Assembly (NCBI RefSeq): GCF_963921235.1 | Contig: NC_086108.1 | Span: 51,834,001 to 51,898,000, forward strand | Direction of reading: 5' to 3' | From: Mobula hypostoma | Lineage: Eukaryota | DNA: 64,000 nt | Shown: in pieces, positions 1 to 64,000 of the stretch | How the letters are laid out: each line of letters opens with the position of its first letter | Position numbering within the stretch: the stretch's first letter is position 1 | Notes under the pieces: model-generated | Told to the model about the DNA's origin: nothing | The model's database searches: none | What the model saw: only the letters and a program-made list of their open reading frames with translations | Made by a program: the position numbers and the translations under genes

Positions 1-1410
1 GGCACCCTGCATGGTCAGTACTTAGTAACAACCCCTTTGGCAAGTATCACAGCTTGTAAACGTTTTCTGTAGCCAGCTAAGAGTCTTTCAATTCTTGCTT
101 GGGGGATATTTGCCCATTCTTCCTTACAAAAGGCTTCTAGTTCTGTGAGATTTTTGGGCGGTCTTGCATGCACTGCTCTTTTGAGGTCTATCCACAGATT
201 TTCGATGATGTTTAGGTCAGGGGACTGTGAGGGCCATGGCAAAACCTTCAGCTTGCGCCTCTTGAGGTAGTCCATTGTGGATTTTGAGGTGTGTTTAGGA
301 TCATTATCCTGTTGTAGAAGCCATCCTCTTTTCATCTTCAGCTTTTTTACAGATGGTGTGATGTTTGCTTCCAGAATTTGCTGGTATTTAATTGAATTCA
401 TTCTACCCTCTAACAGTGAAAAGTTCCCTTTGCCATTGGATGCAACACAAGCCCAAAGCATGATCGATCCACCCCCATACTTAACAATTGGAGAGGTGTT
501 CTTTTCATGAAATTCTGCACCCTTTTTTCTCCAAACATACCTTTGCTTATTGTGGCCAAAAAGTTTTATTTTAACGTCAGTCCACAGGACTTGTTTCCAA
601 AATGCATCAGACTTGTTTAGATGTTCCTTTGCAAACTTCTGACACTGAATTTTTTGGTGAGGACGCAGGAAAGCTTTTTTCTGATGACTCTTCCATGAAG
701 GTCATATTTGTGCAGGTGTCGCTGCACAGTAGAACAGTGCACCACCACTCCAGAGTCTGCTAAATCTTCCTGAAGGTCTTTTGCAGTCAAACGAGAGTTT
801 CGATTTGCCTTTCTAGCAATCCTATGAGCAGTTCTCTTGGAAAGTTTTCTTGGTCTTCCAGACCTCAACTTGACCTCCACCATTCCTGCTAACTGCCATT
901 TCTTCATTACATTACGAACTGAGGAAATGGCTACCTGAAAACCCTTTGCTATCTTCTAATAGCCTTCTCCTGCTTTGTGGGCATCATTTATTTTAATTTT
1001 CAAAGTGCTAGGCAGCTGCTTAGAGGAGCCCATGGCTGCTGATTGTTGGGACAAGGTTTGAGGAGTCAGGATATTTATAAAGCTTTGAAATTTGCAACAC
1101 CTGGCCTTTCCTAACGATTGTGAACAAGCCATAGCCCTAACAAGCTAATTAAGGTCTAAGATCTTGGTAAAAATTATCTGACAGCTCAAATCTCTTGGGG
1201 TGCCCAAACTTTTGCCTATTGCTCCGTTCCTTTTTTTCACTCTAAAATTGAACGAAACAAAAATAATACACTGAACTTGCTTAAAATGTTGAAAAGAATG
1301 TTTTATCTTTAACTTTATGACTTTTGGAGATCAGTTCATCTTCTACTCACTTAACTATTCACAGTAACAGAAATTTTGACCAGGGGTGCCTAAACTTTTG
1401 CATGCCTCTG
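1..1410 (-). mobile_element. Tc1/mariner (Tc1, IR/DR-type) DNA transposon; left end runs off the window
   Basis: Right end reads CAGAGGCATGCAAAAGTTTAGGCACCCC on the minus strand, followed by TA (1411-1412). An inner direct repeat GGGGTGCCCAAACTTTTGC lies at about 1197-1215. The window starts in the other inner repeat (GGCACCC). Confidence 0.93.
15..1033 (-). pseudogene. Tc1 DD34E transposase, disrupted
   Basis: ATG at 1033 (MGSSKQLPSTLK...GEGY*), GRPRK motif, QQDNDPKH and SPDLNIIENLW catalytic motifs. An in-frame stop and frameshifts split it into ORFs 617-907 and 15-461. Confidence 0.92.
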
Positions 1411-2049
1411 TATACGTACTTTGATAATAAATGTACTTTGAACTTTGAACTGAACTAAATCTCGGTATCTTCAAGGCATTACTGGACTTCTATCAACATA
1501 CCTCACAGTAATACATGAACAGTGTATTTCTGCACATGACAATTCTAATAGCAGAGGCATTTCAGATTTACCTACTTCCACCAACCACAATTAGTTCATC
1601 AACTCTGATCAGTTGCATTAACACCATTAGGACCAAACACAATGAACTGCAGAGAGTTCTGTTTAAGGTGATCCAAGTATAACTCTGCCCATGTCAGTAA
1701 TTTTGTCCACATCAGATGTGTTTGACTTGTTGATCAGAAGAAACTACAGTTAAATCAAGGACAGGAAGCATCCCAGACAAGTCAGTTGTCTTTGTTTCCC
1801 CCTTTCATGGACTCTATTATTGCTCTTGGATAATCTAATCAGCAACTGAATGTGGACAAAGGAAGCTTCAGGTAATGATCTGCTAAACCTGAGACTATTC
1901 TCAAACAAGTAGCCATTTGTTATGTAAAGAGAATGGACTCTATACTGATTCTTGACTCTGGGACAATTTAATCGGAGCAATCCTCAGAGACCATTCTCAG
2001 AGGAGTAGCTACTTATTATGTAAAATACCAGACCTACCAAAGAAGCTAT

Positions 2050-2589
2050 CTGTAATGTCATTAGATACTGTCTGGGTTGCCTCATTTCACTGGTTTGGAC
2101 CAGTCAGAGTGTAAAGACACAAATACACAAGGCTGGGGTGGGCAGGACCATGAAACAATGTTGGTTGTAGACCTGTACAATGACCAGTAAGAAGGTGACC
2201 CAAGTAGGTCAGCTGACCTTGAGCCAATGGGATGGAGATCCAATGGTTCAATTGATGACGAACAGTATAATATTCAGGAGCTCCATACATGCAGGGGTGA
2301 TAACTCTCCAGCAGGCAGAGCCCAACCATTGTGGACAAGAAAGACCCCACGGACACGTGGAGATTGGGACCATGAGGAATGCCTGGCCAGCATAGACTCC
2401 TTTCCCGTGTAATACCTTTTCTTTTCATTGACTGTTCATGGAGTGTCAGGGAATTCTAGTAGGGAGCGCACAGGTAGATAAGAGTGTGAACTTACTTGTT
2501 TTTTAGTTGAAATAATAAAGTTACTTGTTGGCAAATACAGATTCTCTGTGCCTCACTGATCGCTATTACAAGGGGTGATTCTTGTAACA
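2050..2589 (+). mobile_element. Possible degenerate LTR
   Basis: AATAAA followed by an LTR-like end ...CTTGTAACA. The 5' boundary and TSD are not resolved. Confidence 0.3.
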
Positions 2590-3759
2590 GACTGGACAAA
2601 ATACAACAATGGTACTATGCAAGCTTTTTGGAAGGCACATCCATTAAAAAAAACATTTGCCTCTGCTTGACTGCCTTTGGTTGCTGCCACGTTGTTCACT
2701 ATTCCTCCTCTAGGTTGCATTCATATTTGGCTCATGGGAACAGGAATTAGTCTTTTGTCCTTTAAGGCTGCTGTACTATTTTGGATTTCCATTTTGTAAC
2801 CAGGTCTGTTGCATTAATGCTTCCCAATGTGTCTCCAAACTTTACTCCATTGACTTCAATGCGAATAATAGGACAAGAAACTGCATTTTGCATTTTGTGC
2901 TATGAACTTGGAATGCAGTTCTCAGCAAGTGTTTGAAATGTTAATTGAAGTATAAGCATCGGACAGGAGAAAATTCTTCCCTGAAAAAAAATCAAAGTGC
3001 AGTTGTGCTTTAGTACAATAGTAGTGAGGAGGCTTCAGTTTCTGCTCAATTCCTGGAGAGGGAATGGAACACAAACAGAGAGCCACCCAAAAATTTGAAC
3101 CTTTACTATAGTGAAGTTAGTTATGGACTATTATTGTGAAAGCATGTTTATTTGAACATGGTTTGTTGAATGTTTTGTTACATATACAGTTTTATGTACA
3201 TGAATCTAAAGGGGGATGAATATGAGAGTCTATTTCTTTTAGTGCACTGATTCCCCTAAGTACCTCTTATTGACTGATAACTTACCCATGTTCATTGATC
3301 TGCAAATCTGATGTTCTCTCTCTGCAAAGTGAATATACCAGTTAACCTCACCTCTGCTTTTTATTTAATTAATATGTAGTTGTACAGACATCAATAGTTC
3401 CTCATACTCAGACCTAGGCCCGGGCCATGCCAACTCAACTCTGCCTTGCCTTGGTTCTGCCACATCAAATCGCCTCCAAGTCTGCTCAAGCAATGGCCAA
3501 GTATTGGCTCATTCCCCGCTCTCAGGCCTGGGACCTGCCACCTCAATTCGGACCATACCCGTCACGCTGTAACCGCCTTGCTCCTTCGAGACCGCAAAAA
3601 TGCCAGGTTCAAAAGATCAACTCCCAAAGGCAAGTTAAAGTCTATTGATATCAGTGATCGCATCTGAGAAAAGGTGTGATTGATACAGTAATTTATAGTT
3701 TTGTTTTGATTGCTACCAGCAAGCCACCTCTGTGCTTCACCAGCACCATCTTAATACCA

Positions 3760-5220
3760 TCTTGTGCAAATGGATCCTCAATTTCCTCACTTACCGACCC
3801 CAGTCAGTTCAGATTGGCAACTACATCTTCTCCACAATCACCATCAACACAGGGGTATCACTGGGCTGTGTGCTTAGCCCCCTGCTCCACTGGCTTTAAA
3901 CTTATGACTGTGAGGCTAAGCACAGCTCCAATGCCATTTTTAAGTTTCCTGATGACACCACTGTTGTAGGCCTAATCAAAGATGGCAACAAATCAGCATT
4001 TAGGAGGGAGATTGAAAATCTGACTGAGTGGTTCCATAACACCAACCCCTTACTCAATGTCAGCAAGACCAAGGAGCTGATTATTGCAAATAGGAGGAAG
4101 AAACCAGAGGTCTATGAGCCAACCAGTCCTCACCGGGGATCAGAGGTAGAGAGGATCAGCAACTTTAAATTCTTTGGTGTTATCATTTCAGAGAATCTGT
4201 CCTGGGTCCAGCATGTAAGTGCCATTATGAAGGATGCATGGCAGTGTGTCTACTTTTTTTATAAGATTGCATAGATCCATCATGTCATCTAAAACTTTGT
4301 CAGACTTCTATAGATATGCGGTAGAGAGTATACTTACTGGTTGCTTCACAGCCTGGTATGAAAACACCAATGCCCTTGAACAGTAAAACCTACAAAAAGT
4401 AGTGGGTACAGCTCAGTCCATCGCATGTATAGCCCTCTCCACCAATGAGCACATCTACATGGAGCACCGTTGCAGGAAAGCAACATCCATCATCAAGGGC
4501 TTCCACCATCCAGGCTATGCTTTCTCCTTGCTGCTGCCATCAGGAAGGAGGTACAGGAGCCACAGGATCCATTCCACCAGGTTCAGAAATTATTCCTTAG
4601 CCAGAGGAGATGAATTCATGCAATTTCATTCACCCCAACACTGAACCTTTCCCACAACCTATGGACTCACTTTCAAGGATGCTTCATCTTAGGTTCTCAA
4701 TACCTATTGTTTATTTATTTATCATTATTATTAGTGGGTGCCACGGTAGTGTTGCAGTTAGTTCAATGTTCATGGCATCCTGGAGTTCGGAGTTCATTCC
4801 AGTGACATTATGTAAGGAGTATGTCCGTCCTCCCCGAGGAATGCATGGGTTTTCCCCAAGTGATCCGGTTTCCTCCCACAGTCCAAAGACATATCGCGTT
4901 GGTTAATTGCCCATTGTAAATTGTCCTGTGATTAGGTTAAGGTTAATCAGGTTTGTCGGAGGTTGCACAGTGTGGGAAGGGCTGGAAGGACCTTTGTTGC
5001 ACTGTATCTCTAAATAAAACAAAATAAATAAATTATTATTTTGACATTTTGCTTTTGCATAGTTTGCTGTCTTTCACACATTGGTTGTTCGTTCACCTTA
5101 TTGTGTGTGATCTTTCACTGATTCCATTGTGTTTCTTTGGACTTACTGTGAAAAATGAATCTCAGGGTTATGATTGGTGACATATACGTTCTTTGATAAT
5201 AACTTCACTTTGAACTTTGG
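3760..5220 (+). mobile_element. Rex1/Babar-like LINE, 3' half (RT and 3' UTR), interrupted by a SINE
   Basis: Decayed motifs W-I-L-x-[10 protein letters not shown], (F)xDDTTVVG and HHPGYAFSLLLPSGRRYRS. Tail ...TTTGATAATAA..TTTGAACTTTG. Confidence 0.85.
4735..5030 (+). mobile_element. V-domain SINE
   Basis: Central CCGGTTTCCTCCCACAGTCCAAAGAC domain, tRNA-like head and A-rich tail. Several related copies occur in the window. Confidence 0.8.
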
Positions 5221-5224
5221 AAAG

Positions 5225-7085
5225 ATGGGCTGATTGTGGATAGTAGTATTGGAAATCCTGTCTTACAAACTGTATTGATTGTTTTGATGAGATAACCAAG
5301 AAAGTTAATGAATGCAGGGCAGGAGACAGCTTATATGAACTTCAATGGTGGCTGTCCATTGTGTCCGATGATGACAGGAAACTTGTGTGGAGGAGTTTGT
5401 AAAGTGGAAAAGCCATTACACTGGGGCAGTTCCACTCTCTTGGCCTCAGAGATATGGGTCCAGTGGTATGAACAAGCGTCACAAACTAGGTTCTTCCTTG
5501 GTTAAAGTGGATTAGCATAATGCCCTGTCATATCCTTCACTCTCCACGGAGTGTTGTAGTACTGCCTTCCAGCCCATTGGAACTCACTGTAGGTCTCATC
5601 CGCCTAGTCTCTCATAGCTAACTTTGCATGCTAGGACAGGCTTGAACTTCAGTAAGGCCTTGGATAAGGTTCCATATGGCAGGCTTCTCTGGAAGGTTAG
5701 ATTGCATGGAATCCGGGAGAGCTGGTTAATTGGATTTACAATTGGTTTGATGGGACGAAGCAAAGGTGATCGTAGAAGGTTGTTTCTCAAACTGGGGACC
5801 AGTGACTAGACTTGTGCTTCAGAGATCAGTGCTGGGCTCACTTTTGTTTCTCATCCATTATCAATACTTTGGAAAAGACATGGTAGTGAGGTTACAGATG
5901 ACTCTAAAATAACAGAAATAGCAGATAATGAAGAAATTATAGGGGGAATCTTCATCAGCTGAGTAATTGGGCCAAGGAATGAACAATGGAATTTAATTTG
6001 GATAAATGTGAGGTGTTGCATTTTGGAAAGTCAAATCCAGGTAGGACTTTCAAGGTGAATAGCAGGAACCTGTTAAGTGGTGTAGAACAGAGGGAGCTTG
6101 GAGTACTAGTATATGGTTCACTGAAAGTGGAGCCATAGGTGGGGTAGTGAAGGCGGCTTTTAAAAGCTGGTCTTCATAAGTCAGGCCAACTTTGTACGTT
6201 ACATATTAATGATCTGGATGATGGAATTGTTGGCTTTGTGGCTAAGTTTGTGAATGAAAGAAAGATAGGTGGAGGGGCAGGCAATGTTGAGGAAGCAGGT
6301 AGTCTGGAGAAGGACTTGGACAGATTAGGAGAATGGGCAAAGAACTGTCAGATGGAGATTAGAATAGGGAAATGTATGATGATGCACATAGGTAGAAGGG
6401 ATAAGGGTGTAGAATAGTTTCAAAATAAAGAGGGAATTCAGAAATCAGAGCTGCAAAGGGACTTTGAAGTCATGGTACAGGATTGATAGTTTTAGGTTTA
6501 GGGTTAGGGTTAGTGAAGGTTGATAGGTTCTTGCTTGGTAAGGTTATCAAATATTAGATGTGCTGAATAGTCTAATTCTGTTCCTATATCTTATTATGTA
6601 TAAAAGTTAGGGGGGTCATGGTACAGCTGTACAGGGTGCTGGTGAGGCTGCACTTGGAGAATTGTGTTCAGTTTTGGTCACCTGCTGTACGAAGTGTTTT
6701 AAGTGAGAAAGAGGGCAGAAAAGATGTGATCTTACAGAAGCATATAAAATCATGAGGGATAGATAGGGTGAATGCAGAGTCTTTTTAGAGTTGGGATGTC
6801 AAAAAATAGAGGGCATGTGTTTTAGCTGAAAGTGGAAAGATTTAAGAGAAACTTGAAGGGCAACTTTTCTTTTAAAAAAAAAGGGTGGTATCTCTGTGGA
6901 ATAAGCTGCCAGAGAAAGTGATTGAGGCAAATAGAAAAACAACTTTCAGAAGACAGTTGGACACGTACATGGAGTGGAAAGATTTAGAAGGTTATGAGCC
7001 AAATGCTGGCAAATGGGACTAATTTGGTTAGCATGGATAAGTTGGGCTGAAGGGCTTGTTTCTGTGCTGTATGAACTTGCGATTC
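5225..7085 (+). mobile_element. CR1 LINE RT/3' end, composite with a nested second CR1 fragment (about 6190-6590)
   Basis: NFSKALDKVPYGRLLWKV, KCEVLHFG and RLHLENCVQFWSP-like motifs. CR1-type 3' end GGGCTGAAGGGCTTGTTTCTGTGCTGTA. Confidence 0.85.
5345..5642 (-). mobile_element. RTE-derived SINE, 5'-truncated, inserted in CR1
   Basis: 9-bp TSD TGAACTTCA (5336-5344 / 5643-5651). Similar to the element at 32157-32720. Confidence 0.7.
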
Positions 7086-7454
7086 TCTACATTGGGAATG
7101 TGGCCATGCAGCGAGTTTCCAGGTGGCAGAAGATGCCTGCAGCCCTGCAGCGGTCAACAAATCCATCTCACCGGTCTCTCAAATGCTGGTTCAAATGTAT
7201 GGATTGAATGCAAGTTAGGCATTTGTAAACTGGGAAGGATCTGTACTTACAAGCTATGCAGAAGTTTCTGTGGACACCAACTCACCATACAGTAATGAGG
7301 AACCAGCTCATGAATCCTTGATTAGAGTCAGGAGCAGTGGTACCCAGAAAGATTACCCCAGCATTCATTTTTATAGAGCAGTCTAATTTGATGAAGAGGT
7401 CCATAATTCATTGCCTTAACATTGTCTGCAAATTTGGATATATTCCCCCATACT

Positions 7455-8295
7455 GTGGGTACCACAGTAGCGTAGTTGTTAGTGCAACGCTATTACAGCA
7501 TAGGACGTCAAAGTTTGGAATTCAATTCTGATATCATCTGTAAGGAGTGTGTATACACCACCCTCTCCCCCCGCCCTCCGGAATGCTTGGGTTTTCTCTA
7601 GATGCTTGGGTTTTCTCCCACAATCCAAAGATGTGCCAGTTAGTAATGATTCAAAAAAGGTTCAAAGACTCAAAAGTTCATTTATTAAAGTATTATACTG
7701 TATACAACTTTGAGATTCTTCTTCTCCAGATAGCCATGGAACAAAGAAAAACCATGGAAGTCAGTTCAGAGAGAAACAGCAAGCCCACACTTCTGCACGA
7801 AAAAGAATGGCAACATGATCATCAACTCCCAAAGCCCTTCCTCTCGCATGAAATGCAACAAGAATATCAGCCTCAAAATCCCCCTCTACCTGCAGAAAAA
7901 AACTAACAAATAAACACAAGAACATCAACCGCAGAACCCCCCAGCACAAAATGCCAGAAGAACATTAGCCCCAAATCCCCCTCCCCTACACAAAAAAAAC
8001 AAGAAGGAACGAGCGAAAACACAGAATATAAAAACTATAGACTGAAGAAAAGTCCATTGTCCAAATCCATAAACGCAGAAAGCTTCAGTAATATTCTCCA
8101 AAATCATCACAAGAGAGATTCCCAGAGGCCTACCCTCCAGGCACAGCAATAGGCCACACAGGCTACCTGTGTTGGTTAACTGGGTATTGTAAACTGTCCT
8201 GTGATTAGGCTTGGGTTAACTCAAGGACTGTTGGGCAGCCTGACTCGAAGGGCCAAAAGGGCCTAACCATATTGTATCTCAATCAATAAATAAAT
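7455..8295 (+). mobile_element. V-domain SINE split by a minus-strand LINE 3'-UTR fragment (about 7650-8165)
   Basis: SINE head and V-domain at 7455-7645; the SINE tail resumes at about 8168 (GGTTAACTGGGTATTGTAAACTGTCC...AATAAATAAA). Confidence 0.7.
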
Positions 8296-10007
8296 ATTCT
8301 CAAGGTGACTTAATAGTAAAGAAGATGATAAGTGAAGGATACAACCTTAACAAAGTCCAGGTTCTTATGAATAAATCCCCATGAAAGGCATGTTAAGACA
8401 CTGATCACACAAATTCACTTAAACAAAGTCACTCCTTATAGATTCACAAATAAATGTATGATTTACGTACACATTTTGCAGTTTCCATGAATCCACCCAC
8501 ATAGAACACAAAGTTCACATTTTAATTTAAATCTTAAGATCCTCCTGCAGTGCACTAGTAGAGGGGCAACATAAGTGGCAAAATAATTATAGGGCCTACT
8601 GACTGAGCTGGACACTCAGAAGCAATACCAAGACTCCAGAAAAGAATTACTGAAATCAGGGTCAGACATTTCACACATTACATGAAGTACATATGCATTC
8701 CATTTACCCACACACATACCAGTTGTAGTGGTATTCATCTCTGTCAAACAATAGAAATTTGACATCTTTTCCACATTTTAGTGCTATATTAAGTGTTCTT
8801 TACTGTATCCAATAAACTAAATCCAAGATCAGAGGATTTAAATCAAGCAAGTGTGGAAAGAAACAGTGGAACTTCACTGAAAAATTAGAATACTCCATCT
8901 TGAAAGCAGTATTGCAGCCATCCTCATCTGCTGCACTAAAAGGGTGGAGATTCAAAAGGCAAAGAAGTCACAACAAATTCTGTAAAACAAGCTCGTTCTC
9001 TAAAAATATATAATGGCTCCCATATGCATCGGATTTTTAAATTACTACATTGATGTGATACTGATTCATACATACCAGAAAGGTGCTAGGTTGAATTGTA
9101 TGTCAGCTCGTGAATTTTCTAGTATCCTCAGGCTAAAGAGATGAGAGAGTCAGGAAGAAATTCCACACTCAGGATACCCCGCTGGAAACCTTCTTGCCTG
9201 GACCCATATGAGGACAGGAATAAGCCCAGCAGTAATGGCTTCCAATGTCAAATAATCTGCTGATGCAAACAGTACAATATAAAGAACCATTAGTTGGATT
9301 AGATATCATAAGTATGATGGCACTAGTGAAACTATAGTTTGGAAGGGGCTGGAATACAGAAGGTGGAAAAGGCACAAAATATACAGAAAGATAAAAGAGA
9401 AGAAAGATCTGCAAGAGTTTCATTTTCAATGAAACTTTGAAATTCAAGCACATGAGATTCTACAGACTTTACCCATTTGGCGAGAATATTAGACCAATGG
9501 CATTTTGACAAACACATAAAAGTCCAGTAAGACACAGAACATCATTTATATGATTAACTGTGCTGGTAGCTGGCTCTCTCGCAAATAAAACACTGCACAG
9601 TTTGTTCAAAACTAAAAAGCTCACTTCCTACAGAACTCCAGCACTTCAATATTGTGATATGCAATGTATCTGAGTACTGATGGTGATCCTCAGAGGGGCC
9701 AAGAGGAATGCGATGCATTTCCCTTTGTGCACTCACTGCCAGCCAGGCTCCAGTTGCTCCATGTGACTTATTCCCACAGGAGTTTCCTGAGAAATCTGTA
9801 TTGGGTAATTAACCAAATATGGCAAAACATTAACAGACAGCTGAGAAGAATGGAATTAGCCAAATTTGTACGATACCAATATACTCATACATTTAAATAT
9901 TAAATCCACCAACAAATAAGGACAGATGTCAGTCCTATCTGAGAATATTTGAATGTGATTGGCTAAATCACAGATAGATGGAAGAAAAGGGATCAAATAT
10001 GCATACA

Positions 10008-10610
10008 TAGACCATAAGATACAGGAGCAGAATTAACCATTTCGCCCATCGAGTCTGCTCTGCCATTCGTCATAGCTAATTCAATTTTCCTTTCAGCCCC
10101 AATCTCCTGCCTTCTCCCCATATCCCTTCATGCCCTGACCAGTCAAGAATCTATCAACCTTTGTCTTAATCATACTGTACATAAAGACTTGGCCTCCACT
10201 GCTGCTGGTGGCAAAGAATTCCATAGGTTCACCACTCTCCAGCTAAAGAAATCTTCCTCATCTCCATTCTAAAAGGATGCCCCTCTATTCTGAGGCTGTG
10301 TTCTCTGGTCTTAGACTCCTCCACCATAGGAAACATCCTCTCCACATCCACTCTCTCAAGGTCTTTTGCCATTCGATAGGTTTCAATGAGGTCACCCCTC
10401 ATTCTTCTGAATTCTAGTGAATATAGACCCGGAACCATCAAACACTCTTCATATGACAAGCTGTTCAATCCCGGAATCATTTTTGTAAATCCCCTTTGAA
10501 CCCACTCCAGTTTCAGCACATCCTTTCTATGATAAGGGGCCAAAACTGCTCACAATACTCCAAGTAAAGCCTCACCAGTGTTTTATAGAGTTTCAGCATT
10601 ATGTCCTTAA
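10008..10610 (-). mobile_element. CR1 LINE 3' fragment
   Basis: ORF 10229-10543 reads APYHRKDVLKLEWVQRGFTKMIPGL...LYSLEFRRMRGDLIETY. Confidence 0.9.
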
Positions 10611-10932
10611 TAACATTACTACATACCCTATAGGGTAAATTATTTAGCATATCCTGTAAATCACCAAATGGTTTAAAAAGAGATAGACTTTAATACTAAT
10701 AAGTTTTACTTGATAATCACACAGATTACATTTACAGATTCTATATCCTCAAAGGTTAATGCATTAATCATGATTTTAATTCTGCATACATCAGACGTGA
10801 CTATTCCATTATTATAGTTCTTTTCCATTATCATAGTTCTTCATTTTTGTAAATTGTGCATTTGAGTTTTGGCATTAGAATCTTCTTTGCATCTTGACAT
10901 TTAACATAGTCTTCAAGCATTTCCAATGCAAG

Positions 10933-11256
10933 TGTCAGGAAATGTAGAGGAGGCTTGACCCAAAAGCTGAGGAGAGCAGATGACTTAGCAGAAAATTATA
11001 TTTTACTAATAAACTGCAAAATAACAAGTCACAAGGAGCCACAAAACAAGAGAGAACAGATACTTACCATAACAAGGTGACAAGGTAACAGAAGGCTTGG
11101 AGCATCTGATTGATGCTTGCTGATTTGATGAGTGAAGAAAGGACTGAATGAGAGCTGGGTTTAAATAGGCTGCAGGTGATGAGTTGGAAACGAGTGGCAA
11201 ATGACTCCTGTTAGCTGTGTGGAGATAGGAAGGTGCCTGCCTGTGCAGGCCTGACA
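10933..11256. mobile_element. Solo LTR (Gypsy-like)
   Basis: TGTCAGG...CCTGACA inverted termini and a 5-bp TSD GCAAG (10928-10932 / 11257-11261). Confidence 0.85.
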
Positions 11257-12754
11257 GCAAGTATGTCATGTTTAGATGCTGAGCTCTGACAACATCCCCT
11301 TTCCTACTCTAGTCTGTTCGGATTGCCAATTAGGAATATATCAGGGTGTCCCAGTACAGAAGACAAATGATTCATTACTCTGAGCTATATTTCAAACTTG
11401 TGTTTGGAAACTTATATTTTGTTCACCAGTCTTATGCATTAGTTAAAAATAAGATGGAAGCTCCTCCAATAACTAGTTGGGAAAGTATGCGTTCTCCAAT
11501 CAAAGACATGTAGCTGTTGCATCAAGCTGGCCAAAAAGGGAGCCTGATTCAAATCAGTACTTGCAGAAATGTATGACAGAATGATAAAGAATGAAGGATG
11601 CAAGGCACAGCTTAGAGTCGTCCATGGATCTTTGATATAAATCAGACTGCAACAACAAAGAGAGTTTCTCACAGTTTCATGGCTACAACTTCATGAGAGT
11701 CAACTAATGGGGAAAGTCTCTATCTATATACTGAATCTCCACTGATGTTCCTTGATTGATCTAATTTCCCTCTTCTGCTGCTCCCCTTCCTCTAATAAAC
11801 TGATCAAGTAAAATGGGACTTCAACTGCAAAGTCCATTGTACAGATGTCAGACTTGCGTACTAACCTCAGGAGTCCCTCAGAGTATCAGATGACAGCTAG
11901 TGTGGAACCTTTCACAATTCTATATATTTATTTTACTGTTCAGAATTTTTTCTTATATTTTACTTCATTATTGATTAATCTAAATCTTGAAATTCCCTAT
12001 GTGGCAATATATGGGTAAACATTTGTCACATGGACTGTCATAGTTCAAGACCACCACTAGAACCTCATGCCATAAACCTCACTTTTGCTGGCAACGCACA
12101 GAAACCAGGATTAATAAACGATGCTGGAAAATGTTTCTGAATGAAGGCATTTCTTCACTCTGGTGATTTGATCCTGTTAAACTGTGATTTTTAACAATAG
12201 TATACAGACAGATGGCAAATCACTTGCTTTATGTGATGTCATCACATTCTAACTCTTTCCATTTGAATAAAGATCCTCGTCTAGTTACTGATCTTACATG
12301 GTGTATTTATATTCTAATTCTCAACAATTTTGCATAAAGGAACTCAGCATAGCCAGCTGTTAGCATATGCTGTGTAATGAATTGGTAGAAATAACAAAAC
12401 ATACCCAAGGTTGAAATGCTGATCTCAGGAGGCCATATATAACAGAGTAGAGATGGTGCTGGCTTCAGCCGACCATATGGAAAAAGCATTGTCCAGTGGC
12501 AAGGTCTGCTTCCACATAAAAGAGGGAAATATCCAGGATTCAATATAAGTTGCTCTCTGACAGCTCCAAGAGGCAGCAATTAATTTTTGACAGCTGGGTA
12601 ATGATCCAGTTGAGAGTCAGGTGTTCAGAAGACTGTTACATGACTTTGACCTCCAAGCCTCCTTTAATTTGGTTAACAAACTGAGAGATATAGTTTGAGC
12701 AACCAGATAAAGTCTCAAATTTGGGGCTGGTAGATTGATCAACAAATTGGGTTC

Positions 12755-13070
12755 TATGGTGGCATAGTGGTTAACATTATACTATGCACCTATTTTCTAT
12801 GTTTCTATATTACAGTTTGGGACACTGGAGTTCAGAGTTCAATACCGACGTTATCTGTAAGGAGTCTATACGTCCTCCCTGTGGAATACATCGGTTTTCA
12901 CCTGGCCCTCCAGTTACTTCCCACAGTCCAAAGATGTTCTGGTTGAAAGGAAAATTGGTCATTGTAACTTCTCCCGTGATTAGCCTAGGGTTAAATCGGG
13001 GGTTGCTGGGCTCTGCGGCTCAAAGGGTTGGAAGGTTCCATTCCCTGCTGTGTTTCCAAATAAAATAAAA
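12755..13070 (+). mobile_element. V-domain SINE
   Basis: Same head, V-domain (TTCCCACAGTCCAAAGA) and tail as 4735-5030. Confidence 0.8.
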
Positions 13071-13929
13071 ATTAAGTCTGGTCAGCAGGAAAAGGGAAGT
13101 ATCAAAATTACTTCAGTAAATTCTGGGACATCAACACAACTATTTCAACACGAAACTTTAATTGGGTATTTGATTCCATTATCTCTGAAAATGATTAGAA
13201 GCTAAAGTCCTTGAAACAGAAGTGGTTTTTTGACGCATTGTAATGATGATTGAGGAAGCTGCATCACTATAGTTAAAGGATTTGTAAGGCTTCTAACCCA
13301 TATTTGAGGCTCTGTGTATAATTAAAATTAAGTCAAGGCAGTAAAAATTTACCTCAAAGCTTTCTTAGTCCTCCAAATACTGTCTGCAAAGATTCCTGAT
13401 TAAAATTTGTTATAGTATTCCACATATTTCTTTAAATTCTAGTTTAGCTCACTTTACTCAGAAAATTCAAGTAGAAGTTAAAAGGAATGAGCTCCACCTG
13501 GTTCAAAACATGACCTTTCTCTTATTTTGGAATTTATACTAATTCTTGACATAGATTACATGATATAATGAATGGATATTTACTTAGAAAGTAAATACCA
13601 CAATTGCAATCTTTCATACACTTTTAAGTTTGTGTTTATGTTTGACAGCATGTAAAAAATTGCTCAGGTCACATAGTAATGATTTAAGTAAAAGACAAAT
13701 CTGGAATGAGTTGAAGACCCTCTCTACATATTGTGCACAGTGTGAGGTTCTCTGGAACTGGAAACTTGGGGGTGGGTATGAGATTTTTTTTGTATAACGT
13801 CAGTTGACATAGCACTAATGTGAAGATCCTTTCTTAAAAAAATACAAATTCAAACTCTTGGCAGCACAAGATGAGTCTGCAGTCAGATAATTGACTCTTT
13901 AGGGTTGTCTGCACTGCAAAAGATGGAAA

Positions 13930-13960
13930 GCTCCACCCTGTGGTCAGTCTAGGAACAGAG
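13930..13960 (-). promoter_or_regulatory. Candidate CTCF site with upstream module
   Basis: Minus strand reads CTCTGTTCC-TAGAC-TGACCACAGGGTGGAGC, matching the TGCAGTTCC-N5-TGGCCA spacing plus the core motif. Confidence 0.5.
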
Positions 13961-15269
13961 CAATCTCATGGCAATAACAGCCAGAAAGTTCCAGCCTCAT
14001 ATTCCAAACAGTAGGGAGCTGATGATGAATCTAGTGCCCTTATCATTCCATCATTGGCTAAGCTCTTTGACAGTCCAAAATACATCAAATTTACATTGAA
14101 AACTACCTCTTTTCATGGCTCATTAACTACATTATTGACCAGTCTATAGAAAAGTACTGTAAATAAAAATTACACAGGTAACCACGGAACTTCCATGTTT
14201 GAAAAAAAAACTTTATAAAGCTGACTAAGGTTATATTTGACTGTGAACTATAAAGTTGTTAGCAGTGTGAGAAGTTACCTGATGCAATTCAAAACGATCA
14301 AAGAAAATATTTGCTGAAATCTTCAGACTCATTAGGGATGTTATGAGGATCACCATGACAAATTAGTTATACTTGTACACAAACTGTGCCCTCTATATCT
14401 TTCCTCTAATGCAGGAGAATCTCCTACCATTTCCTCTAATGCAAAAAGTATCTGTCCAATCAGCATTTAACAGTAGAAAATCTCCCTGTATGATTATTCT
14501 GCAACACAGAGAAAACCTGTATAGTTAAACTGTAATGAAAAGAGATTCTCTACATTCAGGACATAATACAGAGGTCATGGTATATCCAACTTGTAATATC
14601 ACCAGGGCTCTTTGAATAAGATAATGCCTTTAATATAAAATAAAAGATTACAGCACTTCATAGTAGCATACAGTAATAAGACCTAAGTTGACATTAGGCC
14701 AAAGGAAAAATTAGGAAGGGTAACTAAAAGTTCCAGTCAAAGAAATGGATTTATGGAAAGATTTTTAGGGAATTTTCATAATAAAGATGACTAAAGGTGT
14801 AATCCCTCAGAGTGAAGTGTCCTGGAGTTAAGAGATGGGTAGAGTCAGAGGAACAGGCTGTTCAAAAGGTGAATGTTTGTCAGTGTAGGTGATAATTGAG
14901 AAAGGGAGGATAAAATAATGAAGAGATTAAATAGAGAGGTACAGTATTTTGAAATGTAGGTGCTTTGAGTGACTGTGAACCAGGAAAACTTTATACTGCA
15001 TTACTGTGCTCCAAAGAGTGACTTGCACATTTATCACATGACATATATAATCTACATATTCCAAAAGATATTTTACCAGTAATTTTGGAACAGCAAACTT
15101 CCTGATGTAGTAATATTACAGCAAACTGCTCATTTCTCTTGATTCAGCCTAAACTGCGAAATGTAAAGGAATAACCTACTGTGCAATCCATGGAACTGTA
15201 TGTAAATACAAATAGTGAGAGGAACCATCTTGAAGATTCCATCACTCCTGGACAAAGCTAAATCAAGTT

Positions 15270-15432
15270 CAAGTCCATGAACCTATGAACACTACCTTCC
15301 TATTCCTCTTCTACATTATTTATTTATTCATTTATATGTAGCTTATAATAATTTTTATATTTTGCGCTGTACTGCTGCTGCAAAACAACAAATTTCATGA
15401 CATATGTCAGTGATAACTTGATTCTGATTCTG
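15270..15432 (+). mobile_element. Rex1/Babar-like LINE 3' tail
   Basis: GTACTGCTGCTGCAAAACAACAAATTTCATGACATATGTCAGTGATAA...(GATTCT)n tail, shared with other copies. Confidence 0.65.
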
Positions 15433-16159
15433 AGGGCTCCCTAAGTCCACAGTGGGGAGAAGCTTACAATCTTTAAGTGTGCGATAGGGCTCTTACTCAT
15501 TCCAGGTGTCCCAGAGAAGGGAGATGTATCATGTTTTAGGATATTTTGATAATTTTCCATGGGCCATTAGGAGAAAAGAATTGGTGTAAGTTGTAAGCTT
15601 ACAAGCAAAGTGCATTTGCAGAAGTTAAAATAGAGATACAGAGACTAACTATAGTTGAATATTAATGTTAATACTTTATTAAACCATAATCACCTTACAT
15701 CCACCATCATTGGTCCTTAATAGCTGTGAACAGGGAATGACTTTTAAAGAAAGAAAAGGCAAGCAGCCAAATTCAGCAAAGGCTGCCAAATTAAATGTTT
15801 TAAAAGCTAAATGATTCATATATGGTTTTGACTTGTTAGTTTTTGAAGAGATTAAAGAAATATACATGCAAAAAAAATTATAAAATCAGGTTATGGAGGA
15901 AATACCATTCATACATCTGGATAGATTGTACAGATTAACACTAAAATATCTTGGGTGAACATACGATTTTCAGACCATATTCACAGGTGATATGACTGTA
16001 CCTCAGAGAATACTTAAGGCCAAGCCATCCTCAGGCAATACTTAAGGTGCAAAAAGACAGCTGGATTGTCTGCTCTCAAACAGAGCATACTGTGATCCCT
16101 AGACACAAGTCCTTACACTTCAGGATCATCTTTAAAAGCAGGATTTACTCGTGGCCAAC

Positions 16160-16810
16160 TATTTTAATTCAAATCTGCATTCCTGCCCTGGTGAGGCCAC
16201 TCTCAGGTTGGAGAAGCAACACCTCATGTTCCATCTAGGTAGCCTCCACCCTCCAGTAATGTTTCCCCCCTCCCCTTTCCCTCTTCTTCAATTTCCCACT
16301 TTGGCCTCTTCTTCTTGAAGTATTCTGAAGTGACAACAATGTTATTTTTTTCCAATGCCTTCTGATGCCAGCTGTATATAGTCCAAGGCATATAGCTGAG
16401 CAGATGGCTCCTGCCCAAAAGATCATGTGTTTTGTGCCTGAGGTCTTGATCTTCAAGTTCCATATCCTACTTCTCCTCAGCAGTCTATCACCTCCCTCGG
16501 TGCCCTCCTTTCTCACATGATCCACTCTCTTCTCCAATCAGCTTCCTTCTTCACCAGCCCTTTACCTTTTCAAACTATCACCTCATAGCTTCTTACTTCA
16601 TCCACCCTCCCCAATCCACCTGGCTTCACTGATCACCTTGTACTCCTTCCCCACCCCAACCTTCTTATTCTGGCATCTACCCTTTCCTTCACAGTCCCGA
16701 AAAAGAGGGTCAGCCAGTAATGTCGACTGCTTATTAATTTCCATAGATGCTGCCTGACCTGCTGAGTTCTTCCAACATTTTGTGTGTGTTGCTCTGGCTA
16801 TCCAGCATCT
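16160..16810 (+). mobile_element. Old Penelope-like element 3' end and pLTR
   Basis: GAGGCCACTCTCAGGTTGGAGAAGCAACACCTC matches the end of the GIY-YIG domain at 27980-28040. Degenerate hammerhead and pLTR follow. Confidence 0.8.
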
Positions 16811-18139
16811 GCACAATCTCTTGTGTTTAGGATGATTTTTAAATTGCCCCCACAGTTCTGAAGGAGACAATATTAATTTGAAGAGCTTCACTTCCAAGAG
16901 TTCTATAATAAACATAAATCATCTGGTAAAATTTCAAAAGATCTCAGACAAAAAATGCTGAGTTATCAAACTGTGATATTTTAATGACCATATGCTTTTC
17001 TAATCCTGAACTAACTTTACAGTTATGCAGGTGCCCTTTCCTGGTACAGCACATAATTTGTTTGTGTAATGGTTGAAACCTATAGAGTAAATAATAATTC
17101 AGAGCTGGTCTTCAGTATTTCCCTTCAGGCATTGATCGAAAATAATCCATTCTATCTCTCCTCATCTGGTGACCCATAAGATCCTGATATAAATGCTGAG
17201 ATGCATTACTCTTACACTGCTCGGTTTGGTAAAGATTATTGAGAGCAGATGATTCCTCACTCACATTGTTGGTGGTTGATGTCTAGTCACAGGGAGAGCA
17301 CATGTGAGAGCACCTAGAGACATCAGAAAATCTGGAGCAATTTGACATCTTGAAAGAGGAATGAGATTCCCCAATGAATCCCCCATTTTTTTGTTTAGGG
17401 CAGCAAAGGGAATAGATGACACTATGGAGAAAAGATATAACTGAGGTGTTCTATAATGAGGAAATATTGTTGGCCAATGCAAACCATAATACTAATTGAC
17501 CACTACTGAACTCAATGTCAAACAAAGCTGTTTCACTGCCCAATACTTTCTGCAATTTTTCTTGCTGCAATGTTGCACCTCACTTCCAACCAAGTTTCAT
17601 CATTAGTGCGAAACCGTTCAAACTACAGCAACTACACTCCAAAACTATAGTTACCCGAATACTAGCAGATGCCTGCAGTAAAAAGATTATGTTTACTCAG
17701 AGTCTAGTTTCTAAACCATTTCAGATTCAGGTTTAGGTTCTAAAACATCATCCACTCAACAACTGAAGCATAGGAGAAGATAGCCTTATATTTAACATCC
17801 AAGTTGCCACTCTACCAGCCTGACCTTGACCTCCAAGATAAAAGATCAATGGAAGAAAAAGGAATGTGAAAACCAAGACCTCAGGCACAAAATACATGAT
17901 CAATTGGGCAGGAGACATCTGCTCAGCTATACGCCTTGAACTACATACAGCTGGCATCTGAAGGCACTGAAAAAAGTACCATTATTGTCACTTCAGAGTG
18001 CTCCAAATAAGGATAAATTTCAAAGTAAATTTATTATCAAAGTGCACATAGTATATGTCACCATATTCAACCCTGAGATTTATTTTCTTGTGGACATAAT
18101 AAATCCATAATAGAATCATTATGGATTAAGTAAACCAAC

Positions 18140-18620
18140 TTTGGTGTGCTCTACCTGGGTAACATCCTCAGTTCTGAGGGCTTAGTTATACCCTGTCAGC
18201 TATGTTGAGCTGATCACATAACTTGCATACTCATCAGACTCCTGAAATATTGTGTTCCAAGCTCTGTCGTGGGACAAGTGGATGGAGAAAAAGATTCAAG
18301 AACGTGCTCAAAGATTCCTCGAAGAAATTCAACATCTCCATTGATTCCTTAGAACTTCGGGCCCGTGACAGCTCCAAGTTGAGAAGGAGCATTCGTATTG
18401 GTATGGAGAACCTTGAGCGATGTAGTGGAAATACGTGGAAGCCCTGAATAAGAAATAGAGTACCCCACCCCACAAAGCACTGTACCTCTCCACTTGTGCA
18501 GCAACCGTCAGTTCCACCTGTGGAAGATTCTGCAGTTCCTACCTTGGCCTCCATGGCTACTTCAGAACTTACAAAACAGAATGGAAGCATGTCAACCATG
18601 ATCCCCTGGGAATGGTTCCA
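18140..18620 (+). mobile_element. RTE LINE 3' fragment
   Basis: SGWRKRFKNVLKDSSKKFNI..ARDSSKLRR resembles the RTE C-terminus and the 3' end of the element at 36178-38410. Confidence 0.7.
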
Positions 18621-18821
18621 AGTAACATGTGGAAATGGGACCATGTGAGCTTGGACATAAGCAGCATCACACACAAAATGCTGAAGGAACTCAGCAGGCT
18701 AGGCAGCAGGAAGAAGAAAAGAGTAACATGGAAAAGCGTATAGTCGATATTCCAGGGTGAGACCTTCAGCAGGACTCTTTTCCATAGATGCTGCTTGGCC
18801 TGCTGAGTTCCTCCAGCATTT

Positions 18822-19471
18822 TAGAAAACCTACAGCACAATACAGGCCATTCAGCCCACAATGCTATGCCCAATATGCACTTATTTTAGAAATTACCTAG
18901 GGTTACCCATAGCCCTCTATTTTTCTAAGTTCCATGAACCTATCCAGGAGTCTCATAAAAGACCCTATCATATCCGCCTCCACCACCATCACCGGCAGCT
19001 CATTCAACGCACCCACCACTCTCTGCATAAAAAACGTAACCCTGACATCTCCTCTGTACCTACTTCCAAGCACCTTAAAGCTGTGCCATCTAGTCCTGAC
19101 GAAGGGTCTCGGCCTGAAACGTCGACTGTACCTCTTCCTAGAGATGCTGCCTGGCCTGCTGTGTTCACCAGCAACTTTGATGTGTGTTGCCATCTTGTGT
19201 TAGCCGTTTCGGCCCTGGGAGATAGCCTGACTATCCACAGGATCAATGCCTCTCATCATCTTATACACCTCTATCAGGTCACCTTGCATCCTCCGCCGCT
19301 CCAAAGAGAAAAGACCGAGTTCACTCAACCTGTTTTCATAATGCATGCTCCCCAATCCAGGCACCATCCTTGTAAATCTCCTCTGCATCCTTTCTATAGT
19401 TTCCACATCCTTCCTGTAGTGAGGTGACCAGAACTGAGCACAGTACTCCAAGTGGGGTCTGACTAGGGTTC
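18822..19471 (-). mobile_element. CR1 LINE 3' fragment
   Basis: EYCAQFWSPHYRKDVETIERMQRRFTRMVPGL...RRRMQGDLIEVYK. Confidence 0.92.
19091..19128 (+). ncRNA. Minimal hammerhead ribozyme motif (Penelope pLTR) in a solo insert at 19092-19187
   Basis: TAGTC-CTGACGA-AGGGTCTCGGCCT-GAAA-CG-TC-GACTG. The insert is flanked by an 8-bp TSD TGCCATCT (19084-19091 / 19188-19195). Confidence 0.75.
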
Positions 19472-20075
19472 TACCTCCTGTGTGTGTTGCTTGGATTTCT
19501 AAGATCTGCAGATTTTCTCTTATATGGAGAGAACTGTATTATTTTGAATGGCCTCAAGACTACTGAGAATAAAATGAGGGAACAGGCTCTTCTACATGAA
19601 ATATTGAATCCATGTTCCCCCCATAGGCATTACTTGATTTGCTGAGTATTTCAAGCAAGTAATTGTTGGGGATTAAGAAGCTTGGTCTGATAATTGACAT
19701 GATAATTGAGACTTCAGGCAAAATGCAGCAACAAACTGTAGGCGCACATTTGATATAGAAAACTTCAGTACTCAGCTTGTAATGCAACGACGAGTGCATA
19801 AACATTCAAATCAGAAAGGAAGGAAAATAGTATGGGGGTGAGTGGGTAAGTAGGAAAAGCTGCCAATGTTCTGTTGTTGATGGTGGATGACCAGGATTTA
19901 CATTATGATTGGTTTGGATGCAGCCATCAATAAGCATGAGTAGAATGACTAGAAGAGGCCTGTCTTTTAAACACAGCATAAGGGAAACACTTCTGCACCT
20001 TACAATTCCACATTTATGGAAGATTATTTTAAAAATAGGCATCTTTCATGAACCTCCTGAAGTTCTTCATCACAA

Positions 20076-20108
20076 GCTGTATTTATTATGTCCACAGGGC
20101 GGCAGCAT
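20076..20108 (+). promoter_or_regulatory. Candidate CTCF site
   Basis: GCTGTATT-TATTA-TGTCCACAGGGCGGCAGCA: a core-like motif with an upstream module at canonical spacing. Confidence 0.4.
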
Positions 20109-20501
20109 AAATGCATGAAGTAACCCCGATCATCTGTGAACGTTTGTGTAAGAGTTGCTAATGTAGCATATGAGTTTTCATTATCAACAATGAAACCATA
20201 GGGCTCCTACACACAAGGCATGCTTACACCCCTCCCCCTCACTTTCCTGCCACTTACTGCACTCTCTAAATTCAGTATGTTGGCATGATAAAAACTTTTG
20301 TTTTTTTCTAGTTGGTTCTGATCTGTTTCTTTCTTTCTACATTTATCTGTTCAAAATACTATGCTATTCTACTCACCTATTGTTTCACTAATTTCTGTCA
20401 GAAACCAGCTGGCCTCCATCCATAATCCCCCCATGGAAGTGCTCTGGAAAATGGGACGTTAAAATGGATTTAATTTAGATCTTCCAGCAACATAACATAA
20501 A

Positions 20502-20865
20502 ATTACTTATTTTTATACACACATTCTTTCTCTCACTCTCCTTTTTCTCCCTCTGTCCCTCTGAATATACCTCTTGCCCATCCTCTGGGTCCCCCCCCCC
20601 CTTGTCTTTCTTCCCGGACCTCCTGTCCCATGATCCTCTCGTATCCCTTTTGCCAATCACCTGTCCAGCTCTTGGCTCCATCCCTCCCCCTCCTGTCTTC
20701 TCCTATCATTTTACATCTCCCCCTCCCCCTCCAGCTTTCAAATCCCTTACTCACTTTTCCTTCAGTTAGTCCTGACGAAGGGTCTCGGCCTGAAACGTCG
20801 ACTGCACCTCTTCCTAGAGATGCTGCCTGGCCTGCTGCGTTCACCAGCAACTTTGATGTGTGTTG
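20502..20865 (+). mobile_element. Penelope pLTR insertion containing a hammerhead motif (20767-20804)
   Basis: Near-identical to 28105-28473. 9-bp TSD TAACATAAA (20493-20501 / 20866-20874). Confidence 0.9.
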
Positions 20866-21519
20866 TAACATAAAGTATATTTATTTTGATCAAAACTTTA
20901 TAAGTTTAGATGTCCAATTATTTAGTACAGATAATAAACTAATATGCACATTGCTGGCACTGGTAACCAGTCAAAGACAAAGATGATCAAAGACTTAAGT
21001 TGAAAGGATTTCTAAGGTTGGAAATATTCCAAAGCAGAGGAGCTGAGCTACCTTCAGTTTTAAAAAATGTTTTCACGATGTGACAGTTTCGTGAGATCAC
21101 AATCCTAATTTTCCTATGAAATCATTCTTCAAGCTCTGTTATCTTGTATTGATGATGTATTGAGGACATCCTTAGCCAAGAATTATTTCCAGCCATGGAT
21201 GTTGGCTAAACATCAGGTTGGAAACCATGATTAATTTTTCCTTTCCATAACTGAGGTACTCTCAGACTAGTTACAGAATTGTACTTTGACAAAAATCAGC
21301 TAACTCATTACATAAGGGAATTAAAATGGTTTACGACTTAACAATTAAAGAGTGAACCTATCATCTAGGTGCAAGGGCTGTTATAATCTTGATTTTTGGC
21401 CAATGGAGTAAATGTTACAATCAAATTTCCAAAATCCTGAGAAACACATTCTGTCTTTAAGATTCTGAAGTTCAATTAACTGCTAAAATAACAGAAAATA
21501 TGACCCAGGTGTAGTAGAT

Positions 21520-21785
21520 AGTGCATTTTGATTCAGGTTCCATCCTGACCTCCAGTGCTGCCTACATGGTGATTTCATGATTTCCCTGGTTGATCCAGTT
21601 TCCTCAATCATTCAAAACACATGATGTTTGGTAAGTTAATTGGTCACTGCAAATTGACTCTTGCATATGTAGATGGTGGAATCTGAAGGGAGATGATGGG
21701 TGAATGTGGAGAATAACATGGGATTAGTGCAAATGGTAGTCAGGTGTGGACTCAGTTTTCTGAAGGGCTTATTTCTATGTTTTAT
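21520..21785 (+). mobile_element. Degenerate V-domain SINE
   Basis: Decayed V-domain (CCAGTTTCCTCAATCATTCAAAACAC) and a CR1-like tail. Confidence 0.55.
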
Positions 21786-22989
21786 GATTGTAACTATCTT
21801 CTCTTCAGATGGTATTAGATGATAAAGCTTCAGAATTGCACAATAAGGAGCTTGTGACCATTCACTTGTGCAATTGGAATTGCATTAAAAGAAGGTTTTT
21901 GAGCAACTTCCTTTAATAATGTTTATGCATGCCTTCCAATTTGCAAGGAAGCAACAACACAGGTCTCAACACACTTGACTTTAAATATCAGGTGGATAAG
22001 AAGTGTGAACTATTCACTTGGGAGTTGCAGAAGATGAACTCAGCTAACTCTAATGGTCATGCTTCATTTGAATGGTGCCTGCCGAGCTCCCTGTTGAGAT
22101 GGCTGAGGCGTCAATTGGAAGTGACTGATGGTCATTATGAATGGATATAATGAGATAGGACAGACTCAATGAAATGGTACCCAGCATAATCTCCAGGTGA
22201 GGAATCCCTGTAAGGAGCTTCAGGTGGAAAGTCCAGGTCATTCGGGATACTGTACAAGGTTTGTTTGTCGGAGGTGGAGAAGTATTTCTGCTCCTTTTGA
22301 TACAGAGTGAATCAAAACAATGTTTTGCTAGCTTGGCCTGTCAGGAAAACAATTACAATACTGGCATTTTAATCAAACTGCCAGTTAGAAAAACAAGTTG
22401 AGGCTGAGAAACAACACCATTAGTTTTCAATCTTGTACCTAAAAGTTACCAGTGAACCTAGGGTGTGCATTCTTCTCAAGTACAAGTGGATTATGACATT
22501 GAGTTAGCTCTTTATAGTCCTCCATCCTATGAAATCAGTCTCCCTTCTCTCAGCAGTAGGCATGTAAATTATGAGTCAAGTTCCTCTGAATGAGTATGAA
22601 TGAAGTGGCTATTCAATAACTCTTATACACAATTTCTAAGTAGTTGGAGATGGAAATAATCAAAATACTCTGAAAAGGAACCTTTCATACATGGAGACCA
22701 TATTCTAGATGTTGGGTTATGTGTTCTGGATTATGTGGGAAATTCACCTTGTTCCAGTTGGAATGAATCGCTTATAAAATTACAGGTCATGAAAATTAAT
22801 GCCACTGATGGAAATTATTTGCCTACTGTGTCTTACTAGGTGAAACCTAATTTTATTTCCCATTTCTTAATCTATTGGTTTGTAGGATATGGCACAAGTA
22901 CTTAATCACACATTTTTAAATCCAATGAGACATTCCGTCTATTCTTCTACTCTTTCACCCAATGAGTTCCAGACTCTTTCCGTATCCTT

Positions 22990-24090
22990 AACACAAGAGA
23001 TTCTGCAGATGATGGAAATCCAGAGCAACACACATAAAATGCCAAAGGAACTTGGGAAGTGAGGCAACATCTACGAAAATAAATAATGTGTCGATATTTC
23101 TGGCCGAGACCATTCATGAGGTCTGGAAAGGAAGGGAGAAGATGCCAGAATAAAAAGGTGGAGGGAGCAGAAGGAGGACTTGCTAGAAGGTGATAGGTGA
23201 AGTTAGGTGGGTAGGTGAGTGGGAAAGGTAAGGGGTGAAGAAGAAGGAATCTGATAATAATGGAAAGTTGGCTCTCCAGAAAGGAAGAAAGGGAAGAAGG
23301 AGGGGCAACATGGGGAGATGAAAGGCAGGTGAAGAGAAGAGGTAAGAGGTCAGAGTGGGGTATAGAGGAAGGGGGAGGGGAAAATTACCAGAAGGAGAAA
23401 TCAATGTTCATGTCATCAGGTTGGAGGTTATCTACTGCTCCTCCACCCTGAGATTGGTCTCAACATGGCAGAAAAGAGGCCATGGACTGACTTGTTGGAA
23501 CAGGAATGGAGATAGAAATTAAAATGGTTGGCCATTGGGAAATTCCACTTTTGTGGATGGAGCAGAGGTGCTCTACAAAGCAGCCACCAAATTTATGTTG
23601 AGTGTCCCCAGTGTAGAGGAGGCTGCATTGGGAGCACTGGATTTGCAGGTGAAGTGTTGCCTCAATTGGAAGGACTGTTTGGGGCTCTGAATGGAGGTAA
23701 GGGAGGAGGTGAATGGACAGGTGTAGTATTTCTCTCACTTGCGGGGATACATGCCAGGAGGGAGATTAGTAGGGAGGGATGAATGGACAAGGGAATCATG
23801 GAGGGAATATCTCCTGTGGAAAGTGGAGAGCAGAGGGATAGTAAAGGTGTATATTGGTGGTAGGATCCCATTGAAGATGGTGGAAGTTGTGGAGAATGAT
23901 GTGTTGGATATGGAGGCTCATGGCATGGTAGATTTGACAAGAGGGGCTCCATTTCTGTTAAGGCGGTGGGAAGAAGGTGAGATCATGGACATCCAGGAAT
24001 TGGAGGAAATTCGGGTGTAGGCTGCATCACTGGTGGAGGAAGGGAAACCCCATTCTTTGAAGGAGGTATCTGTCTTGCTTCTGCTACACC
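22990..24090 (-). mobile_element. Older Penelope-like element (RT C-terminus, GIY-YIG, pLTR)
   Basis: Minus strand reads SFKEWGFPSST and CSQCSLLYTGDT. The pLTR is at about 22990-23400. Confidence 0.85.
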
Positions 24091-24339
24091 TAGCATGAAA
24101 CAAAGATTCTGACTATCTCCCCCTCTCTATGCTACTCATAATTGAGCAGAGCATCCTTGAGCTAGGAATCCAATCATTTAAGGATCTTAAAATTCTTTAA
24201 AGTCATTAATCATTTGAGCAAATAAACCACAGAATGCCAATCTTAAACAAAAAAAAAGTAACGGTAATGGTGAAAAGAATCAGGAACATTGAATGTGACA
24301 ATTTTAAGATTATAAGTGCTGAATAGACTTTTCACTCCC

Positions 24340-25015
24340 AGGTCTTTCTCTCTTACTTGATCTTCCCCACTCATTTCCTCTCCATTCTCATTTTTTGTCC
24401 TTTTGCACTAACTCTTTTCACCCACTTCATGGCTTCACCCATACTCTATCCATACCGTCAATATATCTACCTCTCATGCAACCTATTCTCTTGGTCCTTT
24501 TATCTCTTGACATTTCTCCCTTCTTTCTCTTTCTCTCTCCCTCCAATCCACATTCTCTCTTTAAAACAGCCACAACCCCCTAAACTAGCATGTCCACCCT
24601 CTCTCATTTATTCTGCTGACTTGCATTCCTATCCCATTTGGCTTCCTTTGTTTGCTTGCCCATCTTTAAGCCAGTTAACCTTACCTTGCACTCTCTCCCT
24701 TGCTAGCTCCCCACTTTCCTCCCCCGGATTGCTACATTCTTTTTTTATCCTTTTCTCATTTTCTCCCACCATTTTCTCTCTTTTACTCTGTGTTCCTCAT
24801 CTTCCCTCTACCTTGCTATCCCCCCTAAATCTTAATCTAGCTCTCTTGCCAACCCCTCACAGATGTACACACTCAATTCTCTCTTCCTCTTGCATGCATT
24901 CTCAATGCTTGTGCACCTGTAACATGGTTTCCACCTTACAACGTTCCAACATTCTTCTTGTTTACTCTCCACCAGCACCCCTTTCTCTGTTCTTCCCTCC
25001 CATTCTACCTTCAAC
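24340..25015. repeat. Pyrimidine-rich low-complexity tract
   Basis: Strong C/T bias on the plus strand. The 222-aa ORF is an L/S/P/F compositional artefact. Confidence 0.75.
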
Positions 25016-26372
25016 TGAAATCTAATCTTTGAAGAAAGTCAATTCAGCCGCAATCAAGTTGATGAATTCAAAATGCACTCATTATTAAGGGTGACAATAC
25101 AGTTCAGATCATTCGGGTTTGCGTCAGATCCATGACTAATAAATAATGTTTTAATATCTTTGAATTTTTAAATGAAAAGGGAGTCAGCTTGAATACTGAT
25201 CATTGCCACCATCAAATAGGGGATTTCAGAGGTTCAAATTGAATAGGTGTTGTGGTACTAAATGCCACTATTTCCATGGAAAACCACAATTAGCCTATTT
25301 TTTTCTTTATGAATATTGACAAGAAGGATTAACTTTATCCAAAATCTGGACTGAAATATTTGAATTTAATATGTTTTCCCTCAGGCTCCTTGCTGCCATT
25401 TTTTTCTTTTTTACTTATGATTAGACAATTCATACTCTGAATTAAAATGATTGCATAGAAATTGGCTTGTGAGAAACTATGACCGCATCCATCTTTGGCT
25501 AGAGTTGTTCAGTATTGGAATACCAATAGACATGTGAACAATGATGCATTCAAAGAATCACCTCATGTATTAATAAGGGTTACAAATCCTTTGCAGCAGT
25601 CAGCTCGAAGTAGTTGAGCCACTAATTAATGGTGAGAATGAGAGAAGCAGAGGAGTACCTTTTCCCCAGTGGATGCAGGAACGTCAAAGCTTTCTGTCAT
25701 CATAAACTACTTGGCTGTATACTTAAGAATCTCTTGGGTCACACATGTTTAAGTCAACCTTCTTGCTAAGTTGCCTGTATCACACATGTTTGTGAGAGAA
25801 TAGTTTAAAGTTTGGTCTTTATCCGTCATTAAGAAAGCTGTACTTAAATAGACCTTCCAAGCTGATACAGAATTTAAATGGAGCAAATCCAAAATAATAA
25901 ATAGAAACATGAATAGAATTTTATGCCTGGGCCTTAATGAAATGCTTTATGTCAGCCATCCATCCATTTGTAAGACTTGATAGTTCAATGAAGCAGTGCT
26001 GCTCTCTGTGAAAATCAATGTGGATAGTTGCAAATATAATTCTGAATCAGCAATAGGGAATTCTGTGGTAACAAAAGCTATTAATCACTTTCAGGCATTG
26101 TTGACAAAACCTGCATGAATTGCTGAACTCTAATTACTATTTAAGGAGTTGATGGCGAGAGGTTTCCTTTATTTACTGCTGTCTGGTTTACTGTGAAGGC
26201 ACACTGCTAATGACTAGAAATGGAATGGCAAGAAGGTAATTGGACAGACCATGTTTTGTGGACTGTACATAGCCAGACAATTATATACAGTACATTGAAG
26301 GGCAGATGCTGCACTGCTGTATCTGCACTGGAACACGTGGATAGATACAAGGCTAGGTTTGCAGCATGTCTT

Positions 26373-28075
26373 CACCTCGATCGTGACCCCACTAAGGAGC
26401 ACCAGGCCATTGTCTCCCACACCATCACCGACTTTAGCCACTCAGGGGATCTCCCATCCACTGCTACCAACCTTATAGTTCCCATACCCCACACTTCCCG
26501 TTTCTACCTCCTACCCAAGATCCACAAACCTACCTGTCTCGGTAGACCTATTGTCTCAGCTTGCTCCAGCACCACCGAACTCATTTCTGCATACCTCGAC
26601 ACGATTTTATCCCCCCTTGTTCAATCCCTTCCTACCTATGTTCGTGACACTTCTCACACTCTTAAACTTTTCGATGATTTTAAGTTCCGTGGCCCCCACC
26701 GCTTTATTTTCACCATGGATGTCCAGTCCCTACATACTTCCATCCCCCATCAGGAAGGTCTCAAAGTTCTCCACTTCTTTTTGGATTCTAGACCTAACCA
26801 GTTCCCCTCTACCACCACTCTGCTCCGTCTAGCGGAATCAGTCCTTACTCTCAATAATTTCTCCTTTGGTTCCTCCCACTTCCTCCAAACTAAAGGTGTA
26901 GCTATGGGCACCCATATGGGTCCCAGCTATGCCTGCCTTTTTGTTCGCTTTGTGGAACAATCTATGTTCCAAACTTATTCTGGTATCTGTCCCCCACTTT
27001 TCCTTCGCTACATCGACGACTGCATTGGCACTGCTTCCGGCACGCATGCTGAGCTCGTTGACTTCATTAACTTTGCCTCCAACTTTCACCCTGCCCTTAA
27101 GTTTACCTGGTCCATTTCTGACACCTCCCTCCCCTTTCTAGATCTTTCTGTCTCTATCTCTGGAGACAGCTTGTCTACTGATGTCTACTATAAGCCTACT
27201 GACTCTCACAGCTATCTGGACTATTCCTCTTCTCACCCTGTCTCTTGCAAAAATGTCATCCCCTTCTCACAATTCCTCCATCTCTGCCGCATCTGCTCTC
27301 AGGATGAGGCTTTTCATTCCAGGATGAGGGAGATGTCCTTCTTTTTTTAAAGAAAGGGGCTTCCCTTCCTCCACCATCAACTCTGCTCTGAAATGCATCT
27401 CCCCCATTTCACGCACATCTGTTCTCACTCCATCCTCCCGCCACCCCACTAGGAATAGGGTTCCCCTTGTCCTCACCTACCACCCCACCAGCCTCCGGGT
27501 CCAACATATTATTCTCCGTAACTTCCGCCACCTCCAACAGGATCCCACCACTAAGCACATCTTTCCCTCCCTCCCCCCCTGCTTTCCGCAGGGATTGCTC
27601 CCTACGCGACTCCCTTGTCCATTCATCCCCCCCATCCCTCCCCACCGATCTCCCTCCCGGCACTTCTCCTTGTAAGTGGAACAAGTGCTACACATGCCCT
27701 TATACTTCCTCCCTCGCCACAATTCAGGGCTCCAGACAGACCTTCCAGGTGAGGTGACACTTCACCTATGAACCAGCTGGGGTGATATACTGCGTCCGGT
27801 GCTCCCAATGTGGCCATCTATATATTGGCGAGACCCGATGCAGACTGGGAGATCGTTTCGCTGAACACCTACACTCTGTCTGCCAGAGAAAGCAGGATCT
27901 CCCAGTGGCCACACATTTTAATTCCATGTCCCATTCCCATTCTGATACACCTATCCATGGCCTCCTCTACTGTAAAGATGAAGCCACACTCAGGTTGGAG
28001 GAACAACACCTTATATTCCGTCTGGGTAGCCTCCAACCTGATGGCATGAACATTGACTTCTCAAACTTCCGCTAA
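26373..28075 (+). pseudogene. Penelope RT and GIY-YIG endonuclease, disrupted
   Basis: FYLLPKIHK, RPIVS, MDVQSLHTSI, QTKGVAMGT, RYIDD, LPFLD and IYCVRC..LYIGET motifs. Frameshifts lie in a T-run (about 27345) and a C-run (about 27575), with a TGA at 27755-27757. Confidence 0.93.
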
Positions 28076-28374
28076 TGCCCCACCTCCCCCTCGTACCCCA
28101 TCCGTTATTTATTTACGTACACTCATTCTTTTCCTCGCTCTCCTTTATCTCCCTCTTTCCCTCTCACTATACCCCTTGCCCATCCTCTGGGCTTTTTTTC
28201 CCCCCCTCCCCCTTTTCTTTCTCCCTAGGCCTCCTGTCCCATGATCCTCTCATATCCCTTTTGCCAATCACCTGTCCAGCTCTTGGCTCCATCCCTCCCG
28301 CTCCTGTCTTCTATCATTTCGGATCTCCCCCTCCCCCTCCCAATTTCAAATCTCTTACTAGCTCTTCTTTCAGT

Positions 28375-28412
28375 TAGTCCTGACGAAGGGTCTCAGCCTG
28401 AAACGTCGACTA
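28375..28412 (+). ncRNA. Minimal hammerhead ribozyme motif in Penelope pLTR
   Basis: Stem I TAGTC/GACTA, core CTGACGA and GAAA, palindromic ACGT helix III. Predicted cleavage after GTC at 28407. Confidence 0.75.
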
Positions 28413-31400
28413 TACCTCTCCCTGGAGATGCTGCCTGGCCTGCTGCGTTCACCAGCAACTTTTATGTGTGTTGCTTCCAGTAGGATAGTGTCATGTTCCC
28501 TTGCCATTGCATTAACTGGCATAAACAGCTTTTTCCTCAGCTGTTACCTGGACATCCATGCACACCCCATTGACCCACTGCCTTAATAAGGATAGAGTTC
28601 TTCTCATCTGCACCCACCACCCATGAGCTTCTGCATTCAACATTTTGTGGGTGTTAAAACTGGGAATAGATATTCTTAGAGAAACATACAGCAGAGATGT
28701 GTTTTTTTTTATGGACCACTTGCACAGGGTTCTGGACAGATTTGTCCCACTGAGCCAAATCTCAGTGTCTTGCTTACCATCTAAGAAAGGATGGTACGGT
28801 ATGGTTGACATGAGAGGTGGAACTTTTAATTGAGGAAAAAGGAAGCATACGTAAGGTGTAGTAAGGAAAAATCAGGCAAGGCTTTTGAGACACAGGAAGG
28901 AGCATAAGATAGGACTTAGAGAGCTAGAAGGGGACATGAGAATGCCTTGGCAAATAGGATTAAGGGAAATCCTAAAGCCTTCTACACATCTGTGAAAAAC
29001 CGGAGAATGAGGTTAAAACCACTCAAGGATAAATGGGAAACATTACCTAGAAGTGGAGGTGGTAGAGATGATCCTTAATGAATACTTTGCTTTAATGTTC
29101 ACCAGTGAGAGTGATAATGATGAATGGGAGTTTAGCGTAGAACAGGCTAATATGGTGGAAAATGCTGAGGTTAAGAAAGAGGTTGAGTTGGGAGAGGTAG
29201 AGCTGAAAAACATTAGAATAGACAAGACCCCAGGGCCGGGCAGGATATACCCCATGTTACTATGAGAAATTGGGCATTGTTCAGGTTGTTGGGCATTGAG
29301 AATGATCTTTGTGAATCCCTGGCCATAGAAGAGTGGTATCAGAGGATTAAAGGATGGTACTGTAATTGTCCTGTTGTTTAATAAAGGTACTAGGATAATC
29401 CAGGGAATTATAAATTTGTATTTGAAAACCTATCACAAAGCATTTGTAGATTGGTTTCCAAATTCCATGACTTCCTTTATCAGAAGAAAGGTAATGGGGA
29501 TAATCCAGGGAATTATAGACCAGTGAGTTTTACATCAGTGATGGGCAAACTATTGGAGAGGATCCTTAGGGACCAGGATCTATAAGCATTTGGAGAAGGA
29601 TAGTCTTATTAGGGACAGTCACCATGGCTTTGTGGGGAGTAGGTCATGCCTCACAACCCTAACTGAGTTCTTTGAAAAGGTGACAAAACAAATTGATGAA
29701 GATGGAGCAGTGGATGTGGCGTACATGGATTTTACATCAGGCATTTGACAAGGTTCTCCATAGTAGGCTCATCCAGAAAGTCATGACGCATGGGATCCAT
29801 GGAAAGTCAGCTGCATGGATTCAGAACTGGTTGCCCACAGAAGACATGTGGAGCATATTCCACCTGGAAGACAGTGACTAGTGATGATCTGCAGGGAACT
29901 GTTCTAGGACACTTTCACTGTGATTCTTAAAATGGATTAGACGAGGAAATAGATCTGGGTTAGTAAATTCGCAATCAGAATAAGGTTTCATAACACTGGC
30001 ATATATCACGAAATTTGTTGTTTTTGCGGCAACAGTACAAGGCAATACATAATAATAATGAAACTATAAATTACAATAAGAACTATTTTTAAAATTAAAT
30101 TAAATTAGTAGTGCAAAAAGACAGCAAAAATATTGAAGCAGAGGTGTTTCGTTCATTTGTTTTTGTGCACGAGGAGGGATTTGGGGGTTGATGTGCCTGT
30201 TCCATTTTTGTTTGTTTTTGTTGTGCAGGGAGGGGAAATTTGGCAGGGGGGAGTTGATGATCATGCTGCCTTTCTTTTCCTTCTTGGTCTCATGGCTATC
30301 CAGAGAAGAAGAATTTCAGAGTTGTTCACTTTGATAATAAATGAACCTTAGAACCTTTATTCCTAAAACGTTGAGTGTGTGTCTTCAGGTTCCTGTACCT
30401 CCTTCTTGATGGTAGCAATGAGAAGAGGGTATGCCCTGGGTGATGAGGGTCCTTAATGATGTAAACCACCTTTTTGAGGCATTGCCATTTGAAGATGTCC
30501 TGCATGTAGGGGAGGCTAATGCCCATGATGGAGCTGGTTGAGTTCACAACTTTCTACAGCTTTTTCCGATCCTGTGCAGTCACCCCTCCATACCAGAAGG
30601 TGACGCAACCAGTTAAAATGCTCTCCATGGTACATCTGTAGAAATTTGTGAGAGTCTTTGCTGTTATACCAAGTCTCTTCAAACCCCTGATGAAATATGG
30701 CTGCTGTCATGCCTTTTTTCTAATCGTATCAACATGTTGGACCCAGGATAGAACTTCAGAGATGTTCATACACAGGAACTTGCTCACCATTTCCACTGCT
30801 GATCACTCAATGAGGACTAGCGTGTGTTCCCTCGACTTCCCCTTCCTGAAGTCTGCAGTCAATTCCTTGATCTTATTGACGTTGAGTGCACAGTTGTTGT
30901 TATGACGCCACTCAACCAGTTGATCTTTCTCACTCCTATATGCCTCCTTGTCACCATATGAAATTCTGCCAACAATAGTTGTATCATTGGCAAATTTATA
31001 GATGGTGCTGGAGCTGTGCCTAGCCACACATTTGTGGACGTAGAGAGAGAAGGGCAGTGGGCTAAGCATGCATCTTTGAGGTGTATCAGTGTTGATTGTT
31101 AGTGAGATGTTATTTCTGATCTGAACTGACTATGGTCTCCCAGTGAGGAAGCCAAGCACCAGGTGGTACAGAGGCCCAGACACTTTGGATCTGTTGATTA
31201 GTACTGAGGGCGTCATGGCGTTGAACGCTGAGCTGTAATCAATAAACAGCCGCCTGACATAAATATTGCTATTGTCCAGGTGATCTAACAAAAGTGGAGC
31301 GTCAGTAAGATTGCATTCACTGAAGACCTATTGTGGCGATGGGTAAATTGCAGCATGTCCAGGTCCTTGCTTAGGCAGGAGTTGATTCTGGCCATGACGA

Positions 31401-32156
31401 AACTCTTAACACACTTCATCACAGTAAATGTGTGTGCCACTGGGCAACTGTCATTGAGGCAGCTCACCCTGCTCTTGTTGGACACTGGTATGATTGTTGC
31501 CCTTTTAAAGTAGGTGGGAACCTCTGACTGCAGCAGTGAGGGGTTAAAAACTTGAACATTTCCACCAGTAAGTTGGCACAGGTTTTCACTACCCTACCAG
31601 GAATACCATCAGGGACTGACACCTTATGAGGGCTCAACCTCTCAAAAGATGTTTTGACGTTGGTCTCCAAGACAGAGATCACAGGGTCACCAGATGCTGC
31701 AGGGATTTGTATAGGTATTGTTTTATTCTCCCTTTTAAAACATGCATAGGTGTTGAGCTCATCTGGGAGTGAGGCATCACAGCCATTCATGATGTTAGGT
31801 TTCGCCTTCATCTCTAACTTCAATCAGAATTGTTTTCTCACTTTTAAAGTAGCCTTCTTTAGGTCATACCTCGACTTCTTGTATAGTTCTGGATTATCTG
31901 TCTTGATGCAGATCTAGCCCTTACCAGATTATAAATCTCCTGGTTCATCCACAGCTTCTGGTTTGGGTATGTCCGGCATGTTTTGAAAGGCACACACAGG
32001 TCTTGAAGAAGCTGGTGACAACTGTGGCATATTCATTCAGATTCAAAGATGGGTCCCCAAATATCGTCCAGTCCACCAACTCAAAGCAGTCCTGTAAGCA
32101 CTCCTCTATCTCGCTTGACCATTGGTGGTGTGGTCTTTAAGGCTCTGCCTGTATGC

Positions 32157-32720
32157 TGTGTTTGTCCATTGTCGACGTCAATGAGGACCTCAACGCCATT
32201 ATGATGGTGTCGAGACTAGCGCATGATTTGGATTTAAGTGAGGGACAGTTGTGCAGCATCAGCCTCACTCTCTCTTCCCAATTCCCATCTGGATCCAGTG
32301 GCAAGACAGAGTCCAGACGGCTAGAGGTGGGACTAGGCGCTGTGGATGATGAAGATGTCTTCTGTGTCTTGTCCTGATCTACACATTCCACGACACTTGC
32401 AGAGACCGCCTTCTTGACCGTTCGACCTTCCATTGGTCTTGTCTGCTCTATCTGCCGGAGTCTGTCTTCACATGCTGGGATAGACAACTCCCTATCTCAC
32501 CAAGGGTTTCAGACCCATCAGCTACCCTCACCTGGTTTAGCCGGCTTGTCAAAGCCATTGCCCGGGGTGTGGCCACTATCGCATGCAAACAGCTACGGGG
32601 AGCCACAGGGGAGAGTTGAGTGCCAGGTGGGGACCAAAGGTGGACTAACTACCTTGAAAAGGACGTGACATGTTCCCCCACCAGAGGTGCTATCCCTCCC
32701 TAACACCCCATACACCCCAA
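32157..32720 (-). mobile_element. RTE-derived non-autonomous element/SINE inserted in the Rex1/Babar LINE
   Basis: Non-coding RTE 5'UTR-like sequence flanked by ATGCT on both sides. The host LINE resumes immediately afterwards. Confidence 0.7.
32527..32718 (-). ncRNA. Candidate HDV-like self-cleaving ribozyme
   Basis: P1 GGGGTGT/ACACCCC, P3 GGC/GCC, L3 starting TCCCCG, P1.1 GG, P4 GGCTT/AAGCC, J4/2 GGCTAA and P2' ACCAGGTGAG occur in HDV order. Confidence 0.55.
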
Positions 32721-34419
32721 ATGCTAGGAGTAGAAGTATAGCCAGGTGATACAACCTTCCTAAGCACCAGCATGAGATGGCATGGTAAGCATTCCTGATC
32801 ATGGGATAACGGTGGTCTAGCATGTTGGGTCCTCTTGTTCTACAGGTGATATTTTGGTGGTAGTTGTTCAAAAACTTCTTCAAATTAGGTTGGTTTAAAT
32901 ACAACATAATGGTTGGGAAGGTATCAGGGTGCATTATTTTGTGACAGCTGATCACAGTGCTCAGCTCCTCCAATGCCTGTCTGATGATGGCCAAGGGTGG
33001 AATGTACATCGCTACCAGATATCAGCAGAAAAGTCCTGTGGCAGATAAAATGGACAGCACTTGACCACTAATTGTTCCAGGTTGGGTGAGCAGGATTGAG
33101 ACAGAACTGTCATGCCTGCCCACTATGATGAGGTAACCATGAATCATACTCCACCTTTAACTTTAAAAGAGTCAGCTGTCCTGTCTTTTCAGTGGATGGT
33201 AAAGCCTTTGGGCTGCAGCACTGCATCTACATTGGTGGGGGTTAGCCATGTTTCCATGAAGCAAAGTGCACTGGAATCCCTGAAGTTCCTCTAGTACTGC
33301 AATCTTTCAATGAGGTCTTCAATTTTACTTTCCAGAGTGTGTGCATTTGCCAGCAGGATAGTCAGGAGTGGGAGTCTAAGGTCTCTGCATTTCAATCGTA
33401 CCTACAGGCCAGCCCGCTTTCCATGCTTCCATTTTCTTAAAGGAGAACTGCACTCCTAACCCGAGTCTGCCAATTTTGAGGATCAATATATTTTTAAAGA
33501 TCTTAAAATCATGTTGCTTACTGTAGTACCCAAAGCTGTGTCTGTGCATTTCAGATGTACTAGTGCTAAATAGAAATGGTTGATTCCCATTGGAGCTGTA
33601 CGCAAAGTGTCGTTTCTTATCGGTGTCATCTTAATCTCATTTTAAGTTTGCAGATGACACAGAAATTGGAGGTGTTGTGAATAGTGTGGAAGGTTGTCGT
33701 AGGTTACAATGGGGTATAAATATGATGCCGTGTTAAGTGGAGAAGTGGCAGATGGAGTTCAACCTGAGAAATTGTTAAGTGATATACTTTGAAAGTTGAA
33801 ATTGAAGTCCGAGTACAAGGCGAATGGCAAGATTCTTAGCAATGTGGAGAAACTGGGGGAGCTTGAGGTCCATGTCCATAGATTGCACAAAATTTCCATG
33901 CCAGTGGATAGAAGGCTTATGTTGTGATGGTCTTCATTAGTTGGGGTATTGAGTTCAAGAGCTGCAAAGTAATGTTGAAGATCTATAAAATTTTGGTTAG
34001 ACCACATTTATTTCTGGTCACCTCATTTTAGGAAAGATGTGGAAGCTTTGGAGAAGGTGCAGAGGAAACTTAACAGGAAGCTGCCTGAATTAGAGAACAT
34101 GTCTTTTGAGGACAGACTGAGCAAGTTAGGGTTTTTCTCTTTTGACCAAAGGGGGGTGGGGAAAGGCAACTTGATAGAGGCATATAAAATTATGAGGGAC
34201 ATGGAGAGATTGGATAGCCAGCACGTCTTTTTGAGGGCAGCGATGGCCAATACCAGAGGACATCTGTTTAAGGTGATTGGAGGTAAACTTTGGGGAGCTG
34301 ACAGGTTTAGGCTTTTACACAGAGAATGGCATGTGTCTGGAACACACTGCTGGGGGTGGAAATAGAGGTCGATATACTAGGGACATTTGAAAGAATTAGA
34401 TAGGCACATGGATATAGAA

Positions 34420-34710
34420 ATTTATTTATTTAGTGATACTGTGTGGAGTAGGCCCTTTCGGCCCTTTGAGCCACACTGCCCTGGCAACCCCCAACAAACC
34501 CAATTAACCCTAGCCTAATCACGGAACAATTTACAATGACTAATTATCCTGGTACATTTGGACTCTGGGAGGAAACCGGAATCTCCAAGGAAAACCCTTG
34601 CAGTTCCAAGGGGAGGATGTACAGACTCCTTACAGATGGTGCCAGAATTGAACTCCGCACTCCAAATGCCCTGAGCTGTAATAGCGTTGCACTAACCACT
34701 GTGCTACCAT
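34420..34710 (-). mobile_element. V-domain SINE
   Basis: Reverse complement of the V-domain (TTTGGACTCTGGGAGGAAACCGGA) and a (TTTA)n tail. Confidence 0.8.
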
Positions 34711-35169
34711 GAAATATGGAGCTTTATGTGGCATGTAGGAGTAAAGGGTTAGATTGATCATGAAGTAGATTTACATAATTTTAAAAATATATATATTACT
34801 TCTGTTTTTGCACCATTATTAATTTACTTAATATACATATATATACCTACTATAATTGATTCACTTATTTATTTTTTCTTTCTATATTATCATGTATTGC
34901 ATTGTACTGCTGCAGCTAAGTTAACAAATTTCACGACACATGCTGGTGATAATAAACTTGATTCTGATTCTGGACCAGCAAAACATTGTGGGTCAAAGGG
35001 CCCGTGCTGTGCTGTTTTTTTCTATGTTCTATTACACCATTTATGTAATATCTAACAAAAGAAAGTGTATTAGAAGAGTGTTGGAGAGCCTAGGGAATCT
35101 ATTGGATTAGCACCACCAAAGCCATGAGGGATCCACATTAGCTGAGTTTCATGGAAGAATATTTTTGGA

Positions 35170-36050
35170 TGACTCCCAAAACAATTAGGAACACACTGTA
35201 TTTCTTGGATGCTTTTTATTAATGTTTAAAGAGACACTGCTGACATTGGGAGATGAGAGGGTGGTTATATAAGTCAGCAAGTAAGAGAGCTAGCAGATGG
35301 AATGTAATGTGTGAAAATGTGAAATTATCCACTTTGGAAGAAGAATGAAATATTATATAACTGCTGTAATACAAACGGTGTTGAGGAATCCATAGTATAA
35401 AATAAGTGGTTAGCATGCAGGTACAGCAAGCATTAAGAATACTAACGTAATGTTGCTTTTTACTGAAAGGATAATAGAGTATAATTATAAAAGTTGAAAA
35501 GTTCTGATGCATCTTTACAGGATATTGATAAAAATGTACTTGGAGAATTGTGTTCAGTTTTGCTCTCCATATTTAAGGAAGGATATTCCTACATTGGAAG
35601 TAGTGAGAGATGTCAGTATAATGATTCCTAGGATAAATGTTTGATGTATAAAAAGAGACTGAGCAAGCTGGCCTGTACTCACTGGACTTTAGAAGAATGG
35701 GAAGTGATCGTATGGAAACATACCGTACAAGAATCTGTGGGGGATTGACAGGAAGGCTGCTGAGATGTTTTCTCAACTGGGTACAACTAAAATCAGGAAT
35801 CACAGTTTCAAAATATGGGGCCAGCCATTTAAGAAGCAGAGGAGAATGAATTTCTTCTGACTCTTTAGAATTCTCTAACCCAGAAAGCTGCAGAGCAGAA
35901 GTCACTGAAAATATTTAAGCCGGAGATTGACAGACATCTGAACAAGGGGAGAGAGTGGGAAAATAGATGCTAAGTCATGATCTTATTGAATGGTGGAGCA
36001 GACTGAAGGAACCTAGTGGCCTACTCCTGCTCATATTTCTTATGTTTCTG
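35170..36050 (+). mobile_element. Old CR1 3' fragment
   Basis: Decayed LENCVQF and LYSLDFRRMGSD motifs, ending in a CR1 3' end (GGCCTACTCCTGCTC...TTCTTATGTT). Confidence 0.8.
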
Positions 36051-36177
36051 TTGACTATCAAAGTTCTAACTAACTGCAAGTTGATCAGATATATTCCTCG
36101 GTTTAAAATTAACAGTGAATGCTTTGTCCAGCATTTGACTGTTAATGTATTTATTCATTGTGTGCCTCAGTAATGCC

Positions 36178-38410
36178 TTCTTCTTAGGCAGTCCATTGAG
36201 ATTGAGAATGACTTACTTTCACTCCCGTTTTATTGGTTCTGAAGTGACTAATGAGGCCAATGTGGGAACTTCAGACTCTTCCACAGATGGGAGACGTGCA
36301 GATCGGTGGGTAGTTTGTGAGATGATCCTCTCCTTCAGACACTTATGCAGAGCTTATGTAATCTGTTGCATAGACCTGGGCTCTCAATACCACCTTCTCC
36401 ATCTGAAGCAATCATGGATCGCAGATTTGGTTTCTCACCGGGGGTGTTGCAAGTCTTCTTAGAGGTTTTCAACACATTTTTGATTTTTTTTCTTCTGTTG
36501 TTAAACCCCTCCCAAGACAGGGCTTGGAATAAAGTGATTTTTTTTTTGGTAATCTGGTACTGATATGGCCTGCCCAACATAGTCAATGGATTACTCATGA
36601 TGTTGGGCACTATGTTGCAATAAGAGGACACTAACATTGGGTTCACATGCTCTTCCAATGAATTTGAAGGACCTTGTGGAAAAACTATTGGTATTTTTCC
36701 AGAGTCTTGTAATACCTATTGTGGGTAATTGAGATCTCAGAAAGCAAGGATCACTACTGCCTGGCATATCATTAACTTTCAAGCTAAACCATCAATTTTG
36801 ATTTTCAAAAAGAGATTACAGTCTATGCTTGCACATTGAAGGTGGTGTTGAACTTCATCACTGATGACTGCCTTTACTGGGAGATGGGTCCAGAGATACG
36901 GGAAGTGGTCCCCACATGTTCCAATATCTCGTTGTTGGAGGGAATCTGATGCTGTAGAGGTATGTTGACAGAAGATCTTTATTTTACACATACTGAGTAG
37001 GAGGCCTATCATCCTGTATGCTTCAGTAAAGTGCCAGCAATGGCCTGGAGATCAGCCTCTAAGCATGTGTAAACTCAGTAAGCACCTGGAAATTGACTGC
37101 TGAGGATTGAGTAACCTTAGTCTGGAGCTGAACTGCTTCCCATTATAGGAAGTTTGTTGGAAGTGAAGAACAACATTTGGACAATCTGACAAAAGAATTG
37201 AGGCAACAATTCAGGCTTGTTTGACAGAGGTCTTCACTGGGAATAAACCCATTGGGTAAGACACTTTTGGCAGCAGTCCATTACTACTGTTTTTGGATGA
37301 AGAATAACAGGATTTATAGTAGATGCCACAACAGTGCCACTTTTTCACTTTGAAGAATATGATCTACCCTAAATAATATGTTTGAACAGTGTTGGTGTCC
37401 AAATAGTTTTTAAACAACAAAAAACATCAAATCCTAGCAAAATCATGAATTATAACATTTTTGTCTGAACCTTTAATTTCTTCTAGTTTTATTGTTTTAT
37501 TAGGTTTTGAAACCTCTGTGTCTGTGGTCTGGGTGCTTAAAAATCACCCTTCCTTTCAAGTCTACACAGATGTCCCTAATGCCCAATGAGACACTCTTGT
37601 CCAAGATGAGCTGATGTTAGACTGCAACCCAGGGCCAAATGAAGGACTGGTCTGGAATTGCTAGCTGCACAGCATAGTTCAACATGTTGCCTTAAGAGGC
37701 CTTGATGGGAAATAATTTGGTGGTCTTGTGATGGGGTGATCAGTGCCCTGAATCAGCAAACAAAGCAACTTCTTAAGGTCTGGGCATGCAGTTGGTCAAC
37801 AATCTGCTGACATTTAATCTTCTGCACCTTTGTCTCAATTTCCAAACTTGGAGCTGAACTGACGAAGAACTTGAAACAATGCTCTTCTATTTTCATTCTT
37901 TTCCTCAGCTCTCTTTGCATTCTGATTTGAAACCTGTTCATTCCGAAGAAAGGTATGAGTTGTTGTGGAGTGAGGGATTGACATATTAGTCTCTGCATAT
38001 CTCAGCCTCTTTCTGCTCATCGTGGCATCTATGGGAGCATGCAAGACAGCAATCTGCTAACATGCAGCCTCTCCCTGTCATGAAAGACAGGTAATTCCAT
38101 ATTTGCAATGTGGCTTTGCCCTTGGAGAATTGTTAACACCTCTTGGGCTGTGCCCATGCCACTGAAGAAAGCAACCTTCTCCACTTATGGCATCTTACTA
38201 CTCAATGATCAGTGATCTCTTCAGGAGTGGCTCCTCCTTGACCAAAGAGGATATCAAACTGCTCCCTGATGTCACAGTGCTGTTCTATCCTGCATACTGT
38301 CTTAAAAAGCATTTACTGTATGTATGTGGACAAAGTTTAAAGAACTGCTCATACTCTGGACCCCTGCTTTAGCCGCACATCCCTCCTGCACTCTGGAAAA
38401 ACATCACACT
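36178..38410 (-). mobile_element. Old RTE LINE, heavily decayed
   Basis: RTE-like 3' end (TTCTTAGGCAGTCC on the plus strand) and motifs DHFPYL, AVISDEVQHHLQCAS and KKIKNVLKTSKK. Confidence 0.7.
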
Positions 38411-40887
38411 CACAATCTGAAGAAATGCAAGAGCCAGATGCCAAACCATCAGGATTCTCTAACAATCTGATACTGTTTAATTTGAACTGAACAATGTAAA
38501 ATTTGAAGTATTACTTATCAAACCTGTGGGAAAGGAAAGACCTGCAATAACTTGTTACTTATTTTTGTGCTACAAAAGAATGAGAGAATCTGCTCAGATA
38601 TTATGGTGGTGAGTTCAGACTAGATTATAGTCATAGTCATACTTTATTGATCCCAGGGGAAATTGGTTTGCAAATATAGTGGGTGGATCTCCATAGTTTC
38701 TGGAGAAATTGGTGATGTTCTCATTCAGTGCATGTACCAAAGGATTTGATGCATTTTCTACCCACACAAAATCATTGTGAGTTTTGAAATTATTTTAATA
38801 ATGATCATAGAATTATCTATCTTTCCAAGACAGGGCTTGATAGATACCCAAGGCACAAATTGTAAAACATCCTGTGCTTTAGTACAGAGCATAATTTTAT
38901 TACATCAGAGTGACTCATTCTTATGTGCTTGACCCAACTTGCACTGTGAATTAAGAATTGACAATAGCTGCATTAATCTGCTTGTTATAGTATAAAATTG
39001 TACTTCTTTATCCTCAAACCAACCTGTGCCTGTACTAATACTTGAATGAAATCAGCCAAAACTAAATGTTAGTAAGAATGTAGAAATCACTATCCCATTT
39101 GAATAATTTGAACTTCAGATGATACTGTAAAACATTGGGCTGGATGGACATTCTACACCACTCCCAATTTTCCTATACTTTGAAAATCAGTCTGTTCCTC
39201 CCAGCAATTTAATGGTGCTTCAGCTAAGATTTCCTTTGGTAATTTTCCTTTAGTAACTGTTCCACATATATAATTAGATAAATACATGAAACCAGATAGA
39301 TTATTTTATATTTATGTTGATGATATGTATTGTCCACATATGTAAATGCATAAATGTTGGCACAGGTGATGTGATATCAAGTTCAACAACAGCTTACATT
39401 TAAGTTATACCTTTAATAACATCCACTATCCCAAGAAGTTTCACACAATGTTGATCAGACACCAACTAGGAAAAGTATGGTCAAGACCAGAATATCTTTT
39501 CAAAGACTAAAAATGCATTGTTTTGAAAAGAGATTTACAGCTTACATTTCACAACTGAAAGCACTCCCTCCATAGTCATATGAAAAGTTAGAAGTCTAAA
39601 AACCAGTTGTTGTGGAAGTGGAGAATAGAGAAAAAAAATAATTTATCAATATTAACGTTTAATGTAAGAGGTAAAATTCACAACTTTGTTAAAATAACAT
39701 GCATTCATATATATATAGTAATGAATTAATTAATATTGATCTTTCCTATATTTTAAACTGTGTAAATTATTTTTATTCTTTTAAACACGGTCCAGAAAAA
39801 ATGAAGCTACTTCAAACATCAGCTATTTGCTTCCAAAAATAACTCAGACTTTAAGAAACAGTCTCCAGTTGAAACTAAATCACTGACTTGGATTGTGCTG
39901 TATTTGTTTACTTTCAGAGCTTTCAGTCAACCATATGGGCATGATGGAAACCACAGACTCCAAACCTGACTGACTTGAAGCCACCAACACATCCTCTTGG
40001 CCACTTGTAATTATGTGGAATCCAATGCCAGAATATCACAACTTGGATCAAACAATAAATTGCTTACTGTAATGGAGAGGAAGTTTCCAAATAGCAACGT
40101 TTTACAGACATATAACTTTTTTAATCTATGGAATCTGGGAATACTTTTTTCAGGTTTCCAAATTTATTATTAAAGAATATAAGGATACTAAAATTGCATG
40201 GTCCTGCACTTCAGCTGTATGATGATTTTCTTGAATATTTCTTTAGATAACTTCTCCCCCCCCCCGTATAAAACTGCATAAATAGTGTGCTGTTAAACTA
40301 CGGGGGGGGGGGCGGAGACTGGTGGTATCTCTGAAGATGAAATGTTTACACAGTTTCCACACAAGGAAGAAATAGTTTATACAAATGAAAACAAAATGAT
40401 CAGATTTCTCCATCAAACTCAGCCTCCAAAGCATTCTGGATTGCTTATTTGGTTTCAATATTTTACAACTGGCTGCTTCATATTGCAAATCAAGGAACAA
40501 TGCCTCCTGGGGAAATCCAAAAAATTAAGAAGGTCCAAGTACCATACCAATTTTGGATAAATAACCAGATGGTCAGCTGTTGGAAATGTGTCCCATGAGT
40601 CACTTAATACTTGAAGCAGTTTAGACTGGAAGATGAGTTCAAGATGCAGTATTGCTTTTCTTCCTGATTCACTTGTCTTCATTACAGGCTTCTCTCTGTT
40701 CCTTTTCTTTCCATTTCTCCAGGCATTGATCGAAATATGAAATTCTGTAGCTGATAACCATTATCCAATATTTCACCAGCAGACGTTCCTTATCTTTCAC
40801 AAGGGTTGAGAACTGTCTCAATAGCTATGTAAAGCATGGTAGTGAAGTTTCTTTCTCCTCTCTCACACATGCACACAATGAATTGGA

Positions 40888-41057
40888 TCCAAGTAACTGA
40901 TGATTAACATTTCAGAAGCTTTCTCAGATATGTTGCCTATAGAAACTGTTGCTGTTGGACCACTGCTATCATCTCTTCCACGCTTCCTCTGAGCAGTGTG
41001 ATCCTTTCTTGGTCCAATATGCTTTCTAAACAGAGGCACAGAGGTTGGCACCAACAC
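40888..41057 (-). pseudogene. RBM25: RBM25 pseudogene fragment (N-terminal region into RNP2 of the RRM)
   Basis: VLVPTSVPLFRKHIGPRKDHTAQRKRGRDDSSGPTATVSIGNISEKASEMLI-(1-nt deletion)-QLL aligns with vertebrate RBM25 VLVPTVSMVGKHLGARKDH...GPTTTVFVGNISEKASDMLIRQLL (recalled from memory). It has an RNP2 F-to-S change, a frameshift and no GT donor. Confidence 0.85.
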
Positions 41058-41102
41058 CTGTTTACCTTGTGTTGGGCAATGGTTCATGGTGTACAGCATA
41101 GA

Positions 41103-42716
41103 GACAGTTGTGGCATCATCCAGTACCTTTCGTAATTTGCTTTTGGTTGGGTCTGTTACAGAGGATGTGGCATGCAAATGGTGGATCGATCTCTAATCAA
41201 GTTGTCTTCGCAACAGGCACTCCCACAAAGCTGGCCCTATTTTTACTGTATACAGACCCAATATGGCTTGTTGGTTGTTGTATTTCACTGCTACGAATGT
41301 CATTCACACAGGAGCTATCTTTTCTCCAGTGTATGTACTTAATTGGATATCTGCAGGCTTCATTTTAGTATCTTTGAAATACTGCTCAAACTCATTTTGT
41401 GGAACGACTGCAGCAGTTGAGCCAGTGTCCAATGTAAAATTCCATTTTAATTATTTGTCATTTACTTTTGTTGTAAGCCATATTGTTAGTTTTCACAATA
41501 CAAATCACAATGCTACTCAATCCTATGTAATTCTCATAATTATCAGTTTATTCATCAGGAGCATGCAGATTAGTGTTCTTTTTCAAACTGCAACTTGACT
41601 TTTTATCTTTTTCCCTACCCTGTGTAGTTCATTTATTTTTGTCTGCCTACGTGCTTTTTGTATAGTCCTACTTTGTTGCATTTCCTGCAAATTTCACCTT
41701 TAAACCTGCTTGGTCTGATATATGTGAGCCGCTGCCACAATTATAACACAATTTGTTTTGCCAGGCGGACTTCTGTTTAAATGTTGCAATTTTGTTCACA
41801 CTCACTTTCATTCCTGACTGCAACTCAATTACGTCTGACTACTGTTTCCATTGATACAGCAATTTTAACTGATCTTTAAATCTAAGTTGTTCTTCAGTTA
41901 GAAGCCATTTTGAATACTTTCTTGTAAGATTCCACAAACTAAGTGATCCCTCAGTGCACCATTAAGTCCATTACTGAACTAACAACGCTCAGACAACTTC
42001 TTCAATTCTGCCACGTACATTGAAGTATTCTCCCCTCCCTTTTGATTCCACTAAAGCGTTCTGCAATCAACAGTAGTTTTGGTTCTAAATGTTCCTGCGT
42101 TACCTTCATGATAGCAGAAAAGGTAATTTGAGCTTGTTTGGTTGGAGCAGTTAAGATTCTAAACAAATTTTATGACTTTAAATAAGATGCACTCAGCAAA
42201 ACTGGTACTTGTTTCTCATTGCCTATTCCATATGCTTTAAAATACTGTTCAATTAGATCAATATACATGAGCCAGTTATCTGTTGAGCAATTGATCGTGT
42301 CTATCTTTCTGATATAGCCAGCCATTTCAGTTTATTTTTGTTAATGATTATTATCACCCAGTACACACTGTTTTTGAACCCATGAATTCTTCTGTTTTCT
42401 GCCTTTTATTTTACTCGATCATCCTTCCTTTTGCAAAGAAAATGTTCTGTGATTTTTTTTCAAAACTTGAACATCTCACTGCACTTTTTTTAAAACTTGA
42501 ACTTCTCGCTGCGCTTCAACAAGTAGGTAGTCGTCTCGGATTCATTTAAAAATACCTTGTTATCTCTTGTAACTCAAAACAAAAACTAAGTGAAAGGAAA
42601 TCAAGGCAGTTGGGACGAAAGTCCTGTATATTCGTTTTTACATTAAGTGAGATGTGTACATAAACAATACATTTAAAATATTACTCAAATCCCACTGAAA
42701 TATTAAATATACAACA
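41103..42716 (-). mobile_element. Gypsy LTR retrotransposon 5' half (LTR, gag, protease), truncated before RT
   Basis: LTR-like AT-rich segment at about 42558-42716. Gag ATG at 42325 (MAGYIRKIDT..NWLMYIDLIEQYF), zinc knuckle CYNCGSGSH, protease LDTGS (about 41421-41432) and linker LRKVLDDATTV. Confidence 0.85.
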
Positions 42717-42759
42717 GTACATTTCATCCGGGAAAATAGGTTGAAAGTTGCAGCTTTAG

Positions 42760-43300
42760 GAGTTAAGGAAAAAAAGGTTATTGGGAAAGAAAACTAATAA
42801 AGATTAATTTCTAGAGTGAAGGAATTGAAAATTTGGAATTTTATGCTGAACTGTATCTAATCTTAATTGGACCACTTTGGAACACTCTGCAATTCTGCTT
42901 GCTATATGACAAAATGCGATTGAGAGGATGGAAAGGTACAGAGATTTCAAAGGTGACATCAGATATATGAGGGTATAAATCAGGAAGCAATGAACAGACT
43001 AGATTTCTTTACTCTTGAGAAAGGGAAGCTGAAGGGTACCATACAGAGTTCTTTAAAAGTCTGAAAGCTTTCGATAGAATGGAAACAGAAAGAAAAGCAT
43101 CATTTGAGCCAACAATGTAAGATAGTAGCATACAGATCTGCAATGGAATTCATCTTTTGTTTTGTGAAGCTGTGAAACTTGCTGCCAAGGAGAAAGACTG
43201 AATTAAATGCACTGATGCCTGAAAAGAATATGAAGGTGAAGGGATCAAAGGATCATGCTAACAGATTTGGATGAGGATAGATTTGAAGAAGATAGGTCAA
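42760..43300 (+). mobile_element. Very old CR1 3' fragment
   Basis: Decayed GGACCAC..TGGAACACTCTGCAATTCTG and CTTGAGAAAGGGAAGCTGAAGGG. Confidence 0.55.
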
Positions 43301-43322
43301 GTGACTATTGTTATGTATTATG

Positions 43323-43410
43323 TCAAAGTTAAAGTCTGTCCCGAGCCTTGTGGCCCATCAGGCTGGTGCTTATGCCGGTTTCTGTGGCATGAAGTGACTG
43401 AGAGTACGAG
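43323..43410 (-). mobile_element. Short SINE 3' fragment
   Basis: GGCCCATCAGGCTGGTGCTTATGCCGGTTTCTGTGGCATGAAGTGACT resembles a widespread metazoan SINE segment (recalled from memory). It is flanked by TATGTA. Confidence 0.45.
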
Positions 43411-44406
43411 AGTATGTACTTAATGTTACTCGGATTCATCAAAGCTTCCACATTTCTTATTGCACGTTTGAATCTTTAGTTGAATGTGCTGCTTGAATTT
43501 ATCATTAATAATCATTCCAGCAAGCAGATTATTTGAAACTTTGTCTCCAATGTAACATATTGTATTTTCAGAAATAGAGCAGAATTTAATATTGACATAA
43601 GAAAAGGTAAAACCACAAGGAATCAAAAATCTAACCAAGATGAAAGTGATTCATTTGCAGGGTGTTTTGACATATCAGCTGCTCTCTACCTGTCTACATT
43701 AACTACGGTACCTTATTTCAGAAATCAGGTTATTAAGATATTAGTTACAGTAGCCAGGTGCAGCGTGTGAAAAGCCTGTGCAGGAGTAAGCTGAATGTCA
43801 AACAGTACAATGATAATAATGGGGCAGAGTCACCATGGCTAGTGTGAAGGTTTTAAAGCAAACTTGGGGATCCAAGTGTAGGATCTAATACTGCTTCTGA
43901 ATAATAATTGTTACATCAAGGCTTTTAAGAATTGTGTTGGGTGACTAACTGTTCCATGGGCTGCAACATAGACACTCTGAAGGGCCTTAGGATAGACCAC
44001 ATATTTGGAGTTTCTTATGTCTCAGGAGAAGATTATACACTCTGCAATAGATTTTATTGGAAGTTAAGAACCATCAGCTTTATAAATGCATTAACCCTCA
44101 CTGTTAATAAGCCAAAATAGTTCAAATAAATACCTGCTTATGATCTGTTATCTACTTTGAGATTTTATGTTCAACAAGGGCATTTTAATAGCAAGTCAGG
44201 TTTTATTAGAAATGGAAACAAAGAGCAAGCTGCACTCAAAGACTTTCTGAACAAGGTGTGAGTGAAATAGAACACATTAGCATTTAGTGTACTTCTTGAT
44301 AATTGACGATATGAAGGAAATGGGGATAAAGGTTCACTTAGTGACCAGAAGTCCGAATAAGTAGTTAACCATGATAGAAAAAATGACAGAGGGTTGATAG
44401 GTTATT

Positions 44407-45034
44407 CAGACATCCCACCTCTCCCGGAACTTCCGGGAGTCTCCCACATATTAATAGTGCCTCCCTGATGCCCGCAAATTATATACAATGTCCCGGAAAT
44501 TGATTTTTTTGAGAGCGAGCAAGAGAAGAGCAAGATAGAGTGCGAGAGCGACCACGAGAGAGAGCGTGCATGCGAGAGAGAAAGCAAGCGAGAGCGAAGG
44601 CAAGCGAGCGTGCGAGTGAGAAAGTGAGAGAGAGCGAGCGAGAGCGAAAGTGAGAGCGCGCGAGTGACGAGAGAGAGAGAGCGTGCGCGAGCGAGAGCGC
44701 ACCATTGCAGAGTGTTCCAAAAAAAATATAAAACGTACATCACCCCAGACTACACTGAAGTGTACCCCTGCCTAATAGGGGTCAAAATAATGACAGTATT
44801 GCTCGCTGCACTTTTTGCAACAGTGACTTTTCTATTGCCCATGGTGGGTTAAGACCGTAAAAGACATGTTGAGGTGAGTTTAACAGGTGTCATTCATTCA
44901 TTAGTATAGCTAACGTTATTTAAATTAGCTGCTAAGGAGCTACTCTATTGCAGACATCCCACCTCTCCCGGAAGTCTCCCACAAATTGATGGTGCTACCT
45001 CCCTGAAATTAGTTTTTGTAGGGTGGGATATCTG
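44407..45034. mobile_element. Non-autonomous DNA transposon (MITE) with 7-bp TSD
   Basis: TIRs CAGACATCCCACC / GGTGGGATATCTG and TSD GGTTATT (44400-44406 / 45035-45041). Internal (GA/GCGA)n tract at 44511-44700. Confidence 0.85.
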
Positions 45035-45852
45035 GGTTATTTTGCCCTTATTTTGAAATGGAGTGGTAGAGTGTCCGGAGTGGAGGCTAGCAAGTGGTGG
45101 GGGTGTGGGGGCCTTGGTAGTGAGAGCAGAGAGTATGTAGGGAAAATAAATTGATTAGTGTAGTATTAGTGTAACTGGTTGATTTTTGATGGGCCTTTTT
45201 TTTGTGCCTATTCTATGTAAGGAATTCATAATCAAACTTCTTTGTTCAGAATCATGAATAATCTTTGTCAAGACTAAATTTAGAAAGTGAATCAATCAAA
45301 TCTTCCTCTGAAGCTCCTATGAACTGGTTAAGAGCAACAGACATGGTGATCTGTAAACAGTTCACCAACCAATCAAAGGTCAGGGAGGAAGATCTGTAAG
45401 TGTGCGACTAAACACAAATCTGCAGTAGTAAAAGACACTATTAAAAAGATTTGGATTAATTTTTAGCAGGACCATTAAAGACCCACAACTAAAACAAAAT
45501 GGTGTCAAATTTGAGCTATCTTACTAAATTTGATAACACATAGTTACATTTTCATTCAAGGAAATTATGCATAATATATTAATGTGTCATCTCCCCAACC
45601 ATGAGTGTAACACAGAATAATATTCAACGAAGTACAGCTATGCATCCATATCTGATGATCCTAGGAAGTCAGCTATATCTTTTAATATAAAAAATACTGT
45701 TCTCCAGCACAGTCCCTCCTAAACTGGGGTGGGGAGGGACATTCCACAAATGTTAATGAGCATTTAAAAATTGATATTGAAGAGAAACTATAACACTAAG
45801 ATGCTTCCCCTGAACTGACTGTAACCACAACCTCAGCTGCCCTGGTAACTAT

Positions 45853-46860
45853 TCAAAATCAAAGTAAATTTATTATCAAAGTCCATATATGTTACCATAT
45901 ACTACCTCAAGATTCATTTTATTGCAAGTATTACAGGAAAATAAAGAAATACATTGGAATTTATTAAAAACTATACATAAACAAAGACTGACAACTAACA
46001 CAATTGATGTGTATGAGATGATAAGGGGCATTGATCGTGTGGATAGCCAGAGGCTTTTTCCAAGGGCTGATATGGCTAACACGAGGGGGCATCATTTTAA
46101 GGTTCTTGGAAATAGGTACTGAGGGGATGTCAGGGATAAGTTTTTCACACAGAGTGGTAGGTGCGTGGAATGCACTGCCAGTGGTGGTGGTGGAAGCGAA
46201 TACAATAGGGTCCTTTAAGATACTCTTAGATAGGTACATGGAGCTTGAAAAATAGAGGGCTATGCGCTAGAGCAATTCTACGCAGTTTCTAGAGTAGGTT
46301 ACATGGTCGGCACATTGTGGGCCAAAGGGCCTGTAATGTGCTGTAGATTTCAATGTTCTATCTTCTTAACATGGAACAAAGACAAATTGTGCAAATTTTT
46401 AAAAAATGCCAAGAATACAAGTCAATGAGTCCTTGAAAGGGAGTCTATAGGTTGAGGAATCAGTTCAGAGTTGTAGTGAGTGAAGTTATCCATACCAGTT
46501 TAGGAACCTGATAGGGGTAGGGTAATATCTGTTTCTGAACTTAGTGTGTGAGATTTGAGGTTCCTATACCTCCTTTGTGATGGCAGCAGTGAGAAGAGAG
46601 CATGGCCTATATGGCAGGGATCCTTGATGCTGGGTGTTGTCTGTTTGTGGCAACATTCCTTGTAGATATGCTCAATAGTAGAGAGGGCTCTGCCTGTGAT
46701 GGACTGGTTTGTATCCATCAATTTTTGTGGGCCTTTGCATTCTTGGGCTTTGGTGTTTCCATACCATGCCATGATGCAACCAGTTAGAGTACTCTCCACT
46801 GTGCACTTATAGAATTTTGTCAAAATTTTAGACCACATGACAAACTCACATAAACTTCTG
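45853..46860 (-). mobile_element. Rex1/Babar-like LINE 3' fragment with a nested plus-strand CR1 3' end (about 46003-46365)
   Basis: FYKCTVESTLTGCIMAWYGN...HALFSLLPS for the LINE; IDVYEMIRGIDRVDSQRLFPR for the CR1. Confidence 0.85.
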
Positions 46861-47010
46861 CCCTCTCCCGGCAACTTTGATACCCTCACTAAACAAGAAT
46901 AAATCAACCCCTACTTTAAATATACCCAGTTACTTGGCCTCTACAGCTGTCTTGTCTGTGGCAATGAATTCTACAAATTCACCAAATTCAGGTTAAAAAA
47001 ATTCCTAAAG

Positions 47011-47089
47011 CAGGTGTTTCCAACCTGGGGTCCACAGACTATTTGGTTAATGAAAGGCTCCATGGCATAAAAAAGGTTGGGAACCCCTT
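47011..47089. mobile_element. hAT (Charlie-like) MITE, 79 bp
   Basis: TIRs CAGGTGTTTCCAACCT / AGGTTGGGAACCCCT with 8-bp flanks TCCTAAAG / TTCTAAAG. Confidence 0.8.
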
Positions 47090-47388
47090 TTCTAAAGGGA
47101 TATCCTTGTATTCTGAGGCTGTGCCCTCTGTCCACCACTATTGGAAATATCCTTCTCATGTCCACTCTATCTAGGCATTTCAATATTTGATAGGCTTCAA
47201 TGAGATCCCCTCAGTCTTCTATACTCCTGCGAGTACAGGCCCAGTACTATCAAACACTCCTTATACGTTAATCCTTTCACAGGCTAACCTTCGGGGAATC
47301 CTACACTAGACCTGCCAATTCCCTTTGCACCTCTGATTTCTGAATTTGTTTTCTGATTAGAAAATAGTCTATGCCTTCATTCCTTCTA

Positions 47389-47650
47389 ACTCCATCATGG
47401 ACAGTCACAATCCTGGCTGTGATTGGAAGAGGTTGGACATGGGGCTAGCAAGCCCATTCCGCAAAATCCCAGAGCTATAGAAATGCCAACAGAAGCTCCA
47501 AGAACTTCAATCCTGTGTGAGGAAGGATACACCTAAAAGATGGCTAAATCTAGAAACAACTTGAAAAACTGGCCAAGTACAGAGCATTCTGGGGAGCTGC
47601 TGTTGGCAGCCTATGCCCTAGTAGGGATGATGGGCTTCGGTAAGTAAGTT
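47389..47650 (+). mobile_element. RTE-related SINE with (TAAG)n tail
   Basis: TSD ATTCCTTCTA (47379-47388 / 47652-47661). 3' end GGCAGCCTATGCCC...TAAGTAAGT. Confidence 0.6.
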
Positions 47651-48089
47651 TATTCCTTCTACCAAAATTCATGACCAAATACCTCTCTACACTGTATTCC
47701 ACCTGCCACTTCTTTTTCAGTTCTCCTCATCTGTCCAAGTCTTTCTGCAGACTCAATGCTTCTTCAGCACTGACTGCTCCTCCATCTACCTTTGTATTGT
47801 TTGCAAATCTGGCCTCAAAGACAGAAATTAGGTCTATTTTCGTTCAAAAGATCTCGGTTTTGTAGTTCCCTACCGGAGGAGGGCTGTGAGAAGGATAGCA
47901 GGGGTGAGGAGTCGTCATTGAAAATACTGAAGCTGAGGTCTACAGACATTTGAAGTACAACACAATCAGGGCATATGGAATAGGGACAGCGCAGGAATGT
48001 GGCGTTGAAATCAAGATCGAATTATCCGGGACTTTATTGAAAGGCCGCTGGCTCGAGGGGCAGATTGGCCTACTCCATTTTTTTTGTTT

Positions 48090-49090
48090 CTTCGGTTGTC
48101 CACAGCGCCGACGGCATATGCGCGTTTTTAAAAGAACGAGGCTGCACAACATCTTCAAATAAGCTCCATTTGAAAGTTCAAGGGTCAAATAAAAAGTCAT
48201 GTTCGTCGCTGCTATGATTAAAGGTGTTCTGTTGCTGCAGCACGTTTTAGGACATTTTGTTAAGTAATTAGTTTATATATTCTGATTGTTTTTTTGGCAA
48301 GGCAGTCTCTAGGTTACTAATGGCCAGATAGACAGTGGGGACATTTCGTTGCCTACCTGGCAGCAACATTGTGAGGCGATGAAATAACTGCAGTCGCCAG
48401 GCTGGCGCATGGGAGCGGGCAAGCGCGAGGCGGGCCCCGGGCGTGTGCGTGTGTGTGCGCGCGCCTTTCTCATCAACCGCTCTGACAGCTGCACACGCAC
48501 CGTGCCCGCAGCCCCCTCCACTAGTTCCCAGTCATGTACTTTCCTCATTGCAGCCTCCACCAATGGTACCAGATGGATTAACACACCTCCATTCTCTGGA
48601 TACCACAAGAAAACATTCCACGCAGGCAATCCGGGGAATGGACTGGGGTTGGAAAAACGATGAAACTTGGATACGCAGCGCAGGAAGGTAAGTACGTTTC
48701 AAAAAATACAATGACGGAGAAGTCGGATTGCTTGGCATGAATTGTACGGCTTTGGACGCTGCCTCCATCCATTTCCCGATGATTGATAGTCATTGGAATG
48801 ATGACCACGTTCCTTGTGGTTCGCGATTCCAGATTGTGATTTCGGCAGCAGTCCAGGCGCTTTGCTGCAGTCTCTGGCTGTTCATTCCTGTGGTAGATTT
48901 TTTTCCCCTTTTCTCTTTCTCTCTGGGAGGTTGCATGTGGTAGCTTGTCTCCAGATAGACTTGTTTTTGATTATCCTGCGTCTTAACGCCTCCGGACAAT
49001 TTTTTAAAGCAATAAATAAGTACATGGTGCAACTCCTTAGGTAACCCTGCCGGACTGTTCATTACACATGTCAAACCAGACCGTTTAAGA
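48090..49090 (+). promoter_or_regulatory. CpG-rich promoter region of an unidentified host gene
   Basis: The only non-repeat stretch with dense CpGs. It contains a GC box GAGGCGGG (48427), an alternating (GT/GC)n run at 48441-48464 and an X-box-like GTCTCTAGGTTAC (48305-48317). Confidence 0.7.
48480..48687 (+). other. Probable first exon (5' boundary approximate)
   Basis: Perfect donor AAG|GTAAGT (GT at 48688) inside the CpG region. ATGs at 48534, 48563, 48573, 48638 and 48660. Confidence 0.65.
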
Positions 49091-50505
49091 CTACATATGC
49101 TTTCACTCATTAGAATTTCATAGAGGCGCTAGAAGGAATAATAATTGCTTTATAATGAAATGTTATTACAGGTCAATTTGAAGTTGAACATTTGAAACAG
49201 TTGGCAAATCATCTCAATAAGTAATGTTTTTAATATTTATTACAATTGCCGACATCGAAGTAATAATCAGGCCTTTTAAAGGAGAGTCACCTCTGTGAAG
49301 GGCTTGAGTGATTGTTTATATCAGGATTAAAATGTGGAGGAGCATTTCCTGCGGAGATATTTTTTACTTCAGTTCTTCCCCAAGGACCATACACAAAGTA
49401 GTTCTGTATTTTGTTTAAAATTTCATTTTGTTTGAAAGATAAATAAGTTAAGACTATAACCACACATTGGTGATTTGTAGTCTACCTTAACACATGACTT
49501 GAATGTGTACATAGAACTTATTTGGAAATTCAAGTAAAAATCCAATTTCTATGTTGAATTTCTATGTAACATGCTACAAGTATACTCACCTTTATTTTCA
49601 GTAATTCAGGAGGTATAATACATGACTAAATAAGGAAAGACAGAATAATGTAGGAAAAGGATCATACAAGGTTAATATCATGGGAATAGCAGTCTGGAAG
49701 ATGAGACTACATAATGGGCCTTGATTTTAACAGAAATGCGAAAATGAGGTAATATAGCAGATGTTCTTCTTGCCCTTTGACTGAAGTTGATACTTGATGA
49801 GTTAGACCAAAGACAAGTATGTTTACTATGGTGGGATTTGATTTGATTGAGCTGGTTAGTTCAGTCAGTGCATTGCTGCATGTATTTTGATTTTGTATTG
49901 CTCCTACATTTTTCCATGGATGATGCTCACTCTCCCATATATTTTATCTTTACTTGAATATCTTAGGTATACTGGGAGAAAAATAAACTTGTTACTTGCA
50001 GAAGTGATTTGGTGTCATTGCAGCCGTAATATGCCATTTGGCTAAATTCTTTAATTAATCACTTCAGTGATTAACGTTATCATAGACATCTTACTATATA
50101 ACTGATACTAAGCATTTCTGTGGTATCTGCAAAAAACATAGTGGAGATTCTGAATATATCAAAAGAATTGCAGGAAAATAGATGCAAGTTGTATATAATT
50201 AGAACTATTTTATGCATTCTTTGTTAGGTTTTCTACATAAAGAAGCCATTCTGTTAATTAAGTGATTCAATCCCCAAATGGCTTACTGATTCAACAAGAG
50301 TTTGAAGTAATATTTCACATTGAAACTTCAAAGAAGTTCATCCTCACATAGTCATTGGAAGCAATCTATCTGTACCCTGGCATTAAAGTTTTAAAAAGAT
50401 AACTTTTTGAGTTCACCCCCTCAAGAGTTTTTGAAATTTTCTGGGTTGAAAATTTCAGCCAAGGAAGAGCATTGGCGTGGATTTTCAAACTGAATCCGTT
50501 TGGGG

Positions 50506-50533
50506 GTGTGTGTGTGTGTGTGTGTGTGTGTGT
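50506..50533. repeat. (GT)14 microsatellite
   Basis: Read directly from the sequence. Confidence 0.95.
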
Positions 50534-51109
50534 CTATTATACACACCTGTCAGTTTTCATTTCTATTGGGGTGAATAGGATGACATGGAAGTTATGGTAC
50601 AGAAATGGTATATTCAGCACAACTAGTTCAAGCTGGTGTTTCTTTTCCAAATGAACAGAATCCTATTAGCCTTCTTTCAATGCTTAGCTATTAATGCTAT
50701 TTGAGCCTCATATCCCAATCAGGTTTCAAATAATTTGAAAACAGGGCAGAAAATGGAAAATAAAATGCAAAAGTATTCTCAATATAAAAGAGCTTGCACT
50801 CTACAAGCATGATGCCGTGGATACTTATAGCACATAATTATTTTTGCAGTTTAAATCTGTCTTTTCAAAGTTTATACATTCCTATCATTTTGCTCAAATA
50901 CTTATAATGTGATTTCTTTGACTGTTTCATCTTTTTGCAACTTTATCCTCCTAATTAATTACTTTATCATAAGTATATTTGGCCATAACTCATTCTAGTT
51001 CTCCCTCTAAATGACTGATAGTTAATAGAATCACTTACACAACACAACCCTAAGGTTCTTTGTATTTCATATGTAACCATCATGATAATTTGCCAGTAAC
51101 TCGTACTCC

Positions 51110-52230
51110 CTAATTCTTCACATAGCCCAGGCCCAGTGTCTCTGCTGAGCATGATGCCAAATTAAACTGGCTTCTTCTGCCTGTAGTTGATCCATTTACC
51201 CCCATTTGCCCTATACTCATGTCTGTTTAACAGCTTCTTAAGCACCACTATCTTATTTGTTTCCATTACCCCTGGTAGCCTGTTCTAGCTACCTACCGCA
51301 CTTTGTAGGAAAAAAATCTTGCCCAGCACATCTTCTTTAAACTTTTCCCCCTCACCATAAATGTATCTCCTCTAATACTTGGCATTTCTACTCTGTGAAA
51401 ATAATTCTGACCTTTAACAAACCCTCAGTCCTTCCTGTAATGGCGTAATCAGTACATGCGTTGCCATAGCTGCAACATAACTTCCTAAATTGTATATTCA
51501 CTGTCCTGACCAATGGAGGTAAGCATACCATATACTTTATTTATCACCCTATCTACTTTTCTGGCTACTTTCAGGGAGCTGTGGAGTTTGCCTCCAAGAT
51601 CCCTCTGTACGCTAAAGTTGGCCTTCATCAACCATGGGATTGAGATTAGGAGCCGAGAGGTAATGTCATGGCTATATAGGACCCTGGTCAGACCCCACTT
51701 GGAGTACTGTGCTCAGTTCTGGTCACCTCACTGCAGGAAGGATGTGGAAACCATAGAAAGGGTGCAGAGGAGATTTACAAGAATGTTGCCTGGATTGGGG
51801 AGCATGCCTTACGAGAATAGGTTGAGTGAACTTTGCCTTTTCTCCTTGGAGCAACAAAGGATGAGAGGTGACCTGACAGAGGTGTATAGGATGATGAGAG
51901 CCATTGATCATGTGGATAGTCAGAGGCTTTTTCCTAGGGCTGAAATGGTTATCATAAGAGGGCTCAGTTTTAAGGTGCTTGGAAGCAGGTACAGAGGAGA
52001 TGTCGGGGTAAGTTTTTTAAGCAGAAGGTGGTGAGTGTGTGAAATGGGCTGCCGGTGACGGTGGTGGAGGCAGATACGATAGGGTCTTTTAAGAGACTCC
52101 CGGATAGGTACATGGAGCTTAGAAAAATAGAGGGCTGTGGGTAACCCTAGGTAATTTCTAAAGTAACTACATGTTTCGCACAGCATTGTAGGTGAAAGGG
52201 TCTGTATTGTGCTATAGTTTTTCTATGTTT
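51110..52230. mobile_element. Old minus-strand CR1 (about 51110-51610) followed by a younger plus-strand CR1 3' end (about 51617-52230)
   Basis: LYRTLVRPHLEYCAQFWSPHCRKDVETIERVQRRFTRMLPGL. Confidence 0.88.
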
Positions 52231-53537
52231 ACATTATGCTATTAAGGATCCTGCCATTGACTTTATAGTTTCACCTTACATTTAAATTTTTGTCTATTCA
52301 TTGTAGTTTTACAAGATCTTTTCTTCTAATGTAATGAAATTGCCCCAGCTGTAAGATCTGTTATGAACTAAAAGAACATATCTTTGTGAAAATAATTTTT
52401 TCCTTTCTGAATTTATGTGAGTTTTAGATAAATTTATGCAACCTTATATTTTTACACTTCGAGGCCTGATTTTATTTTTGGGAAGACATGTCACTGCAAT
52501 TCCTGCAGAGCAATGTTTCTTGAGTAAAAGCAGTGAACAACTCAAAAGCAACTGAAAAGGGAGAAACAGAATTAACTTTTCAGATCAATTACTTACTATC
52601 AGCTCTGGTATTTTAAACAAAGCATCATTTTTGAAATATAGATCCCTGAAAAATGAAAGCTTATATTAGCCTTGGATTAATTTGTCTATCTGAACTAAAG
52701 CTTCCAGTGATTTCTGTACATAGATGCCCAAATCTGCAGTTAAAATTTTTTCCATGAAGGAAATATTCCAAATTATCATTGTCAGATTTTTATCTTTCTC
52801 AGATCAAACCATGGGTGACCTTATGGTTTCACAACATTGAATTCCATCTGCTGTTTTGTCCTGTCTGTCAGCCTCTCTTGCAACTTTTATTCACTAGCTA
52901 CTAAACATTTTCTTGATGTGGTATCATCCGAAAGTTGGGGAATGCAGTTGTGATTTGTTTGATATAAATTAGTGCTATATACTACATGGTAAGAATTTGA
53001 TATCCCAATACTGATCTGTATCACTGTGTAAGATCAATTACAGATATTGGAGAAAGAGATGACCTTCACTATGAAGGGTATCAGTTGTTAATTCATATTC
53101 AGTTTCTTTTTCTTATGAATGATGGTGATAAGAGAGTGTACTGGAGAGAGATATATCAGCTAGTTGAGTGGTGTCGCAGCAATAACTTTGCACTCAATAT
53201 CAATAAGACTGAAGAACTGATTGTGGACTTTAAAAGGGGTAAGAGGAAGGTACACACACCAGTCCTCATTGAGGGATCAGAAGTGGAAAGAGTGAGCAAT
53301 TTCAAGTTCCTGTGTGTTGATATCTCTGAAGATATAACCTAGACTCAACATATCGGTGTAGCTACAAAGAAGACACAACAGTGGCTGTCTTTCATTAGGT
53401 GTTTGAGAAGATTTGGTATGTCACCAAAAACACATGAAAATTTCTACAGATGTACTGTGGAGAGCATTCTAACTGGCTGCATCACCATCTGGGGAGTTTA
53501 CCGCATAGGATCGAAGCAGAGTAAACTGAGTCACCTC

Positions 53538-53746
53538 CAAGCAACACACATCAAAGTTGCTGGTGAACGCAGCAGGCCAGGCAGCATCTCTAGGAAGAGG
53601 TACAGTCAACGTTCATCCTGACGAAGGGTCTCGGCCCGAAACGTCGACTGTACCTCTTCCTAGAGATGCTGCCTGGCCTGCTGCGTTCACCAGCAACTTT
53701 GATGTGTGTTGCTTGAATTTCCAGCATCTGCGGAATTCCTCGTGTT
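53538..53746 (+). mobile_element. Penelope pLTR foldback element with a hammerhead core in the loop
   Basis: Perfect 70-bp inverted repeat (53538-53607 / 53646-53715). CTGACGA...GAAACGTC at 53618-53645. Flanks TGAGTCACCTCCA / TGAGTCATCTTCA. Confidence 0.88.
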
Positions 53747-53974
53747 TGAGTCATCTTCATCAAGGGCTCTAGCCTCCGTAGTTTCCAGGACTTCTTCAAG
53801 GAGCAATACCATAGAAAGGCAGCATTTATCATTAAGGACCCCCGTCATCCAGGCCATGCGTTGTTCTCATTGTTACCATTAGCAACGAGGTACAGAAGTG
53901 TGAAGGCTGTAATTCGCAGTTTTTTCACTATTATTTTGTACTGCTGCTGCAAAGTCAACAAACTTCACAACGTA

Positions 53975-54322
53975 TCATCATCATCATCATCATCAGGCGC
54001 CGTGCCCAGTTTGAGCTCTCACTGCCATTGCCCACACATTCCTGTTTCGGGTCAAGTGGATCAATTCATTGTATTCATTTCCAATTCTCTGGCTGCTGTC
54101 TCCATTATTATTTGTCCTTGTCTTCCTCTTGCTTTCTTCCCTTCAATCTTTCCCATAATTACCGTGTATTCTAACTCCTCTTTCCTAATCACATGTCCAA
54201 TGAAGTTACTTTGCCTTTTCATGCTCTCATACATTATTTCTCTTTTTGTGTTTGCTCTGTTCATGACATCCTCATTTGATATTAGTTTTGTTCATGATAT
54301 TCTTTGCATCCTCCTCAAAAGA
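53975..54322 (-). mobile_element. RTE (BovB-like) LINE 3' end with (TGA)n tail
   Basis: KRQSNFIGHVIRKEELEYTVIMGKIEGKKARGRQ. TSD ACAACGTA / ACAACATA. Confidence 0.85.
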
Positions 54323-54617
54323 ACAACATATGCCTGTGATATTAAACCTGATTCTGAATCTGACTATCTACTCAAGTCTATCCTTTGCCTGCAATTTGCT
54401 CTGGTTCTGAAGGACACATGTTCCACTTTACCATTCTTAATGTATTTCCAAATACCTTTATTTTTACCTTTAGTATTCCTTGTAATTTTATTTTGAATTT
54501 CTCCACTGTATTCTACCTGGAGCATTTCCAATTTTCTTTGCATTTGTATAAGCCTTCTCTTCATTTACTGTATTTGTTGAGTCTAGTTTCTCATTTTTTG
54601 GGCAATGGAATAGTTTA

Positions 54618-55437
54618 CAGTGGACTCTGGTTAATGGTGACACATCGAGACTAGTGCCTTTTGGCCCAATTAGGCAGCTGGCCCAATTACCCAAAGTTTC
54701 ATGGAAATAATTACAAAGGTATAAAAAAAGACAAACTACAGTTGAACTGAGTAATAAATATTAAGTGAAATGCAGAATAGATTAGAACAATGACAATACT
54801 ACTACAGTACTGTAGAATTGTATATTAGTGCCTAATGACTATTGATGGAGGAATTCATCCAGTGTATGCCACTGAGTTCTTTAGATTGACTGTAAATGAA
54901 CAAAATCAGCATGGACACCTAGTGCAGATAATGGACTGTCTTCGTAAAATGCTTTGCATTCTCCAAATCTCCATTTTCATTGTAACATTCAATATAACTG
55001 TCATTGCCATCAAATTCTTCATAGTTTCTAATTTGTTGAAGGGGTGCGATTGTTTTATTTTCACTTCCAGCTGTTTCTGGCATCTCTAAGCCTCAAAGCT
55101 TGAAACCACAGTGAGCAAAACTGTTCTGAATTGTCTTTCTTGCCAACTATCAGTGACAAAAATAACTGCTTTTTGAACAAAAACAAACACAGTTGTTGCT
55201 ATTTAAAAACTGTTCACTCTTAGCATGGTGTAGTGCCTAATGACCACACAAATGCAAGCGACTGGCACTAATTAGAAATTGGTCAGCAACAGTCTCCTGT
55301 CCCAAATGAGCAGCATAGTGTCCTAAATAAATGAAGGGAACCTCGGCTATTTTCTTGATTACTTATTGTTCTTTCAGAGTTATCCTAAATATGTAGCTCC
55401 CTAATTAACCAGTGGCCCAGCTAACTGGAATCCATTG
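54618..55437. mobile_element. Tc1/mariner (pogo/Tigger-like) non-autonomous element
   Basis: TA-CAGTGGACTCTGGTTAA ... CTAACTGGAATCCATTG-TA. Confidence 0.75.
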
Positions 55438-56805
55438 TATTCGATTTAGTACAATATCAATTACTTATTTGAATACTCCCTGCTATTGATACACATTACA
55501 GTTCAGTCTTGTACACCATGTGATCAATTTATATCTTGTTCAAAGTAAACGTGTTATCAAAGTGCATGTATGTCACCATATACAACCCTAAGAATCGTTT
55601 CCTTGTGGGCATGCTCAATAAATCTAATAACAGTAATAGAATCAATGAAAGACTACACCTAACAGATGGATAACCAATGTGCAAAAGACAAAAAATGTAA
55701 AATACAAAAGATTAAAAAAAGAAATGATAGTAAGTGAGCAATAAATATCAAACATGAAATGGAAAGTCCCTGAAAGTGAGTCCATAAGGTATGGGAACCG
55801 TTCAGTGATGTGGCAAGTGAAGTTGAGTAAAGTTAATCCTCTCTGGTTCAGCAGTCTGATGGTTGAGAGCTAATAACTGTTCCTGAACTTTGTGGTGCAT
55901 CCTGACACTCCTACACCACCACCTTGATGGCAGCAGTGAAAAGAGACCATGACCTGGATGATGGGGGTCCCTGATGATGGATGCTGTTTTTCTCTGACAA
56001 CGCTCAATGTAGATGTGCTCACTAGTGTGGAGGGCTTTACCTGTGATGGGCTGGGCTATATCCATTACTTTTTGTAAGATTTTCCATTCAAGGGCATTGG
56101 CGTTTCCATACACCAAAGCCCTGTGATGCAACCAGACAATATACTCATCACCATACATCTATTGAATTTAGTCAATGTTCTAGATGTCACGCTGAATCTT
56201 TGCAAACTTCTGAGGAAGTAGAAGCACTGCCATGTTTTCTCCATGATTGCACTTAAGTGCTGGGCCCAGGACGGGTTCTCCGAAATGATAACACTGGGGA
56301 ATTTAATGTCACTGACCCACTGCACGTCTGATCCCCTGATGGGCCCTGGCTCATGGACTTCTGGTTTCCTATGCCTGAAATCAATAATCACTTCCGTGGT
56401 CTTGCTGACAGTGAGTAAGATGTTGTTGTTATGGCACCACTCAGCCAGGTTTTCAATCTTCCTTCTATATGCTGATTCATCACCACATTTGATTCAACCT
56501 CCAACAGTGGTGTCGTCAGCAAACTTCAGTATGGCATTAGAGCTATGCTTAGTCACACTGTCATAGGTGTGAAGTGAGTAGAGCAGGGGGCCAAGTACAT
56601 AGCCTTGTGATGCACCTGTGCTGATGGTGACTGTGGAGGAGATGTTGTTGCCAATGGTATTAAGGCCAAAGTCTTGGTTTATTGACTAGTTTTAAGGGGA
56701 TGATAGTATTGAATGCTGATAAAGAGCATCCTGATGTATGCACCTTTGTTGTCCAGATGTTCCAGGATTGAACGAGGAGTCAATGAAATGTTGTGTTGGT
56801 AGGTA

Positions 56806-56930
56806 AATTGGACTGAACCCAAGCCGCTTCTCGGCTAGGAGTTGATATGTTTCATCACCGACCTCTCAAAGCGGTCGGTGATGAAACATATCAACTCCTA
56901 GCCGAGAAGCGGCTTGGGTTCAGTCCAATT
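56806..56930. repeat. Perfect 58-bp inverted repeat with a 9-nt loop
   Basis: 56806-56863 is the exact reverse complement of 56873-56930; the loop is TCTCAAAGC. Confidence 0.97.
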
Positions 56931-57612
56931 GTCACAGTGGATATAAGTGCTAGTGGACACTAGTCATTGAGGCAGGTCACCATGTTCTTCTTGGGCATCA
57001 ATATCTTTGAAGCCTGCTTGAAGCAGGTAGTTACCTCAGACTGCTAAGGCACGAGGTTAAAGATCTCAGTGAACACTCCAGCCAGTTGATCAGCACTGGT
57101 TTTTAAACAAAAGGTTGGAGGAACTCAGCAGGTTGGTCAGCATCTATGGAAATGAATAAACAGTTGATACTGGAAGTAAAGTTCCAGTATCAGTAAAGTT
57201 CCAGTAAAGTTGAGAAGTCAGAGCAAGAAGGTGGAGGGAGCAGAGGAAAAAGTACAAGCTGGCAGGTGATGGGTGAAACTGTGGGGGGGGGGTGGCTAAA
57301 TGAAGAGCTGGGAAGTTGATTGGTGAAAGAGATAAAGTGCTAGAGGAGGGGAATCTGATGAGAGAGGGTAGAAGATTCCAGCACCTGCAGATTTTCTCAT
57401 GTTTGTCCCGGCCAAGAATCCCATCTGGGCCGGATGCTTTCTGTGGTTTCACTCTCCAGTGCTGTCACATCAGCCTCAGAGGCTGAAATCACAGAGTCAG
57501 CAGGGGGTGTGAGAGTTCTTGGTGGTTCCTCCTTGCAAGCATAGGAGGCATTGAGCTCATCTGGAAGCAAAGCCCTGTTGTCACCTATGTCACTTTATTT
57601 CACTTTGTAAGA

Positions 57613-57994
57613 CTTCTCTGTGGATTGTCACCTTGTTGTGGTGGAGAAGCTTGTCTGGTCCTGTGATCCCGAGAGCAATGCCGTCTGGAGCTATGCTCCT
57701 GGTAGGGTCACCCATGGCGGTAAGGTCGAGGGTGAGGTCCCTGAAAAAGAACAATCCAACCGAGACCTCAACGGTGGAACAGGCGGACGAAGTTACTTCG
57801 AACTCAACAGCTGTGAAGGCGGATGAAGGCTGCAACAAATCCATCAGCTCCAGTCGTCGTGGTTTCCATGCCACTGGAATCAGTTGGTTGATTTGTGAAG
57901 TATCGTGTGCTTCTTGGAGTGCAACACGCTCTGTGGGCCACTTCTTCAGAATGAAGACCATCATCCTCGACCTCGAGGGATGGCCACAACAACA
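57613..57994 (+). mobile_element. Young RTE-derived SINE (RTE 5'UTR plus 3' end) with (CAA)n tail
   Basis: 11-bp TSD ACTTTGTAAGA (57602-57612 / 57995-58005). BovB/Expander-like 5' motif GCAATGCCGTC...AGGGTCACCCA and 3' hairpin CCTCGA-CC-TCGAGG. Confidence 0.8.
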
Positions 57995-58629
57995 ACTTTG
58001 TAAGAGGTGAAAGCATCCAAATCCTGCTATATCTGTTGAACATCCTTCTGAATCAGCAGTTTGGTCCATCCTATGTATTGAGAAGCCTTCAGGTCTGACT
58101 GCCATATCTGGTGTACTCTGAGTAAGCCATGCCTCGGTAAAACAGAGTATACAGTTCCTCATTTCCATATGATACAGCAGTCTTGCCCTTGGGTCCTCAA
58201 TTTTGTAATTTTGTTCTCCAGTGACTGCATATTTCCTAATAAGATGCTGGGTAGAGGGGGTTTCATCTCTCTGCATTTCAGTCTAGCTTGGAGTAACTCC
58301 CCGCCTCGCTTTCGGCCACAGTGAAGAACCTTCATCCACTTAAAGGTGCTGGATCTGCTTATCTGATTGCTTAAAGGTTAAGTCTGCTGAATCCTTCAGA
58401 AGATCGTGAAGTCTGAAGTTCATTAAGTCAGTTTAAAAATATGTAAGGAAAAAGTAAAGGGAAATTACATCCTGCAGATTGCATTGAGAGCAATTCAAAA
58501 GAAGTATATTTAGAAGTTTTGTATGTAGCCCACAGAATGTCGCTGTGGTTTACCGGTGTCATCTTGCTCCAAAAATTGTCGTACTTTAAACCGTTTATCT
58601 GAACTCATCTTTCTCCCTTATATTGTGGA

Positions 58630-59050
58630 GATGGTGGAGAGGGTGCAGAGGAGGGTATGAGCTACAGGGAAATGTTGAACACACTTAGATTGTTCTCCCG
58701 TGAATGTTGGAGGCTGAAGGAAGACCAGATGGAGGCTTTTTAAATTATGAGAAGCATTGATAGGGCAGACAGTCAGAATATTGGGGTAAAAATGTCAAAT
58801 AACAGAGGACATGCTTTTAAGATGGGGCAGGGTGGAAGTTTAAGGAGTGAGTTTCTTCACGCAGAGTGTGGTGGGGTAGTAGTGGAAGCAAGCAGTTTGG
58901 AGTTCAAGAGGCTCTGAGAGAACCAAGACTGTGAAGGGAATGGAAGGCTATACATGATGCACAGGAAGTTAACATTTCGTATCAATTAGAATGAAGATCA
59001 ACATAAAATTGTGGGCAAATGGCCTGTTCAGTGCTGCACTATTCTATTTC
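58630..59050 (+). mobile_element. Old CR1 3' fragment
   Basis: GGAGAGGGTGCAGAGGAG at the start and CR1 3' end GGCCTGTTCAGTGCTGCACTATTCTAT. Confidence 0.7.
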
Positions 59051-59541
59051 TATTTTCAAAGATCTGTCTTCAGGTTGTTAACCAATTCTGGTTCTTTATT
59101 TATCAACAAATTCAGCAGATCTGATCTCTTGCTGGTGGTAAAACATATGGCTCTAGAAAAATGCCTCTTCTCCCTTTTTTATAACTTGTACTGCTTCTCT
59201 CAGTGTATATATAGAAATATAAATCTTGTATTAAATGAACAATACTTCCTTGATCTCCGTTTCCCCATCACTGATCAATGACAACAGATGGTCAGTAAAT
59301 AACTCATAAAAATATTACAGCATTTTCCCAGTCAATTGAATCATCATTTACCAAGTTTCAGTAAAGGTTTTGGAACAATGCCATATTGTACTTTGAAAAA
59401 CAATAGGTGTATGTATGCTGAAAAACAAGTTCCCAGTTATATGTCACAACTGTGATATTGTAGTCAGATACATTTACCTTTGTCATTCAAAAAAAACACT
59501 ATTCATCATTTAATAGAATGATGTAGGGAGAAATATCAATT

Positions 59542-59760
59542 CAACCAACACACACTAAATGTTGGAGGAACTCAGCAGGCCAGGCAGCATCTATGGAAAA
59601 GGGTACAATTGATGTTGCGAGCTGAGACCCTTCTGAAGAGTCTCAGTCTGAAACATCGACTGTACTCTTTTCCATAGATGCTGCCTGGCCTGCTGAATTC
59701 CTCCAGCATTTTGTGTGTGTTGCTTAGATTTCTAGCATCTGCATATTTTCTCTTGTTTGT
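59542..59760. mobile_element. Older Penelope pLTR foldback element
   Basis: Imperfect inverted arms and a degenerate hammerhead core. TSD GAGAAATATCAATT / GAGAGATATCAATT. Confidence 0.85.
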
Positions 59761-62118
59761 GAGAGATATCAATTGTTAGCTTTGGAAGTTGCTCAATTGT
59801 ATCACTGACATTTCTAAATTAAGTCATTCTATTGCATATTAATAGACCTTTTCTATCATGTTGAGAATAGTGGAGGTGTGAGAATGAAGGTTTGGCATTG
59901 AACATATCAGGTCTTCTTGGTGTATTCATTATTTACATAGTAATTTGCAGTAATTACAATGGATGGGCTGACATTGCTAGATCTGCTTTAATCACTAATA
60001 ATCGCTTAAAATCTGAAAAGGGAGTTTATTCAAAAATGTTGATACATTCTGACATTTCAGGTGCAAGTAAGTGTTCTGTAATATACGTACATATTACTGT
60101 AATGATCTGCAATCTATAGGTAGGCTGGATGATGTGTCGTAACAAATTATTTTGATTTAAAAATTGATCTCACAAGCAAAAGGTGTGTCTTCACTGCTTC
60201 TATATTTCATGCAGCAACAAATCAGTGACTCACTTGCATGTCTTAGCAAGCTTTCACATTTTAATAGATACCATATTAAACAAAGTAGAGGGTCAGTAGT
60301 GTACTCTGCCAGAGAAGGAAAATAGATTTTTTTATGGTTCGAGTTACCATTGAAGGTGCTTCTGAATGACTTTGACAGAAAAGCAGTTGAGTTTTTAGCA
60401 CTATAAGTGAGAAATCAATTTGTGACTCCTACCAGGTTAAACGCAAGCTATTGAGAGGTCTAAGAAGAGAATGAAGACAAATAATTCAAAGATGGTGGTA
60501 GATTAAGCAGCTTCCAGGGTTTTTTCAAAGTTTCGTGGAAGTGGCCATTCACCAACTGGGCCATTTACCACGTACAAGTAAGTATTTCCAAGAAATTTAG
60601 CCATGGATAGCATTGATTTTGAGCATTCATCTTATTGTTCAATAATTTTTTTCCATTGATGGCGGGGGTGAGGGTGGGGGGAAGTATCCATTGGAATGTT
60701 CTTTGAAGCCCTAAACAATCTTTATCCACTCTCTATCCCAATGTACTGGTCATTACTAGTGCTCTCACTATTACCTAACTTGAAATCAAATTAACATTGT
60801 TGGAAGATAGAACTTCTGATCTCCTCAACTGTACGTGTTCAATATCAGAGTGCCATGCCTGTCCAAACTAATTCCTTCAGGGAATATCCTTGTACTTTCT
60901 TTTTGTACCATGGCTGGAATGAAATGTTTGATTTGTGATCCACTGATTTTCTGTATCGTGATTTTTGTTAAAGAATATACCATCTGTGATAGAGTATGGA
61001 GCATCTATTTCTGCACTGTAACACTTGAGCCCCCCTACTCACTGATCATTCTTTGTATTCTATCACTTGCAAACAGCATTACAGAACGCACTTGTTTAGA
61101 TTTTCATTACAATCGTGAATCACAAATCTCAGTCAGAGATGTTTATAACTGAGTCTGATTGCCCAGTGCCACATGACCAGCAACAGTGAATATAGAATTG
61201 AGTCAGGTTTTAAAAACAAACATGAACATTTATTAAACTCTGCTCAACAATAGCGAAAAGTATTCAAATTACTAACTTAACCGGAAGTTAACTGCTATAC
61301 GGCAACTCTGGAACAGTTCTTAAAAGTGGTAAATTTGAACACAGTCTTAAAATGGTAAATTCGAAAGTCCAAGTGATTTACACAGTCAATAAGGAGAGAC
61401 TTCTCTGGAAATGGTTTTCTTCAAAGATGTGATGTTACTGCTGATTCTGTCCAAAGGATTCACGACGAAGGAAATAAAACGGCTTAAAGGAACTGGCGAA
61501 TGAACACTGCACAAACCTTTCTGATCTTACAGGGGTTATCTCAGATGCAGGCCACTATTCCTGAATGAAGATTCAATAAGGTCAATCCTTCATTAAACCG
61601 CCGAACGACACCAACTTTACTCAATCCTTCAGGTTCCCATACTTTAGTAAGGTCTTCACTCTCCAATACTAGACTTACAATAGAAAATAAAACTCCACTT
61701 TAAAATGAAACTGCATCTTGAGACGAATACACGGCATAACGGAGTAACTGACGAATTAAACAACGAATCAACTGCGTAACTACAGGAATTTACCGTTATA
61801 TACCTGTGAGAACGTCATCACGTGACCTCACACTAGCGGGAAAATTACACCACCCCACATCACAAGGCCATTACATCATGCTCACAAGATACTCAATTAC
61901 ATCATGGTCATAAGACAGTCACAAAATACCCATGAGGTATGTAACACCTCCCTCCAAAAAAGGAAAATTTTGTTTTTTTATGAGCAAAATTTTAACAACT
62001 ATTTACAAAAAAATACAAATGTATAAAATCTACAACATACACAATGTACACAGTATTATCATACAGCACTTTGCAAGCTAATATACAGTAGGAGTGTTAC
62101 AAATGTTAAAATACCACT

Positions 62119-62931
62119 TGTCACGTACCCTGTGATGGGTTAAAGAACCAGCAGAAATGGCAAACACCTTGGAGTCTGGTATTGCTGTTAACTAGTGCTC
62201 ATTTATTAGTAACTACGCAATACAGTAATATAAAATCAGATAAATCAAACAGGCTAGCAAAGTTCATGCATATATAAGTGTGGAAATATAAAAACCAAGC
62301 TTCTTCAAGCCTAGGGGGTTAAATGGATACAGTCTCACGAAGATGGATAAATGAAATCAGTTCAGTTTGTGGTATTGAGTTGAGTAGTGATGGAGAGAGA
62401 GAGGTGTCGTAGTTGTCCGAGTAAGCTGATGCCATCGACTATTCCGGTTGTCCTCCGAAACTTCCAAGTTAGCCAAACTTGACCAACTTAAGTGCACCAT
62501 CTTCAAGTGATAGTCCACCAACCCAGGCAAAGGTTAGACACACGGGTAGACTCCACAGGGTCGCTCTTTCACGCACTAATAATCACAGATCGATCCCTCA
62601 CAATTGATCCTCAGTCCCATAATTGTGGGCACCTGAACAATAGTGGTAACTTCACCACACCTTAGTGCGTCTGCGTGTCCTGTGAAACAAGCAATTACGC
62701 TGGTTTAAATACTGTTGTGCTGAACACCAGCTGTCCATCAAGTAGCTCCTCTCTCTCTCTCTCTGTAGGAACTCAGAAGCTGGCAGTGTCCTTGCAGAAA
62801 TCCCAAACAAACTGTGAGCAGTCTCCGTCTCTCCCTGTCCCTCTCCCTCGTTGTTTGTGCTGTACAGCTGCATGCTCTCTCTCTCTTTTTAAAAGCACAG
62901 TCCATAATGAATAACTCAGGATATAGTCACA
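62119..62931. mobile_element. Solo LTR nested in the Gypsy 3' UTR
   Basis: TGTCAC...GTCACA termini and a 4-bp TSD CACT (62115-62118 / 62932-62935). Confidence 0.8.
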
Positions 62932-62979
62932 CACTCCATTAAAAAAAATTACATTGTCTATCTAGATGTTGAATGTACA

Positions 62980-64000
62980 GTCAGCATTATCTTTACCTTT
63001 AATATGAGTTATCAAAATATTATACTCCTGTAACATCAAACTTTGTTGCTGAATTGGAGTTTGATTTATTTCCATAACCATTTTCCTTAACCAAGCCCGG
63101 ACCAACAACATAACCAAGGTAAGTCACAGTGGCATGACCAAATTCACTTTTAGCTAAGTTAATAGTTAAGTTAGCTTTTGAAAGCCTTTCAAATAGCTTC
63201 TCCACTGCAGTAATATGTGCTTCCCAAGTATCATTTCCTGTAACTAAATAATCAATATAGGCATCTGTATCTGTTAACCCATGAATCACAGAATTCATCA
63301 TCTGCTGGAAAGTACCTGGTACATTCTTCATCCCAAAGGGAAGAACATTATATTCATATAACCCAGACGGGGTTACAAATGCAGAAATCTCTCTACCGCT
63401 ATCTGTCAATGGAACACACCAATAACCTTTTAACAAATCAATCTTTGTAAGGAACTTTGCTTTTCCCACTTTATCCACACAATGATCCACTCTAGGGATT
63501 GGATATGCATCAGTTTTTGTTACAGCGTTCACCTTCCTGTAATCTGTACAAAACCGAATACTACTGTCTGGCTTAGACTCCATAACACACGGTGAACTCC
63601 AATTTGAATTAGAAGGTCTAATAATATTATTCTCTAAAATATACTTAATTTCTTGTTCAGCAGGTTCACATTTTTCCATGTTCATCCGATATGGATGTTG
63701 CTTTATGGGTTTGGCATCTCTAACATCTACATCATGTGAAGCCACTGTGGTTCTTTTAGAAACCTCTGGAAATAAATCCCTATATTTAAAAATTAACTGC
63801 TTCATCTGCTGCCTCTGCTCTGGCTGTGAATGAGCTAATTTCTCTTCAATATTTTCCAGAATTGTTGAGTTTGGTAGCCTGGCAGAAATAATGTTGGGTT
63901 TAAAATGAGTTTCAGATGAATCATCCATTAAGTTCCTAGTGGGATCAGACTCATTATTATTCACCACAACAGTCATAGTAGCAGACTGTTTCTCATAATA
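62980..64000 (-). pseudogene. Gypsy reverse transcriptase with mostly deleted RNase H
   Basis: PIKQHPYR, SNWSSP, RFCTDYRKVN, KIDLLKGYW and LPFGMKN motifs; YIDY replaces YIDD. The RNase H tail LQEYNILITHIKGKDNAD is in another frame. Confidence 0.92.

Follow-up and report, generated by a model that had tools for sequence, protein, structure and literature searches.

The minus-strand sequence from position 42716 down to about position 40890 of the analyzed stretch of DNA (64,000 nt, in the following referred to as the window) is most likely an old, dead and 3′-deleted member of a Gypsy LTR family of cartilaginous fishes, non-autonomous and amplified, which contains a piece of spliced mRNA of the host splicing-factor gene RBM25. 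The window is rich in repeats and contains remnants of Tc1, LINE-type and Gypsy elements; searches with Rfam and ARAGORN across it resulted in no matches, and the single match of a PDB sequence search (E 1.3) was disregarded. The original prediction had described the locus as a decayed chimera that arose through gene capture by an LTR element and not through two independent insertions. Capture and decay are both supported, and template switching can be inferred as the route. The locus is not a one-off event, however, but a 3′-truncated copy of a high-copy family, and diverged paralogous contigs bridge the same junction between the Gypsy and the RBM25 sequence.

The predicted minus-strand Gypsy element with LTR, gag, zinc knuckle and LDTGS protease was confirmed by tblastn and by a sharp LTR edge at 42716. 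K02A2.6-like Gypsy polyproteins (P0029, P0031-33) cover the minus strand from 42325 to about 41100 with E-values down to 2e-36, which takes in gag, zinc knuckle, protease and linker, and the Gypsy identity was also obtained by protein search (matches to E 4e-20). The decayed gag (42325 to 41493) begins with an ATG at 42325 and contains a zinc-knuckle remnant at about 41716-41751, for which the Pfam match to zf-CCHC is weak and under the cut-off (E 0.076). It is followed by a decayed aspartic protease (41492 to 41195) with three in-frame stops and the LDTGS motif at 41432-41418, where the Pfam match to gag-asp_proteas is likewise under the cut-off (E 0.017), and by the protease-RT linker (41194 to 41115), which was delimited by alignment with the corresponding part of fish Gypsy polyproteins and ends with the residues KVLDD. 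A gag with a CCHC knuckle and a subsequent aspartic protease is the arrangement of Ty3/Gypsy elements. Fish K02A2.6-like Gypsy elements (P0029 from Triplophysa, P0030 from Scleropages, P0031 from Misgurnus and P0034 from Metynnis) share with this copy the gag start MAGYI, the knuckle, the protease and the linker, with 47-54% identity in the protease region. In the fish elements the linker leads into the reverse transcriptase (RT), in P0029 also followed by RNase H and integrase, whereas here RBM25 sequence is found instead.

Due to at least five frame changes and many stops in the gag-protease matches, this Gypsy copy has to be regarded as dead. Furthermore, no match to RT, RNase H or integrase was obtained by tblastn in the window after 41100, so the copy is not autonomous. 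The sole RT-like match of this search in the window is a separate Gypsy RT at 63104-63607 with 29-31% identity.

The 5′ LTR, possibly including a leader, extends on the minus strand from 42716 to 42339 and was delimited by a pile-up of loose contig ends, a depth step, motif positions and the tandem repeat search with TRF. Its 5′ edge at 42716, beginning with TGTTG, is firm: loose ends with unrelated flanks (0.37 agreement) accumulate there in 181 contigs of run X5 and 177 contigs of run X20, and the depth drops from about 23,000-29,000 to 11-15. The 3′ edge is uncertain, with TAACA ending at either 42558 or 42339; an AATAAA at 42410 would favor the longer reading to 42339. A 30-bp tandem duplication was detected by TRF inside the LTR (42455-42516). 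Directly outside the LTR, GTAC on the minus strand (42717-42720) is a candidate left target-site duplication (TSD). Its partner, as AACA+GTAC or AACA+TGTAC, is absent downstream within the window, and neither a second LTR copy nor a matching TSD was found in the window.

The identity of the host part was verified by a strong protein match to the RBM25-like protein isoform X1 of Heptranchias perlo (E 4e-22), the top match of the search. With a shark protein as top match, the DNA most likely derives from a cartilaginous fish. The isoform X2 of the same species shows 75.8% identity across 66 amino acids (41099-40902). In total, about 75 RBM25 codons are present at the locus; the mRNA has about 840 codons, and the piece begins near codon 50. 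The first larger part is a segment of 16 codons (minus strand, 41105 to 41058), which occurs in three shark-type RBM25 proteins (P0001, P0012, P0013) and is missing from the returned teleost proteins, as revealed by comparison with P0002-P0011. This segment corresponds to the stretch of about 45 nt that had been taken for a spacer between Gypsy and RBM25, so that the fusion is direct. It is followed by the exon from VLVPT to QLLA (minus strand, 41057 to 40890), with the start of the RRM. The RRM starts at residue 72 of P0013 and is cut off here after RNP2, which is altered from VFVGNI to VSIGNI. Compared with the chondrichthyan RBM25 proteins (Heptranchias perlo XP_067833824/5 and the Logan protein P0013), with which it shares the short splice form as well as the 16-codon segment, the locus contains only about 75 codons with an RRM truncated after RNP2, a changed RNP2 and a shifted frame.

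The limits of the VLVPT exon were obtained from the protein alignment and six genomic read-through ORFs (P0038, P0046, P0080, P0094, P0185, P0186). In five of the six, VLVPT is preceded by unrelated sequence with a final Q, and in all of them QLLA is followed by VS. In the window, GKQ is joined directly to VLVPT, as in the short RefSeq isoform X2; in the isoform X1 and the transcript-like P0013, GKQ and VLVPT are separated by four additional residues. Since X1 and X2 differ by 12 nt, an intron with two acceptors at the GKQ|VLVPT position can be inferred from the protein isoforms, and the RBM25 piece has the form of a spliced mRNA. RBM25 intron sequence on both sides of the piece is not present. 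No other RBM25 exon was found elsewhere in the 64-kb window, and a donor GT is absent after the exon end.

Protease, linker and RBM25 are situated in a single frame from 41447 to 40863. Counting from 41447, two stops interrupt this frame, at codons 48 and 85. The previously given ORF (40863-41177) was corrected, because the frame extends from stop to stop over 40863-41192; at position 41177 there is a TTG, and no ATG occurs before 41099. The claim that the same frame continues into the RBM25-like peptide holds for frame and orientation, but not up to the end of the peptide: a frameshift is located near 40901, the in-frame similarity ends at 40902, and the subsequent residues QLL, down to about 40890, are read in a different frame.

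The junction itself comprises the four codons ATTV (minus strand, 41114 to 41103), a candidate microhomology. These codons are identical to the shark RBM25 P0013 and also fit the pattern A-x-x-V of the Gypsy linker, whose A and V are kept in all five Gypsy relatives examined. As P0013 also matches the three codons (ATT) before the 16-codon segment, the RBM25 sequence begins within the Gypsy linker, at about 41114, and the two parts are fused in the same orientation and the same frame without a spacer. Such an overlap, seen here at the protein level, would be expected from a template switch. An in-frame join arises by chance one time in three, and therefore the frame by itself is no sign of function. 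Searches for DNA of relatives gave 21 pattern matches in viral contigs and 596 in metagenome contigs, none of which could be confirmed. Two protein searches, with 11 and 3 matches, contained no chimeric Gypsy-RBM25 protein, and 13 proteins selected for their position across or near the junction among 150 of 263 matches were each Gypsy, RBM25 or unrelated.

To the 3′ side, the element breaks off at 40890-40901, as shown by depth and contig ends, and no 3′ LTR follows. The depth of 10-18 over 39000-40871 identifies the sequence below the element as single-copy DNA. Paralogous contigs stop at 40901, and several of them continue with letters unlike the flank of this locus. Contigs orthologous to the locus cross the break in the related organisms B (39000-40939) and D (39000-41011), and a contig of the related organism K ends at 40899. 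The 3′ break is common to B and D and probably also shared by K. It is located within a few bases of the RBM25 exon end; neither a poly(A) nor a TSD of its own was found at the break, and the original 3′ end of the RBM25 piece is lost from this copy. The previously noted lack of a 3′ LTR and a PPT downstream holds for the window, and the missing 3′ LTR is explained by the locus being a later, 3′-truncated copy of the family.

The sequence beyond the break (40890-40300) was also considered as further RBM25 or as a second captured mRNA and was rejected, with no Pfam match in six frames. An alignment continuing RBM25 past the break had a score of 38, which was reached by 15 of 206 control windows and corresponds to background. 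Both readings are further opposed by 7-10 stops per frame and by the single-copy depth of this stretch. A purine run at 40864 was rejected as PPT, being single-copy and without an LTR after it.

For the analysis of related copies, contigs of four runs were aligned to 39000-43300 at 80% likeness. These are DNA of the related organisms B, D and K (X5, X10 and X20) and a run of organism A (X21) that is probably RNA, the assignment of X21 as RNA being a guess; the Logan contigs that cover the element are short. The four runs belong to 24 listed ones with 11 organism labels, and small shares in the other runs were not taken as evidence. The flanks have a depth of 10-18 below and 6-15 above the element. 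In the bin containing only RBM25 sequence (40872-41015), the depth amounts to 707x (X5), 804x (X10) and 435x (X20) of the flank median, and at site 40952 it is 157-224x the flank; as summed contig depth is no copy number, the amplification is read as "hundreds or more". The depth of the RBM25 bin corresponds to 0.27-0.33 of the median gag-protease depth. The possibility of a selected capture, discussed below, refers to this ratio of about one third, relative to all related gag-protease copies, for an element without pol. Contigs of X21 were found on the repeat part only, 17-18% diverged from this copy, and none on the flanks; they are uninformative on expression of the locus, and no definite RNA run was listed as containing the sequence.

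Among 32 listed of 76,804 pieces, 12 paralog-like pieces with 13-20% divergence cover the RBM25 part. Four of these 12 (X5, X20 and X21; 17.5-19.5% diverged) span the junction with 31 letters or more to either side, and two others of the 12 reach 29 letters there. Since the flank contigs orthologous to the locus diverge by just 2.2%, 5.5% and 8.2%, the bridging pieces are other copies, and the suggested search for the Gypsy-RBM25 junction in relatives was thereby successful. With a depth of 157-804x and four of the 12 listed pieces bridging, many dispersed copies with one junction are present. In B, D and K alike, contigs extend across the edge between LTR and flank, and therefore the Gypsy-RBM25 insertion predates the divergence of 8%. 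In B and D the RBM25 piece is also found at the locus, so that an orthologous locus carrying RBM25 without the Gypsy part was not encountered in these relatives. No single orthologous contig covers the entire element.

The following course of events could account for these data. An RBM25 mRNA would have been co-packaged with the Gypsy RNA, and the reverse transcriptase would have changed templates within the protease-RT linker, where the two RNAs would share a short stretch; such template switching is probably the capture route. The resulting chimera would have retained LTR and gag-protease and multiplied, in agreement with the many copies observed, with RT and integrase presumably supplied in trans by an autonomous relative. 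One copy would then have been inserted here before the split from K, consistent with the observed shared 5′ insertion edge. All sequence 3′ of about 40890, together with the 3′ LTR, would have been lost through a deletion or rearrangement that preceded the split from B and D, and probably also that from K, and the copy would subsequently have decayed to its observed state. A switch back to the LTR element and a 3′ LTR are both not visible in this copy. There is no sign of a present function at the locus.

As an extension of this reading, the capture may have been selected, in that the founder expressed a fusion of Gag-protease with the RRM-containing RBM25 part, or that the RBM25 sequence acted in cis and aided the pol-less element. 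The proposed cis role may concern RNA processing, export or escape from silencing. This extension is considered unlikely.

Apart from capture by the LTR element, a LINE-made RBM25 retrocopy could have inserted into a genomic Gypsy element, with pol being lost by an internal deletion and the hybrid then multiplying as a non-autonomous element. The window contains many LINE-type RT remnants, the available text of a vertebrate-wide preprint (10.64898/2026.06.26.734816) links retrocopy numbers to non-LTR elements, and the 3′ end of the RBM25 piece is not visible in this copy, all of which would fit such an origin. The piece starts at about codon 50, however, and adjoins the linker in sense orientation and in frame with a four-codon overlap. 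A plain insertion leaves this overlap without reason and needs two events instead of one, which makes a LINE origin unlikely. Both ends are situated near exon limits, with the 5′ junction where the 16-codon segment begins and the 3′ break a few bases from the exon end, which would fit a capture at the DNA level. In such a case, genomic exons would have been acquired by a Gypsy element located within an intron of RBM25 or within a segmental duplicate, or splicing would have joined a read-through transcript of the element to RBM25. This is very improbable given the internal GKQ|VLVPT junction in spliced form, the lacking donor GT after the exon end and the lack of any other RBM25 exon within 64 kb. 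Furthermore, the linker stops in the middle of an ORF, and the three RBM25 codons (ATT) upstream of the 16-codon segment match P0013 as well.

The presence of only one LTR and of no orthologous contig across the whole element could also point to a chimera restricted to this single locus, to two independent adjacent insertions or to an assembly join. These possibilities are contradicted by the paralogous contigs with 17-20% divergence that span the same junction in three runs and by the depth of the RBM25 part, which exceeds 150x the flank depth in three organisms, and they can be given hardly any weight. The preferred explanation remains a truncated copy of an amplified Gypsy-RBM25 family that arose through LTR-mediated capture.

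The mechanism of such a capture is already published. In the available text of Tan et al. (Genome Res 26:1663, 2016; PMC5131818), LTR-mediated chimeras are described from fly, mosquito, zebrafish, chicken and mammals; of 29 junctions in fly, 25 show microsimilarity, with a median of 6 bp. Further copying of such chimeras as non-autonomous elements and, in older cases, the loss of LTR remnants on one side are described there as well. As in these retrocopies, a partial spliced mRNA (here with an X2-type junction and exon limits taken from proteins) follows gag-protease in sense orientation and without a change of frame, and the two parts seem to overlap at the fusion point, here as judged at the protein level. 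In the retrocopies described there, host mRNA takes the place of an internal ORF; here pol is absent from the window, but the 3′ part of the element is lost. LTR-element sequence, which bounds the published retrocopies on both sides, is present here on the 5′ side only, with single-copy DNA from about 40890. The same text presents maize Bs1, with 1-5 copies, three parental genes and common switch points among the copies, and the single human case HERV-K/FAM8A1. Both are likewise LTR elements carrying host exonic sequence, whereas the element described here contains sequence of one gene in a Gypsy carrier at far higher depth. Secondary duplication results in few copies in the cases of PMC5131818, in whose available text sharks have no mention, while the depth suggests hundreds or more here. 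Unlike those cases, the Gypsy-RBM25 copies are shared across species and old, with paralogs diverged by 13-20%. An amplification on such a scale is unusual in comparison with the available text of PMC5131818.

A published account of a Gypsy-RBM25 family was not found by title or start of abstract among the matches listed, a search outside of which are Repbase, Dfam and most subscription papers, and no paper was found for the combination of RBM25, retrotransposon and shark. The available main texts of two preprints (10.1101/2025.06.08.657570 and 10.64898/2026.06.26.734816) mention neither RBM25 or RBM nor Gypsy; their supplements, which possibly list RBM25 retrocopies, were outside the search.

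The finding would extend LTR-mediated gene capture to cartilaginous fishes and would show that such a chimera can grow into a major repeat family instead of remaining at few copies. The many aged copies in several species make selection on the captured host cassette during amplification testable, and the copies would preserve an old splice form of RBM25. Furthermore, the family can mislead gene annotation and estimates of RBM25 expression in these genomes. If the capture was indeed selected, the family would represent a vertebrate retrotransposon with a host-derived accessory cassette.

The window also contains further sequences of transposable-element type. A Tc1-type transposase remnant on the minus strand (15-955; Pfam DDE_3, E 8e-15) consists of a 228-aa open frame and an upstream piece. 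The reverse transcriptase (RT) on the minus strand at 63104-63607 (Pfam RVT_1, E 2e-27) belongs to a different Gypsy lineage, sharing about 30% identity with RTs of K02A2.6-like Gypsy elements, and its long open frame extends to the window end. A 378-aa RT-like frame on the plus strand (26214-27757) gave an RVT_1 match just under the cut-off (E 2e-6) and presumably resembles a Penelope-type element.

Furthermore, a near-perfect inverted repeat (53538-53715; arms of 76 nt, 99% complementary, gap of 26 nt) is located inside a LINE-like region. For two minus-strand open frames of exon-like appearance (28512-28871 and 32137-32496, 119 aa each), the Pfam search gave no significant match.

One contig of the X21 sequencing run links 41131 to 42666 with 20 other letters in between (depth 21), and this join possibly represents a smaller derivative lacking gag-protease. 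In another, single contig, 42294 is linked to 42677 at a depth of 543, the short side comprising only 23 letters. The LTR/leader carries a 30-bp tandem duplication at 42455-42516, and the summed contig depth of the amplified Gypsy-RBM25 family drops about 20-fold in the bin 42456-42599. A likely orthologous contig from the DNA run of a related organism (K) has 32 gap letters across 42378-42690.

In this Gypsy-RBM25 copy, the RBM25 exon (ending in QLLA) stops within a few bases of the 3′ break (40890-40901), and no donor GT follows.

The two RBM25-like protein models of Heptranchias perlo (P0001 and P0012) comprise only 216-220 aa on a 27.6-kb contig and end C-terminally in an apparent intron read-through; they are probably a truncated model of the true RBM25 gene. 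The stretch 41058-41105 corresponds to a 16-codon segment located ahead of the RRM exon in shark-type RBM25 (P0001, P0012 and the transcript-like P0013), where it is accompanied by four further, optional codons. This segment is missing from the teleost RBM25 proteins returned by the search and may be a chondrichthyan-specific exon or splice extension.
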